Positions 1-64,000 of a stretch of 64,000 nt of DNA are shown here, piece by piece. Every line of letters starts with the position of its first letter. Position 1 is the stretch's first letter. The position numbers and the translations under genes are program-made. This DNA is from Spizellomyces punctatus DAOM BR117 (Eukaryota), in NCBI GenBank assembly GCA_000182565.2, contig KQ257463.1. The stretch is one strand, 5' to 3'. Under the pieces are notes generated by a model. The model was not told where the DNA came from. It ran no database searches and worked only from the letters and a program-made list of their open reading frames with translations.

Positions 1-642
1 TGTTAGCAATTTGCTAATGGATGACGTATTTTGAATTGTCTGGATATCTGCGACCGTACTCCTTCGCACTCCAAAATTAAATGATTTCTCAGGAAGATCT
101 CGCCCAAGTTGCACTTCAAGCCCCTTTGCCATCTCACTGATACGCGCCGCACTTGCTGGTCCGGCGCCAATTCCTCCATTGTTCATCGGGCTTAATCTTT
201 CCACTTTGGGAGAGATATTTGCCTCACTAGCATGTGTGTCATCAAATGGATCGAAAACAGGTGATGCCTTTGGAGGGCTTGACGCTCCCGAGTCACTAGA
301 TATAGTTGACATGAACGTACTTGAAAGATTTGGCTGCGAAGAGTTATGATACCATGGTTCAACCTGGGCATGCATTGTCTGCGGCGTAGTTGCCTGGCCT
401 AGAGAGACACCCGCATGCGTTCCGCGCCCTCCCAACGCCGACATGGACACTTCTCGTGCAGCCCCAGCTAAAAAGGGATTTGTCGCCGAAAGTGACAGTG
501 AACCGATATCGAATCGATCCCGGGCTGAAGGCGGTGGAGAAGGGGTATTCATTTTTTGACCAAGCTCCGTTGTAGTGCTCCTTTGTTCTGTTGAAAAGGA
601 CGATGTGTCTGGTCGTCGCCAGCTGTGTTCAGGGGAGGTCAT
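1..642 (-). CDS. Partial ORF (runs off left edge), Ser/Pro-rich N-terminus of an unknown protein
   Basis: Manual translation from ATG at 642 (MTSPEHSWRRPDTSSFSTEQ...SSISKLLT) is open for 214 codons to position 1. No recognisable domain. Confidence 0.6.
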   Translation of the reverse strand, partial: MTSPEHSWRRPDTSSFSTEQRSTTTELGQKMNTPSPPPSARDRFDIGSLSLSATNPFLAGAAREVSMSALGGRGTHAGVSLGQATTPQTMHAQVEPWYHNSSQPNLSSTFMSTISSDSGASSPPKASPVFDPFDDTHASEANISPKVERLSPMNNGGIGAGPASAARISEMAKGLEVQLGRDLPEKSFNFGVRRSTVADIQTIQNTSSISKLLT

Positions 643-1146
643 TGAGGTAGATGGTACTGGAGAGGAATAAATGAAACCAGCAGCAAAGCAGGTATTCGAA
701 GCCGAGGACAGAGGGAACTATCGAAAGGGATACCTTGTGTATACAGTTCCGAGGGTATGCGTCTCTAAGAACTGATGAATAGGTTTTCAAGCGGGGATCT
801 CGTGCATGACGGCGTTGGGCAGTGTAAACTGCTGCGACTCCGACCTGCGTGCGGCATCTGGTCCCGATCACGTGCAAGCGCATGTCAAAGCCCACAATGC
901 AAGATAAACAAAGGGCATGAAAAATCCTGGGGACTGTCGACCCGTCTATTTACAATGTGTTCCAACTTTCGTGTGGGGTTTTTGGGGTTGGGATGTTAAA
1001 AAGAGGAACTGCAAAAAGAGACGAATGAACAGCAGGAAGTGGTGGCATTAGTGCCGCCTTACAGCTCTTGGACGTTCATCTTTTGATTTTGGCTTCACCC
1101 TGAATTCCATCGGATTGTATTTACGTTGTATAGAGCGCCAGTCAGC

Positions 1147-1678
1147 TCATGACAGCATAAGCCGCATCTCCTCTGGTGAAAATAGGCTCTTCATCTTTTC
1201 TGGAGCAGTCAGGTCCTCCTCCAGCCGCATATGGGGGAAGACCAAATCCCGCAGCTCCTTTAAAAGCTTTGTAAACCCCTCAACATCAAAAGTCTCTTCT
1301 TCCTGACACCTTTCTCCTTTCCTTTTTTCCTCTTCGCAAGTCTGCTCAATCTTCTCCATAATTTTTTCGAGTTGCTTATGGTCTTTGGCAAAGCCGCTTA
1401 CGTCCATCTTCCGTGCCAGGAAGGGAAAAATGCGGCGGTCTTCTATTGTGTGATGCGTATGTAGATAGGAGAGATACTGAGCCGTGGAGCGAAGCAGAGG
1501 TTTTGGAGATTTCCGTTTCAGAGATTCAGCTTCCTGTAAGATGGTTGGGTTGAGTTAACAAGAGTAATCAGCCATTTGGTGATATCTATCAACGTGCTTG
1601 AATAAGTCGGCATAGGTCTCTTCTAAAATGGTCGTGGAATGATTTCAAGGTGGCGGACCAATTGGTATAGGGATCCAT
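1147..1678 (-). CDS. Hemerythrin/HHE cation-binding domain protein (~155 aa, 2 exons)
   Basis: Exon 1 1678-1598 (MDPYTNWSATLKSFHDHFRRDLCRLIQ), GC-AG intron 1597-1534, exon 2 1533-1147 with LHTHHTIEDRRIFPFL, DH and HMRLEE. This matches the H...HxxxE...H...HxxxE pattern. Confidence 0.8.
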
Positions 1679-1923
1679 TGCGTCGTGTGTCCTGGTGATT
1701 CGCGTTGGAAATGTGTTCAGCAATTTGTGGGAATTGGCCTACACGTTATGGCTTTGGTTGTTTTCAAATAGCGCGCAACCAGCGTTGTTGGTCCTTCTGT
1801 GACCCTCAAAACAAATTGGGTTCCGATCACACCACCATGAAATAGTCCGAATCCTACCCAGAAAGCACATAAGGGGAACCATCTAAAACCGTTTCTTTAA
1901 TGAAATGAAGTCTGCCACTCCAT

Positions 1924-4143
1924 ATGAGCTCCAGGATCGCTCCAACGAGGACGAACGGTCTTGCAGCTCCATCCGATGAGGATGATGCGACCAGAATTGG
2001 TTGCTGCGCATGGTTGGGGTGTGCATTTTGGAAGCGGAGAACGGGCCATGGAACTCCTGAGCTTGCGGTTCCCCAAATATCTGTGGATAAAAGAGAGGAA
2101 GATGAAACTACATCCCCACAAGTTGCGGAAGAATCTTCAGATCTCATCCCTGAGGCGAAACTTGATCCTGCTGGCCGCGTTCGTAACGTTCGTCAAACTC
2201 ATGCGCCAGCCCTTCCAAATGATTGGAAGCAGATCTTTCGGAGGTCGGAAAGTCAAGAGCTGAGTTCAAATACTGAAGCAAAGAAACGGAAAAGGACAAA
2301 TGTTGTAAAACCTGTTGACGACGGGATCGCAGTGAAACCTGTTGCGAAACGAGATCCTCTTCCTCCAATCCGCACTGCACCTCGGCCGCCCGGACAACTG
2401 GATGAAATTTCAACGACCTCAGTAAAACCCATTGAACAGCTTTCTCCTCCCCAAGACTTGACACACAACGCCTCGCATAGTAACCTGAAAGGTACGTACC
2501 GGAAAATGACCTCTTCTGTTGACCTGTATCTTATAATATTCTCTTTAGGGTTCTCTTCGGGGACCAGTCTACGTGGCAGCTGGAACCATCTCGCCCGGAC
2601 CTTGCGTCATGCATTCAGTTACAGCCGAGAGAACATAATCACAGAACCTCTGCGAATTTTCGTTGGAACTTGGAATATGAACGCCCGGGTGAGTACTCTG
2701 CCGTGCATCCTTCTGCCACAAGGTTGTTAACCCGCTCCCCAGCTACCGACAGGCAATATAAGCTCCTTTTTGGGTGACCGTCGCACCAATACCCGGCCAC
2801 CTTTCAAGAACTGTCAGTTGCTCATCATCGGCACCCAGGAATGCGAAGAACGCCTCGAAACGGCAGGAATTCGTCAGCCTAAAGAGAAATCCCGGTGGCT
2901 CGAGCTGTTGAAAGAAGTGATTGGACCCCGCTATGTCCTTGTAGGAACTAAAACGCTAGTTGGGTTACATCTGGCAATATTTGTCGTGCGATGGACTGCA
3001 AAAAATGTTCAAGGTGCGGGTCTGTTGTACGAGGAAAGTTTAATTGTCCACATTGTTTGTTGAACGTTTGATTGTTGAACAGATGTCATGTCAGGAGACG
3101 TCAAAGTGTATCTCAATGGTGCAAAAGGAGCAGTGGGGATCTCATTCCAGTTCTGCGGACGCTCATTCTGCTTTATAAATGCGCACCTTAAAGGTCAGTT
3201 GCCGCAAACAATCACCCTTGATCTTGTATGCTTAATGGGTTCCTCGGAATGAAGCACATGAAGGAGCTGTGGAACGTCGTAACGCTGACTGGAAAAAAAT
3301 AAACGAAACAATGCCATTACCTGGATACGGGCCCGAAGATGGGGGTAAGTAATTGAAGAAAGGGACCTTGATCTGATGCATCTTTAAAAAACGACGCCGA
3401 CATTCCCTTGTGTCGTTATTAGGCTGTACTGGTGTGGTGGAGCGATTTGATTATGTCTTTTGGATGGGAGATTTGAACTATAGGACAAACTTGGGTGTCA
3501 ATAAAGTGGGACTCGCAAAAGCCCTGCTTGGGAAAGAAGAGCCGGAGATTGGGGTTAGTTTCAGCGCTCTGACCTTGTTATGTACGTGCCTGCCTTCAGG
3601 ATGCTAATGACGCATATATAGATCTTCCTGGCAAACGATGAGCTTCGCCGCGCCTATGAAGCCAGCCTCATATTTCCAGGATTCTCCGAGGGAAACATCA
3701 AATTCAAACCGACCTTCAAGTTTGACACGCTACCTGGTTCTCCGACATCTCCCACATCTCCACCATCAACCCCTTCCAGTCTCTCCTTCATGCCCGGTTA
3801 TGATTCATCATCCAAGCAACGTATGCCGAGCTACACTGATCGGATACTGTTTCGGACAAGACTGCAGTCAACATCAGGGACCACGAAAAGTACCGCGGGC
3901 TTAAACGCAATCACGGCACTAGGAGCAGGACTCAATCAACGGGTTCATGTGGAAGTGTATACCGATTGCCCAGACGTCATTGACAGTGATCATAAGCCTG
4001 TCTATGGGATATACAGACTGGACGAGGAACTGCAAATAGATCTAAATGAAGAGACTGAAGAACGATTGCATGCGCATATTCCACAACCATCGAGGTGGCG
4101 GCGATGGTTACCGGGCAAGAAACAGCAGATTTCTCCAGAATAG
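1924..4143 (+). CDS. Inositol polyphosphate 5-phosphatase, INPP5E-like (multi-exon)
   Basis: Motifs IFVGTWNMN, IIGTQE, KGAV, FINAHL, RFDYVFWMGDLNYR, FKPTFKF, YDSSSKQRMPSYTDRIL and SDHKPV across exons. Confidence 0.92.
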
Positions 4144-4457
4144 AATACTTTGTACTTAATCTGTGTATTTAGTGGAAATCATAATCGGGAACTGCTACTC
4201 GTCGCATTTCGTGCTATTTTCACATTGCTCAATGTTATCAGGCAATCACCGCCATCTCGAGGCGGCAGGCCGCTTTGTCAACCGGCCGTCCACAGCTGCC
4301 TATGGTGACTTGTCGTATTAGCGGAAGTTGAAATCTTGGAGGATTCGGACTAACATTTCGGACTTTCCATCTGTCCATTTTTGGGTTAATGAGACAGGCT
4401 CATTGACATTTCACATCGGCAACGGAACGCTGCACCTCTGCAGGCATCACGCCAACC

Positions 4458-7400
4458 ATGGTCGCGGATAACGGGCCAAGGCGTGCCAGTGCACAGAAGC
4501 GAAGTGTAACAAATGGAGAAACCTCGTCCAAACCCTCGACACCGTCTTCTACTTTGCACAAGTTCTTTCAACGAAAGGGAGCGGATTCTTCCTCGCCAAC
4601 TCCTGAGCGAACAGGTAAAAGAACGACGTTGATAAATGTCTCCTCTGGGTGAATGATCGAATGCTCACCGCTGTATTCGTATTCCTTCTCAGTTGTCGAA
4701 GGTACACTTCATGTCGCATCCGAGAGTAGTACCCAAGAAAGCGGTCTGGACCAAGACAGGGCAAGCGAGGCGAAGACTGCAAAGAAGCGCAAAGAACCCA
4801 ACGAATTAAACGAAATCCCGAGGCCGTCCGGCACCGTTCGTGAAGCAGTCTCTCCAACGCAGATTGATCAGGAAACATCCACCATATTAGCAACAGAACA
4901 TTCGTCACGTAAAAAGCAGAAACTCCAGCATGAACATGGGAAAGAAGGAGATACAGCACCGTTTCCGGTCGATATCAGCAAGGGGAAAGTCGTATTTTTA
5001 GAAAAGAAGATGAATTTCTCAAGGCATCCGTCGACTGTGTCCGAGCTGGCTGCCTTTTTCGAATTTAAGCAGGAACAGAGTTCAGCTGCATTGGACGAAA
5101 TACCATCGCAATTCCGAGGCCTCTTGGCGAAATTAATAGAGGAAAGTCCCCTCGAGCTGCAGATGTTGGCTGAAAGCGTTAGGGAAGCGCTCTGTCCCCC
5201 TTCCTTTGATGACCAGGAGGAAGATGAAGATTTTATTCGGTCCGAGTCGATCCAAGCTGGGATCCAAGCGATCGCAGAACGGCAAAATTATGGCATACAA
5301 TGGAGAGGCTCCACTTGCCCGAAATTGGCAGTCTGGCGATGGGAAGTGCAAGATCTATCCTTATTCACCAGTGAAATGGCGGATCACATTCGTCAAAGAC
5401 GGGCAAAACGACGCCAGGCAGCTAGGATTTTGCACGACATTTTCGAAAAACTTTCTGTGGAAGAACAAACGAAATTGCTACCCGGCGACTGTAGTCCGCG
5501 TAATGACCAGAAGAGGGTGGAGGCAGAAGCCAGAAATGCTGCCAGATTAGCTGAAAAAGACGCGAAATTGAAGTTGAAGGAACAGAGAGCTGCTGAAAAG
5601 GCTGCGGAAAAAGCTGAGAGAGAAAGGAAAGCGGCAGAAAAAGCGGCGGAAAAGGTCGAGAAGGAACGAATAGCGGCGGAGAAAAAGGCTGAGAAGGAGA
5701 GGAAAGTCGCAGAGAAAAAGGCGGAGAAGGAGAAATTGGAGGCAGAAAAGCAGGCAGCCCGAGAAGCGGAGGAGGCAGCAAAGGCCAAACAGTTGAGTAT
5801 CGCAGGGTTTTTCTCGCGCCGAAAGAAAGACGAGACGAAAGAAGAATTACCGGTGCCAGTTAAATCAGAAACGCAGACCTTCTGGGAACATTTCCCGCCG
5901 TTCCATAAAAAGGAGCGAGTCTTCCATGCTCCTTATAATAGGTTCTGGAGAGAATTGCCACCAGACATTGTTGACACCCTGTTCAAGGATGAGGAAGTCT
6001 CATTACCATGCTTTCCTCGCATCATCAATGGAACGGCTCAGCAATCTGAGGGAAAACCTACGGATGCTATGGATATAGATAAAGATGATACTCTGAGCAC
6101 ACTTGGAAAGGTGAAGTGGAAGTTACTGCAATTTCACGAGAACTTTCGGCCAGCGTACTGGGGAACATGGTCAAAGAAAAGCACTCGGGTTACGGGGAGA
6201 AGACCTTTTGCCAAAGACATCGACCTGCTGGAGTATGATTATGACAGCGAAGCAGAGTGGGAGGAGGAAGAACCTGGGGAAGAGCTGCGGAGTGATGATG
6301 AGGATGAGGAGGACGGGTCAGAGGTGGGCGATGCCGATGAGGACGAGGTATTTTTCGTGCAGTCTACACACACGGATAAACTCTTTATAAACGGACGTGA
6401 TCTTAGGATAATTGGTTGGTTCCACATGGCTACTTGTCAGATGATGAAGGGGTGGAGAAGGATGCGGAAGATGAAGTGGAGGCCATCAAGCGTGAGTGGA
6501 GACTTTCAACATCAAATCAAACACCTTCCACATACGTAATTTGCTATTGAACACTGCTAGGCGCTCAACAAATTGTCCCAACATCCAAACGAGCAAAGGA
6601 GCGACCAAAATGGGGCGTGCTGGCAGCCTTGGTTCCCGATATAAAAGGACCTCATTTGGTTAATGCGTACGAGGTGGACGATACGACACACCCGTTGAGT
6701 CAGTATCGTGCGCAATCTCTCCTGGGTAAGGGTCCTTCATTTGATAACAAAATACGTTGATCAAGCCGTGGTAACCCGCACCCGGTCAGATATCTGCGTG
6801 AACATTGACCCGTTCGAAAGTGGTGCAATGAAAGAGGACCCACAGACTGTACTTGATAATGGTACAGTAAAAGATACGACGGTGAGGAAAACTCCCGGAA
6901 GCAAGAAGGCAGCTTTCCCAGAGGAACGCATTTCGGAATTGATTCAGGTAATGGCATTCCTTGATATACACTTTATGCTTTGCCTTTGTTGATAAGCAAT
7001 CTCAACTGCAGATGATCTCCGGGCGGACCGAAGGAATATCTAAATTGGTGGATGAAATCAAGAGCAGGTATGTTACTATTGTTGCCCCACGTCAATAGTC
7101 TATTCTTGCCAGTAAATAATAGAAACTTGGATACTGTAGATGCCCCGAAGTCTCCAAAGCGCAAATTGAAGCAAAGATAAGAGAAGTGGCAGTGAGGGAA
7201 AAGCAAGGAAATGATCAGGTAGGTATAGTACTGGAATGTTTGGAAACACTTTCGGTTGCAGGTTAACTGTCATGCCACGGTTGCAGAAACCGCGCTGGCA
7301 TATTCGGGATGGCACTCGTTCTGTGGTAAGATCGGCGGTGGCAGTGATTTGCATACCGGTCATGTCTGACTATTGGTTATAGGCATCCCTACCCGGGACG

Positions 7401-9063
7401 GCATCAAGAGTTGCACCTTCAAGTCCCGGCTCTATTCTTGGCTATCTGAGTCCCAAAGCTTCAAGACCTGAGACACCGATTGGCACCCCGTCGCGACGTG
7501 CAGCGGCTGAGAATCTTCAAGAGTCGCCATTGAAACGGCTTTTAAGCACGCCGGTCAGAAAGATCATGAAAGCTGATGATCGGGTGTCTGTCGTTATCCC
7601 CTCTCCCGACATTGTCTCTTGCAAACCGGAGGAGTTTGCCACAATCGTAACGACATTGGAAACCTCTGCCACAACTACGCCGGACACATGCGTGAACCTT
7701 CTTACAACCTCCAAAGCGATAACATATCGCGTTTATGACATGCCTGTAGAGTTGGTTTCAACACTATTGCAAGTAGCCGGCAATAGTGAGACCACTGGTT
7801 CCCTTCGAAGTAAATGCCTGCGAGTATTAGGAAATTACGTGTCTGTTCTGGAACAGCATTTGCGAAAGGATGGCAGTGTGTCACAAATGTGCGTTTTGCA
7901 AAGAATCACCGTTATTATGGCGATTGCGCCTAATACGTCCCCTTACTCAGGGAAGAGAATAGAAAACGATGGAAGTCTGTCCTGGACCAGCCAGAGATTT
8001 TTAACTGCATGGATAGAAATTTGGTGGTGTCTGAAGAGAACGGTAAGTGCCTCGGGAAGGAATTCCAAGTCGGTTTTGAGAGTACCAATAAATGCTCTGT
8101 TTTGACTATCGTATATTTGGGAAACGGTGAGCGCAGGTGCTACTTCCCTTGTGGTGAAAAACGCAGTAGGTTGATGCTTGACGTAAGTTCGTGACGTTGG
8201 GTGAGACTGACCGTTTATCTTTACCTAGTTACGGTTACTTGTGTTTCTAGTCCAGTCAACCGATCCTATGATTCGGCCACTTGTCGACGGTGCGTTTCTT
8301 CTTTCCTGACGTTCCTGTATCGTCCGCGGTTGACTCAAGCTACGTGATTAGATCTCCGTAGGCAGATTGCACAGCGATGGATGAGCCAGTTGGTCAACAT
8401 GCTGGAGGATAGCCCTGTAGAAGTTGTGGGGTACTGTGTGGCACTGGTACTCAATCGACGATTTCCCTTTTACTTGTCAAAACCCGCTATTGTTAACGTC
8501 GTCGTTTTTAGATCGATTCGGCGGTCGATATATATGAGGGTTTTAACGGTTCGAAACAGTGGGAGCTGATAGAGCGACTTTTGCCATACTTCAGAAAGTT
8601 AGAGGTGTGACACAACCAGGTTGTTACAAGTGTTTTCATAATGTTAACATGTCTTTCTCAGCTATACCGAGGCCCAGATGGTGTACTCCGGGATAAGTAT
8701 ATGGGAGTAAAGAAATATGCTCTCAGAATACTAGTGGCATTCATGACTCGAGAGGAGTGGAAAGTAAGGCTTTACTTTGGTTGATGTCTTCAGCAAGCGG
8801 AGCTGTAAAATTCACTTGTTTTTCAGCTCGCGAATACCCCATACTCCCATAGTCAGGCGATCATCGATGCCCTAACAGATATGAAGGTCGCTAACGAGAA
8901 TCAAATCTTATTCCGAGCAGTGGATGAGTGTCTGACGTTGGTTGGTGCCACGGTGAGGTGCTATGGAACGTCTTCTTTTCTTGTGAGTGGTCTAACCCCC
9001 AATTTGCATCGCACTGCTTAGGAATCGCATAGTCTTCCGATGGAAATAGATGGCGAGGAATAG
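4458..9063 (+). CDS. CAC1: Chromatin assembly factor 1 large subunit (p150/Cac1/Rlf2) with extended C-terminus
   Basis: KER helix, PIP box QLSIAGFF, KLLQFHENFRPAYWGTW, YDYDSEAEWEEEEPGEEL acidic domain and WHD-like KRQIEAKIREVA...WHI. The 3' exons to the stop at 9063 are inferred from splice sites. Confidence 0.88.
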
Positions 9064-9430
9064 GAATAGAATAGCATAACTGTGGGCTTACTTCTGTTGC
9101 GAGAAGGATGATGTACATTGTATTATAGATTTCGTTGTTTCATTTATGGATTCTGCGACCGATTCTAGGTGTTTGTAAGAGCGTTATCGTATGATCACAA
9201 ACCATAACTGCGACGCCGATGTAAATGGCAGATCATTATGGGGCTGCACATAGTTTGGACAATAGACAACTGCATTTTATTTGCCAAATGGTCCATCTAT
9301 TTTACCTTTGTGCAGGCTTCTAGCTTACACTAAATACTACAATAAAACATATATAGAACAATGTTCTAACTGACCTGAACACAACTACTCTGTCCGGGCA
9401 TATATTTTCCTTTATTCGTTCCACCATCAC

Positions 9431-11214
9431 CTACAGCTTCGCCTTGCCAGCGGCAGCCTCCCGCTTCATAGCCTCCTTGTCCATATCCCTCAAGACTCGT
9501 CGCAAAATCTTTCCACTAGCCGCTTTAGGAATCTCGTCCACAAAGGCAACCCCTCCCCTCAATCGCTTGTGTTGAGCAACTTTTCCTTCAATGAACTTTT
9601 GAACCTCTTGCTCGGTTGCCTTCGCTCCTGGTTTGAGAACCACATAGGCACGGGGGAGCTCCCCGGCGCTTTCATCGGGACGGGAGATGACGGCTGCGTC
9701 TGCAATGGCCGGATGGGTTAGTAGGTAACCTTCCAGTTCGGCTGGAGGGACCTGGAACCCTTTGTATTTGATAAGCTCTTTGAGCCGGTCAACAATGAAG
9801 AAGAAGCCATTCTTATCGGCATACGCAATGTCACCTGAAACAAAGGATGACATTAATACTTAAGTCTAGGAACTGCATGGTAAAAGGTGCATACCAGTGT
9901 GAAGCCATCCTTCAGCATCAATGGTGTTTCTTGTCGCTTCGTCATTGTTGTGATATCCTTTCATGATATTTGGCCCACGGACCCAAAGTTCACCAGGCTG
10001 GTTGACGGCGCAATCCTCTCCAGTGTCAGGGTCAACAAGGCGGGCTTCCACATTTGGAACAAGAACACCGATAGCGCCATCGGGAGTTTTCCCTTCAACG
10101 CCGACATGAGTGACAGGGCTCGATTCTGTCATGCCATATCCTTGAAGAACCGAGCATTTGAGACGAGCAGAAGCTGCCCTCGAGACATCACCGCTAAGAG
10201 GTGCTGCACCGGAGAGTATCATCCGCAGGGACGAAAGATCGTATTTGTCCACGATGGGATGCTTTGCCAAACCGAGAATGATTGGGGGAACTATGTGGGT
10301 GTACGTTACACGGTACTTTTGAAGTGCCTCGAGGTAGGCCACCAAGTCGAACTTTTGGAAGACGACCAATGAGATTCCGGCATAGAAGCAGGTGTGGAGG
10401 GACAAGTTTAAACCATAAATATGATAAAAGGGGAGGACACCCGTCCAGACATCATTGGGACGGTATTGATTGCTGTGCACGTAATATGCGTCGAGTTGCG
10501 CGACATTGGCCACCATGTTGTAGTGAGTAGTTTCTACACCTTTACTCCTTCCCGTCGTTCCACTCGAATAGCAGAGGTAGGCGGGTTTGTTCAACAATTC
10601 CTCCTTGGTGAACTGGATCGGGGCAAGGTACTCGCATGAGAAGATATCGTAGATGGTCTTTTTGCCTTGCACCTGTTCACGACCGAAAATAAATATCTTG
10701 TCGGCGGCAATACCAGCTTTTGCGGCGGCAGCGGTAGCAACAGGAAGCAATGGTGCACACGTAATTAGGATTTTGGCTCCCGCATCCGTCAATTGGTCTG
10801 GAAAATGCAATGTTTAGGGCATGACAGATAAAACAACGGAACGTAATATGCACTGCATTGCAATAACATACATGCCAGCTCGTCGGCAGTATAAGTAGGG
10901 TTGGCCAGTGTGACCGTACAACCAGCCTTCAAGGCTCCAAAGACGACGGTCGGGTAGTCGACCTGGTTGGGTGAAAAGACACCTACGACCTCCCACTTGT
11001 TGAGTCCCAATTTGTAACGGACACCGGCCGCAAATCGGTGTATTCTATGCACGAGCTCTCCATATGTTACACGTTGGTCGGTTGCAGCGTCGATAAGGGC
11101 GATTTGGTCCCGACGTGGCGGAAGCGTTGCAGGCAGTTTTGACTCAAAGATGAACGAGTAGGTGTCGGTAACAGGAATCGGAACATCAGGAATGCTGGAT
11201 TTGAACGGAGCCAT
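9431..11214 (-). CDS. 4-coumarate-CoA ligase-like / luciferase-like acyl-CoA synthetase, peroxisomal (3 exons)
   Basis: YSSGTTGRSKG, QGYGMTE, GWLHTGD, DRLKELIKYKGFQVPPAELE and PKAASGKILRR. The C-terminus is -AKL (PTS1). Confidence 0.95.
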
Positions 11215-11639
11215 GGTGGCAGAGGAAGATGCGAGGTCTCAGATGCGGGGAATGAGGGAGGAAGAGATGCAGGCCGATCCTTTTAAACTCCAAAAACAAA
11301 GGATGGGCCGGGTACAAGGAAAAACCCGTCGTCGGCTTTGGAGCGTTCGAACAGTCTTGACCTGCTGAGTTCGAGTTAATATGACTACGCCGCTGTCATT
11401 AGTCTAAATATGGACAAATGCAATAACACCGGCGCCAGTTGTCGGTGGTAACACTGCATCAGATATCATGGCTAAATGTGGTTTCACGACGATGGAACAA
11501 CATCGGCTTTTCTCGTTCCCCGATGTATTGAAAAGCTTCCAAATAATGTAGTCATCTTTGACCATCGCAGATGTGAGTACAGTAAGAAGCGTGAAATCTA
11601 AAGGACTACATCAATCCTGTAACATCCTGGTAACTACTA

Positions 11640-11912
11640 CTAGGCAATTATGCACGCAATACGTAACGGCTCTTCTAAACCGGATAATTTGCCCACCACC
11701 ACGAGAGAAATCCTACTCGCCCTTTGATTCCGAAATTCTTGGTCGGAGGATGTTTCAGATACTAGTAAAATCAGAATTAGACTGGGTAATACGCGCGTGG
11801 GAAAAATCATATTACCTGCGATCGTAGCAATATAGTAGTAGCAGCGTTTGCAAGGGGTTATGTTGTTGTTGTCGGGAGGGCGAGGTCCTCGGCACCAGAG
11901 TGGCATTCTCAT
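11640..11912 (-). CDS. Candidate small protein (72 aa spliced), function unknown
   Basis: TATATAAA ~90 nt upstream, C/T-rich leader, catcATG context, and a canonical in-frame 54-nt intron 11815-11762 (GTAATA...CTAAT...CTAG). Confidence 0.4.
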   Translation of the reverse strand: MRMPLWCRGPRPPDNNNITPCKRCYYYIATIAGNMIFPTRVLPSLILILLVSETSSDQEFRNQRASRISLVVVGKLSGLEEPLRIACIIA

Positions 11913-12517
11913 GATGGACTTGAGAGTTGCTTGAGCGTTGGGCAGATGCTTGCAAGTCGAGGGATAAAGAACAAGATGGGGGGAAGAGGACGAGGGGGGG
12001 TTTATATAGAAAAACTGAGTCGATATATTGAGTCATGCATGTATGCAGGTGGCAACTGCGAATATTCCTCTCATAGATGGCCGCAAAGGATAGTAATTGC
12101 ACTGCAGTTATTGGACCTGTTTTCATACTGGCCACACATATTGGACCCGTTGAGCATCTTTTGTGCATAGTTCATTTGCCGAAATCGAGGGAGGCATCTT
12201 GCATTTCATCTCATTCGATCCAATGGCCGCATCTATCTGCACGCTCCGTTGGCCGTTGAGGGTCGTTTTGGGTTCCCAAGTTGGACAGACGCAAGACGAA
12301 ACTGCCTCCCTAAAACGATGCATTTAATATTTTATAAACAATTGTAATCTGGCAGTGTTCGCCAGACGGCCCAAAAATTGATATCCATTGTACAGACCCA
12401 AGCACACTTTGCTAACAACAAGCAAGAATTATACACAAGCAAACGAAACGCTATCCTAGAGACCCTGTTGAACCTTCGCTCAACATGACCATTTATACAT
12501 ATCTCTCAATGCCACCC

Positions 12518-15500
12518 TCAACGGTAGACCTGTGGATGGGCCTCATGATTAGCTGATTCGTGCTGCTGTTCTTGCTCGTACGGACTAGGGAAAGGATAAC
12601 CCTGTATCCCCGGCGCCTGTGAACCAGGCATACCAAACGTGAAACCATATCCATACTCATCCACGCTAGGAGGAGTTTGCTGCTGATGATGTTGCTGATG
12701 TTGCTGCTGATGGGAAAATCCGTATGCATTTTGCCAATAGTAATTGGATGGATACGATCCGTAGGGGCCCATTGCTGATTGTGCGGGTTGATTGTGTTGC
12801 TGTTGGAGGTGATGCTGGCCGTCGGCAGTAGCATACCAGTACTGTGGCGGTGCTTGTGGCAATGGCGCCTGATGCTGCTGTAAGATATGTGGATTTGCGT
12901 CCGCAGGAGGGGCAGATGGCAGCGCAGATGCAGTCGTGTCGGTTGCAAGAGGTGCTGAGGGCAGGGCATTGCGATTGTGGGGTGAGTTTGGTACGCTTGG
13001 TACGAGATCTGGGGGTGCTGGTGGCAGCGCTTCCTCATTGGTCGGCATGCGTCCATATCCGGTGAGCGACACAGGAATATCCACGGCTGTGATCAAAGAG
13101 GATACAGTCGGTGCCCAGGACGCCTGGTCATCAACACGTTGCTTCTTGGTGGCTGAAGTTGCATCTCCCGTTTGCCCTGCATCCTTTTTGCGCTTCTTTT
13201 GACTGCCTTTACCGTCAGGTGTAATACCACTTGTCATAATCATACCATTCTGACCATTTGCTGAACGTGGTCCATCAGTAGTTGATATACCGTTATTCTT
13301 TCTAATGTCCACTTCACCAGCTTCTTGGTGTGGTTCGCTGTGTTTTTTATGCTTCTTTCTAACAGAATGTTCCGCTCCTGGCTCCTCGCTACCAGCGGAC
13401 TTCCTTCGTTTCACCTTGGCAAAATTCGCGCCATCTGAGGTGGACTCATCTCCAGCTGATGACTTCTTGCGCTTCTTCTTGACTTGGTGGTCATCTGATG
13501 TTCTAACGGAACCATGTCCAAGTTTCAGCGTGATTTTCAGCGGTGCGCCGTTGGATGCTGCATCGACGCCGTTCTCCTTGTCTCGACTGAGGTGGGCTGC
13601 TTTGTTCTGACACATGGGACAAGTGTATGTCTCCATCTTCTCGGCATCGGCTGCTGTCAGGCCAACGCATTTGAAATGATACCATCCTCCGCAACCATCA
13701 CATCCAATCATGTCCCCATCATCTTCTCGATGCGGCTCCCGACAGACACAAAACACCTCATCTTCTCTCTTCATCGCCAAGTTCGTGTCCACTGGGACAG
13801 ATGGTGGAGGTGGGGGAGGACATATCTCTTTGATGCGCTCCCGAAGTTTCGCCGTCTCTTCTTCAGTGGACACATACATCCCTTCAGCACAACGCAACAG
13901 ATTTTTAGCGTCTGTTTCAGACGCAGGGGCGGCCAAAACGCTCCGAACACGATCCTGCCAGGCGTTCATGGCTTGGATAACAGATCGAAGATGAGGTACC
14001 TCCTCAAATTCGTAGCGTTCCATTTCCTCTGCTTCTTTGAGCAATGCTTTTATTTGATCGATGGTAGGTCGTTTGGCTGTGCGATTGGGTTCTGTCCATA
14101 CGTCGCAGACGGGACACATGTAGTGTGTTTGTCGCTTCGCTTGCTTTTTAGAAATTTTGACACAAGCGCTATGGTACCATACATGACAGGTTTCGCATTC
14201 GATCTAGGAGTCGTTGTGCCAAAAAAGTTTAAAACCACGGATACCGCTCACTACGTACTGGCGCAACTAGCTTACCATCAGGCCCTCGTCGATCTTTGTC
14301 CTGCAGATGCAGAATAGCTTTGCGTCCGCTTCAGAGCTGGTGCAAGTAATCACATTCGCTTCCACCTCCTTTGTGATATCCAAAAAGCTCCTCGCCGACC
14401 CTGTTCGCAGTACTTTTCGCCCCTTATTCAGCCAATCCTGCGCTTTTTTTGCATCTTCTTTAATAAGTGTTAATTCTTCCAAACGCACTGGAACATTGTC
14501 AATGTCAAAAAGCAGGCTCCATAACACCGAGACAGGCCACTTCTTCTTGTCAGACATGTTCGTGCTCTCGTCCTGCGATCCATCTTCCTTCAGTCCCAAA
14601 ACGTCCCGAGCTTTAGCTCGCCAATCCTCACACTTTGCCACCAAATCCGTGAGCTTCTTCCACATGTCGGCAATGACGGGCACATCGTTCCCCTTTTTCA
14701 AAACATCCTTCATATCTTCCAAAGTCATGCTCCGTTGCTTCAACAATGCAGCAGCAAGTACCCGCCACTCATCACCTTGATGCTTGAAAGTCTTCAGACG
14801 ACTCATGAGAGGATGGTCAGTTTTGACGCCAAACATTCGACCTTCATCAATCAATGAAACGACTGTATCATGATCAATGTCGGAGCCCTCGCGGCTGAGA
14901 GCAGCATCCGCACGCGTGCCCCACTCGAGCTCGGATAATTTATCTTCTAACAAATCCAGCTCTTCGATTTGCACATCGATAGTCGCTGCCCACTCTTGTG
15001 TATCACGGACCATCTGGGCAGTGACATTTGCATCAGCCAAGACTTGGCGTGCCTTTTCGCGGAATTCGTACACATCGTGCGCGAGAGCTTGCAAAAGTTT
15101 GATTTCCGGACAATCGAAAGTGAAAGATTCCGCATCACGCAGTAACTGCTCAATATTTGCCAAAGTTCGCTCTGAGGCAGGCTGAGCATGTCCTTTACTG
15201 TCAGTCGACTGTTCACTAGATTCCAAGTCCATGGTATCAACAATGGACCGTCTACCGGCGTTTGATCGCTTTCGCTTATGCAGAATCCGGTTCGCACGTT
15301 CTACCCATTCGTTTGCGCGGCGTACAAAGCTTTTGAGAAGCGTGGCTTCTTCAATGACAAACGGGATTTTCTCGGATGCGGCCGAAAGTCGCTGCAGCTC
15401 TTTAAGTGGCGGACGGCGATGCTGTGCCAGCAATTTCTCGTATTTCTCTTTCCATTCATTGGGTCGATTGGCCACCGCATTGACGTGCTCCAAAAATCCG

Positions 15501-18358
15501 ATCAATTGCTCATCCGAAAACCGAAGGGCCAGCGTCAAATTGGGGTTCTCGCATTTGCAAACCTAGCGAGCAACGATGAGCAAATTCAGAAACAATTACA
15601 GATCAATACGGACTCAACAACTACTAACGTCTTTCTCGTGCGCTATGCACACAATTCTCTTGGGCGAGCATGCACATCGTATGCCACTAACATAGCAATA
15701 CTGATGACATACTGCACATTGATCCTCTTCTTCGTGGGCAATCTCCAAGTTTTCCACCACCTCATGAATGCCAGGATGTCGCTCACGGATCTGCTTTCGA
15801 GCCTCGAGTTCATGGTCTCGTAGATGCTCCAATTCGGGCTTCAACCTGAGAGGGAATATTGTTCAGTTGCGCAAACCCAAATAAATATCTCACGGACGTA
15901 CCAAACTGCAGCGCGAACATCAATGTCCCGTTTCGAAGTTGCAATGACTAGTTCGTCGTGAGAGAATACCGGCTGCTTGCGATACTCATGATACCGCTCG
16001 ACACAGTCCAGACCAAACGGTAGCCAATTGGGTAACGCAAAGTTCACAGCCTCCGCAAAATTAAACTGTGGGAGGAGATTTGAGTGTTAAATTCTTCAGG
16101 ATGACCCAGGGAACATGGAGCAGCGACTTACCCCTTGATTAAATCCCGCATGATATGCTCTAGGAAATGTCACCACAAATTCTCCTGGTCTCTGATCAAG
16201 CGCAACCACGTCAACCCCTTTTTCAACCAACACGCCTGGTGATAGCATCGTCGTCAAATGGAACAGCAAATCTGGATTTGACTCGAACAACTCCGGCACT
16301 TTTTTTCTCATAGCATCTTCAAACTTGTCCGCATCCGAAGCGGGTATGCCGTACCATGTTTTAGTCTCCCCCCAATGGTGATAATTGATAGAGTACGTGT
16401 AATGGTCTTCTGTGTGCCAGCAAAATGTTGAGAAACACATCCCGACGTAAAGCCACGGGATCATCATTCCTGAGATGTCATTACGAATGTTGCAAAAGAG
16501 AGATTCTGGGAGAACCGGGATGTTGTTGAGATTCCAGCCACAAGTTGAATAAGGATTATTGGGCTGTTTCTCAGGAACAGGAAACCCGCTACGACAAAAG
16601 TCAGTACGAAGCCAAAATTAGAAGGACCAACCATGACAGAAGACAAACCTTCCATGCTGCGTTGAATGCAAGTCAGCGCCATATTCAACCTCGACATCAT
16701 CATACGGACTCTCCACCAGTCGCCAAAATTCCCGTTCACATTCATCTTCCGTTACGATGAGTTTCTCGTCCATTTTCTTTCCCAACCTCTCTCGAAAATG
16801 CCTCTCTTTGAAGCTGTTTGCGACCTTTTGGAAATGGTACAAGGACCTCACTTCGCCTTCCTCGAATCCATAATCATTGCCGGATACCCGGAGACAGTCT
16901 GGGCAAAACCAATCGGTATTTGGAATGGCGCTCATAGGAGGATCAAAGCAATAGAGGTGGTATCCCCTATTGCATCCATCGCACAAGAGCATTTTCTCAT
17001 CGTTTTCCCCACCTCCACATATTTCGCAGAGCTGAAGACACCAGCAATTCAGTATTGGAAAGAAATCCGGGAGAATTCATTATTACTCACCTCGAGGCCG
17101 GGTTTCGGGAGATACCCATCAGGTAAGATCGCCTTTTTCGCGGAAGGAGATGAATCAGCGGTTGGAATTTCTGGTACCACTAAACATTAAGAATCAGTTT
17201 TGTAGTTCAATGTTCCCTGTATCCTAAATTCAATCAAGCGTACCTTCCGCTGATTTTCTCTTCTTCGCCCGTTGAGCTCGCTTGCTCCTCGTGCCGGAAG
17301 TGGGGGCATCATCCACTCCTCCTGTATCATCTCCCAAGGGTGACCCAGGTCGGGTAACCGCTGGAGACCCATGCTTAGCAATGAAATCCTCGTAGGGTAG
17401 AACCCATTTTATATACGCAGATTTGACACTGTGAGAGAGCGATGTACAAGTCTTTCCGCCCAATCCGATGGCACGTCCGACTTGCGCCCACTGCTTATTT
17501 TGTGTCACCTGCGATGTACGTGCGTATGTCAGTCAGTCACTGAGACTATTTATCATCAGGACGTTGCTGCGGATCTGCGTTGGCACTTACCGCATGGAAG
17601 CCCCCTCGCTTAGCGACTTCCTTCTTGAGCTCAAAAAGGTTCATAGGCTTCTTATCGAGCATTGGAATCCGCTGAAATTGCGTTCCTTGCTGATGGTGGA
17701 ATTTTTGTAGTTGGTCTAGGTAGTTGAGGATGGCACGAGAGCTCCCCTCCATGGAGTTAAGGCGCATGATACGAGGCCGAAACCAAAAGGTCTAAGAGGA
17801 GAAATTGTTATAGTTATTATCTTAGTGACAAGTCTTTCTGAGGATTGGAGCGTTCCTTCAACATTTGATACGCAGTCCATTGCCACAATGTCGACAGACA
17901 ATAGCAGAGCAGGGTAATGCCTTCCCTAACTTTCAGAAAGTTATCGCTATACAATTGCCTTGGAATTGTAATTGCTATACGGCAGAAAAAGTGACAGAAC
18001 CTTGCAAAAATGCCATTTGGGATTTTTTTCCGGCAGCCCGCCATTCTGTTGTCCAACCACTCACCTGTGTGTCCAAAGCAAAGTCTGGCTTCCATCCCTC
18101 TGGTGGAATAATCTTGCATATGCCACTTTGTTCCGCTTCGACCCGAATCTTTTCAATGTACCGAAGTGGGTCCGCGAACTCGTCTAGGGTGGGACGAAAC
18201 GTCGGTGCCGTGCGTAGGCCAAATAGCCGGTTTCCTCGAATGCCCAAGTCAGGACTAGGTGGAGCAAAGGGTGGGGATACTGTTGAGAGGTCCAAGGGCG
18301 GTGCTTTGGGAACGTTTGCAGACCGGTGGGGCCCGACTTTGGCTGCCGTTTTCATCAT
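12518..18358 (-). CDS. KDM5: JARID1/KDM5-family H3K4 demethylase (JmjN-ARID-PHD-JmjC-C5HC2-PLU1-PHD-PHD)
   Basis: [18 protein letters not shown] (JmjN), [27 protein letters not shown], JmjC FCWHTEDH...AYHAGFN, C5HC2 [12 protein letters not shown]-1 helices and two C-terminal PHDs. Confidence 0.96.
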
Positions 18359-19667
18359 TTTGAGGATTTGATGTCTGATGAATTAGGGATATACCGTACG
18401 ACCCAAAGGCCGGGACAAAAGCAGGAACCAAACACCGATAATGAGATTGCTGCTGTGATTCTCGCCAAGGACAATGGATAATGGCAAGTAATTTCTGTGA
18501 CTGCAAAGAACGAGATTGTGGACGAAATGAGGAGGAGGGGAAATGGTTGATGCCCAAAGTCTGGATTTCAAGTTAGTAACGTGACAGCGCAGGAAACGCG
18601 TCGAAATCGCCTCGTCTTTAAGGAAGAAAACCCAACGAAAGCTTAAAAAAAGCAGGACGGGATTTCAACTTTTTGGAACCGTCGCAGCTGCAAAGGAACC
18701 TTTTATTGTCACGGCAGTGGAAGGCAGAGGCCGTTCGGAGCAGCAAATTGGGAATGTGGGCTGTATTTGCAAGCATTTAACGGGCAATGCATGTTGAATC
18801 AGGATGATGTGCCCTGACGACGCCCCCAATCCCTCCAGCCGAAAACCATCCCAACGGGTGTCTTTTTATGTCAAAGGAGGGGACGACGGGAGTGCTTAAA
18901 CCAGTGGTCAACATGAGCCTCATGGTGTGCATAGCAAGTTACTTGTCGATCACTGGTTGCGTCGATGATTTTCAGGCCATCATCATCGATTGTCAGAGCG
19001 CTCGCATATGATAGACATTTTATTTACTCAAAACATGCGGTAACCATCCTATGCATGACAAATCGTATCGCGAACCATGACCGCTACCGGTACATATGGT
19101 ATGCATGAAGATATACTCTATCCATTGCTATACAAGCTAAAAGCACAGCTCCCAACAAGATATCTTGAAGCTTTCAGATCCCAAAGCCAAAAGCCGCGAA
19201 ACTCCAACGCCTTTGGCTGGAACCGGCTGCATGACGCATAAACACGTGTTTCCGATACCTGGCGCTGGCTACAGTTTGCTCAAAGTGGAGTACCAACATC
19301 TGGTCGTTGGCTGTCTTTGGGCCTGTGTACGATCCCCACACCATCCGCACGACGAGTAGAACTTGTGTATAAAATAGTATGTGGTGGAATGATAAATTTC
19401 TCATGTTCCTAATTGCGATGCGAGATCGCTGACATTTGCCGCATCGTTTTACAAGCCTTATACTTGGCGGCGCAGTTGGATGACCTGCGATCCACCAGTT
19501 TTACTGTAGCTTGCACTCAAACATACTTGTAGGTAGAGGACACATGCTAGCACATCAGTTATTAATAACTTATTTTACAAGCACTAACTGACTTTGACCA
19601 GCAATCGCCGTCGGTCATTTTCTTGACATCTCTTTCCACTGAACATTAATCGCAGTTTTCAACTGTC

Positions 19668-23994
<4,327 letters not shown>

Positions 23995-24596
23995 CAGATT
24001 TGATCTTGCGTGCTGCGCACGGATTTAATCTTGGGGCTTTGGTATGGGATGTATGATTTGGAGATTTCTTTCTGTGTCGTGAATTCACTGGCCGTTTTGG
24101 TATGATGGTTCAATTTCTGCCGGTTGGGACGGCGGGTACAAGGGTATGGGCCGGGAGTATGAACGGACTGGATAAATTGCTGGTTTCCACGTTTTATAAA
24201 GATGTATTATGACACTAAAATGCAGATGAATGGCATTGGAGTTAAAATCTGGTCTCGATGGTTTTTGGATCCAGTATTTGTTGCAACCGAGATCTGGTTG
24301 ATTCTCTTCAAGGCTTGTTGAAGAATGCTCATGATGCAGTGAAAAAGATGGTTCGCCGATTGGGCATACTCCCAGGTACTGTGAAAGGCGCACTCATGTC
24401 CCAAGCCCACAAAAGCCAACAGAGCTCAATAATATGCTACGTTTACGAAAAGCAAGAGCAAAGGTGTCTGTCACTCAGGGATCTCCTGCATGCTCGTCCA
24501 CTATTTCTTCTATGCGCACAAGGTCCTCACGATTGGCAGTGTATTCGCCAAAGGCAGAAATAAAACTCTGGTATTTTACAGACATGCACAAAAATC

Positions 24597-25358
24597 TCAA
24601 TACATATGGGGGATATTCAAATAATCAGCTTCTTCCACTTCACTCTCCTCCTCCTCCTCCTCCTCCTCGTCCTCGTAATCACCATCAACATCATCATGTT
24701 CATCTTGCTCGAAATCCCCATCCTCATCTGATGCTTCCTGAACGCGCACTTGAACACGACCCGCTTTCAAATCACCCTGCCACCCTTCGCAAACATGCAA
24801 CAGCTCGCGGTCGCTCAATCCCAACCATTCGGCATTGGCAATCACCGACGCAAGGGCATTTTCATGTGATTCGAAAAACTCTCTGATTGCGCCTACATCT
24901 GCAGTGTACATCCACTGCAAAACTGCATGGAATGCTTCCGGGCTGGGAGGATGAATGAGGAGAGGTGTTGTGCTGATGGTTGCATAGGGTTGATATGGGT
25001 CTGACATGGCTTTGGCGGCTGTGGAGAGAAGGTCTCGTAGTCGTGGTGACATTGTTTTGAGAAATAGGGAATGAGCGGGGATAATGGCTATTGGCGCTGC
25101 TGCTTTGTCTTGATCAATTGGTGACGTTGTTTCCGGCGAGTAGATCCAAAGACAGCAATCCGCTAATTGCGTGTTGCCAAAATACCGCCAGCCAAAGCCT
25201 CGTAGTTTGTCAATGATGTACGTGTCGGGAATAGGAACCGCGGAATAACATGGAAGAGGACTGCTCACAATGGGGCGCCAAACGTACTGCTGCTGGCGGG
25301 CTAGTTGCTCGTGTGGGAGTGTTGTCGGCATCGGGAGGACTCCTTGCATATTTTCCAT
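24597..25358 (-). CDS. BTB/POZ-like domain protein with acidic tail
   Basis: ADCCLWI...IPAHSLFLKTMSPRLRDLL...AFHAVLQWMYT...ANAEWLGL fits the BTB pattern. First in-frame ATG is at 25358. Confidence 0.7.
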   Translation of the reverse strand: MENMQGVLPMPTTLPHEQLARQQQYVWRPIVSSPLPCYSAVPIPDTYIIDKLRGFGWRYFGNTQLADCCLWIYSPETTSPIDQDKAAAPIAIIPAHSLFLKTMSPRLRDLLSTAAKAMSDPYQPYATISTTPLLIHPPSPEAFHAVLQWMYTADVGAIREFFESHENALASVIANAEWLGLSDRELLHVCEGWQGDLKAGRVQVRVQEASDEDGDFEQDEHDDVDGDYEDEEEEEEEESEVEEADYLNIPHMY

Positions 25359-26443
25359 CAACTGTGGACTCTTGGCTTGCAGAGTACGAAAGGGTTCGCG
25401 TTGGTTTTTTTTAAAAGACTGTGGCTGCCCCAACAACAGTCAACCCAGCCAACCTTTTATAGATGCCCCCTGCATGGTTAGACGACATGCTTCCAATCTC
25501 AACCAACCTTTCACACAACAAGATAATAAGGAAAAACGCAAAGAAAAGATATCAAAAATGCCACGTTCTGAAGGAGCCGATCACACCGAATGCGTTGCAA
25601 ATATGCGAAAATAGCTTGGGCTGTTTGTCATGAAGCCAGTCACATAACCGTTGCTCTCTTGATTTGAACGGGATTTCTTACTTTTGGACTTGTCGCCACA
25701 CTTCTATATCCAAACGATCATGTATGGAAATGGAATGAAAGGGCATAATAGCAATTTTGGGACACTTGTTCGTTTCTTTATTTACGCGTTTGTTCTGCGC
25801 ATCTCCCCCCTGCTTTGTTCTGTGTATGTAGCTGCGCGGAGGATTGCTTGGGCATTCCAAGGAACCCTTCAGTATTCTTCTGAATGATATCCTTGCATGC
25901 CTTTTAAAAAAGAGGCTGAGATTGGTTGTGTTTGTTTGGGCATTTTTTCGTCAGTCAATGTATCTAACCTTTTGCTGATCTAATCTGACGATGCCGTGAA
26001 CGGGGAGCAGCCTACACAAAGACTATGTATAGTCACTTGTAACCTTTTAGTGTTGGCTAGGCCAAGTATTCACCTTGAGATTACTTTTGCACGGGGGATA
26101 TCTAGTGCGATTTTCTATCAGATACTTTGCGCATGCACGTCAGACTTCAATGTGTTGGTGGTGATGGAAGGAGCCTTACGATTCGATAACTTTCTTTCAA
26201 CAGTAGTCATTACTAGTAAAAGGCAATGTACAATGTAGCTAATCCCAAAGGTAGTGATGGATATGAAAACTTGGCGTGTTTTCATATCATTGGGAAGAGT
26301 ATCTTTTATCAGATGTCGTCTGACTAGCTACCAAGGGGGGATTTCCTCAGCCCATTTCGTAACCGCATTCCGCTAATTAAGCCTCACGATCGCGCTGGAC
26401 GCATGTGGCAGCTGTCAAAATGGGGCCGAACGCAAACATAAAA

Positions 26444-27651
26444 GAGCGGCCTCGGTGCGGCTCCCCTTTTGCCTTCCGTCACTCGTCTCTTCACTCGTCT
26501 TTCTTTCGATATGGCAGCACCTCGTTGCGGGGCACCTCGTTGCCTTTAGCAAATTGGTATTCGCGGGGGTCGATGATTTAGACCCACTTTCTTTACCGCC
26601 CATCTCTGAGGTCTTTTGGGGCGGGTTAGCGGCCGTAGTCGCTAATAACCTGGCCGTCTTTCGGCGACGGCTGTCGGGTGCACGTGCCCTCCACAGAATT
26701 ATCGTCACTCGTCTTGCTCAAGAGTCTTTCATTCGATATGGCAGCGCCTCGTTGTGGGGCACCTCGTTGCCTTTAGCCTTCACAGAAGTCGACAGTTTAG
26801 ACTCTACTGAGTTACGCGCCATCTCTGACAGCGTCTTTTGGGCCATAGTAACGGCGAAAAGTGGGCCAGATATCTCGGATGAGAGGCGAGCCTGCGACGA
26901 CAGGCCCCCTTCGGATGACATCCTGAAGCTCGTTGATGTCCAGGAAGATAACGGCATTTTTCGGGCATGTACACCCGACAGCCGTCACGGAAAGTACCGC
27001 CAGGTTATTAGCGACGGCGTAGTAACGGCGAAAAGTGTATGAAAATGGATTTGCACCCTTAAGAATGAAAAAAAGTCAATCGCGGCAATGCATGAAAGGG
27101 ACATGATACATAACTAACCTGTGGTGCTGGTGCTGGCGTGGGGTAAGCCCACCAACTTGAGCAAGGGATCGGTTCAGTGAGACCCCGATCCCCCCTATCA
27201 ACCCGTCGGGAATGATGTTTGAATTGATCATATAAGTCAACCAAATAAATGGCCACTTTCGCCGAAAGTGGGCCAGACACCTGGGCCCTGATGCGAGCTT
27301 GCGACGACAGGCGCCCTCGAATGACATCCTGCAGTTCATTGATGTCTAGGAAAATGACGGCATTTTTCGGGCAGGTACACCCGACAGCCGTGGCCGAAAA
27401 GACGGCCAGGTTATTGGCGACTACAGCCGCTAGCCCGCCCCAAAAGACGTTGGCCGAGATGGGGGGTAATTCAGTGGAGTCGATATTGCCGACTGCCGCG
27501 AAATCTAGTCTGCTGAAGGCAATTGGTGCGCCGCATCGTGGTGCGGCCATATCGAAAGAACGACGAAACAAAAACGAAAGAAAGACGAATGACGAGACGA
27601 GTGACGAGACGAGTGACGGAAGGCAAAAGGGGAGCCGCACTGAGGCCGCTG
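26444..27651. repeat. Nested inverted and direct copies of an unidentified coding repeat
   Basis: 26444-26690 is an inverted copy of 27368-27651. 26700-26842 is another partial copy. 26855-27012 is a direct copy of ~27258-27425. Confidence 0.85.
27059..27550 (-). pseudogene. Most intact copy of an unknown repeated ORF (MAAPRCGAPIAFSRLD...GCTCPKNAVIFLDINELQDVIR)
   Basis: ATG context ttcgatATGGC is conserved in three copies. Many differences between copies fall at third codon positions. Other copies are frameshifted or truncated. Confidence 0.5.
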
Positions 27652-28926
27652 TTAACTGAGGGTATCGTCGGTGTACATTGGGAAGTCGGGACCATCTGCC
27701 GGGGAGCCGATAACGGAGGGCATCGTCGGTGCACTGTTGACTTGATTACAGGGTTGCAGCGACGTTCTCGGTCCCTTAGGTACAAGTCTACGGCTTGATA
27801 ATAATTGTAACTGTATTGTAATTGTTAATTTTTTCCTGTCTGTTGTGTATCGCTATAATATATTGGACTTGTCTTCTGAGCTCTCGTATATGTCATTTTG
27901 AGCATTTCCCTCATCTTCTTGCTAATGAGTAAACTTGTTTGGTGTTCAATCATGTCAGCAGGTCCTAGTTCGCTACCAGCAAGCAAATCTGCCAACGTAC
28001 TGTATATCCACTTGGCTGTCCCATAGATGAATTCGATATAGGTCGCTTGTTGCTCAGTTCGATAAAATATCCCCTAGATTATGAACAAGGCCGCAAGCTG
28101 CCCCTATGTCTCTCTTAAACGTGTCGTAATGCGTTCTTCCCTCGTTTTCACACGATATTTGTCGAGTACTGTAACCAACACTGCAACGAAGATATCAACC
28201 ATGCTGCTAACGTGACTGATACGTTCAATGCATTGCAATCTTGACGATTGACTTGAGGAGTATGTCACTTATTCAGGATGTATGTTCGAGACCCGACAAT
28301 GGTTGAAATTGCAATGGCCAAAGTTTTTTATTCTATCTCATGCATTCTTGTAAGGCAAGCCCTGAAAGTGCTCAACTTTGAACTGAACCGCACATTGGTA
28401 CGATTGCCTTGTTATGGCCTGTCCTCTATTGATAGATAAACACGGCAGAGGAAAAAGATCCGCACGTTAGCCAATGGGGTTTTTCGGACCTGGGACAAGT
28501 ATTTTGTGCGAGATAGTGGGCCTAAAAGTGTGCACCTATCCATACGTTTGCTGGAAATATGACAACACAACGAAAAAACTTGAGCAGAAACTGATGCCGT
28601 CAATTCCGCAAAAGGGACCGGAAGTAGTCTTCTTTGCGGATGTACTAGAACCTCTTGTATGGTAGTGGTGCACATGACACCTTGGTAATTTAGAATTACA
28701 GAAGTATTTCACCTTTGCTAGAACACAGCCCAAGACTTGATAGAGGTGGACGCGAGAGCTTGCAAAAGTATTTTTTACAAGATTAAGGGACTGAAAGTAT
28801 TCAGCTATCCATCTATTTGCTAGAAATATGTCGACACGACAAAAGAACAAGGCATCTTCAAATTGAACCGCATGTTCCCGTACGTTAAACAAGTACTTTA
28901 ACTCTTGCAACTTTTTGCAGAGAGAG

Positions 28927-28933
28927 AAAAAAA
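28927..28933 (-). terminator. Pol III terminator (T7) for tRNA-Pro
   Basis: Run of 7 T on the minus strand ~22 nt downstream of the tRNA 3' end. Confidence 0.7.
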
Positions 28934-28954
28934 GGATCCCAAGCGGCACTTAAG

Positions 28955-29026
28955 GGGTTCTTCCGGGGATCGAACCCGGGACCTCCTGCACCCGACGCAG
29001 GAATCATGCCGCTAGACCAAAGAACC
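28955..29026 (-). tRNA. tRNA-Pro(CGG), intronless
   Basis: Acceptor stem GGTTCTT/AAGAACC, A-box TGGTCTAGCGG, anticodon arm CCTGC-GTCGGGT-GCAGG, T arm CCGGG-TTCGATC-CCCGG, discriminator C. G at position 32 is atypical. Confidence 0.9.
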
Positions 29027-29550
29027 CTATGAATTCCATACCAAATCATGCAGGAATCATGCCTCTCGACCAAAGAACCATCTTGATTTGCATGTAACCT
29101 ACGCAGGAATCATGCCACTAGACCAAAGAACCCTATGAATTCCATACCAAATCATGCAGGAATCATGCCTCTCGACCAAAGAACCATCTTGATTTGCATG
29201 TAACCTACGCAGGAATCATGCCGCTAGACCAAAGAACCCTATGAATTCCATACCAAATCATGCAGGAATCATGCCTCTCGACCAAAGAACCATCTTGATT
29301 TGCATGTAACCTACGCAGGAATCATGCCGCTAGACCAAAGAACCCTATGAATTCCATACCAAATCATGCAGGAATCATGCCTCTCGACCAAAGAACCATC
29401 TTGATTTGCATGTAACCTACGCAGGAATCATGCCGCTAGACCAAAGAACCCTATGAATTCCATACCAAATCATGCAGGAATCATGCCTCTCGACCAAAGA
29501 ACCATCTTGATTTGCATGTAACCTATGCAGGAATCATGCCCCTAGGTCAA
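28995..29550 (-). repeat. Tandem array of tRNA-Pro 5' halves: 5 x 106 bp (2 x 53 bp subunits) plus a degenerate partial unit
   Basis: Units start at 28995, 29101, 29207, 29313, 29419 and 29525. Each contains two copies of tRNA nt 1-30. Confidence 0.95.
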
Positions 29551-29731
29551 TGATGAAAGTGTACCATGCATATATTGTTGAATCGCATGTAAACTCCATA
29601 CCTTTTGAAGGTCACATTAATGTGTTCTCAAACAAGAGAAACCTGGTTGAAGACTAAGGCTCGCGGTGGTAGGCCAGTTCAATGTGGGCTTCCTTGAAAG
29701 ATATAAGATGCTGCTAGGAAAACTTTTGTCT

Positions 29732-30037
29732 ACAGAAATCTTACTACAATACATATTCATAGAAGTTGTAGGGCGAATATGTTTTTACATGGTCTATAAC
29801 TTTGATCACATAAGTAAACCCATTCGAGCAACTTTCATGGGCTATGCTCAACCGGAATCGTACCTCTTCTCAACGGTAATTACCTGGTCAGGATGAGGCT
29901 CGCGGACAGAATTCTTTTACTACAATACATGTTAATAAAAGTCGTAGGGCAAATATGTTTTTACATGGCTGGTAGTTTAGATCGTATAAGAAAACCCATT
30001 GGAGCGACTTTCATGTATACCATTACAACTCGTATCG
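29732..30037. repeat. Diverged direct duplication (~130 bp, period ~174)
   Basis: acagaa..ttactacaatacat...gtagggc.aatatgtttttacatgg...aaacccatt.gagc.actttcatg occurs at 29732 and 29906. Confidence 0.75.
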
Positions 30038-30468
30038 AATATTTGATCGGACAAAGCATAGCAGGAACACTGCAATGCGTGCGTTAACCAGGTTTGATGT
30101 ATGGCCTACTTGAATAGTTGAATGATGGCAACCACAACACACCACCTTCAAACCCGCTGCTATGCTTGTCCGATCAATTATTCGATACGAGTTGTATCTT
30201 AGGGGTAGGGATTGGAAAAGTCTTGTTGAGGGCTGCAAACCCCATTTCTCACTTCCGACAAACAGTTATAGTGCGAATGCTCCCTCAATAAAAAAACTCT
30301 ATATGTAGTAATTACATCTGAGGGATTGCTCCCTGTAATTTCAAAACCAGCTCTTTCTGTCTGCTCCCTACTCCCTTCATTGTTTCTGCGTTCTGTCTTT
30401 ATCCCTACTGCTAACGGCTATTCGACCACCATGTCAAACATCCAACAAGCGGAACCCGTTCTCACCCG

Positions 30469-31086
30469 CAGCCCACAGAAATAACACCGCTACTTGCCAC
30501 CCAACGTCGACGTCGTTTCTCCCTCATAGATGCCCTCAATGTAGTGACAAGGCCGGCTGTGAATGTGTTCAAGCAAGACCGGCGGGCCCTCTCTCCAGAG
30601 AGAGCAGCCGAGGAAATAGCTGCGGCAGCTGAAGCCACTGCAGCGACGAGTGAGGTTGGTGCCCGAGAGCGTCGGTGACTGAGATCATAGAATATCTCGA
30701 ATTTCTAGCGACAAAAATCGCCCATCCATTCGCACCAACCTCGCCGCCCACTTGGGGAGGGAGACTTGACATTGTAACAGTACAGCCCACAGAAATAACA
30801 CCACTACTTGCCACCCAACATCGATGTCGTTTCTCCCTCATAGATGCCCTCAATGTAGTGACGAGGCCGGCTGTGAATGCGTTCAAGCAAGACCGGCAGG
30901 CCCTCTCTCCAGAGAGAGCAGCCGAGGAAATAGCTGCGGCAGCTGAAGCCACTGCAGCGACGAGTGAGGTTGGTGCCCGAGAGCATCAGCGACCGAGATC
31001 GTGGAATATCTCGAATTTCTAGCGACAAAAATCGCCCATCCATTCACACCAACCTCGCCGCCCACTTGGGGAGGGAGACTTGACAT
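30469..31086 (+). repeat. Near-identical tandem duplication (period 314 bp) in a frameshifted ORF remnant
   Basis: cagcccacagaaataacacc... occurs at 30469 and 30783, and both units end gggagacttgacat. Confidence 0.9.
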
Positions 31087-31173
31087 CGTCGGAAGAAGCC
31101 TGGAGCGTGCGTGAGTTCACAACAGCCCGGATTTTGGCAACGGAAATCAGAAACAGTTGAAGACACGTCCTCG

Positions 31174-31865
31174 TAACATATTGGTACTAAAATGAAGATG
31201 CCTGCGCACTACTACGCCATTCCTCCACCGCTCACGGCCATTCTCCCAACTACTCCTCCCCGACGGGGGAGGCCGCGCGCAGGCACAGACGTGACCACCG
31301 TCGTCGGTATCAGCACACCAACCACGGAGCGTTTCAGAGCTGCACCAATGCTGCGTCCTCCGGTTTGAGTGATGGCCACGGAAACAAGTCCACAAATGGA
31401 AACAGTCCAAGTGAGAGTTGGATGGGATCCCAACCTTGGCGGTTACTCTCCCATATCGTGTCCTCCGAGCAATTGGACGGTTCCTGTAAATATCCTTAGC
31501 GTAGGTGCGTTGATCGTTGAATAATTCACCCGCAAATCGCTGACCAGTCGTTGGAACCGCTCTCGCCTCCCCGACTAGGCGGTATCGTTTCCTCCGAGCA
31601 ATTGGACGGTTCCTGTGAAGATCCTGAGCGCAGGTGCATTGATTCTTATAATTAACACGGAAATCGCTGACCATTCGTTGGAACCGCTCCGTTGTCGGTG
31701 TGGCGACTGTGGCAACACCTGCCACGGTGGTAACATCCGTGGCTGCGCGCGGCCCCCCCCCCCCCCCCCCCCCCGTCGGGGAGGAGTAGTTGGGAGAATG
31801 GCCGTGAGCGGTGGAGGAATGGCGTAGTAGTGCGCAGGCATCTTCACTTTAGTACCAGTATGTTA
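31174..31865. repeat. Foldback structure: ~160 bp inverted arms enclosing a 129-bp-period duplication
   Basis: taacata.tggtactaaa.tgaagatgcctgcgcactactacgccattcc... at 31174 (+) and ending at 31865 (-). Internal repeat units start at 31454 and 31583. Confidence 0.88.
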
Positions 31866-32139
31866 TGTGTTGAACATGGAGAGGATATTTCGTGGAGATC
31901 GCCTCCATTCAAGAGTTGGGTCTCCCTTTTCCCTTGGTACGAAGCCCTGGACGCGTGTAGGAGCATTCAAGGACGTGACGCCGCTCTCGGGCACCTTCTT
32001 CCTCAGTCGGTGTTGACGTGGGGTAAAGCCATCAGCTCGCGCGAGAGAACGGTTGGCTGACGTTCCGATTCCGCCAGCCCACGCCGTCTGGCATCACATT
32101 TCGACCGAATGAGAAACGTCAAGACTGAACATCCGATTA

Positions 32140-32300
32140 TCGCCATTTATCGCCATTTTGGCCGAAAGCGGGCCCGAACTTTCCGCACTGAGGCGGGCGA
32201 CGAGAGGCTCGTGCGAATGACATCTTGCAGTTTGTTGATGTCAATAAAGACAACAGCGTTCGTCGGACAGGCGCAACCCATAGCGGCCGCGGAAAAAGAG
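32140..32300 (-). pseudogene. Diverged fourth copy of the unknown repeated ORF
   Basis: SAAAMGCACPTNAVVFIDINKLQDVIRTSLSS aligns to SATAVGCTCPKNAVIFLDINELQDVIRGRLSS at 27.3 kb. Confidence 0.7.
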
Positions 32301-33157
32301 CCTACATTGCTAGCTCTGCTACTTCTGGAGGAGGGGGGGGAGGGGGGCTGCACGACTCGCCTTAAATACCAGAATTTTGACAGCTTGGCCTCGTGTTGGC
32401 GGCGGGGAAACGGACGTTGCTGGAAGTGTGAAATTGAGTGACGTGAGCAGATTCCTAAGCCCCGCCGTGGCTTATTTCCCAACGACATTGAAGGCCTCTG
32501 GAACTGTTTTTGTTCTTGTTCACTGCGAGGGGATGTTAACGTTCAGCGATAGCAGATAAAAACATTCTTTCTTTTTTTTTGGTTTACAATAACTATGAGC
32601 TTGTTGCAAGTGAAGAACAAATAATGTAGCTGATATCTGACGCTATCTCCATATTTGGCATCTGTTACGGTATTCCTCTACACCCAATTAGCATGGTCTG
32701 TCATGAAAGATGATTCACGTAAATGACAGCTTATCCTAGTTGGCGTGTACACTCACTCCTTCACACCCAACTGGCGTGATCTATGTAGAACTTTAACTTT
32801 GAGCAGCGGGCTCTCCCATATCATACCCGCCACACTTTTGAGCTTGTCCTTGGCACTCAAGTCTTGTTGCAGGCTACCGAGTGATCGTTGGGCCTATTCC
32901 ACATTCGTGTTTCGATCAGGTAAACAGGCCCACTTAGCCTTTGGAAAACTAATTGTCTTTGCAATACCTAAAGACATGCCAACCTATGACTGCATGTATC
33001 ATGCACTAGAATACGAGGATCACATCAAAGAAACTTGGAACATCTCGCAGTTGTCACGTGGCTATTGGATTACGACTGCGTGTGAGACACGAGAACCTGC
33101 ACACGAGAGCGGCATATCGCGACGTTTTACTTTTGCTCAATTAAGTTGTGAGTCCGC

Positions 33158-34370
33158 ATGCCACAGTCGCCAAAGCGTAAACTATCGGAAGCCATTGACC
33201 TCAACGAAGATGGCAAGGAAATGGAGAAAGGGTCAAAGAAACAACCAGACAGACCGCGCCTGGTCAGCTTGCCGACTCTGAGGCTGGCCGAAGACGAAGA
33301 CGATCCAGAGACCTCCAGTCACAATTGCCCGCTGTGCTTGAAACTACTTTATAAGCCTATAAGGACCTCTTGCTCCCACACATTCTGCCAAGCATGTCTG
33401 TCGCGCTATTTCACGACCATGTTTACCCCGCGAACCCAGCAGGATGGGACAGTGCTCAAGCCGTGTCCCATGTGTAGGCAATTACTGGAAAAATCAGTGA
33501 CTGAGGACATTGATCAAAGTATGGAGATTTTCCTGCAAGAGCGATATGGAGATGAATATGTGGAGCGCGAAGAGGACGTTGCCCAGGAGGAAATGGAACG
33601 ATTACAAAAGCAAGCGGTTTACAAGAAATTTTACGTGGGAAATACGCATAGGCTAGTTGCAGAAGATCAGGTCAGTCACCATTTGAGGATAGGTAGCCCC
33701 GTACATCTCTTTCTAACGTCTTGATGGTTACGATCAGTCGTCAAATTATCACAACTGGGGCTTTTTTCTTCGAATGGACACTCGCCAGGAAGAATCTCTT
33801 TACATTGATAACGTCGTGGTTCATCTCCATCGCACCTTCCACCCATCCACCATAACATTATGCGAGCCCCCTTTTGAGGTCGCACGTCGAGGATGGGGCA
33901 TGTTCAACGTTCACGCGCGGGTTCATCTTAGGCCACCATACGTCCTTGGGCCATCATCACGATGCTTTGCCCCAAGTCGTGGAGACGGCACGTTTTTGGA
34001 CTTTGTCTGGATGCTTGATTTTGAGGATGAGGGAAGTCTAGCAGAGATTGAAGTCGAGCTGGTGTTGGATTGGGATCGGCAGGTCACCAGTTTAAACGGT
34101 TCACCACGCAGAGGGGAACCAGAAAGTGCAGAAGACATTTACGAAGATGACAATTTACGACGATTGATGGTCATACCAATTGATTTTGCGCATGAAGATG
34201 ATGATGACGACGATGAAGAAGAGTATATTCCCGGAGATGAGGAAGATTTTGAGGAGGAATACGATGAGGATTATAACAGTGATGATGAGGAGAATGCGCC
34301 ATCGGCAAACCTTGAATTCGGATCAGAGATTGACGAGGAGCAGCACCGACATTTAGATGAGAGGCCCTAG
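33158..34370 (+). CDS. C3HC4 RING finger + YEATS domain protein with acidic tail (381 aa, 2 exons)
   Basis: CPLC...CSHTFCQAC...CPMC; YVGNTH, HNWGFFL, IDNVVVHLHRTF, EPPFEVARRGWGMF. The phase-0 intron is 33671-33737. Confidence 0.9.
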
Positions 34371-34956
34371 GGCGAGGAGCAAGACATAATACGGATTTCT
34401 GTGTACTTATAATTTAGGAGATTTAGCATTAGGATACCCTTGTAAATATTTCGGTCGCAATTGTATTCAATTTCTTTGTCCATGCAAAAGCGCTTCAAAA
34501 CGATCTTTGAAAACACTCGTTTGGAATCTGCAGTTTAAACGTTGGGCGCTGCGCCTCGTCCTTATATGGTCACATTACATCCAGTCGCCTGCGCCACGTC
34601 GTCGAAAAGCCTAACCAACATGAAACCGAAAGGCGAGGGCGACGACGATCACTAGTAAAGGAAGATCCATTTCACAAACGACACTTTTCCGCGCACGACA
34701 CAACCGTTGGGTTTACATCTATTGCCGACGTCGTTCCAATTGCACTCTGTTGACTTTTGGTCAACGCTCCAATTCCCTCCCCCTCTGCGCATTTCTATCT
34801 CACGACGTATTGCCCCCTTCCTCGCGGGCATTCATTCTCCACGGGTAGGATCTCGGTCGTATATTGCTGTCGACATTGTACCTGGAAACTGAACGTGAGC
34901 GGTCGGTATTAGATCCTACATTAGCACACTCAACACCCTCTCCTGCACAAAACCGA

Positions 34957-36087
34957 ATGATGGCATCAACTTCGACGAACGGCGTATGGTGAGCATTCGA
35001 TCAGTTGCTATTTTTACAGTGGAAAAGGTTACTAGAGAACTGGGGCGGAGCGGCTGGCGAGATGGGTTGCGGTGGCAAGCAAAGGAACACGATGGGAAAT
35101 TCAATGGACGAGTACATGGTGACTGATGCGTGTTTATCCCATACAACTAGGTCTCATGGACGCGGTACCAGCGGTTCAGCAGATGCGGAAACAAACGAAC
35201 GAAAAAAAGTGTCGGATAGTAATGCGGTCACTTTGTCATCTCAGTCGGGGGCACCCGGATCGGTGCATCCATTGCGCTTTACTTGGGTGTTTTGGTACGA
35301 ATCTGAAATGGGCAATCTTATTAGCGTGGAGTTCATTATTCACCCTGCGGCTTTCCATATAGGTTTATGCATAGAGAACCGGGGTCAAAAATTCAAGACT
35401 ACAACAACGCGATCAAAAAAATTGCAACATTCTCAACGGTGAGAGGAAAACATTGTCGTAGATCGCATTGATGGTGTCAACAGAGGCTAATGATTGCATG
35501 TGTAAATCATAGGTGGAAGAGTTTTGGGGTGTATATAGTAGATTGAAGCGACCAATGGATCTTCATAATATTAGCGATTATCACCTGTTTAAACAAGGTA
35601 TTCGACCGATTTGGGAGGTAAGATGGATGATTGGATGGATCGCTCAGCTTCGGCAATAGCTCCGGCAATAACTCATTTATCGTTTTGGATATCATATAGG
35701 ATAATTTGAACGGAGGAAAATGGATCGTAAGGCTAAAGAAGGGGCTGGCGTCACGGTATTGGGAGAGCCTGGTTATGGCGATGATAGGGGATCAATTCGA
35801 CGTCGGAGGAGAGATTTGCGGAGCAGTGATATCCATAAGGCATAGTGAAGATATCTTATCTCTATGGAATCAATCGGCCGATGACGGACGGGTGAATCTT
35901 CGTATAAGGTAATGCTAAAATATCGTACGAAATGGGAGTACATCCCCATAAATAACATTTTCAATATTTCAGAGATACCATGAAAAGAGTACTCAATTTG
36001 CCACCAAACTGCATAATGGAGTATAAGGCGCATAAGTCATCAGTAGCAGACAATTCGAGTTTCCGTAATACGGAGATGTTTCGGTGA
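34957..36087 (+). CDS. EIF4E2: Cap-binding protein eIF4E, class II (4EHP/nCBP-like)
   Basis: HPLRFTWVFW, DYNNAIKKI (Tyr at the W56 position), VEEFW, FKQGIRPIWE, NGGKWIVRLKKGLASRYWESLVMAMIGDQF and MEYKAH. Confidence 0.9.
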
Positions 36088-36704
36088 TGTATTTGCGTGA
36101 GGATGTACAATTATTGGCGTGAAAACCATAAATGGACCATTGAATTGTATGGTTGGATGCAAATCATATTTTGGTCTTGGATGCTTTCAAGGTTTCTTCA
36201 CAACATTGACCTGCATGTGGATGGTTGCATTTTTTCCGTAGCCCTCGTTTATGGAGAGATGTGATTGTATGATTTTTGAGATCAGTCCAGACCTCATTTT
36301 CTAGTGGAAGCTAGTGCACTCTGAGCTTGTTGTGGTTCCTCGTTTTGTCACGAAACCACTAGCAGAATGGATAGACACATCAGACAACACAAGAGATGTT
36401 AGTACAGTGCTTCACAATATACATGAAAAACAACTTTCCGGCAGGTAACCATATCCAAATCGTGCTGCACTCGTAGCTTCCTCGTCAGTGTCGTCCATAT
36501 AAGGTTATTGATGGTTAAACGTCTGGCTGTGAAGCGACGCGGTGCCGCGGTAACGCGCTCCGCCTGGCAAGGCACCTTCCAACGGAACAGACAGCATTTG
36601 GCCATCCCCTACCCAGACCCCACCTGATTGATTCCCTGTACTTGACTAAGGTAGTCTACTCTTCCATATCACACTCCTTGTAGTTTAATACTCAGTTTGA
36701 CCCT

Positions 36705-39586
36705 ATGGCGACTTATAAAGAGAGGCAGGTTGTTACCGACTATACACTATGAGAATCATTGTGGTTAAACGACATATTTGATAGGGTGAGCCTATTTGAA
36801 CGCCTATTGGGTCTAGAGGCTCCTGCAGACTACGACTTTGAGCGATTCAGGCAGCTATGCTATCAAGGTTTGCTTATTTGTCTCTTAAGTCGAACCGTCA
36901 AGTCATTCCTATGCCCTGTCTAACGTTATCTCTTGGGTTCGTTAAAGGTATCCCCGACCATGCCGGTATCCGACCAAAATGCTGGAAGATTCTTCTCAAC
37001 TACATGCCCTTTGATGAACGCTCACGATGGCCTGACATTCTGCGGTCGCAACGAACTCTATATTACACCTTTGTCAAGGAATTGATCAAAAATCCTAGCT
37101 TGGAGGAGCTGGAGAATGCAAAGAAGGGGCGGATAGATGATCATGTATGTACGATCAAGATTTCCACTACTTTGTGGAAGTACCAATGTCGTTGGTTACT
37201 GACGGAAGACCTGTTTAAAGCCCTTGAGCGACGCGTTGGATTCAAAGTGGCAGACGTACTTTGAGGAGCTCAGAGTGTTGGGTAGGAGATGATATTCTTA
37301 CTGTATGGCCCGAACCAAGTTATTAACGTCACTGTCTGAATATCCCATAGAGCAAATTGACAAGGATGTCCGAAGAACATTACCCGACTTTGCCTTCTTC
37401 CAACTCCCGGTTCCCAAAACCCGATACTCTCCCCTTCATCGATCGGCAGAATCAATTGCACCAGACTCGGAAGTCCAAAAACCCTCCACAGACGCCGACT
37501 TGAAGCCCTTCTCTCCTATTCAATCCCGACGAGCTCTCTTTAAACGACTAGAGCATTTGTATGCTGATGATCAGTTTGGCGCGCGCAGCCACGCACATCA
37601 GATACCGACAAAAGCATCCGTATCACCGGGTAGTTCTAACTCACAGATAGAGAAGGACGGGGACAATTCGACTGAAGCTCCGTTTGAGATACCTGAAAAG
37701 GCTGAAGGGGATGAGGGGGACTTGCACTGGGAGGCTATTGAGCGCATTCTGTTTATTTATGCAAAGCTGAATCCCGGCATCGGGTATGTGCAAGGAATGA
37801 ATGAGATTTTGGGACCGCTCTACTACGTTATGGCCAATGATACAGACGAGGAGTCAAGAGGTTAGTTTTCAAATCGCCTTTCATCTCATCATGCATTAGC
37901 TGACTCGTCATCTTGCTCATGCAGCTCATGCGGAAGCAGATTCGTTTTTCACATTCACAATACTCATGTCCGAATTTCGGGATCATTTCATCCGATCATT
38001 GGACAACGTCCAGCCAGGACCCCGCGGAATGAGCACTCGCTCCATCTCCATGACTTCAATTGGGTCAGATAAATCACCAGGAGGCGGGATGGTTCGTAAA
38101 GCTTCCATGGGCGAATTGGCAATGGAGCTAACGAGCGGAAATGGGATTGGGAATAGTATGGCGAGACTTATGAAACGGTTAAAGAGACGGGATATTGAAC
38201 TGTGGAAAGATTTTGTAAGTTCTACCATTTAGTCTTTGATGTGGGGTTTCAATCTATTATGTCATAACCAAGCTTTATTCCATATAGCAAGTGAAAGGCA
38301 TCCATGCGGCATTCTTTTCATTTCGATGGCTGACATGCCTCTTGACACAAGAGTTTGCCCTTCCTGATGTAATACAGCTCTGGGATTCAATCCTCGCGGA
38401 TCTGGCGACTGATATTGCGGCGCCTTCCTCTCCGGGCAGTGCACAACCGGATGATTCACCAAGTCGAACACCGGAAGGATACCTACGGGAGGGACGATTT
38501 GACTTTTTGATTGATGTTTGTTGCGCTATGCTGATGTGCGTACATTTCCCGGGTGAATGGAGAAAGTGTCGGATACTTACTGTCCTTTCTTTTGCTATTA
38601 GATGTATCCGTGATGAGCTCCTTCAGGGATCGTTTGCGGATAATGTGCGAATGCTTCAGGTATGACGTTTAATTTACAAGCATCTTGGCGTCACACTAAT
38701 GATGTATTCAAAGAACTATCCAATTTCCGACGTTGATATCGTCCTGCAAAAGGCATACGCGTTCCGTGAAGAACAGAAAGAAGCCGCGCAACCTCGAGGT
38801 CAAAAGTACCCCCCGGGAACGCACTTTACTAAGATTCTACACCGGACAGATGCGTTCAAGCGGGAGCAGGAAAAGGGGATTGCGTCGGCTGCTGGACCTG
38901 GTGCCAAACCGCCCAAAGTACTTTGGATGAACCTAATGACCAAACCAGAGCCCATGAGAAATCCGTTTGCCCAAAAGAATGCTAATACCTCCAGTCGGAC
39001 ACCGATAGTTGGATCTCCGCCTAGTACCGTAAAGCCAAACATCAAGCCAAGCCCAAATCAGCATGCCACGACAACCATGAAAAAAGCTCCACAGGCGCCC
39101 TCCCAGATCCATAAATCCGCGTCCCCACCTTCCACACGATCCCCTTCCGTACAGCCAGCAACGTCGATAGGCGCGGTAGGGGGGAGCTTAAAGGAAGGCT
39201 TCAGTGGTTTTTTCAACCGCGTCCGCAAAGGAAGCATCCTCACCAGCGAGGCAACCAACGGACCTCCGACCGCACCACAACCAGACAAGCCTGCTGAGAC
39301 AACCACATCCGCGTCCCTTGTGAAAGGCTTGGGTTTCATGCGGGACAGAATTGCAGCCAGCACTGCAGCGGTCGGAAACGCAGTCACGAAACTTGGACAA
39401 ACGGTCAAAACCCCGCCAGCAGTCACCCCAACCGCCGAGAATAAAAAGCAGCTTGAAGCCGCTCAGGAAGTCGTTTGGATACGACCGCCTTCGGAGGAGG
39501 ATCTCCATGTTGATGATGATTATGGGGTTGTTGGGGCTGTTGAGGATGCTGTGAAAGTTCGTGGTGAGGAAATTGTCAGTGGATAA
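36705..39586 (+). CDS. TBC-domain Rab GTPase-activating protein, TBC1D13-like
   Basis: GIPDHAGIRPKCWKILLNY, DDH|PL, QIDKDVRRT, IYAKLNPGIGYVQGMNEI, AEADSFF and FRWLTCLLTQEF..WD. The first intron is GC-AG. Confidence 0.92.
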
Positions 39587-40418
39587 GCTAGTTTTGCGTA
39601 TACCTCAAAATGATATTAGTGTGATGATGTGTAATGGCTTTCCTTGCAACCCCGGAAAATACAGATAATATTTTTTGAGAATGGTCCTAGATAGCAAGTT
39701 TGCGCTCCACATTTCATTATTGCTATTTGTCCTTGGGTGTTATGTTTACAAAGACGATTGATGCATGCTGCTTACTTTGGCTAGATCTTTGGTCAATGTA
39801 TAGTTTGGGTGAACCCTTCAAAACTCCCACTGACCGACCCCGATCCAATATTGTGGAACAAAAACAGAAAATCAACAAGATTTGCATATCCAGCCAAGCG
39901 ACAGTATGCATAGATAAAGCATAGTGGAAACTTTTAGAAAAGATCGTTGAAACTTGTACCTGGTTGGGCGGTGGGCACTGCTCTGGTTAGCCTTTGGGGG
40001 GGCCCTCGTGCTCTTCATTGTTCAAAGCAGGCTTATGCTTGAATACGTGAGCATGGAATAAATGGATCCTTTGTGGCATTAAAGCAAGATCAACAATATG
40101 ATCGTATGACAAAGAATAACAAATGGCGGTTTGCAGATGTGATCTCAACATCATAGGTTTTCATATCACTCTCCTTTACAGAGTGCAGCATACAAAAAAC
40201 TTTTAGAACCAAATCAAAATGTTCATTATCACTTCAGGGTTAAAACCCGCAAAACAGTATATATTTCTCGTCGAGCAGAAAAAAAGAGCGACGAAACCAA
40301 ATAACAAAAGAGTGGAAGAACATATGTACAATTGAAGGAATGAGGGATTGGGGGGGCGGGGTGGGGGATAGAGTGGCGGGAGGACTGAAGGCTTCAGGCG
40401 TGCGTTGACAGGATATCT

Positions 40419-43191
40419 TCACTTTTCGGCGGGTGGTGCTCTGTGAACGCAAGGTATACAATGAGCTCTTTGTCTTTCAAAACAATAAACCTAATAGCAA
40501 AAGTGAAGAACAAAAACATACGTGAAAGAACCATCTGTGCAGTAGTAATCGAATTGCACACCTCCACGAATGTCAGGGTTCCAGGCCCAAACGGGAGCAT
40601 TGAGCTGCATGTTGGTCAAAACCGTAATGACGAGAATACATACTGCCGCGCCAGAGTCCAGCGCAACGGCCAATACATAGTTATACTTTTTCCACCAATC
40701 GTTTGCGTGTCGGAACAGGTAATATTGGAAGATGAATGCGGCGATGAGCGGCATGATATAGTGGTTCTGTAGACCGCCTGCACCAGAAAAGTATGCAATG
40801 AGGGGAATGTTGATATACATCCACCGGCGAGAAGGGTGTATCTTGTTTCCAAGCCACGGGAGGATGGGAAGGAGAAGACCGATCAGGAAGCACCAGAGGA
40901 GGGGACCGTAAATGGCGCCGATACCAAAGAAACGTTGAGGACCAATGGCACCCCAAATGGCACCTGCAGAGTAGAAAGTACGGTAGGAGAGGGCTTGCCA
41001 GTCACCTTTACCAATTTCCATGCTGGACATGACAAAGAAGGTTGCGATAGTGGAAACGATGGCGCCAACAAATGTGCCGTAGAACTGGGCGGCTAGCATG
41101 GCACGGGGAGCGATTTTCATGTAGTGACCGAGTTTGAGGTCGCCAAGAAGAGACATGGCTTGGATGGCTGTGTTGGTGCCGAGGGATTTGAAGGCCATGA
41201 CAGCGACTGTTCAGATGAGCACAGACGATTTAGGGCAAGGTCAAAAGTAAGTAAATGAAACGACCGCATCAGTACGTACCAGTCTTGCCTGGAATCATCA
41301 ACCCGATCACAAACTCAGTCAAAACGTTCAAGAACATTTGAGTTCCCGTAATTGCCAGAATTACGCCAATAGGTAGAATCATGATACCCGCCAGTCCAAT
41401 CGCAAGGAGAACAGCCCATATTGGCATTTCAAATGCTGAGAACTGGGCAACCAGGATCATTGCAATTGTCATAACGACGAGAATACCCAAGTAAACAATT
41501 TCCGGTACTTCGGGGTAAGCTTTCATGAGTTCGTTGTGAATATCGGTCTCTTGGCGGCCCGATCTGTTCATAATCTCTTTGATTTGTCGCCAGATGTCGC
41601 GACCGTACCAGAGGACAACGTGCGAAACGGTGGCAGCAACCGCCATGAAAGACGAGCCGTAATTGACTATTGCGTGCCAAAAATATGAAATAGGTTACAA
41701 AACGTGAACCAAATCCCGGAGAAGGACACAAGATGACGATACGTACGAGCAAATAGGGAGGTGATCCGCACAGGACCCAACTGCTGATATGCCGTCTCAT
41801 CCAAATCAAACGTTGTCTTATTGTACAACTTGAGCGGGCTCACAATGTTTCCGGTATTATCGAACAGCGACACAGAGTTCAATACAGGCAAGGTCATATT
41901 GTCCTGATCCCGCGCTCCTGTCGTCAGCTGCTGGTCCATGCCAAAAGCATTTGAATAAAAGACGATGGGAGTTAAGACCCACGTCCACAACCAGTTGGAG
42001 CCAATATAATTGAGAGTGGCCCAGAAAGGGGCTGTAAGGAAACCTCCGCCAATGTAGGTCCAGTCAAAGGAGAGCGCACCAATACCGATACCTCCGCCGT
42101 TATCGCTGGATCCAAGAAACCGTGCCTTTTTGTTGGTGGTGATGAGACAGAGGACACTGACGGTTTGCAGAACGACCATAAGGTACTCGGGTAGCCATGT
42201 GTATGCAAAGGCACCCGCAAAGGCAACGAGGAAAAACGTGAACCGAGACATTCTCCACCTGCTGCTCTTTGACAGCCTCTTTTCCTTTTCGGACCCGTGG
42301 AAACTGACAAAAAGCGCGATAAGCGACAACGTAGAAGGCCACATCATTTGTTTGGGCCAGACAACGAAACGGCGCATGATGCCTGCCAGGCCAAACCCGA
42401 TAAACTGGGATGCAAGAATCCAAGCAAATGATTCCCAAATGTTGATGGACTGGTTGCCCATGAAGAGTTCTGCCTTTTGAGTGACAACATTGTCAAGGCC
42501 GTAAGCCCCAGCGGCGCCGGCGCCAGCGATGATACTGATCAGAACGTGCTCTTTTTGGGAGAAGGGACCCGGATTGAGCGAGAAGGTCCATTTGTAGACC
42601 GTGACGGATTTATCAGGGAGTACTCTGGCAAGGAATTTTCCCATCGGGAAGGAAAGCAACTGTGCAAAAAATGTTTCAATCAGAATAAGGCCATCCCAAC
42701 TGTCAAAATCATCTTGTTGAAAATACATACGGTTGCGACAGTGGATGTGACGCCAAAAGGATTGGTACGGAAGGCGAGAATAGAATTGGCCCCACCAAGG
42801 AGGACACACCAAAGCGTACCAAGTACCATTACGCGAAAACTAAGCGAAAAGCAAACCGTCCAGAATAAATATACGGAAATTCGAAATAAACAAATGTGTG
42901 AGAACGATACCTGAAAGTAGGTGCACTCGGATCATCTGTAGTAGGCACCACGGCATTGATGGCTTTATCAACATCATCCTGAGTTTGAAACAGTAATATT
43001 TAACAACTAAACCTTTCCGTAAAAACAAATCCGAGAAAACACTATCGCACCTCTTCGACAAAGACATCGTCTTCATAGTCTTTGTCGTATTTTTCCTTCT
43101 TGTCGAGGCCCGGCAAAACATCCTCTCTCAAAGATGGAGGAAAGAGAGTTTTGTCTTTTTCAAATTCCTTTGAGTCACGCATGCTGGTCAT
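40419..43191 (-). CDS. OPT-family oligopeptide transporter
   Basis: NPGPFSQKEHVLI, VWPKQMMWPSTL, DIHNELMKAYPEVP, DLKLGHYMKIAPR, WGAIGP and WWKKYNYVLAVALDSG. Confidence 0.95.
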
Positions 43192-44844
43192 CGTTGCAGT
43201 AATTCAAAAAAAAAAACCAAATCGTTCAGAGTTCTCCCAGTAAAACCAAAGAAAACGAAATATATTCTAGACAATCATCGCCTGGGAACAATTCAGCCAG
43301 CGGAGGGAAAGAAAAGTTGGGCTGGTCTATATGCATAATTCCCCACACGAATGGAGGCCTTATCGTTGAGACCTGGTAGGTGACCTTTGGAGGCATCATA
43401 CGGGGAGTCATTAGGCGATGTGGCGCAGGGACTTAGCTACGCGTTCGGTTTTCCCCCCGTAAGTTTGGTCCGAAACTGAGTTTGAAAGACATTTTTCATA
43501 TGGAAGGTGAGCATTTTGGTGATGGAACTCTTCGAATAAAGAATGTCTGCAAGATGTTTATCTTTTTTTGAATGGTTTTGAAGACAGATTCAGAAGAGTT
43601 CGAAAGGGATCTCTCTGGTGTGGACTCTTTACGACATCTTTTACGGCAACATCATTTTGCATGCCAGTTCAAAAAATAGAGCGAAGAGAAGATATGGGTG
43701 CCATAGTCCTCGTATGAAATTCTGCAATGTAGAATGCCATTTTGTTATCTCGGCGGTACTTTTTAGAGTGGTACGTACATGACCCACGGAGGAGGTCCCG
43801 GAACCAATAAAGCACCATTTGAGACAGAAATCCCCAAGAATAGATGGCTACATTTTCGTCTACAAAGCGTCTACAAATAGTTCATCACCTGGTCGATATC
43901 AGCGTTTCATACGTTGATTTTTGGTGCTGGATCGTTTGTAAGGAGATTTGTCACAACCTCTCATATGGGCATATTCTATTTGAGTTATCTTTGTAATAAG
44001 GCTTCCAAATGTCGCTCACCCCCGCACAATATCCGCAACCTTAAACGAAAAATCTCGGAGCAAACCCTCAAATGCGCAGGCTCACAAACTTGTAGGACTG
44101 GTCGAAAATATCCCCATATCCACGTGATAGCCATTCGTTGATATCTGTAAATCGTTATCCGAATTTGCACAAGGACCACCGAGAACGACTTTAGGTTACC
44201 AAATTGTAGCTTGTATGATTTTGACATGCGCGGGGGTTGCATCGAGTATCAGAATACACTCATTGTGAGCTCCACAAGTGCTTCAAGAAGTACACGTATT
44301 GCTTTCTGCACCATTCAGATCATGAACGATATCATTGCAAACGTTGTCGACATTGAGCAACTGTACTTAATGACGAGACTTGTCTGCGGTATCTACAGTG
44401 GCCCTATCTAGTATCGGCCCAGGCTTTCCCTGCAGTCTCTGACTCTTATAGACAAGGACAGAGTGCATTGCACTTGCTTGAGTTGGTTCCAACAACTGGA
44501 AATGGTTTAACAGAGACAGAGTAATCCCTCGACATTGCAGAAATGTAGCCCAACCTATGCCAAAATAGCAACTTGCATTATCGTTGCTCATTTTGGGACA
44601 TGACATACATTCAAATCCATCAAATCCAGAGGTCATGCCTAAATAGCAAAACAGCCCATCGATTCTAAAATGCGTATGTAGCAACAAAACGATGGAAAAT
44701 AACAAATGCCAGTCGTTTCAACCCTTAAGGCTGAGTCACATGATCATGGATGTGTCATCATCAACCTTAACGTCTTCCCTTCTTGGCGTCTTTATCCCTG
44801 GCTAATAAAAGATCCTTTTACGGCCCCATCGTTTGCAGACGACA

Positions 44845-46603
44845 ATGAAGGAGCCGGCGATTACACTGGTAAGACATGACATGATTGAGAGTCTAGTGAC
44901 ATGCTTGCTCACTGGATACATGTACATTGTAGATCCCTCTTGAAGGGCAAGAGAGCTTTGTGGAAGGGCACTATGGCATTGAGGCAACCACACTCAGAGG
45001 AACTATCCGTATATCACAGCCAAACAGAACTCCACTCTCTCTGTATTCAGCAACGATTGCTTTTCATGCATCTGTATCGTCATGGGAAGAGCATGATCTT
45101 TTGGAGCTCCACAGTTCTATCCTTCCGGAGGACCACGACGGGAAACTGGAACAGGGCACACATATTCTAGAGTGGTCTCTAGACCTCCCGTCTGAACCTC
45201 TCCTACCACCCTCTCGAAAAGTGGTTAGCTCATCTATGGGGTATAATCGAACCATGTATAGAGTCAAGTACCGTTTGGTCGCGACTCTGTGCTGGCACGG
45301 TATTATGGGAAGGGCACGAAAGGAGGCCATGGTTCCCATTGAGCCGTTTACTGTTTATCCCGATCCAGATCGGGATGAGCAACTTGTCAAGAGTATTCTT
45401 TCTCCTGCGGGGTTCAGATGGGAGGATATTACGTCTTTGGTGCAGTATGATGTGGCCGTGTCGTCGACCGTCTTGGGACCGGGCGATAGTTTTGATTTTG
45501 CTTTCAGAGTTGTTCCGAGGGGTCATGTATGCGAAAACATTAAATTTAAATTGATTGAGATATGCGACGTTGCCAAAATCCCGTCGTCCAATGCTTCCCA
45601 GCTGTCCACAGGGGCGACCAAGAGGTGAGTGCAGTCTCGATAACTACGCTTTGTTCATATTGGTTGACCAAAGCTCATTCGGCGTATTTTCAGAAAACTT
45701 ATCTCTTGGGATTGGAAATCCTCTTGCTGGAATGCTCTTGAGGATTTCTTTGACAACCAATGGCACCGAATGACCGTGCCGTCTCAACCTCGACCGAATC
45801 CCTCTACGATCGAATCAGAGTACGCACAAGGAGGTCTACATGGCACGGTTCGACACCAAATCAGAATTGTTATAGAGTTTGATGACGCTCCAAGTATAAA
45901 GTTGGAGTGTCCTGTCACCATCTTGTCTGTCCCGCAAGACAGTGTGCGAAAGGTCCTCGGTGGACATTCACTCACGCGAGCCTTGTCTTTGGACCGAGGA
46001 CGCACGGTTCGCAGAGACGACGAATCATTGGAAAGAGTTTCCAAAGTGGCCGAAAATGAGACTGTTCGCAAGGGATCTACCACTCGCCGACGGAACAGTG
46101 CCAGTGAACTGAAACCAACTTTGAGCATCAAGTCCATCGGCACCATAAAGCGCCTCGACACAAGCTCTTTTGCCACACGTCGTGCGGCAACGGTTCCTTC
46201 TACCCCTCCTGAGATAGCTCCCACGCCGCACGTGACGCCAACTGATTTAGCGACATCCATGGCGGCACTTCAGACAACCCTTCTCAATACTCTTCAACAA
46301 AATCAACAAGTCCTAATCGACAAACTCACCATAATGGATGTAGAACAAAAGAGGCTTGTCCGCCGCGTCCTAGAACTCGAAGCCTACATGCGCGAAAACA
46401 TGCCGTCATTGCAAAGAGAAGAAGGTTACGAGAGCGAGAATCAATCCACGGTCCATTCTTCCTCTGGATTTAGTTTTGTTGTTACAAATGACCGGGCTGC
46501 TCCTGCTGCTGAGGATCCAGCAAAGAGCAAGCAACCCAAGGGGCTTCGGAGCTTGTTCCATAGACGATCGTTTGATTCTCGCGCAGCTTGGTCAGGAAAG
46601 TAG
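44845..46603 (+). CDS. Arrestin-like beta-sandwich protein with C-terminal coiled coil
   Basis: LRGTIRI, LEQGTHILEWSLDLP..LLPPS, VKYRLVATL, LGPGDSF and VRHQIRIVIEF...LECPVTI fit the arrestin N/C fold pattern. Confidence 0.65.
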
Positions 46604-48708
46604 GGTTTAGACTTGTTGACATTTGTGTAGTTCGTTTCTTGTATTTTAAAAGGTTGGTGGGATATTGGGGTAGATTTGAGGACGGTATTTGTGTTTGCGT
46701 CATGTAGAATATATCCATACAGCAGTTTCAAATTGGAGCCCTTGTCTGCTTTCCCGTTTAGGGAACCTCAGTAGCCACAGTCAGGCATATTCATTTGTTT
46801 CTCTACCACCCCCTTGCGACAGCCATATCACCGCTCCTGATGTACAGAGCAGCTTCAGGGCGGAAGATGCGGACCTGGCTTTTTTGGGACTACAAACCGT
46901 GATAGGAAAGTGCGTCCAACGCAGTATCACTCTTTAAGATCCTGAGTAAGCGGGACCATCGACACCCTTGGTCTTTCACGAGTTTTAAGAACCGGAGAAG
47001 CCATCATTTGCGTCATGCTCTTTGTGAGATGCCCATGTAAGCTTAGCCACGTGGATATTGTATACTCGCAAGCTGAGAGGATGACACTTGAGGGAACGGT
47101 TGCACTCTTGTCTCTCGTTTGCTGTACTCTTGCACGTAGAGTCCATCCTCGCCACCTACCCAACATCCATGTCACAACCAAAACAATCAACATGGCCAAG
47201 TTCCTGTCATGAGACAAGCGACCCCGATATGGTGACATGTCCGTCCTTGGTGCATTCCCATCTGCATGCATTCTGCGAGGGAAACGACTATCGATGGGCC
47301 TTTATCCCCGACAGTGGATAATGAGGTTTGACCGTTCGGTGGCAAAGAATAGCACATGCTACCTCTCCCTCTCTCCACCAGCTCGATGGACACACACACG
47401 ACAGGAGCGTGCCAAGAAAAAAAAAATAATCTGGGACATGGCACCAAAAGAGTACGACAAAGAAACTCAATCATGTTTGAATTGTTGTTTTCCTTGTCGG
47501 CACAATAACCATTGTACAAGGCACTTGTTGCCTCTGGGTCATGCTTCTTTTGCGATCATGCTTTGAACTGCTCCATGGAAAGCATGTGGAATCTGCAAAA
47601 AAAGTCCAATCACTCTAGAGATTTCTCCTTTAATGATGAATCTTTTTTTGATTTTGCTAGACCCTTCTCACATGTCGTGGCTTTTGGGATAGGGACATGT
47701 TTGTCTTTAAGCTTTTGTTTTGTCCCGCCCATTGGTGATCTCTCCCAAAACTAGAAACTAAATAGGACTTGCTTACACATACGCGGCACTCGAGTTCCCC
47801 CCTTCAACTCCCCTATTGCCTTTAAAGATCATGGAGAACCCTCCAACCATGTGCCGAGGCCAAGACCACAGACGATGAAGGGCAAGGACATGTGCTAGTG
47901 GGTAACGACTCAAACATTGTCGCCTGCCGTGGTAAAAACGCTTTCTTTGCAATAGTTCAAAACGGAAGGGAAATGGCCGAAATACCCGCAACGGGAGGTC
48001 ACTAAAGGCCAAAAATGGGTCTTTCAACGTGCTGGCTGACCCCTCCGATCGCTTACATAAGCTGATCGCCACGTGCAAAGTGAGCCTTTAGGAAATTGTC
48101 ATCTATTGGAGGCTTGCCATTTGACACAAACTGCATTCGGGCTTGTTTTTTTTTGTAAACGATGAACAGATGATAACAAGGGTTTTGGATATGCTGATGC
48201 ATGGTTTTGTAAGAATGGTTGTTGCATTGGCGTTTGCATCGGCCGTCGGATGTAAATGGGGTTTCATCTAACAAGAGCTATTGCTAAAACCCAGGCAGAC
48301 TGCGCGTAACTAGTTAGATGTGTGCGGTTTGTCTCCCCCCCCCCCCCCCCCGTGCATAGCAAAAGACAAGAAAAGGAAATGGAAAACTGAACACCACAAG
48401 TGTTGAAGCGTCTTTTTTCCTTGTGTCAAATTTCAAAAGTCTCCCCCAAAAACTAGAAGATCATTTGTCTATCGCTCTCTGCTCTCGTGCATGCAGAACG
48501 CACGTTGCAGCTTCTTGTTTTTCTTTTAGAAACGACCAGCCAGCAACACAAACACACGCACTTTTGTTTTAGAGTTTTGTGTTTTCGACCATGGAAGTTC
48601 GCCTCATACGATATCAGTAAAGAGAGTGACATAAAGGTGATGCAAGGCCATCTGCCCCTTTCGCTCTTGTAAACGAACGTATATATTTAGCGATATAGTT
48701 TGTTACCC

Positions 48709-51700
48709 ATGTGGAGTTTGTTGGTGGTTCTGTGTTTGCTGCTGTGTTCTGTGGAAGGAGGTGGTGAGTGTCACTTCGGTTGGGCCACGGCTGTGTGATG
48801 GAACACTGAGCAAAGATCTCCTACAGTCGTCATTGAAGGTGGTGGTGCATCGTTTCCAGCTACATTATATCAGAAATGGATGGACGAATTCACCAACAAG
48901 TATGGTAAGCACACCATCCTTGTCGACATGGATCCAGGTCTTTGTGGATGGCTCAATCGACTCGATACTTCTTGCCCCTTTAGCAACCTACCTCTCTGGC
49001 ATACACTACACACCCTCCAGCAGCACCAATGGCGTCAAGCTCCTTACTTCCGGATCCATCAACTTTGCCGGCTCCGACATCCCACCAGAATCGTCGGATC
49101 CGTCCATTGTCTACTTTCCCTCCGTTGCTGGCGCCATCGCCATCGCATACAATATCCCCGGCCTAGCAGCCCCGCTTACGCTTACCCGACAGAACATTGC
49201 GGATATATTTAGCGGACGGGTAACAACCTGGGCGGATGCGAGCTTGCAAGCCAGGAACCCCGGTTTGGGCCCTGCGTTGGCGGGAAAAACACCACCACCG
49301 CGGATTCAACTCGTGGTGCGAAAACCGGGATCCGGCACCACAGGCAATTTCGTGGCTGCTTTGCATTCGTTTGATTCGAGTTTTCCTGGACCGATCAGTG
49401 GTAATTTTTTCCTCGTTCATGTTGCATTCCATTTCTTGCATTGTGGCTCATCAGAATACGTTATTGTTAGCCAATCTTGATTGGAGCACCTTGAGCAATA
49501 TTACCGGTGCGCTGGTCGCCAGCACCAATGGTGCCGTCGGAATCCTTGTTTCCTCTCTTCCTTATGCGGTATCGTACATGGATTTAACAGAAGTGACTAC
49601 TTCGGCGAACAACGGGGGTCAAGTAGGTGTAGCTAATGTGATCAATAAGAATGGTGATACAGTATTGCCGAGTACCACTTCGCTGCAGGTAAGGTGAAAG
49701 GTAGTCATTGATCGGGATAATTCACAACATTGACAGAATGCTTGGGTTGGCGGCTTTCCTTTTATAGGCGGCCATGTCCATCGAACGCTCCCTCGATCCC
49801 AGCGAGCTGAATAAGAATGTGATCGATTCGGCCAGCCCTGGTGCATATCCTATGACAGTGTTTACATACATTGTCTTGAGAAACAAGTTCATCGCAAATG
49901 ATACTGCGACAGCGCGGTGGACGCTGAGGTACTTGTATTGGACGTTGACGAACGGAGGGGTATGTACTGCAAACATATTTGCAATGTAGTATCGTGCCAG
50001 CATCGTGCTGATCCAAACGCAACCACTCTATAGTCCACTGCCATAGCAAACCAATTTGCTCCGCTGAGTCCCGCTTTATCCCAATACTCTCTTACCCAAC
50101 TACAGTCTATCACAAATGGAAACCAAAGCCTGTACGGGCAATCTCTTTGCGACTTTCCGCCGGGACATCCCAAAGGCTGCGTCAACGGCGCCTGCTTCCT
50201 GGACCTCCCTTTCCAAGATGCTAAAGCGCAATGCATCTGTACATCGGGCCACATCAATGTTGATAAGAGCGATTGCTCCGAATCCGTGCGTGTCTATCGC
50301 GTAGCCCGAGACGATGCATTTGGAATTACGTCCCTGGTACTAATGTTGATTGGATGGGCTATCGTTGGAGGAATTTGGGCCGTGGTATTTTGGTGCAGAC
50401 ATCGACCACAAATCAAAGCCATTTCACCGGCGTGTTGTTGGGTGTTACTGGCAGGATGTATGGTAGGACTGTGCGGAATCCTGCCCTATGCAGGGATCCC
50501 CACGTATGCAATGTGTCGCCTGCGGGTATTTTTTCCCCCAGTTGCTTTTGGAATGGGTTTCGGGTAAGTGAAGGCTTGTGCGGAGTTATTCAGACCTCGC
50601 TACTTTATTGACGCTTCGTCTCTAATAGAATGATGCTCATGAAGCTCTGGCGTATTTACCTCATATTTGAACACCAACGCAACTACTTTCGCTTGAGTAT
50701 CGGACTCGGGGATCGCAAATCCCGTGTGTCATTTGCGCGGAACTCTCACCTAATGATCGGCACACTGCTCATTGTCCTCGTCGAATTCCTCCTCGCGGGT
50801 GCTTGGGTTATAGTCACCTCCCCTTACGTCGAAACTCATCTCGATGACTCTGCAACCGGCAAAGTCCATGCGGAATGCACGGTGGAACCTAGCAAAAAAG
50901 CCCTAGACACCTTGTTGACATCCGTTCTCTACGTCTTTAACGCTGGACTCTTGATTGCCTGTCTTTTGATGGCTTTCCACACCCGTCGAGCCTACAAACG
51001 ATTCCGGGAGAGCAAGACAATGGGATTTTGCATCTACATTGTGGGCGTTTTGATGATTTTTGGTCTACCGGTCTTGTACGCCATTCCCGCCAAAGAGGAA
51101 ACGACCATAGGAATTCGCAAGTTGGTAACTTGCATCATCATCTTTTGTTCCTCGACTGGTGTCGCATTACTGTTATTTGTTCCGAGGCTCATTGAGACGT
51201 TTAATGGCGATGATTTGAATGTAGACAAGTATTCACTAGAGCCGCGGGGGAGTAGTGCGCGAGATGTGATGGTGTCAAGTGCTCCAAGCACTTACGGGGC
51301 CGGGTCCTCTGTGCAGCCTGGGTCTTCGACACCCATCTGCATGGACGTAACAGTTCGAAAAGACAATGTGGATGCAACATGGGTGCCGTCTCTCCTCTGT
51401 ATTATTCCCCACGTCGACCTCCTCCTCTTTCTTGCCAACGACAATGTCCTCCTCTCATTTAAAATGAGTGACGTCCGGTATGAAGTCCTTCAAATCCGGC
51501 CTGCTGTCGTACCCAATCCCGTCAAGAGATTCTCGGCCGGGGAAACTGGTAGTAAAGTCAAATCTCGTATTATGCTCTACCAAAACACGGAGCGGTGGAC
51601 GGCTTGTATGGTGGAATTTAAAAGTGGGACGGGATTGCAGCAGTTGATGTCCTTGTTGGGAGATGTAGGGAAGGAAGGTGATATATCGAATGGGACAGTG

Positions 51701-51721
51701 GTCGATGAGGTGACTGTTTAA
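48709..51721 (+). CDS. Class C-type 7TM receptor with N-terminal PstS-like phosphate-binding domain and EGF-like linker
   Basis: Signal peptide; GGGASFPATLYQKW, FAGSD, RKPGSGTT and GAYPMTVFTYIVL (PstS); Cys-rich linker; IKAISP, KLWRIYLIF, FRESKTMGFCIY and LFVPRL (7tm_3). Confidence 0.88.
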
Positions 51722-52164
51722 AAGAGGTGACCGCAATGTGGGCAGTTGTGGTTGAGATATGTAGATACCCCCCTCCTTTATTGTCTTGTCAAGGCAGTGA
51801 ATTTTGCTTTTTCGACAAATGGTGCATTTTTCTTTTGGTTGCTGGGATTTCTTCCAGCTATGATTCGTTTTTCTTTGTAGAGTAGGCACGTTTTTTTTTT
51901 TCACTTTTCTGCATTTATTAGAGAATAGCATCTCTTGAAACTTCTCGCATATTTTCAATATACTAGTTGTGCGTGAGTGTTGGGTACGTCCATCCACCCT
52001 TTGAGATATACAAGGTGCCAAAAACGCCTATGGAATTTTACAAGTTGAAAATGGGTATCCTGCTATGTACAAACCAACCTATATGAAGAATGAAAGAAAA
52101 TATCTACAGAATCGTTTGGGTTTTTTTTGTATGCCACCACCATTTGTACCTCCCCCCATCATCC

Positions 52165-53052
52165 TCACTTTTTCGCTGCCCTTTTTCTTTTCTCAACTGC
52201 CACATGCCTTTTCAACGCATCGCTCCTCGCAAATGTCAAGTCACAATGCGGACATTCAAAAGGCTTGCGTCCCACCGTGTGCAAGGATACTTTGTGACGT
52301 AGAAAATCGTGCTTACGAGCAAATGCCAAAGGGCACTGTGGACATTTGAAGGGGCGAGTATGAGAGTGGGCTCCGCGGATGTGCGCGAGGAGGTTGTAGC
52401 GGCGTGTAAAGCTTTTCGGGCATGCTGAGCAGGGGTGCCGCCGTAGGGGGAGATTTGAAGGTTGTTCAGTGCGTGATGTGGATGTGGGTGTCTGTTTTTG
52501 TATGGGTGACATGATGCTGACGTTTGTCGCTGAGCGTTCGTGTTGCTTTTGATCTTCTCGTTCCATGGGTTTCTTTAATACAGGTTGGACCAAGGTGTTC
52601 AGCATGAACAAGTCCAGATCGCTCATTGACGGACTGGTCATGAGAGGATCTTCTGTCGCTGTGAGACTTTGCGGAGTGAGCGGAAATTCCACCGGTGCGC
52701 CAAGAGGACTCGAAGAAGGAAACTCGACCGAAAAGTTCGACATGTCCGTCTCATCCTCCGTTAGAAAGGCGCTTTGAGGGGTTGGTGGCATACCGTCTAC
52801 CACAATTTCCGGTACAGGTACCTCATCAAAAAATGAATACTCTTGGCATGGTGGACTCGAAAACGCTTCGTAGCCTGTCAACATTAAACGATTGTCCATA
52901 TAGGGTGGGGACTGAAGAGAGGTGGGAAGGGGTGAAGGGGCTAGGAGAAGCATGGTAGCCGGATCGAGATAGCCGTCCATGACAGTCATTTCCTGCGGAT
53001 AAAGGTCTAGCAGGGGGTAGGTGGCTGTCGGATATGCTGAAAAGTACGCCAT
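52165..53052 (-). CDS. C2H2 zinc-finger transcription factor (3 fingers)
   Basis: CSACPKSFTRRYNLLAH, RPFKCPQC..F...DFLRH and KPFECPHCDLTFARSDALKRH, with an acidic/Pro-rich N-terminus. Confidence 0.92.
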   Translation of the reverse strand: MAYFSAYPTATYPLLDLYPQEMTVMDGYLDPATMLLLAPSPLPTSLQSPPYMDNRLMLTGYEAFSSPPCQEYSFFDEVPVPEIVVDGMPPTPQSAFLTEDETDMSNFSVEFPSSSPLGAPVEFPLTPQSLTATEDPLMTSPSMSDLDLFMLNTLVQPVLKKPMEREDQKQHERSATNVSIMSPIQKQTPTSTSRTEQPSNLPLRRHPCSACPKSFTRRYNLLAHIRGAHSHTRPFKCPQCPLAFARKHDFLRHKVSLHTVGRKPFECPHCDLTFARSDALKRHVAVEKRKRAAKK

Positions 53053-54680
53053 GGAATATACTGTGCGTTTGTTTTAATGAAAGTTGTCTTGACGATTTTC
53101 AGGCATAAAAAAGAAAGCGAACACAAAAGAGCTAACCATGCGTGTGCAGTTATCTTTATACTCGTGCGCTGGAATACCCCGGAGTAGAGGCTGACGATTA
53201 CAAAGAAGAAGCCTGTCAAACCTCACACCCTCCTCATACGCCGAGAGTTCAGCCAAAAAAAAAAAAAAAAAAACCGACGAAAGGTATTTCTGGCGGTCGA
53301 TGACAAACTCATGTCGCTCGACTTGTCCCAACCATGTGAAGAGCAAAAAAACGACACGGTTCGCTGCCCTTTTACCGCAAGGGACTACGAGTGCGGTAGG
53401 GCTTTGGAATGAAGGAATGGACAACGGGGCTTCTTGGATGCGCTGGCATAAAGCCTCGTGGGTGAGTCATTGGAAGAAGGAGCAAAAAGGGCTTTTGTTG
53501 TGGGGTGACTTTGGGTCGCTGCAACCGGCGATTCAATCGTGCTTGCAGTGTTGCTGCTGCTGCACTGGCCAACAGGGGAAACTGTTCAGATGATTTACAA
53601 TTTGTGCTTTAGCTCACCGATTTCATTTTCCATCATTCCGATGGACATTTTCGTTATTTCGCCAGGAAAACTCTACCATCTTGCTTGGGCGGGATGAGTC
53701 CGTAGGGAATCACGGCTGGGTTCTTGGATTATGTAATCGACCGTCAGTGACCTGGAGTTTTGCGCAGCTGTTGCCGTCACCGCCTTTGGCTGCAGGTCGT
53801 GACCGGAGCTGTCAATTTCATGCACTGCCATGCAGCTTTTTTTAGCAATCCCAAAGCAAAGTGAGACCGATGCTTACTACGGCGCTGTTGGGTAAAAGTC
53901 GTGCACCTGCCATTGGAGAGATTGTAACGCTGGGTCGCGCTGGAATAGATCGTTCTACTAGGGACTTGCATGGACTCTGAAATTTCAGATATTGGCCGGA
54001 AGCGGAAGGAAAGCTTTTTGTATCATATGTAATGCACGGAGACAACGAATGTGTTTATCTGGATCTTGGTTGCATACATTTACCACATTGATTGGGGGAC
54101 CCTCCAGGGCATCCCAACAGGACAAAGTCTCCCTTCCCATTCTCAGAACGCACACGACTCAGCTATTACAGGCATAACTTGCTTGGAATGGGCGTCCATC
54201 GATGCTCACATTAAAAGCATTCGCGTTACCATTGGCCAATTGTGCGCGCAAATAGGATATCACACAAAACAAGCATTCTCCTCTGCATGATACTAACAAG
54301 ATTTAGCAACGACAGCAATTGACAGGATTGGATAAAGATGTGGCATATTAAATGAGGTTACAAGGCAGAGGAAGGCCGCAGATATCCATTTACAAACGAT
54401 AATTCTCAATTTCTCGACTTTTATAAGCTCAATTTTAGTTTTGCTTGCAATAGCACCTTCAATTTGTTGATGAATTCTTGCATTCTTGAATCGGTATCTG
54501 AATCCGACTTTCCCTTCTATCCGTCGGCATGCGATCCCAAATGTCAAATGTCAAATTCCTCCTTCCTACGCACGTGATTATCGGGCCTTGCGTAATCCTC
54601 AGCCTTGCCTTCCTGCTGCCCAGCCATTGTCATCTCCGATCGTGGCGCCCCAGAAAACTGTGCTAACGCATCACAGCCCA

Positions 54681-57219
54681 ATGTCCTTCTCCCAGTGCGC
54701 AGACTCCCATCTCCCCATCACACGTCCGTTTACGTCACTGGCCGCACTGGCAGAGTGGTCGCCAGGAACAGACGATTTCAATGTGGCTACTATCAAGTTG
54801 CGCCCTCGTCCGTGTAAAAGTGATGAACGGCTAGAAAGGGTCATTGTATGTCACGACATGGGTGGAGGTGTGTGAAAAAAAGGCTCAATGATTGCCTCAC
54901 CACGTTGGCAAACTGTACCTGAAATGTGAAGTTTCGTTGAGATAGGATACAAGGATGATTGTTATGTGCAGGGGAAAGAGGGCGATGGTGCTTATACCAT
55001 TCAATACTGGCAGTTTGTTGACATATTTATATGTGGGTGTTTGATGACCGTGTTATCAGATGGTGTGTTTGAAGACTGATAAAGTCCAAGATTTTAGTCA
55101 TTGGAGAGTAACGATACCACCGCCGGGATGGACTAATGCAGCGCATCGGAATGGGATCCAAGTTCTGGTACAAAGCTTTTGGATGCTTATCAGCTGGTTC
55201 CGTTCGATTTATGGTTTCGTGGAACAGGGCACATTCATCACGGAATGGGACGAAGGAGTCCAAGAAAATTATCGACTCGTATTTGGTCCAGACTGGGAGA
55301 AAGGATCAGAAGGGACTTTTAATCCATATTTTGCAGATAAGCTTGGTGAGAAGCAGTCTCCAGCAGTGTTGCTATCGCTCTCATATTTAAGGATACAAAA
55401 GTTCAAGTTGCCAAGTACTACGGATTTGACGGATGGTTTTTCAATATTGAATCACCGATGGATAAACCTGACGATGCGCATGTCATGATCGAGTTTTTAG
55501 AATATATCACCAGGAAGATGCCTGAGGTTTTACCTGGTTCTTTGGTGATCTGGTACGTCCACACTTGTTTGATGATTATGCTGAAGTCATTTGAGGTAAC
55601 AATTTGGTAACAATTGCAAAGGTACGACTCCCTGACAACAGAAGGTAAAATTGACTGGCAGGATCGTGTGACAGACCTCAACAAAGTAAGGAGGGTGGAA
55701 CAGTTCAAAATGATCTCTGTTCCTAAGTTATTTTGCAGCCCTTCTTTAATGTGACGGATGGAATATTTACAAACTACACATGGAAGCCAACCTATCCCGA
55801 CTCCAGTGCACTCGTGGCCGGCAACCGAAAACGGGCCGTTTACACTGGCATCGATGTATGGGGCCGCAACACGTTTGGAGGGGGTAGATTTAATGTCCAT
55901 AAAGCATTAAGGGTGATTTGCCGTGCAGAGACATCGTGTGCGATTTTTGCTCCGGGATGGTGTTGGGAAGGGTTCGACAGGGTAGGGTGGGAGGAGAGAG
56001 AGAGAAAATTCTGGTGTGATTCTTCAGTGGTGGTTCCAGATTTGCCTGAGGGATATGTGGATGAGAATGGTAAAATTTTCGGTTCTTGCTGCGGGTGGTT
56101 CGCCAAAGATGGGATTTCTGAACTGGTACGCCCATTTCAATTTGTTTAGACATGGGCTGTGTTGCGGATTACATCCGCAAAGTATCGTGTCCTGGTCAAG
56201 ATTGGTTCTACACCGATTTTGATAGAGGATATGGATCCAAGTATTGGGTTGACGGATTGGTAACGTAGCTCCTTTGGCGCCTGCTCTGTGCATGGTTTAA
56301 AGCCTAACATGTAGTTTAGCTAGTCTCCACTGCATCTTGGATCAACCATTCTCGACAGACGATCCCGCCTAGCTACCGAGCGAACTCGGTGTACCCCATT
56401 GCCCTGAACTTACGATCTCGCACTATTGGTCAGCACCTAAATCCTGCGACGAGCGCTACGTGGGATGTTTTTGGCGATTTAGCTTATACTGGCGGCTCAT
56501 CCGTCTGTATGCAAATATTGGGGGATGCCAATAGTCAGACTGACGATGACTGCATCCCCGCATGGATGTTCCGGCTGTATAAACTTGGCATTGAGGTGCG
56601 TCGTGACATGAGAATTGAAGCTGTCTGCCTAGGACCCGGTATGGGAATATGGATACGTACAGATGATGGGCACGTAAAAGTCATGATGAGTGACGACGAG
56701 GAGGGTTGGCGAACTATCAGAGTCGATTGTCACCTTTTTGGATCTTCAAAATGGATCGTGGAAATGGGAATTGTTGTTCTAGCGTGTCCGAGCAGTCCAT
56801 CTTATGCAAGCACTGTGTTTTCATCCTCGTCATTTTCATGTGATTGGTCATTCAAACCCGCCACCAAACTCGGCACTTCCACCTTGTCTGCCGAATTCCA
56901 TTTAGGATCCATGCGGATATATACACCTTGTCCCATCCCGGATCTTGAGGGAGCTCCCGAAATTACTTTTGAGTCACCAACCCCGACAGCGGACGGTACG
57001 TTTATAACTTCCATATGGATGCCTGATGCCTCCGTAGACCGCTGGGAAGTATATGTAGACAATAAGTGGATTGGATGCGCCTTTGTGAACATGTATCGGT
57101 CTGTGCATTTCGAGACTTGTCGTGTTGGGGTGGCCGTGAAAGGCTATGATGGCGTTGGGAGGCTAATCGCCTCTAGAACGGGATTATTTTCCGGTGCATT
57201 ACCGCAGGATGGAATTTAA
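54681..57219 (+). CDS. ENGASE: Cytosolic endo-beta-N-acetylglucosaminidase (GH85)
   Basis: VIVCHDMGGGY, FSHWRVTIPPPGWTNAAHRNG, GTFITEW, catalytic FDGWFFNIE, IWYDS, GIFTNYTW, GIDVWGR and IFAPGW. Confidence 0.94.
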
Positions 57220-57707
57220 CAGAGGAATTGTAAAATGTCCGGAAGTTTTCCCTATTGCTGTGCAAGCTCTGTTCTTTCGTAAATTTGCATGTGAACGTTA
57301 CCTACGAATTTGCTGACCATGTCTATTTATATTGAGATACCCTTAACTAGCTATTAAGGGATGCGCCGAGGGTACCGGCAAGGGCGATAATTAAATATCC
57401 CTCTAACATTGAGGTACCAAACTATCCAAGTAGGACAACATAAGGCATCAATAGGGTAAATATACGGAGCTTATCCCTTATTCTGGAGTTTTTTACATGT
57501 GAAAAGCTGGTTACATTGCATGCTGCGTTGCGTTATGTTTATGGCGGAACAGGTCGATTTCCGATCGTGTTTGCTAAAAATCTTGGCTCTTCTTTTTAAT
57601 TAGCTTGGACTTCTTGTCCGTTGTGACTGCCGTAATGCTATTACTTCTTGTCAAGGGATAACATTCTTTATTTTCTTTCTTTATACTGTCTAGGTTTTTG
57701 GAGAAAT

Positions 57708-60700
57708 ATGTATCTGCCTCAAGCCCTCGTCTTTTTATTATTCCACGCAAATCACCTCATAAGAGCCCAAAGCCCTCCAACCATAAAAATTGGGGTCATC
57801 CTTCCTGTCGACAGCGATGGTTGGGGAATTACGATTAAAGACACCATTCACTGGCGCCTGGATCAGTATACCAATAACAGCTTTGCCAGAAATGCAACAT
57901 TTGAGCTTGTGGCAGCGGTAAACCAAGTGGGTACGCAGAGTGCTGCCCTCGAGCTGGCCTACGAGATGGTTTATGAAAAAGCGGTGAATGCATTGATAGG
58001 TGAGTGATTCGCGGGGCGGTTGATATTTGAATTGATAGTTTTTACCAAGTTCTGACTGGCGGATTTCACAATGCAGGTATGGCCTCTTCGCCGTTGACAT
58101 CCCTCCTTGCACTGGTGGCTGCTGGCAAAAGGTAAAATAATCTTCTGTAGTGATGTGCATGCAAAGTTATCTAACAAACTTGATATTTCCCATCATAGAA
58201 TCCCGCACTGCGATGGCGTCAGTACAGCTATGTCTCTCGGCAACAAAGCTACCTACCCAACCTTCTTTCGTACCACCCCATCAGACGAATATGACGCTAT
58301 CACTATTGCTCAATTTATTTTTGCCCAAGGATGGCGCCAAGTTACCATCTTGGCTTCCACACAGGAATACGGCACATCGGTTTCTGAAGAACTCCTTGCA
58401 CAATGTACCCTGTATGGGATCAAGGTCCTTTCTCTCGTATTGTTTGACCCAGATGACTGTGAAACGGAGTGGGTGCAAACTATATCAGTGCTCAAGTCAT
58501 CTGGTGCGACGATATTCGTGTATGTCGGAGGTGGGAAGGACTTTATGACTGCAACGGACGAAGCGATGCGGCAGGGGATTTTCTCAAAGGATTATGTTTG
58601 GATTGGAGCGGGGGCAGTAATGGAGATAACTTGGTCGGACCTTGATACGGAGCTCGTACGACTACGGGATGGGACTTTCTTGCCGTTTCCGACAGAGTAC
58701 CCGGATAAGGCTCTTCAGACCAAGTTGGAGAACGAGTGGGCACAAGCCGATAAGGTCTTGTATCCGGCTTCAGCACGCCCTGTCGTCGATGGGGCAGGGT
58801 GAGTTGACACCTCGTCTTGTTGGCTATTTCCTGACAAGGTTGCAAAAACTGATTTCCAATTAGGTTTTACCTGGACTGCGCAGATCTCCTGATCCATGGC
58901 TGGAAAAAGGTAAACTGCTTAACCTTGCTCATGCGCACATTCTCGAAGCTAACGCTATCCTTTGTGAACAATCAAGCTCATTGATGACAATCCCGAACAA
59001 TTCAACTGGTCCTCCATCGCATCCAATCAGCTCGTCCAAAACTATACTTTCCGCTGCGATACAAATAATGATGCAGCAGTGGACTGCACTCCAACATTTC
59101 TAATAAACCAAACCAGTGTGACGAGCGTGATGAACTTTAATCCCATTACCGGGGACCGAATCGCGCAGTTCGTATAATGACTTGTTGTTTTTATGATTTG
59201 ATATGTCCTAATGTTTTTGCAAATAGATATTACAGCTGGTATCAACTCCGAGGGGGACATTTTAATACCTTGGTCGGGTACTGGAATAATGGACAAACCG
59301 TGATATACGAGGACCAGATCGTGTATGCCGGAAACTCCACCAAAAAGCCGTACGACCGACACGTGTGTACGTATTCCACATTGAACTGTCAACTTTGATC
59401 CGGATTTGACCTTGTGGTATGATAGCCTTTATAGGATACGGAACCGCAGGCGCATGGACGATCATCGCCACGACCGGGGCACTACTCCTCATCACCATTG
59501 CAACCGCAATCTTGTACTTTGTTTACAGAAGCGAAAACTATATTAGGGCTAGTTCGTGGATGTTTTCTGAGCTTATATTGGCGGGGGTGGCGATAGGTAG
59601 GTCGTCCAAGTTGTGGTCTGACTTTCACGTGTGCTGATGTGTTTGGAAAAAGGGTACGCATCGGTTCCTACTTTTATTGGGGATCCAGAGCACGCAGGGC
59701 GTTGTATCGGACAGATTTGGATGGTTGGGATGGCGTTCATCATGGTGAGTTTACAACGAGAGAGATTCCGCCTTCATTTGCTCAAATGCTGGTGTCATTG
59801 ACCAGGTGTTTGGAAACTTGGTTGCAAAGACCGGTCGGACGTGGATGGTGAGTGTCATTTATTATCTACATGGGAGCTTTGACTGGAAAGGTCTCATCGT
59901 CGCCGGCGTATCTAGCTTTTCCAGCGTTCCGAAGCGGGGCTAGTACCCAACTCCCCGATAACCGACTCTCAACTTCTCCGTCCGGCTGGCCTCCTCATTG
60001 GCATTCAAATTCTTATTTTGGGTCTATGGACAGGTTTCGATCAACCGCGGCAATTTATTGATTTTCCTCGAGCTACCAGATACTGCCAGTCCCAAGGGAC
60101 TACATTCAAGGCTGTCCTTTTCGCATACGATTCTGTTATTATATTTGCTGGTGTGGTGTTTGCGTTGCGAACGAAGGAGGTGGCCAAGAAGTTCAGGGAT
60201 AGTGCGAGCATTGGGCTGTCGGTGAGTTGTTGATCTTCGCATTACTCCCCGACTATGCGCCTTAACAACCCTTTCAGATTTACACAATTGCGCTGATCCT
60301 CTGCGTTCTGCTTCCCATTGTAAGTCTGGCTGCAGACCCTGTCATGTCCTGGGTATCTTTGGTAGTAGCGATCATCATATGCCCGAGCGCTATTCTCGTG
60401 TTTCTCTTCCTGCCTAAAATCTGGATTCTCTATCAACACAAAGTCAGAGGGATTGAACCCAGCAGGAAACGACATCGACGATTCCGCACCATAAATGCTA
60501 TGCTACAAACCAATCCCCTTGGCCCTCCCACAAATGACAGCAGGGTCCCAGGAGTGCGCGGCACATGTGACTCTGAACAGAAGGATGGGCCACTTCCTTT
60601 GGAGGTTCAAAACAGTGAAAGTTGGGGCTACGCAGACATTGCAAGCTTCTTTCGGGGTGTGTTTTCACCTGATGTACATACCCTCACGAGATGGAGATCC

Positions 60701-60982
60701 GGAAAGGATGTGCGAACCCTCAACAGGGTTTCAGTGAGCGCGGCGGCGGGTGCGGCCGTCGGCTTACCAGGGATCTTGTCCGTCCGGGCTCTCGATCAGG
60801 AAGAAGGTTTACCCCGCGAAGATACGCTGACAAGATTCAAATCACCCAAAGACTCCCAGTGCGTCGAAAATCATTCTGAGAGACAGCCGGGGAAGGCAGC
60901 CATGTGCTTGCCAGACATTGAACGTACCCGGCCATTAGAGCAGGAAAAGGAAATGAGCTGGAATAGCATGCTAGAATCTTAG
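57708..60982 (+). CDS. Class C GPCR, Venus-flytrap (ANF-receptor) + 7TM, GABA-B-like
   Basis: Signal peptide, IKIGVILP, LGNKATYPTFFRTTPSD, GWRQV, YVWIG; 7TM IRASSWMFSELILAG, FGNLVAKT, FRDSASIG and FLPKIW. Confidence 0.88.
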
Positions 60983-61326
60983 AAATCATGTGAAAATCCG
61001 GGTGTTTTGAATATAGGTCATCTTCGTTTTCTTTTTGTAAGTACCCCTAGAATTACCCTGAAAGAACAGTACGGAAAACCTCCAGAGTCACTGCCGATGA
61101 CAAAAACTCCGACTGCTTATGTAATCATGAATTATGTCATTGTTTTTCACACTTTTGGATCATCAAAGAAATCGGACCTTTGGGGGCCTTTCTTTTGCAC
61201 GTTGATTAGGGGTTTGGCTGGTTCTCCTGCAATTTGAATCCCGTAATCTTCGCCAAACAAACGAGCGACAAGCCCTTCCACTTGGTCGATTGTTGATCGG
61301 ACTTTGAAAAAAAAAACGCATACTGA

Positions 61327-62343
61327 ATGTGTCACGGATCTGACGGAGGCACAGCGTGCGTTGTGGAGAGACCCGTTCATCTTGGGGGTGTCGGCGATTT
61401 AATCGAGCCTACTTTTATAAAACTGCGTACGCGGAGAGACTGGAAACTGCGAGATATCCAGACTTTGTTTGGGAGGGTGGGCATGTCCTCGCCTGAGGAT
61501 ATCTTGAATTTAAAAGAAATCGGTTTAGAAATGGCAGTGGTTCGTGCGAATCAGGCGCAGATGGATGCCCGTGCAGCAAGTGAGACGAGCAAGAGGGATG
61601 GAGTGTCTCAGATGCAGTTGGACGACCAGGCCCTAAAGTTGCAACGACGACCGTCAAGGTTCTCTGTCGGTTCCGTTCGCCGTCCAAATCTTATCCGTCG
61701 ACAGAGTACCCCACCCCTCGTCAACAGCAATGCATCTGACGGATCAGATTCTTTAGCCACTGACCAACGCAAACCGTCTCGTTTTCAAGTCACTCAGCTC
61801 CCGTCCGATCGTCCTCCGTCCGCACCGCCTTCCTCCTCAACTCCACCGCCCGACATCAAAGTCATACCAGCAACACCTCACCTTGAGCTCCCGGGCCCAT
61901 TCATGAAAGACTCTCATCGCCAACTCCAAGCATCCACTTCCGCAGCAGTAGCAGCTGAACAATCATCTCCGGCCGTCCTGGCTCTCTCCATTCCTCACCG
62001 CTCGCCAACAACCCTCGCATGCGTCCGCCCACACGTCCTGGCCGAAAAACTCGCGGAACAACTTCCTTTTCCAACCATAGACCGTAAACCTGTTCCGCAT
62101 ACCATTGCAAAATCCAAACCCGTCCTTCCCTCCGGAGTTACACTATCCGAATCCGAGCCGCATGGAAATGGTTTTGTCGAACCCGCCGTTGTGGTATCCC
62201 AGCGGGGCAGGTTCACCGTCATCAGAGAACATAGTACTCATTGGAGACCGAGACAGACATTAACAAGAGAAAGTCGCTTCACAGTCGTTCGAGATGATCA
62301 CGATACGAGTCAAAAAAAGGACAGTCCTCCTATCGGTGATTGA
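61327..62343 (+). CDS. Disordered Pro/Ser-rich protein with four RFxV motifs
   Basis: Single 338-aa ORF containing PSRFSV, PSRFQV, GRFTV and SRFTV. Confidence 0.7.
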   Translation: MCHGSDGGTACVVERPVHLGGVGDLIEPTFIKLRTRRDWKLRDIQTLFGRVGMSSPEDILNLKEIGLEMAVVRANQAQMDARAASETSKRDGVSQMQLDDQALKLQRRPSRFSVGSVRRPNLIRRQSTPPLVNSNASDGSDSLATDQRKPSRFQVTQLPSDRPPSAPPSSSTPPPDIKVIPATPHLELPGPFMKDSHRQLQASTSAAVAAEQSSPAVLALSIPHRSPTTLACVRPHVLAEKLAEQLPFPTIDRKPVPHTIAKSKPVLPSGVTLSESEPHGNGFVEPAVVVSQRGRFTVIREHSTHWRPRQTLTRESRFTVVRDDHDTSQKKDSPPIGD

Positions 62344-63764
62344 GGAAAATCCATCTTTTTTTTGTATGTTGCTTCATGTTATGGTGGAAACCGAATTCCG
62401 TTTTTTGTGAATTATACCAATGTATATAGTTATATCCTTGTTGTATCTAGCAGCAAGATGCTCAACTCAAAGTACCTCATGCGTTATTTCATAGTGATTT
62501 TTTTTCTTTTTTTGGAAATTACATTTGCTTTTTCGCATGCTAATACATCATTGACCTGGTTTTTGCATATTGTACTTTGCTGGGTCTCGCTAAAAGGGCC
62601 TTTTTCAGAATCCCTTCTTGCGACCTTTTTGATTCCGATTGTATTTAGTTCCAGCAACGATGATAGTTCAAAATTAAAAAGTATTTTGAACCATCATCTC
62701 ATTTGACAAGCAAAGGCTCTCAGCAGACCATCGTTGTTGGACAAACAAGCCATGCGAGACGGGATTGTCGGGTTGATCGGAGACTGGGGAGCGCGCAGAG
62801 ATCACCATCTGGTCACCAAGGCATGAAATTGACCGCTGCGTTTTACAATTACGGGCAATTTATTGGAAGCTGGCTCATGGCGAGTTACCTTTGCAGCATA
62901 ACCTTTTTTTGCGAGTGATGTTGCATGTTGAACAGATCCATCTCATCGTTTGGTGATCCTGGTGCACAAGAACCCATTTGAACAAAAACCCAAAGCCAAG
63001 GATAACACAAATTGTTGGCCAACCAATTCAAGATGCCCTTGTGTATTGAGGACATTTGCCTGGTCGTCGTCGTTCATCCCATTCACCAACGGCCAAACAC
63101 AATTGTCCATTCAAACGCTTTGAAACGCCGTGGTCGTCGTTTCGTTCAAAACACCTCCTTCATTAATAAGAAATGGGTGGACGTTTTCCGCCGCGGGCCG
63201 CCGCCCAAGAAATTCCAAAACGGCAGAAAAAGCCCTCCGATAAGAACGTCACACACAAATATTGCCATAGCAACAAGGACATAGCCTCACACGTGATATA
63301 CTGCGCAGTGATTTGGAGAATTGTCACACTTTTCAAGCTTGAATTCCTTTTCAACTTCAGACTTTGATGGCGGTTTTTTTTCCTCCCGGTTTTTTTTTAT
63401 TTTGATTTTTTATTTTCAGAACGAGTTTGGTTTGCAAGTCCTTTTGAGGCGAGAACGATTTGAGAGAGTGTGTTTTGTTTGCTTCTCTTTTGGCCGTCCG
63501 TCCATTCATCCAAATCGCACACTCGGACGGAGCCTACGGAGGAGTTGTTGCACAACCTGTCAAGGGTGACAACGCACAAACGACCGAATAGCCCCATCCG
63601 CTCAGGCCGTAAACCAGGAACTCGTCCCGCGGAGACACTTATAATACTGCCCGTTGGTCTCCATTTTTCCTCGGCCGTGTTGACAGCCGAGGTTCATGCA
63701 GCCGAACCCGCTATTTGCAGGACATTGTTACCTACACGACAAACACGTACACGCTAAGCTTGAG

Positions 63765-63830
63765 ATGAGCGTGCAGAGTATAGGAGAGAGCGCGGCAGTG
63801 CTGGATCAGTTTTTGGGGAATCGACCGGAG
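63765..63830 (+). CDS. First exon of a probable RPEL-repeat protein (continues beyond window)
   Basis: MSVQSIGESAAVLDQFLGNRPE followed by a GTAAGG donor. The L-x3-L-x2-RP pattern matches the start of an RPEL motif. Confidence 0.45.
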
Positions 63831-64000
63831 GTAAGGGGGCTTTAGCGATGCGCATGGAATTTGTCATCATTGGGGTTTTTCTTTCCAGTTGGCTCAGACT
63901 ATATTTTCTTTTGCTTTTGGTTAGACTCATTTCGGACTAGGGGAAAATTCGTACTTGAATGTCCATGTCCAAGAGGCGGTGATGTGCTCACCTGCCTTTG

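What the first reader, a model, noticed from the sequence alone, without database searches (positions are those of the whole stretch)
28955..29600. tRNA-Pro(CGG) preceded by an ordered array of ten tRNA 5' halves with exact 53-nt spacing
Seen (minus strand): each 106-bp unit is half A (tRNA nt 1-35, ending in AGG at the anticodon position) + 18 nt + half B (nt 1-30, 28/30 identical to A) + 23 nt, so both subunits are exactly 53 nt. Each intact half starts at the mature +1 (GGTTCTT) and stops at the anticodon loop; the most distal half is degenerate. The tRNA-derived 30 nt are much better conserved between A and B than the other 23 nt. There is only one 3' half/B-box, and no T-run longer than 3 before the T7 terminator. 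Established: the A-box lies in the 5' half, and 5' tRNA halves are known regulatory RNAs. Inference: this could be a genomically encoded source of 5' halves, a multi-A-box Pol III promoter or insulator, or the scar of repeated recombination at the tRNA.
Basis: partly seen in the sequence, partly recalled or inferred. Interest (0 to 1): 0.8.

Follow-up and report, generated by a model that had tools for sequence, protein, structure and literature searches.

The report
Tandem dead tRNA-Pro front halves
In front of a proline tRNA gene of a chytrid fungus, the gene's first 30 or so bases plus a short flank have been copied head to tail ten times; this is most likely a young, functionless tandem repeat, not a new RNA-making device.

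Summary
On the minus strand, tRNA-Pro(CGG) (29026-28955) is preceded by nine intact copies of its 5' part and one degenerate copy. Their start points are exactly 53 nt apart. They form a 106-bp higher-order repeat of 5.2 copies at 99% identity.

The organism is a chytrid fungus. Read contigs from what may be the source sample contain the head-to-tail junctions, so the tandem structure is not an assembly artefact.

The halves each carry an A-box-like motif. They have no B box, no terminator and no RNA structure beyond shuffled controls, and the lack of T-runs is not significant. Published work shows that A-only DNA hardly binds TFIIIC (PMC11724288).

My reading, at about 0.7: a young non-coding minisatellite. 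It arose by partial tandem duplication of the gene's 5' part plus its 5' flank, and was then amplified by unequal exchange or replication slippage.

The better conservation of the tRNA-derived part (28/30 against 8-12/23) fits gene conversion with, or descent from, functional tRNA-Pro paralogues. One paralogue with the second spacer type as its 5' flank appears in the reads.

No RNA data or related genomes were available, so expression and conservation remain untested. Interest is modest.

The parts
28955..29026 (-). Intact tRNA-Pro(CGG) gene. Its first 32 nt are also the last, partial unit of the repeat tract.
   Evidence: ARAGORN; Rfam RF00005 at 48.6 bits, E 4.5e-09; Tandem Repeats Finder tract begins at 28995.
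28966..28976 (-). The only B box (GGTTCGATCCC) at this locus.
   Evidence: Regex scan. No other copy of the 3' half in the 64 kb on either strand.
28927..28933 (-). T7 run, the presumed Pol III terminator, 21 nt after the tRNA 3' end.
   Evidence: It is the only T-run of 4 or more on this strand between 29700 and 28900.
29027..29132 (-). 106-nt unit 1 (proximal): A half with T16 (TCTAGTGG), then the beta tail, then a B half, then the alpha tail that forms the gene's immediate 5' flank.
   Evidence: One difference from the other units (C16T).
29133..29450 (-). 106-nt units 2 to 4, identical to each other.
   Evidence: no differences; 99% matches.
29451..29556 (-). Distal unit: a degenerate A-like half (29556-29504, 23/30 to the tRNA, 8 differences in its first 31 nt) followed by an intact B half and alpha tail.
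   Evidence: Contig X3 record 16 runs from unique upstream DNA into this unit without any difference.
29578..29595 (-). Possible older relic of the beta spacer (15/18 match), out of register with the array.
   Evidence: Local alignment. 9 of 300 shuffles score as well, so this is weak.

Best explanation
This is a young, non-coding higher-order minisatellite made of dead fragments of a nuclear tRNA-Pro gene.

Inferred history: a segment running from about 22 bp upstream of the mature 5' end to the anticodon loop (53 bp) was duplicated in tandem at the DNA level. Two diverged 53-bp versions, A with the beta tail and B with the alpha tail, came to lie side by side. The 106-bp dimer was then amplified very recently to about five copies, by unequal sister-chromatid exchange or replication slippage.

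tRNA genes are known replication barriers and fragile sites in yeast, which makes such accidents likely at this place. Only the intact gene at the proximal end has the full Pol III promoter (A box plus B box) and a terminator. The halves are probably passengers.

The tRNA-derived 30 nt are better conserved between A and B than the tails. I attribute this to gene conversion with functional tRNA-Pro genes, or descent from two of them, and not to selection on the halves.

Shown: the anatomy, the missing B box and terminator, the lack of RNA structure, and the presence of the tandem junctions in reads. Inferred: the duplication mechanism, the gene-conversion explanation, and the lack of function.
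For: (1) Exact 53-nt phasing, 106-bp period, 5.2 copies at 99% identity. Three units are identical, one differs at 1 base, and the edge copy is decayed. This is the usual picture of a recently amplified tandem array.

(2) Each unit includes the 22-23 nt flank 5' of the mature tRNA end, and the tract runs in register into the gene's first 32 nt. This points to DNA-level duplication and not retroposed RNA.

(3) Neither 106 nor 53 is a multiple of 3, so the repeat is not a coding repeat (sequence).

(4) All ten A-box-like sites fit the TNGNNNANNNG query of PMC11724288. There is one B box, one 3' half and one terminator.

(5) PMC11724288 (passages read) reports nanomolar affinity for the B box and micromolar for the A box. 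A-only DNA almost abolishes TFIIIC binding, natural A-B spacing is 31-93 bp, and pseudo-A-boxes cannot replace the real one.

(6) Unit RNAs fold no better than shuffles, with z from -0.18 to -0.37.

(7) Read contigs of 136 and 135 nt match the array with no difference and span more than one full unit, so both junction types exist in reads. Their depths are 16.6 against about 3 in the flanks, and 11 against about 2.4. This is a rough hint of about 5 copies and may come from the source sample.

(8) One contig (X5 record 19) is another tRNA-Pro locus. It has a different 3' flank and its own T-run, and its 18-nt 5' flank equals the beta spacer with one change. The two spacer types therefore look like 5' flanks of paralogous genes.

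(9) The same 3-kb gene-poor stretch holds other tandem and dispersed repeats: a 314 bp x 2 duplication, and 99-nt and 93-nt repeat pairs. It is a locally duplication-prone region.

(10) The abstracts of PMC8998199, PMC7073672 and PMC13475603 (search listings only) name tRNA genes as replication barriers or fragile sites.
Against: The tRNA-derived 30 nt are far better conserved between A and B (28/30) than the tails (8/23 ungapped, 12/23 gapped; Fisher p 1e-5 and 9e-4). This is also what selection on the halves would give. My gene-conversion or paralogue explanation rests on one low-depth contig.

The reads carry unit variants absent from the window at depths of 4-7. A second array, allelic or at another locus, probably exists. 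If arrays persist at several loci, that would argue for maintenance.

No RNA data, no Pol III occupancy data and no related genome could be examined, so lack of function is an inference.

The TFIIIC biochemistry comes from budding yeast and human, not from chytrids.
Confidence: 0.7

Rival explanations
1. The array is a cis-acting Pol III element. The extra A boxes would shift or multiply start sites, recruit tauA and TFIIIB, or act as a boundary, so tuning expression of the downstream tRNA-Pro gene.
For: All ten sites keep the four conserved A-box positions. The proximal B half puts a second A box 53 bp further from the only B box, roughly at the upper edge of the natural 31-93 bp spacing quoted in PMC11724288. 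The tRNA-derived part is conserved between A and B.
Against: There is no B box in any half. In yeast, A-only DNA almost abolishes TFIIIC binding and upstream pseudo-A-boxes were judged non-functional (PMC11724288). ETC and insulator sites depend on B boxes (same paper, introduction). Units more than one step upstream lie far outside the known A-B spacing.
Confidence: 0.1
2. The array is a genomically encoded source of tRNA-Pro 5' halves. It would be transcribed as a long T-run-free leader, or by Pol II read-through, and cut into half-sized RNAs. These would act like known 5' tRNA halves, for example by feedback on tDNA transcription or as tRNase ZL guide RNAs.
For: There is no T-run of 4 or more from 29700 to the gene's terminator. 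The tRNA-derived part is conserved. 5' halves have known activities (abstracts of PMC8604414 and PMC2691602, search listings). Unit variants in the reads suggest more than one array.
Against: The halves have no promoter of their own. The missing T-runs are expected by chance (36% of shuffles, 57% of windows). The units have no RNA structure beyond shuffles. From recalled knowledge, RNase P needs the folded acceptor and T arms, which a half lacks, so precise release at each +1 position has no obvious route. No paper describing such loci turned up in 5 searches.
Confidence: 0.07
3. The halves are scars of repeated integration and excision of a mobile element that targets the tRNA gene.
For: Partial tRNA copies at tRNA genes are the hallmark of integrase att sites in prokaryotes, and earlier scan notes list many prokaryotic cases (unchecked). 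A MITE-like inverted repeat lies about 1 kb upstream.
Against: The spacers are only 18-23 nt with no cargo, and the phasing is exact at 53 nt. Units are identical, which fits amplification and not independent events. The spacers are related to each other and to tRNA 5' flanks. I recall no eukaryotic element that duplicates tRNA 5' halves.
Confidence: 0.03
4. The array, or its copy number, is an assembly or polishing artefact.
For: No single read contig spans the array. Contigs that carry the window's own 3' flank show T in place of C at tRNA nt 16, and T in place of G at sequence nt 31, which is canonical position 32 (X1 record 1, X2 record 6). Some bases of the window in or next to the repeat may therefore be mis-polished.
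Against: Contigs of 136 and 135 nt with no difference span more than one unit, so both junction types are in the reads. Other contigs enter the array from unique DNA on each side: X3 record 16 distally, and X1 record 1 and X2 record 6 proximally. The depth ratio of about 5 agrees with the assembled copy number.
Confidence: 0.05

Closest known systems
Minisatellites and higher-order tandem repeats in eukaryotic nuclear DNA
   Same: Head-to-tail non-coding units. A dimeric higher-order unit (2 x 53 = 106 bp). Near-identity of inner copies with a decayed edge copy. Sequence variants in reads.
   Different: The unit is a recognisable fragment of a Pol III gene, in register with the intact gene that ends the array. 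My 5 literature searches found no description of such a tRNA-half array in a eukaryotic nucleus.
E. coli tRNA-linked repeats (TLRs; PMC8144298, passages read)
   Same: Short partial copies of a tRNA or rRNA gene end, repeated one to five times next to the intact gene, each with a unique tail. Those in tRNA operons have no known function.
   Different: TLRs copy 18-19 bp of the 3' end and lie downstream within bacterial operons, where they are co-transcribed. Here 30-35 nt of the 5' end lie upstream of a eukaryotic Pol III gene with an internal promoter.
Truncated pseudogene in the Xenopus oocyte 5S DNA repeat
   Same: A partial, 5'-derived tandem copy of a Pol III gene next to the intact gene, regarded as a duplication by-product.
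   Different: That case has one pseudogene per large repeat unit that also contains the whole gene. Here only the half is amplified.
Entamoeba tRNA gene arrays with short tandem repeats (PMC2652664, abstract and two passages)
   Same: A eukaryotic tRNA locus combined with tandem repeats that vary in copy number.
   Different: In Entamoeba whole tRNA genes are arrayed and the short tandem repeats are unrelated short motifs between the genes. The passage I read reports no clear evidence that any arrayed gene copy is a non-functional pseudogene.
Prokaryotic 5'-half tRNA copies upstream of tRNA genes
   Same: Truncated 5' copies, broken near the anticodon loop, lying in tandem upstream of the intact gene.
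   Different: Those cases mostly carry hairpin modules or nuclease genes and occur in bacteria or archaea. Here no hairpin module was found and the host is a fungus.

Membership tests
Minisatellite / higher-order tandem repeat | Head-to-tail copies of a unit of tens of bp, two or more copies, above chance | tested here: met
   Tandem Repeats Finder: period 106, 5.2 copies, 99%, score 1081. Exact 53-nt phasing.
Minisatellite / higher-order tandem repeat | Non-coding | tested here: met
   106 and 53 are not multiples of 3. ORFs in and around the region gave no Pfam hit, 0 of 10.
Minisatellite / higher-order tandem repeat | Copy-number or sequence polymorphism between individuals | tested here: inconclusive
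   Unit variants absent from the window are present in read contigs at depths 4-7. Whether they are allelic or paralogous is unknown.
Independent Pol III type 2 transcription unit (tRNA-like gene) | A box | tested here: met
   All nine intact halves fit TNGNNNANNNG and a tRNA A-box-like regex.
Independent Pol III type 2 transcription unit (tRNA-like gene) | B box 31-93 bp downstream of the A box | tested here: not met
   One B box and one 3' half, both in the intact gene.
Independent Pol III type 2 transcription unit (tRNA-like gene) | Own T-run terminator | tested here: not met
   No T-run of 4 or more inside the array.
tRNA-derived SINE | Dispersed copies with a full internal promoter, a tRNA-unrelated body and a 3' tail | tested here: not met
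   Copies lie only in the tandem tract of this window. They have no B box and no tail.
Integrase att-site partial tRNA duplication | Partial tRNA copies bracket an inserted element carrying recombinase or cargo genes | tested here: not met
   Only 18-23 nt lie between halves.
Split or permuted tRNA genes | Separately encoded 3' halves that complete the 5' halves | tested here: not met
   No further 3' half at 72% identity or more on either strand of the 64 kb. The rest of the genome was not available.
ETC site / tDNA insulator | B box bound by TFIIIC | tested here: not met
   No B box in the halves. Occupancy is not testable with these tools.
E. coli tRNA-linked repeats | 18-19 bp identical to the 3' end of the upstream tRNA or rRNA gene, within a bacterial operon | tested here: not met
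   Here the 5' end is copied, it lies upstream, and the host is a eukaryote.

The most novel reading that the evidence does not exclude
Arrays of tRNA-Pro 5' halves are a maintained feature of more than one tRNA-Pro locus in this chytrid. They would be transcribed as a long leader free of terminators, from upstream initiation or read-through into the gene's T7 terminator. They would yield half-sized RNAs that act like known 5' tRNA halves, through feedback on tDNA transcription or as guides for tRNase ZL-type cleavage. The tRNA-derived 30 nt would be kept by selection. That would be the first case of 5' halves encoded as such in a genome and not cut from mature tRNA.
Probability: 0.06. Interest if true: 0.8.

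Novelty: new member of a known kind. Interest (0 to 1): 0.3.

Why it matters
If the ordinary reading holds, this is a clean natural example of how a Pol III gene can seed a minisatellite. It has a readable history: a 53-bp duplication, divergence, then amplification of the dimer.

It is also a caution for annotation and polishing. The intact gene's 5' part is nearly identical to the many halves. The window's unusual G at canonical position 32 may be a polishing error.

If the halves turned out to be expressed, the locus would bear on the open question of whether tRNA halves can be produced by routes other than cleavage of mature tRNA. It would also give variant-tagged halves that can be told apart from those of the mature tRNA.

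Tried and rejected
- Whole genome of the window: not held, so other tRNA loci of this organism could not be scanned.
- RNA evidence: no RNA holder listed among 14 runs.
- Related arrays elsewhere: the exact pattern of the half gave 0 hits in metagenome contigs, genome contigs and viral contigs. A looser two-half pattern with a 15-45 nt gap gave 0 hits in metagenome contigs. These collections hold few or no chytrid genomes, so this says little.
- Earlier scan notes: nothing for this genome or sequence. Only prokaryotic analogues and unrelated chytrid mitochondrial notes came up.
- Rfam at gathering threshold over the whole window returned nothing, not even the tRNA. The local E-value search found it. 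The only other match there was a chance sX4 hit at 18 bits against a threshold of 70.
- RNA folds of the units and of a hypothetical precursor starting at the proximal B half were not better than shuffles, with z from -0.18 to -0.99.
- Bacterial-type promoter and terminator scan: nothing relevant.
- T-run-free leader argument: rejected as not significant.
- Degenerate older units beyond the array: only one weak 15/18 match upstream (9 of 300 shuffles as good) and nothing significant downstream (26 of 300).
- Helenus-type LTR elements with tRNA-like sequences (PMC10886601, passages): not applicable, since this array is tandem, has no LTR structure, and lies adjacent to the gene.
- Mitochondrial control-region repeat models (PMC3599147, passages): only a loose analogy of pausing plus misalignment.
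- Parts of the array without contig cover in individual runs are not used as evidence.

Full report
**What is there**

On the minus strand the window holds a single tRNA gene, tRNA-Pro(CGG), at 29026-28955 (ARAGORN; Rfam tRNA 48.6 bits, E 4.5e-09). A T7 run lies 21 nt downstream at 28933-28927.

Directly upstream, the decamer that opens the tRNA recurs at 29079, 29132, 29185, 29238, 29291, 29344, 29397, 29450 and 29503. The spacing is exactly 53 nt.

Two subunit types alternate:
- The A type (4 copies) equals the window's tRNA over nt 1-32. It then reads AGG where the gene has the anticodon CGG (34/35 overall), followed by an 18-nt tail that I call beta.
- The B type (5 copies) equals the tRNA at 28 of its first 30 nt, followed by a 22-23-nt tail that I call alpha. 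The alpha tail is also the immediate 5' flank of the real gene.

A tenth, A-like copy at 29556 is decayed, at 23/30. Tandem Repeats Finder reports period 106, 5.2 copies, 99% matches and score 1081, and also period 53 at 75%. Three 106-nt units are identical, the proximal one has a single C16T change, and the distal one has 8 changes in its first 31 nt.

The copies are confined to this tract. A 14-nt core occurs 11 times with 0 mismatches in the array. The only other matches in the window are 2 with 2 mismatches each, and shuffles give 0.65. Each tail occurs 5 times, only here.

**Context**

A 628-aa open frame at 4653-6539 is a chromatin assembly factor 1 subunit A. Its best matches are to chytrid fungi: 50% identity to Phlyctochytrium arcticum and 48% to Thoreauomyces humboldtii (taxonomy). 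This rests on one protein. No whole genome is held.

The array lies in a stretch of about 3 kb (roughly 28.1-31.1 kb) without Pfam-recognisable ORFs, 0 of 10 tested. That stretch is unusually rich in other repeats: a 314 bp x 2 tandem duplication at 30469-31086, 99-nt and 93-nt repeat pairs, and a 173-bp element with 31-nt inverted ends. In the whole 64 kb, the only tandem tracts scoring above 110 are the tRNA array (two rows for one array) and the 314-bp pair. The other eight rows score 53-109 and are short.

**Is it an artefact?**

Fourteen coded runs of one coded sample were listed. Eight of them hold part of the region, and this may be the sample the window came from. I laid four of those eight.

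No contig spans the array, as expected for short reads. However, a 136-nt contig (X1 record 2) and a 135-nt contig (X5 record 22) match the array with no difference. Both are longer than one unit, so both junction types (A-beta-B and B-alpha-A) are present in the reads. The length 136 equals 106 + 31 - 1, which is what a perfect 106-bp cycle gives with 31-letter words (my inference).

Their depths are 16.6 against about 3.0 in the flanks, and 11 against about 2.4. This is a rough hint of about five copies, and the tool warns that depth is not a copy number. X3 record 16 enters the array from unique upstream DNA without any difference. X1 record 1 and X2 record 6 enter it from the 3' side. The tandem structure is real, but the exact copy number is unverified.

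**Two further things in the reads**

First, X5 record 19 is another tRNA-Pro(CGG) locus. It has an unrelated 3' flank with its own T-run. Its 18-nt 5' flank is the beta tail with one change, and its tRNA differs at two positions: T at nt 16, and T at sequence nt 31, which is canonical position 32. So alpha and beta look like the 5' flanks of two paralogous tRNA-Pro genes.

Second, several contigs at depths of 4-7 carry unit variants that the window lacks. These are the last base of alpha G to A, B nt 31 A to G, B nt 15 G to A, A nt 32 T to C, and the last base of beta T to C. A second, roughly 4% diverged array therefore probably exists, either on the other homologue or at the paralogous locus.

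The two contigs that carry the window's own 3' flank also show T16 and T at canonical position 32, where the window has C and G. From recalled knowledge, position 32 is normally a pyrimidine. The window's G may therefore be a polishing error caused by reads from the A halves. Alternatively, the contigs may be word-path chimeras with the paralogue. This remains open.

**Do the halves have what a function would need?**

All ten sites keep the four conserved A-box positions of the TNGNNNANNNG query used in PMC11724288. There is only one B box and one 3' half on that strand in the 64 kb, both in the intact gene, and there is no terminator inside the array.

In the passages I read of PMC11724288:
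- TFIIIC binds the B box with nanomolar affinity and the A box with micromolar affinity.
- A-only DNA almost abolishes binding.
- Natural A-B spacing is 31-93 bp.
- An upstream pseudo-A-box could not replace the real one, and the authors did not consider such boxes functionally relevant.

That argues against the multi-A-box promoter and against a TFIIIC-based insulator, with the caveat that the biochemistry is from yeast and human.

The absence of T-runs of 4 or more is not informative. 36% of shuffles of the unit, and 57% of 106-nt windows of this sequence, lack TTTT. Unit RNAs fold no better than shuffles, with z from -0.18 to -0.37. In a hypothetical precursor starting at the proximal B half, the copy can take the place of the real 5' half in the acceptor stem, but the fold is not significant (z -0.99). 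The periods 53 and 106 exclude a coding repeat.

**The one feature that could speak for selection**

A and B share 28/30 positions in the tRNA-derived part but only 8/23 (ungapped) or 12/23 (gapped) in the tails. The Fisher p values are 1e-5 and 9e-4.

Three explanations fit:
1. Selection on the halves.
2. Gene conversion from functional tRNA-Pro genes, limited to the homologous part.
3. Descent of A and B from two paralogous genes whose flanks had already diverged while the genes were held constant.

The paralogue with a beta-type flank favours the second or third explanation, and neither needs the halves to function. The evidence is a single low-depth contig, so I hold this with moderate confidence.

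**Most likely history and mechanism (inferred)**

A 53-bp segment, from about -22 to the anticodon loop, was duplicated at the DNA level. The unit includes sequence 5' of the mature tRNA end, so retroposition of an RNA half is unlikely. Two diverged versions became neighbours, and the 106-bp dimer was then amplified very recently by unequal exchange or slippage. The edge copy, which takes less part in homogenisation, decayed.

tRNA genes are replication barriers and fragile sites in yeast (abstracts of PMC8998199, PMC7073672 and PMC13475603, seen in search listings). That offers a reason why the breakpoints sit inside a tRNA gene.

**Comparison with what is known**

The array works like, and qualifies as, a minisatellite with higher-order structure. 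It is not an independent Pol III unit, a SINE, an att-site duplication, a split tRNA or an ETC site, because a defining feature failed in each case (see the membership table).

The nearest described analogues:
- The E. coli tRNA-linked repeats, which copy 3' ends, lie downstream and are bacterial (PMC8144298).
- The truncated 5S pseudogene of Xenopus oocyte 5S DNA (recalled, not checked here).
- Several prokaryotic 5'-half arrays noted earlier in this scan (unchecked).

Five full-text searches returned no paper describing an array of tRNA 5' halves in a eukaryotic nuclear genome. That is a statement about those searches only.

**Verdict**

This is a new member of a known kind, a gene-fragment minisatellite.

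Interest is 0.3. The locus is tidy and unusual to look at, but nothing tested here points to function. A small chance (about 0.06) remains that the halves are expressed and maintained at several loci, which would be of real interest.

Noticed in passing
window 28996 and 29011 (tRNA sequence nt 31 = canonical position 32, and nt 16): The window's tRNA has G at canonical position 32, which from recalled knowledge is unusual for a tRNA, and C16. Read contigs joined to the same 3' flank (X1 record 1, X2 record 6) show T at both positions. This may be a mis-polish by reads from the A halves, an allele, or a chimeric word path with a paralogue.
   Followed up: partly
not in the window (contig X5 record 19, laid on 28952-29026): A second tRNA-Pro(CGG) locus. 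It has a different 3' flank and T-run, and its 5' flank equals the beta spacer of the array with one change. Contigs with variant units at depths 4-7 suggest a second array.
   Followed up: partly
window 30469-31086: A 314 bp x 2 tandem duplication at 95-96% identity, about 900 bp upstream of the array. ORFs across it have no Pfam match.
   Followed up: no
window 30024-30196: A 173-bp element with 31-nt terminal inverted repeats (97% complementary), MITE-like. Many read contigs break or branch at 30022-30054, 30116, 30162 and 30196, which suggests dispersed copies in the genome. There is no second copy in the window.
   Followed up: partly
window 29741-29839 and 29917-30015; 28487-28579 and 28756-28848: Two further pairs of direct repeats (99 nt at 83%, 93 nt at 74%) flank the tRNA locus. 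The second 99-nt copy ends 8 nt short of the MITE-like element.
   Followed up: no
window 29084-29091 and each further beta spacer (minus strand): The beta spacer contains ATGCAAAT, the classical octamer motif of vertebrate snRNA and U6 enhancers (recalled). An 8-mer is expected by chance about once per strand in 64 kb, and it is probably meaningless in a fungus.
   Followed up: no
window 4653-6539: An open frame for chromatin assembly factor 1 subunit A, with imperfect 33-42-bp Lys/Glu-rich coding repeats at 5576-5746.
   Followed up: no
window 1-64000: The Rfam scan of the whole window at gathering threshold missed the tRNA, although it scores 48.6 bits against a threshold of 29. The local scan found it. 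This looks like a filter effect of the large search.
   Followed up: yes

What the first reader, a model, noticed from the sequence alone, without database searches (positions are those of the whole stretch)
48709..51721. Candidate extracellular phosphate-sensing GPCR: PstS-type binding domain fused to a class C 7TM
Seen: the spliced gene reads signal peptide, PstS-like domain, Cys-rich EGF-like linker, class C 7TM and cytoplasmic tail. Established: canonical class C receptors use a type I Venus-flytrap domain, whereas PstS is the type II solute-binding protein of bacterial phosphate ABC transporters. Phosphate-contacting motifs of E. coli PstS (GATFP, S38, GASD/D56, RADGSGTS) appear here as GASFP, SSSTNG, AGSD and RKPGSGTT, so they are mostly intact, but the D137-equivalent is Pro. 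Solute-binding-protein/7TM fusions are known in early-diverging fungi in general. Inference: this is a receptor for phosphate or a related oxyanion/phosphoester, possibly used in zoospore chemotaxis, with an ectodomain of bacterial or ancient origin.
Basis: partly seen in the sequence, partly recalled or inferred. Interest (0 to 1): 0.85.

Follow-up and report, generated by a model that had tools for sequence, protein, structure and literature searches.

The report
Chytrid PstS-type class C receptor gene
A chytrid fungus gene encodes a surface receptor whose outer sensor is a bacterial-type phosphate-binding domain with its phosphate contacts intact, joined to a glutamate-receptor-type seven-helix membrane domain; the design was catalogued in 2012, but its likely role as an external phosphate sensor has never been tested.

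Summary
Window 48709-51721 (+) is one 7-exon gene. Its spliced product matches SPPG_09437 of Spizellomyces punctatus DAOM BR117 letter for letter (860 aa).

It reads:
- signal peptide;
- PstS-type domain (Pfam PBP_like_2 2.8e-26; PDB PstS 3e-24; NCBIfam hits PstS models only);
- conserved 6-Cys stalk;
- class C 7TM (7tm_3 5.8e-42);
- about 170-aa tail with a probable PH-like fold.

One uninterrupted exon carries the end of the PstS domain, the stalk and TM1-3, so the fusion does not depend on splicing.

All eight phosphate-contact positions of E. coli PstS are kept; only the Asp137 salt-link partner is Pro. The same architecture occurs in 40 of 67 scanned relatives: 12 chytrid genera, an aphelid, Calcarisporiella, Plasmodiophora and a pelagophyte.

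The best reading is an extracellular orthophosphate-sensing class C GPCR (confidence 0.55).

A PBP_like_2 class C receptor of S. punctatus was already listed by Krishnan et al. 2012, without any mention of phosphate. Zoospore chemotaxis is unsupported.

This scan earlier noted giant-virus relatives that had lost the phosphate contacts.

The parts
48709..48763 (+). Exon 1: start codon and signal peptide (residues 1-18, plus the first base of codon 19)
   Evidence: hydrophobic peak centred on residues 10-17; the spliced model equals P0151.
48827..48904 (+). Exon 2: start of the PstS-type domain. It holds S27 and F28 (codons 48850-48855), the equivalents of E. coli PstS T10 and F11.
   Evidence: alignment to PstS structures (2z22, 1ixh). 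for the exon borders.
48984..49400 (+). Exon 3: core of the PstS-type domain. It holds S58 (49022-49024), D76 (49076-49078), R157 (49319-49321), P159 (49325-49327) and S161-G162-T163 (49331-49339).
   Evidence: PBP_like_2 1.2e-16. alignment. Codon positions read.
49471..49688 (+). Exon 4: PstS-type domain, second lobe
   Evidence: alignment runs through residues 184-256.
49768..49959 (+). Exon 5: PstS-type domain
50034..50563 (+). Exon 6, one uninterrupted reading frame. It holds the last residues of the PstS-type domain (to about residue 345, 50108), the 6-Cys stalk (residues 359-401, 50148-50276) and TM1-TM3 (from residue 413, 50310).
   Evidence: ORF 50034-50567; 7tm_3 1.4e-10. PstS alignments reach residues 332-346; cysteine conservation.
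50629..51721 (+). Exon 7: the end of TM3 through TM7 (to residue 683, 51187), the cytoplasmic tail with a PH-like fold (residues about 729-845, 51323-51673) and the stop codon (51719-51721).
   Evidence: 7tm_3 1e-25; alignment to mGluR3; structural look-alikes of the Atlas model are PH domains.
48764..50628 (+). Span holding the six introns: 48764-48826, 48905-48983, 49401-49470, 49689-49767, 49960-50033 and 50564-50628. All are GT..AG and 63-79 nt long.
   Evidence: Five of the six junctions are the same in the gene model of the sister species (P0001).
51722..51908 (+). Probable 3' untranslated region
   Evidence: RNA run X7 has mean depth about 10 over 51546-51787 and 3.5 over 51788-51908. 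No junction reads were seen.

Best explanation
The gene encodes a plasma-membrane class C (glutamate-type) G-protein-coupled receptor. In place of the usual type I Venus-flytrap, its ligand-binding module is a PstS-type (type II) phosphate-binding domain.

Proposed mechanism:
1. The signal peptide is removed and the two-lobed domain (residues about 19-345) faces outward.
2. The domain closes on one orthophosphate ion, held by S27, F28, S58, D76, R157, S161, G162 and T163. D76, the equivalent of E. coli Asp56, favours protonated oxyanions (phosphate, and less well arsenate) over sulfate.
3. The closure is passed through a rigid, disulfide-bonded 6-Cys stalk (359-401) to the 7TM domain (413-683).
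4. The 7TM domain activates a heterotrimeric G protein.
5. A cytoplasmic tail with a PH-like fold (about 729-845) probably tethers or recruits effectors.

The likely role is sensing external phosphate supply to steer growth or behaviour.

Shown here: the gene structure, the domain identities, conservation of the contact residues, and conservation of the fusion across many eukaryotes.

Inferred: phosphate binding, transmission of the closure, G-protein coupling, dimerisation and the biological role.
For: Single gene:
- The spliced model matches the annotated protein letter for letter.
- One uninterrupted exon (50034-50563) holds the PstS C-terminus, the stalk and TM1-3.
- PF12849 and PF00003 occur together in 31 of the top 39 phmmer hits and in 9 of 28 further picked hits.
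- Three unnamed fused relatives sit on contigs barely longer than their coding length: 860 aa on 2955 nt, 1115 aa on 3589 nt, 667 aa on 2081 nt.

PstS identity:
- PDB PstS chains match at 3e-24 to 1e-21 over residues 21-346.
- NCBIfam reports only PstS models; the best is TIGR00975 at 2.9e-48 over profile positions 1-313 of 315.
- The ESM Atlas model has TM 0.77-0.86 to phosphate-binding-protein clusters over about 320 residues.
- Stand-alone look-alikes carry the name phosphate ABC transporter binding protein.

Pocket:
- All eight contact positions are kept in this protein.
- 18 of 40 fused relatives keep all eight. Six are cut gene models, and most of the other 16 differ by one conservative or backbone-contact change.

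7TM competence:
- C481 is kept in 29 of 30 fused rows and C580 in 28 of 30 (the rest are gaps). K502 is kept in 23 of 24, R505 in 25 of 25 and E624 in 26 of 28.
- C580, the 'ESK' motif and the TM7 'PR' align with the ECL2 Cys, 'EAK' and 'PK' of mGluR3.

G proteins: chytrids carry four G-alpha paralogues (de Mendoza 2014, PMC3971589, passages read).

Constraint: the sister-species orthologue is 89-98% identical in every region.
Against: - There are no binding or signalling data for any member. Searches found none.
- The TIGR00975 score (164.6 bits) is below NCBI's equivalog cut-off of 205.
- The Asp137 salt-link partner of the key Arg is Pro here, and is never Asp in the 29-row core chytrid clade. 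From memory, E. coli Asp137 mutants still bind phosphate.
- The TM6 Trp of mGluR3 aligns with Met here.
- The ectodomain has no cysteine before the stalk, so an mGluR-style disulfide-linked dimer of the sensor domains is not possible.
- RNA reads cover only the 3' end and show no splice junctions.
- The Atlas model is of modest confidence (pTM 0.45, mean pLDDT 0.68).
Confidence: 0.55

Rival explanations
1. Same receptor, different ligand. The PstS-type pocket has been retuned to arsenate, phosphite, pyrophosphate, a small phosphoester or another anion, so the receptor does not report orthophosphate.
For: - Asp137 is lost in all 29 rows of the core chytrid clade.
- The score is below the PstS equivalog cut-off.
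- The family has many paralogues per species, for example three in Polychytrium.
- One subclade (P0024, P0028, P0035, P0038) has lost Arg135 and other contacts, so ligand divergence does occur within the family.
Against: - This protein keeps all eight direct contacts, including the Asp56 equivalent.
- NCBIfam hit only PstS models, and no phosphonate- or sulfate-binding family.
- From memory, the PstS pocket encloses the ion completely, which leaves little room for esters.
Confidence: 0.2
2. The ectodomain binds phosphate, but the output does not go through heterotrimeric G proteins. The 7TM domain and the PH-like tail would act as a scaffold, a 'transceptor'-like sensor or an endocytic phosphate-capture protein.
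For: - A PH-like fold of about 115 residues in the tail is unusual for class C receptors. It aligns in 24 of 30 fused relatives.
- The TM6 Trp of mGluR3 is Met here.
- PstS-type ectodomains are also wired to guanylate cyclase/kinase modules and to a weak, below-threshold TRP-type region in other eukaryotes, so the sensor is output-agnostic.
Against: - The TM3 Lys, the TM6-base Glu, the TM3-ECL2 cysteine pair and the TM7 Pro-Arg are conserved across the family.
- Chytrids have G-alpha subunits.
Confidence: 0.15
3. The receptor is specifically the phosphate chemotaxis receptor of zoospores.
For: Most holders are zoosporic (12 chytrid genera, an aphelid and Plasmodiophora). Chytrid zoospores are chemotactic to nutrients (abstract of PMC12115818 in the listing).
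Against: - No paper found reports phosphate chemotaxis of chytrid zoospores. PMC3261367 mentions phosphate only as a nutrient.
- The receptor type is present in Calcarisporiella thermophila, which has no zoospores (own knowledge).
- No stage-specific expression data could be obtained.
Confidence: 0.12
4. Annotation artefact: two neighbouring genes, a secreted PstS-like protein and a 7TM receptor, were merged by gene prediction.
For: No RNA read spanning a junction was recovered. Some relatives are clearly mis-merged or cut models: P0014 with a GH47 domain, P0023 with a homeodomain, and P0001 lacking its 5' end.
Against: - Exon 6 is one open frame from the PstS C-terminus through TM3.
- There is no stop codon or start context between the halves.
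- The architecture recurs in 40 of 67 scanned relatives from 16 named genera, and on three short contigs with essentially one continuous ORF.
Confidence: 0.02

Closest known systems
Bacterial PstS, the periplasmic phosphate-binding protein of the PstSCAB ABC importer (E. coli 1IXH, Yersinia pestis 2Z22)
   Same: - Same fold family: PF12849, TIGR00975 at 2.9e-48, and PDB E-values of 3e-24 to 2e-22 over the whole domain.
- All eight phosphate-contact positions are kept.
   Different: - About 30% identity, and a score below the equivalog cut-off.
- The Asp137 salt-link residue is Pro.
- The domain is not a free periplasmic protein that docks on PstCA. It is covalently tethered through a Cys-rich stalk to a 7TM domain in a eukaryote.
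Metazoan class C GPCRs (mGluR, GABA-B, CaSR)
   Same: - 7tm_3 domain at 5.8e-42; PDB mGluR and GABA-B chains at about 1e-12.
- The ECL2 Cys, the 'E-x-K' at the TM6 base and the TM7 Pro-basic motif align.
- General layout: a large sensor domain, then a Cys-rich stalk, then the 7TM domain.
- CaSR is reported to sense phosphate as a non-competitive antagonist at anion sites (PMC6795806, abstract read).
   Different: - The sensor is a type II PstS domain, not the type I ANF_receptor flytrap.
- The stalk has 6 cysteines and gives no NCD3G match.
- The sensor has no cysteine for an inter-subunit disulfide.
- The tail has a PH-like fold.
- In CaSR, phosphate is a modulator at surface anion sites, not the cleft ligand.
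Catalogued fungal class C GPCRs with type II solute-binding ectodomains (Krishnan et al. 2012, PMC3251606; Seppala et al. 2016, PMC5168858)
   Same: This is exactly that kind. Krishnan et al. list PBP_like_2 (PF12849) in S. punctatus SPPG_06488, together with LysR_substrate, OpuAC and SBP_bac_1 types. In the gut-fungal receptors, about half carry type II domains and some carry EGF-like modules.
   Different: - Those papers list Pfam or InterPro domains only. The word 'phosphate' occurs 0 times in either main text.
- The gut-fungal type II domains resemble sugar-binding proteins.
- I could not show that SPPG_06488 and SPPG_09437 are the same gene, because supplements are closed and no genome is held.
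Yeast Pho84 phosphate transceptor and the Gpr1 glucose GPCR
   Same: Functional analogy only: external nutrient sensing that feeds PKA signalling (abstracts of PMC7780724 and PMC7850899 in the listing).
   Different: There is no sequence relationship. Pho84 is a transporter that also signals, and Gpr1 is not class C and has no binding-protein ectodomain.
Giant-virus PstS-like class C receptors noted earlier in this scan (e1-5773653, e1-5773664)
   Same: The same PBP_like_2 + 7tm_3 layout. Those notes name chytrid and amoebozoan receptors as their closest cellular relatives.
   Different: By those unchecked notes, the viral copies have lost the phosphate contacts. The chytrid gene keeps all eight.

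Membership tests
PstS / PBP_like_2 phosphate-binding protein family | Match to the family profile above its curated threshold | tested here: met
   Pfam PF12849: 93.3 bits against a gathering score of 27, residues 19-315, profile positions 8-263 of 267.
PstS / PBP_like_2 phosphate-binding protein family | Reaches NCBI's equivalog cut-off for PstS, meaning the same function as the transporter subunit | tested here: not met
   TIGR00975: 164.6 bits against a cut-off of 205. NF008171: 96.8 bits against 339. The protein is homologous, but not an equivalog.
PstS / PBP_like_2 phosphate-binding protein family | Phosphate-contact residues (E. coli T10, F11, S38, D56, R135, S139, G140, T141; numbering recalled) | tested here: met
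   The equivalents are S27, F28, S58, D76, R157, S161, G162 and T163 in the alignments. The Asp137 salt-link residue is Pro159.
PstS / PBP_like_2 phosphate-binding protein family | Two-lobed type II binding-protein fold | tested here: inconclusive
   The ESM Atlas model has TM 0.77-0.86 to phosphate-binding-protein clusters over 317-321 residues. That model has modest overall confidence.
PstS / PBP_like_2 phosphate-binding protein family | Works with PstC/PstA/PstB ABC transporter subunits | not testable with these tools
   No whole genome is held for this window. The covalent link to a 7TM domain makes a transporter role unlikely (inference).
PstS / PBP_like_2 phosphate-binding protein family | Binds orthophosphate | not testable with these tools
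   This needs ITC or thermal shift on the expressed ectodomain.
Class C (glutamate-type) GPCR | 7tm_3 profile match over the whole seven-helix domain | tested here: met
   PF00003: 144.5 bits against 33.5, residues 413-683, profile positions 4-251 of 251. PDB mGluR and GABA-B chains match at about 1e-12.
Class C (glutamate-type) GPCR | Conserved TM3-ECL2 cysteine pair, TM3 Lys, TM6-base Glu and TM7 Pro-Lys motif (features recalled) | tested here: met
   C481, C580, K502 and E624 are kept in 23-29 of the 24-30 fused rows that have a residue there. C580, 'ESK' and 'PR' align to the Cys, 'EAK' and 'PK' of mGluR3, but the TM6 Trp aligns to Met.
Class C (glutamate-type) GPCR | Type I Venus-flytrap (ANF_receptor) ligand-binding domain | tested here: not met
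   There is no ANF_receptor hit; PBP_like_2 is found instead. A neighbouring gene at 58098-60230 does have ANF_receptor + 7tm_3.
Class C (glutamate-type) GPCR | Nine-cysteine NCD3G domain between sensor and 7TM | tested here: not met
   There is no NCD3G hit. A conserved 6-Cys module takes its place. Krishnan 2012 reports NCD3G absent from all non-metazoan members.
Class C (glutamate-type) GPCR | Obligate dimer | not tested
The sensor domain holds no cysteine.
Class C (glutamate-type) GPCR | Couples to heterotrimeric G proteins | not testable with these tools
   The only support is indirect: chytrids have G-alpha paralogues (PMC3971589).
EGF-like domain (stalk) | Six cysteines in EGF spacing, plus a profile match | tested here: inconclusive
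   The spacing C-x9-C-x4-C-x12-C-x-C-x11-C fits the EGF pattern as I recall it, and the cysteines are kept in 28-30 of 30 rows. Pfam gives only EGF_Tenascin at E 0.028 over 8 residues. The Atlas cluster's automatic name includes 'EGF-like'.
PH domain (cytoplasmic tail) | PH-type beta-sandwich with a C-terminal helix | tested here: inconclusive
   Residues 725-852 of the Atlas model have TM 0.54-0.61 to clusters carrying PH, PH_TFIIH, PH_10 and PH_SNAP47 domains. No Pfam PH hit appeared even at E <= 10.

The most novel reading that the evidence does not exclude
PstS-type ectodomains are an old, eukaryote-wide, dedicated sensor module for extracellular orthophosphate, plugged into different outputs:
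- class C 7TM domains in chytrids, aphelids, Calcarisporiella, Plasmodiophora and a pelagophyte;
- kinase-like plus guanylate-cyclase modules in Fabomonas and a scallop;
- a cyclase in Entosiphon;
- a four-domain array with an Ephrin_rec_like domain and a weak TRP-type region in Chromosphaera.

On this reading, SPPG_09437 would be the first tractable example of a true phosphate GPCR. S. punctatus can be transformed (own knowledge), so the question of how eukaryotic cells sense external phosphate would become directly testable.
Probability: 0.4. Interest if true: 0.8.

Novelty: new member of a known kind. Interest (0 to 1): 0.5.

Why it matters
How eukaryotic cells sense external phosphate is poorly understood. 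Yeast uses a transporter that also signals, and in mammals CaSR is only modulated by phosphate at surface anion sites.

A receptor whose cleft is a complete PstS phosphate pocket wired to a GPCR would be a dedicated phosphate receptor. It would also come with a ready-made prediction of ligand, contact residues and mutants.

The family is broad (fungi, Rhizaria, stramenopiles), and the same sensor sits on cyclase receptors, including one in an animal. A positive binding result would therefore generalise widely.

It also shows that class C receptors can be driven by a type II binding protein. This bears on how ligand-induced closure is transmitted to the 7TM domain, and on biosensor design.

Tried and rejected
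- RNA support for one transcript. The look-up of sequencing runs listed no RNA holder. Laying the one raw RNA run of the same species label (X7, about 6% of it read) gave 99 reads, nearly all at the 3' end, and no joints. Runs X1-X3 are DNA, since their contigs run through the introns. Splice junctions therefore remain unconfirmed by RNA.
The retries were made after the stated wait.
- Complex prediction for an ectodomain homodimer was unavailable.
- No whole genome is held for the window. Paralogue counts, G-protein genes and the identity of SPPG_06488 could not be checked.
- The word-indexed homologue searches returned only the sister-species protein. The exhaustive HMMER search was needed.
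- Pho4-type E-boxes upstream. CACGTG at 48070 and CACGTT at 48501 looked suggestive, but CACGTK occurs 51 times in the window against 58.06 expected. This is chance level and was dropped.
- Recent tandem duplication with the neighbouring ANF-type class C gene. The 7TM pieces are only 21% identical. Rejected.
- DING-protein kinship. No DING entry appeared among the 60 PDB rows shown, of 65 matched. Not pursued.
- Supplements of Krishnan 2012 and de Mendoza 2014, which may list this gene and architecture, are closed and were not seen.
Full report
**Observation**

The region 48709-51721 on the + strand holds one gene of seven exons: 48709-48763, 48827-48904, 48984-49400, 49471-49688, 49768-49959, 50034-50563 and 50629-51721. 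The six introns are 63-79 nt long and all GT..AG. They give an open 2583-nt coding sequence.

The 860-residue product matches database protein P0151 letter for letter. P0151 is 'uncharacterized protein SPPG_09437', Spizellomyces punctatus DAOM BR117.

The sister species' protein P0001 (Spizellomyces sp. 'palustris') is 93-94% identical and uses the same five downstream junctions. Its model starts at an internal Met, so it lacks the signal peptide and the first contact motif.

**Domains**

Single exons already give the families:
- exon 3: PBP_like_2, 1.2e-16;
- exon 6: 7tm_3, profile positions 4-85, 1.4e-10;
- exon 7: 7tm_3, profile positions 90-251, 1e-25;
- three short exon pieces: nothing significant.

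The whole protein gives 7tm_3 at 5.8e-42 (residues 413-683) and PBP_like_2 at 2.8e-26 (residues 19-315).

Against solved structures:
- residues 21-346 match PstS phosphate-binding proteins (2z22 at 3.2e-24, 1ixh at 2.3e-22, M. tuberculosis PstS-1 at about 1e-22);
- residues 395-700 match mGluR and GABA-B chains at about 1e-12.

NCBIfam reports PstS models only. TIGR00975 scores 2.9e-48 over profile positions 1-313 of 315, but its 164.6 bits fall below the equivalog cut-off of 205.

The ESM Atlas model of this same protein has TM 0.77-0.86 to bacterial and archaeal phosphate-binding-protein clusters over about 320 residues. Its overall confidence is modest (pTM 0.45).

**Is it one protein?**

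Yes, and the evidence does not rest on splicing:
- Exon 6 is a single open frame. It holds the last residues of the PstS fold (the PDB alignments run to residues 332-346, and exon 6 starts at residue 321), the Cys-rich stalk and TM1-TM3.
- The exhaustive HMMER search found 53 representatives at E <= 1e-30.
- PF12849 and PF00003 occur together in 31 of the top 39 hits. The 8 others are fragments or other architectures. They also occur together in 9 of 28 further hits that I picked for length or tree position.
- Three unnamed fused relatives lie on contigs that leave at most 375, 244 and 80 nt beyond their coding length.

RNA evidence is weak. One raw RNA run of the same species label covers only the 3' end (mean depth about 10 over 51546-51787) and shows no joints. 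The other three runs are DNA.

**Phosphate pocket**

I mapped the HMMER alignments onto the E. coli PstS numbering, which is recalled. The equivalents are:

| E. coli PstS | This protein |
|---|---|
| T10 | S27 |
| F11 | F28 |
| S38 | S58 |
| D56 | D76 |
| R135 | R157 |
| S139 | S161 |
| G140 | G162 |
| T141 | T163 |
| D137 (salt link to R135) | P159 |

All eight direct contacts are thus kept, or conservatively Ser for Thr.

Among 40 fused relatives:
- 18 keep all eight contacts;
- 6 are cut at the N-terminus;
- 16 have at least one change, mostly T141S/A/G or F11L, which is a backbone contact;
- one small clade (P0024, P0028, P0035, P0038) has lost the Arg and more.

Asp137 is never Asp in the 29-row core chytrid clade. 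It is Asp in most other eukaryotic and bacterial rows.

From memory, Asp137 mutants of E. coli PstS still bind phosphate, and Asp56 is what excludes sulfate. On that basis the pocket argues for orthophosphate, with arsenate as a weaker mimic, and against sulfate.

**Stalk, 7TM and tail**

- Stalk: the six cysteines (359, 369, 374, 387, 389, 401) are kept in 28-30 of 30 fused rows. The sensor domain itself has no cysteine. The spacing fits an EGF-like module, but Pfam does not confirm it (E 0.028). There is no NCD3G hit.
- 7TM: C481 and C580 (TM3 top and ECL2), K502, R505 and E624 are conserved. In the alignment to mGluR3, C580, 'ESK' and TM7 'PR' face the ECL2 Cys, 'EAK' and 'PK'. The TM6 Trp faces Met.
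- Tail: the Atlas model of residues 725-852 resembles PH domains (TM 0.54-0.61 to clusters with PH, PH_TFIIH, PH_10 and PH_SNAP47), and it resembles the tail of a 50-member chytrid PBP_like_2 + 7tm_3 cluster.
- The tail region aligns in 24 of 30 fused rows, with low identity. Pfam finds no PH domain, so the PH-like fold is a lead only.

**Distribution and origin**

Named holders of the fused architecture are:
- 12 chytrid genera: Spizellomyces, Borealophlyctis, Rhizophlyctis, Nowakowskiella, Cladochytrium, Phlyctochytrium, Polychytrium, Chytriomyces, Rhizoclosmatium, Dinochytrium, Blyttiomyces and Gorgonomyces;
- the aphelid Amoeboaphelidium;
- Calcarisporiella thermophila;
- Plasmodiophora brassicae;
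- the pelagophyte Chrysophaeum taylorii.

Related PstS-type ectodomains sit on other outputs:
- kinase-like plus guanylate-cyclase modules in Fabomonas and in the scallop Argopecten;
- a cyclase in Entosiphon;
- a four-domain array with an Ephrin_rec_like domain and a weak TRP-type hit in Chromosphaera.

Most of these keep the contact residues.

In a 70-row quick maximum-likelihood tree, the 21 stand-alone PstS-length proteins form one side of a 99% SH-aLRT branch. Six of them carry bacterial PstS names. All 49 eukaryotic receptor domains lie on the other side. The window's protein sits in a 29-row chytrid clade (99%). An earlier 91-row tree agrees.

This fits an old eukaryotic receptor-type PstS lineage rather than a recent bacterial transfer. 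The tree is unrooted, it has long branches, and the bacterial sample is small.

**What is in print**

- Krishnan et al. 2012 (PMC3251606; passages read) count 14 Glutamate-family receptors in S. punctatus. They list 'PBP_like_2 (PF12849) domain (in SPPG_06488)' beside LysR_substrate, OpuAC and SBP_bac_1 types. 'Phosphate' occurs 0 times in the main text.
- Seppala et al. 2016 (PMC5168858; passages read) describe gut-fungal class C receptors with type II, sugar-type domains and EGF-like modules. 'Phosphate' again occurs 0 times.
- De Mendoza et al. 2014 (PMC3971589; passages read) note conserved non-ANF architectures and four G-alpha paralogues in fungi, including chytrids.
- SPPG_09437 itself occurs in no held paper.
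- The searches found no paper that links a PstS-type GPCR to phosphate sensing.
- The supplements that may list this gene are closed.
- This scan had noted giant-virus relatives that, by those unchecked notes, have lost the phosphate contacts.

**Verdict**

The architecture is a catalogued kind, and is most probably the very gene listed in 2012 under an older tag, although I could not show that.

- the full phosphate pocket is conserved;
- the fusion is old and widespread;
- the same sensor is wired to other outputs;
- the tail may carry a PH-like fold.

The phosphate-sensing GPCR reading is the best-supported mechanism (confidence 0.55), but it rests entirely on sequence. The zoospore-chemotaxis idea has no support.

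Noticed in passing
window 58098-60230 (+): About 6.4 kb downstream on the same strand lies a second class C receptor gene with the canonical sensor. ANF_receptor scores 8.9e-19 at 58098-58799. 7tm_3 pieces lie at 59410-59634 (6.8e-07) and 59916-60230 (1.6e-14). Its 7TM piece is only 21% identical to SPPG_09437, so the two are not a recent tandem pair.
   Followed up: partly
P0058, P0083, P0079, P0029, P0057, P0063 (proteins): PstS-type ectodomains are fused to outputs other than 7TM domains. P0058 (Fabomonas) and P0083 (the scallop Argopecten irradians, named 'retinal guanylyl cyclase 2-like') carry a kinase-like plus guanylate-cyclase module. P0079 (Entosiphon) carries a cyclase. P0029 (Chromosphaera perkinsii) has four tandem domains with an Ephrin_rec_like domain and a TRP-type hit just below Pfam's threshold (27.7 bits against 28.5). 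P0063 carries an ANF_receptor domain. Most keep the phosphate contacts.
   Followed up: partly
P0052, P0067, P0070 (non-fungal fused receptors): The Plasmodiophora receptor, the Chrysophaeum receptor and one unnamed receptor carry two or three tandem PstS-type domains ahead of the 7TM domain. The chytrid receptors carry only one.
   Followed up: no
P0024, P0028, P0035, P0038 (a chytrid subclade, 99% support): These paralogues have lost the Arg135 equivalent and up to four more contact positions, so they probably no longer bind phosphate.
   Followed up: no
P0001, P0014, P0023 (public gene models of relatives): These models look mis-annotated. P0001 starts at an internal Met and lacks the signal peptide and the first contact motif. 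P0014 carries an N-terminal GH47 domain, and P0023 a homeodomain, so both look like merged neighbouring genes.
   Followed up: no
window 52165-53073 (-): A C2H2 zinc-finger protein gene converges on the receptor's 3' end (zf-C2H2 3.3e-16). RNA reads of the opposite orientation rise at 51909-52000.
   Followed up: no
window 40491-42839 (-): An OPT oligopeptide transporter gene lies here in two large exon ORFs (1.1e-36 and 6e-64).
   Followed up: no
window 48335-48351: A run of 17 C lies about 360 nt upstream of the start codon. Its meaning is unknown.
   Followed up: no
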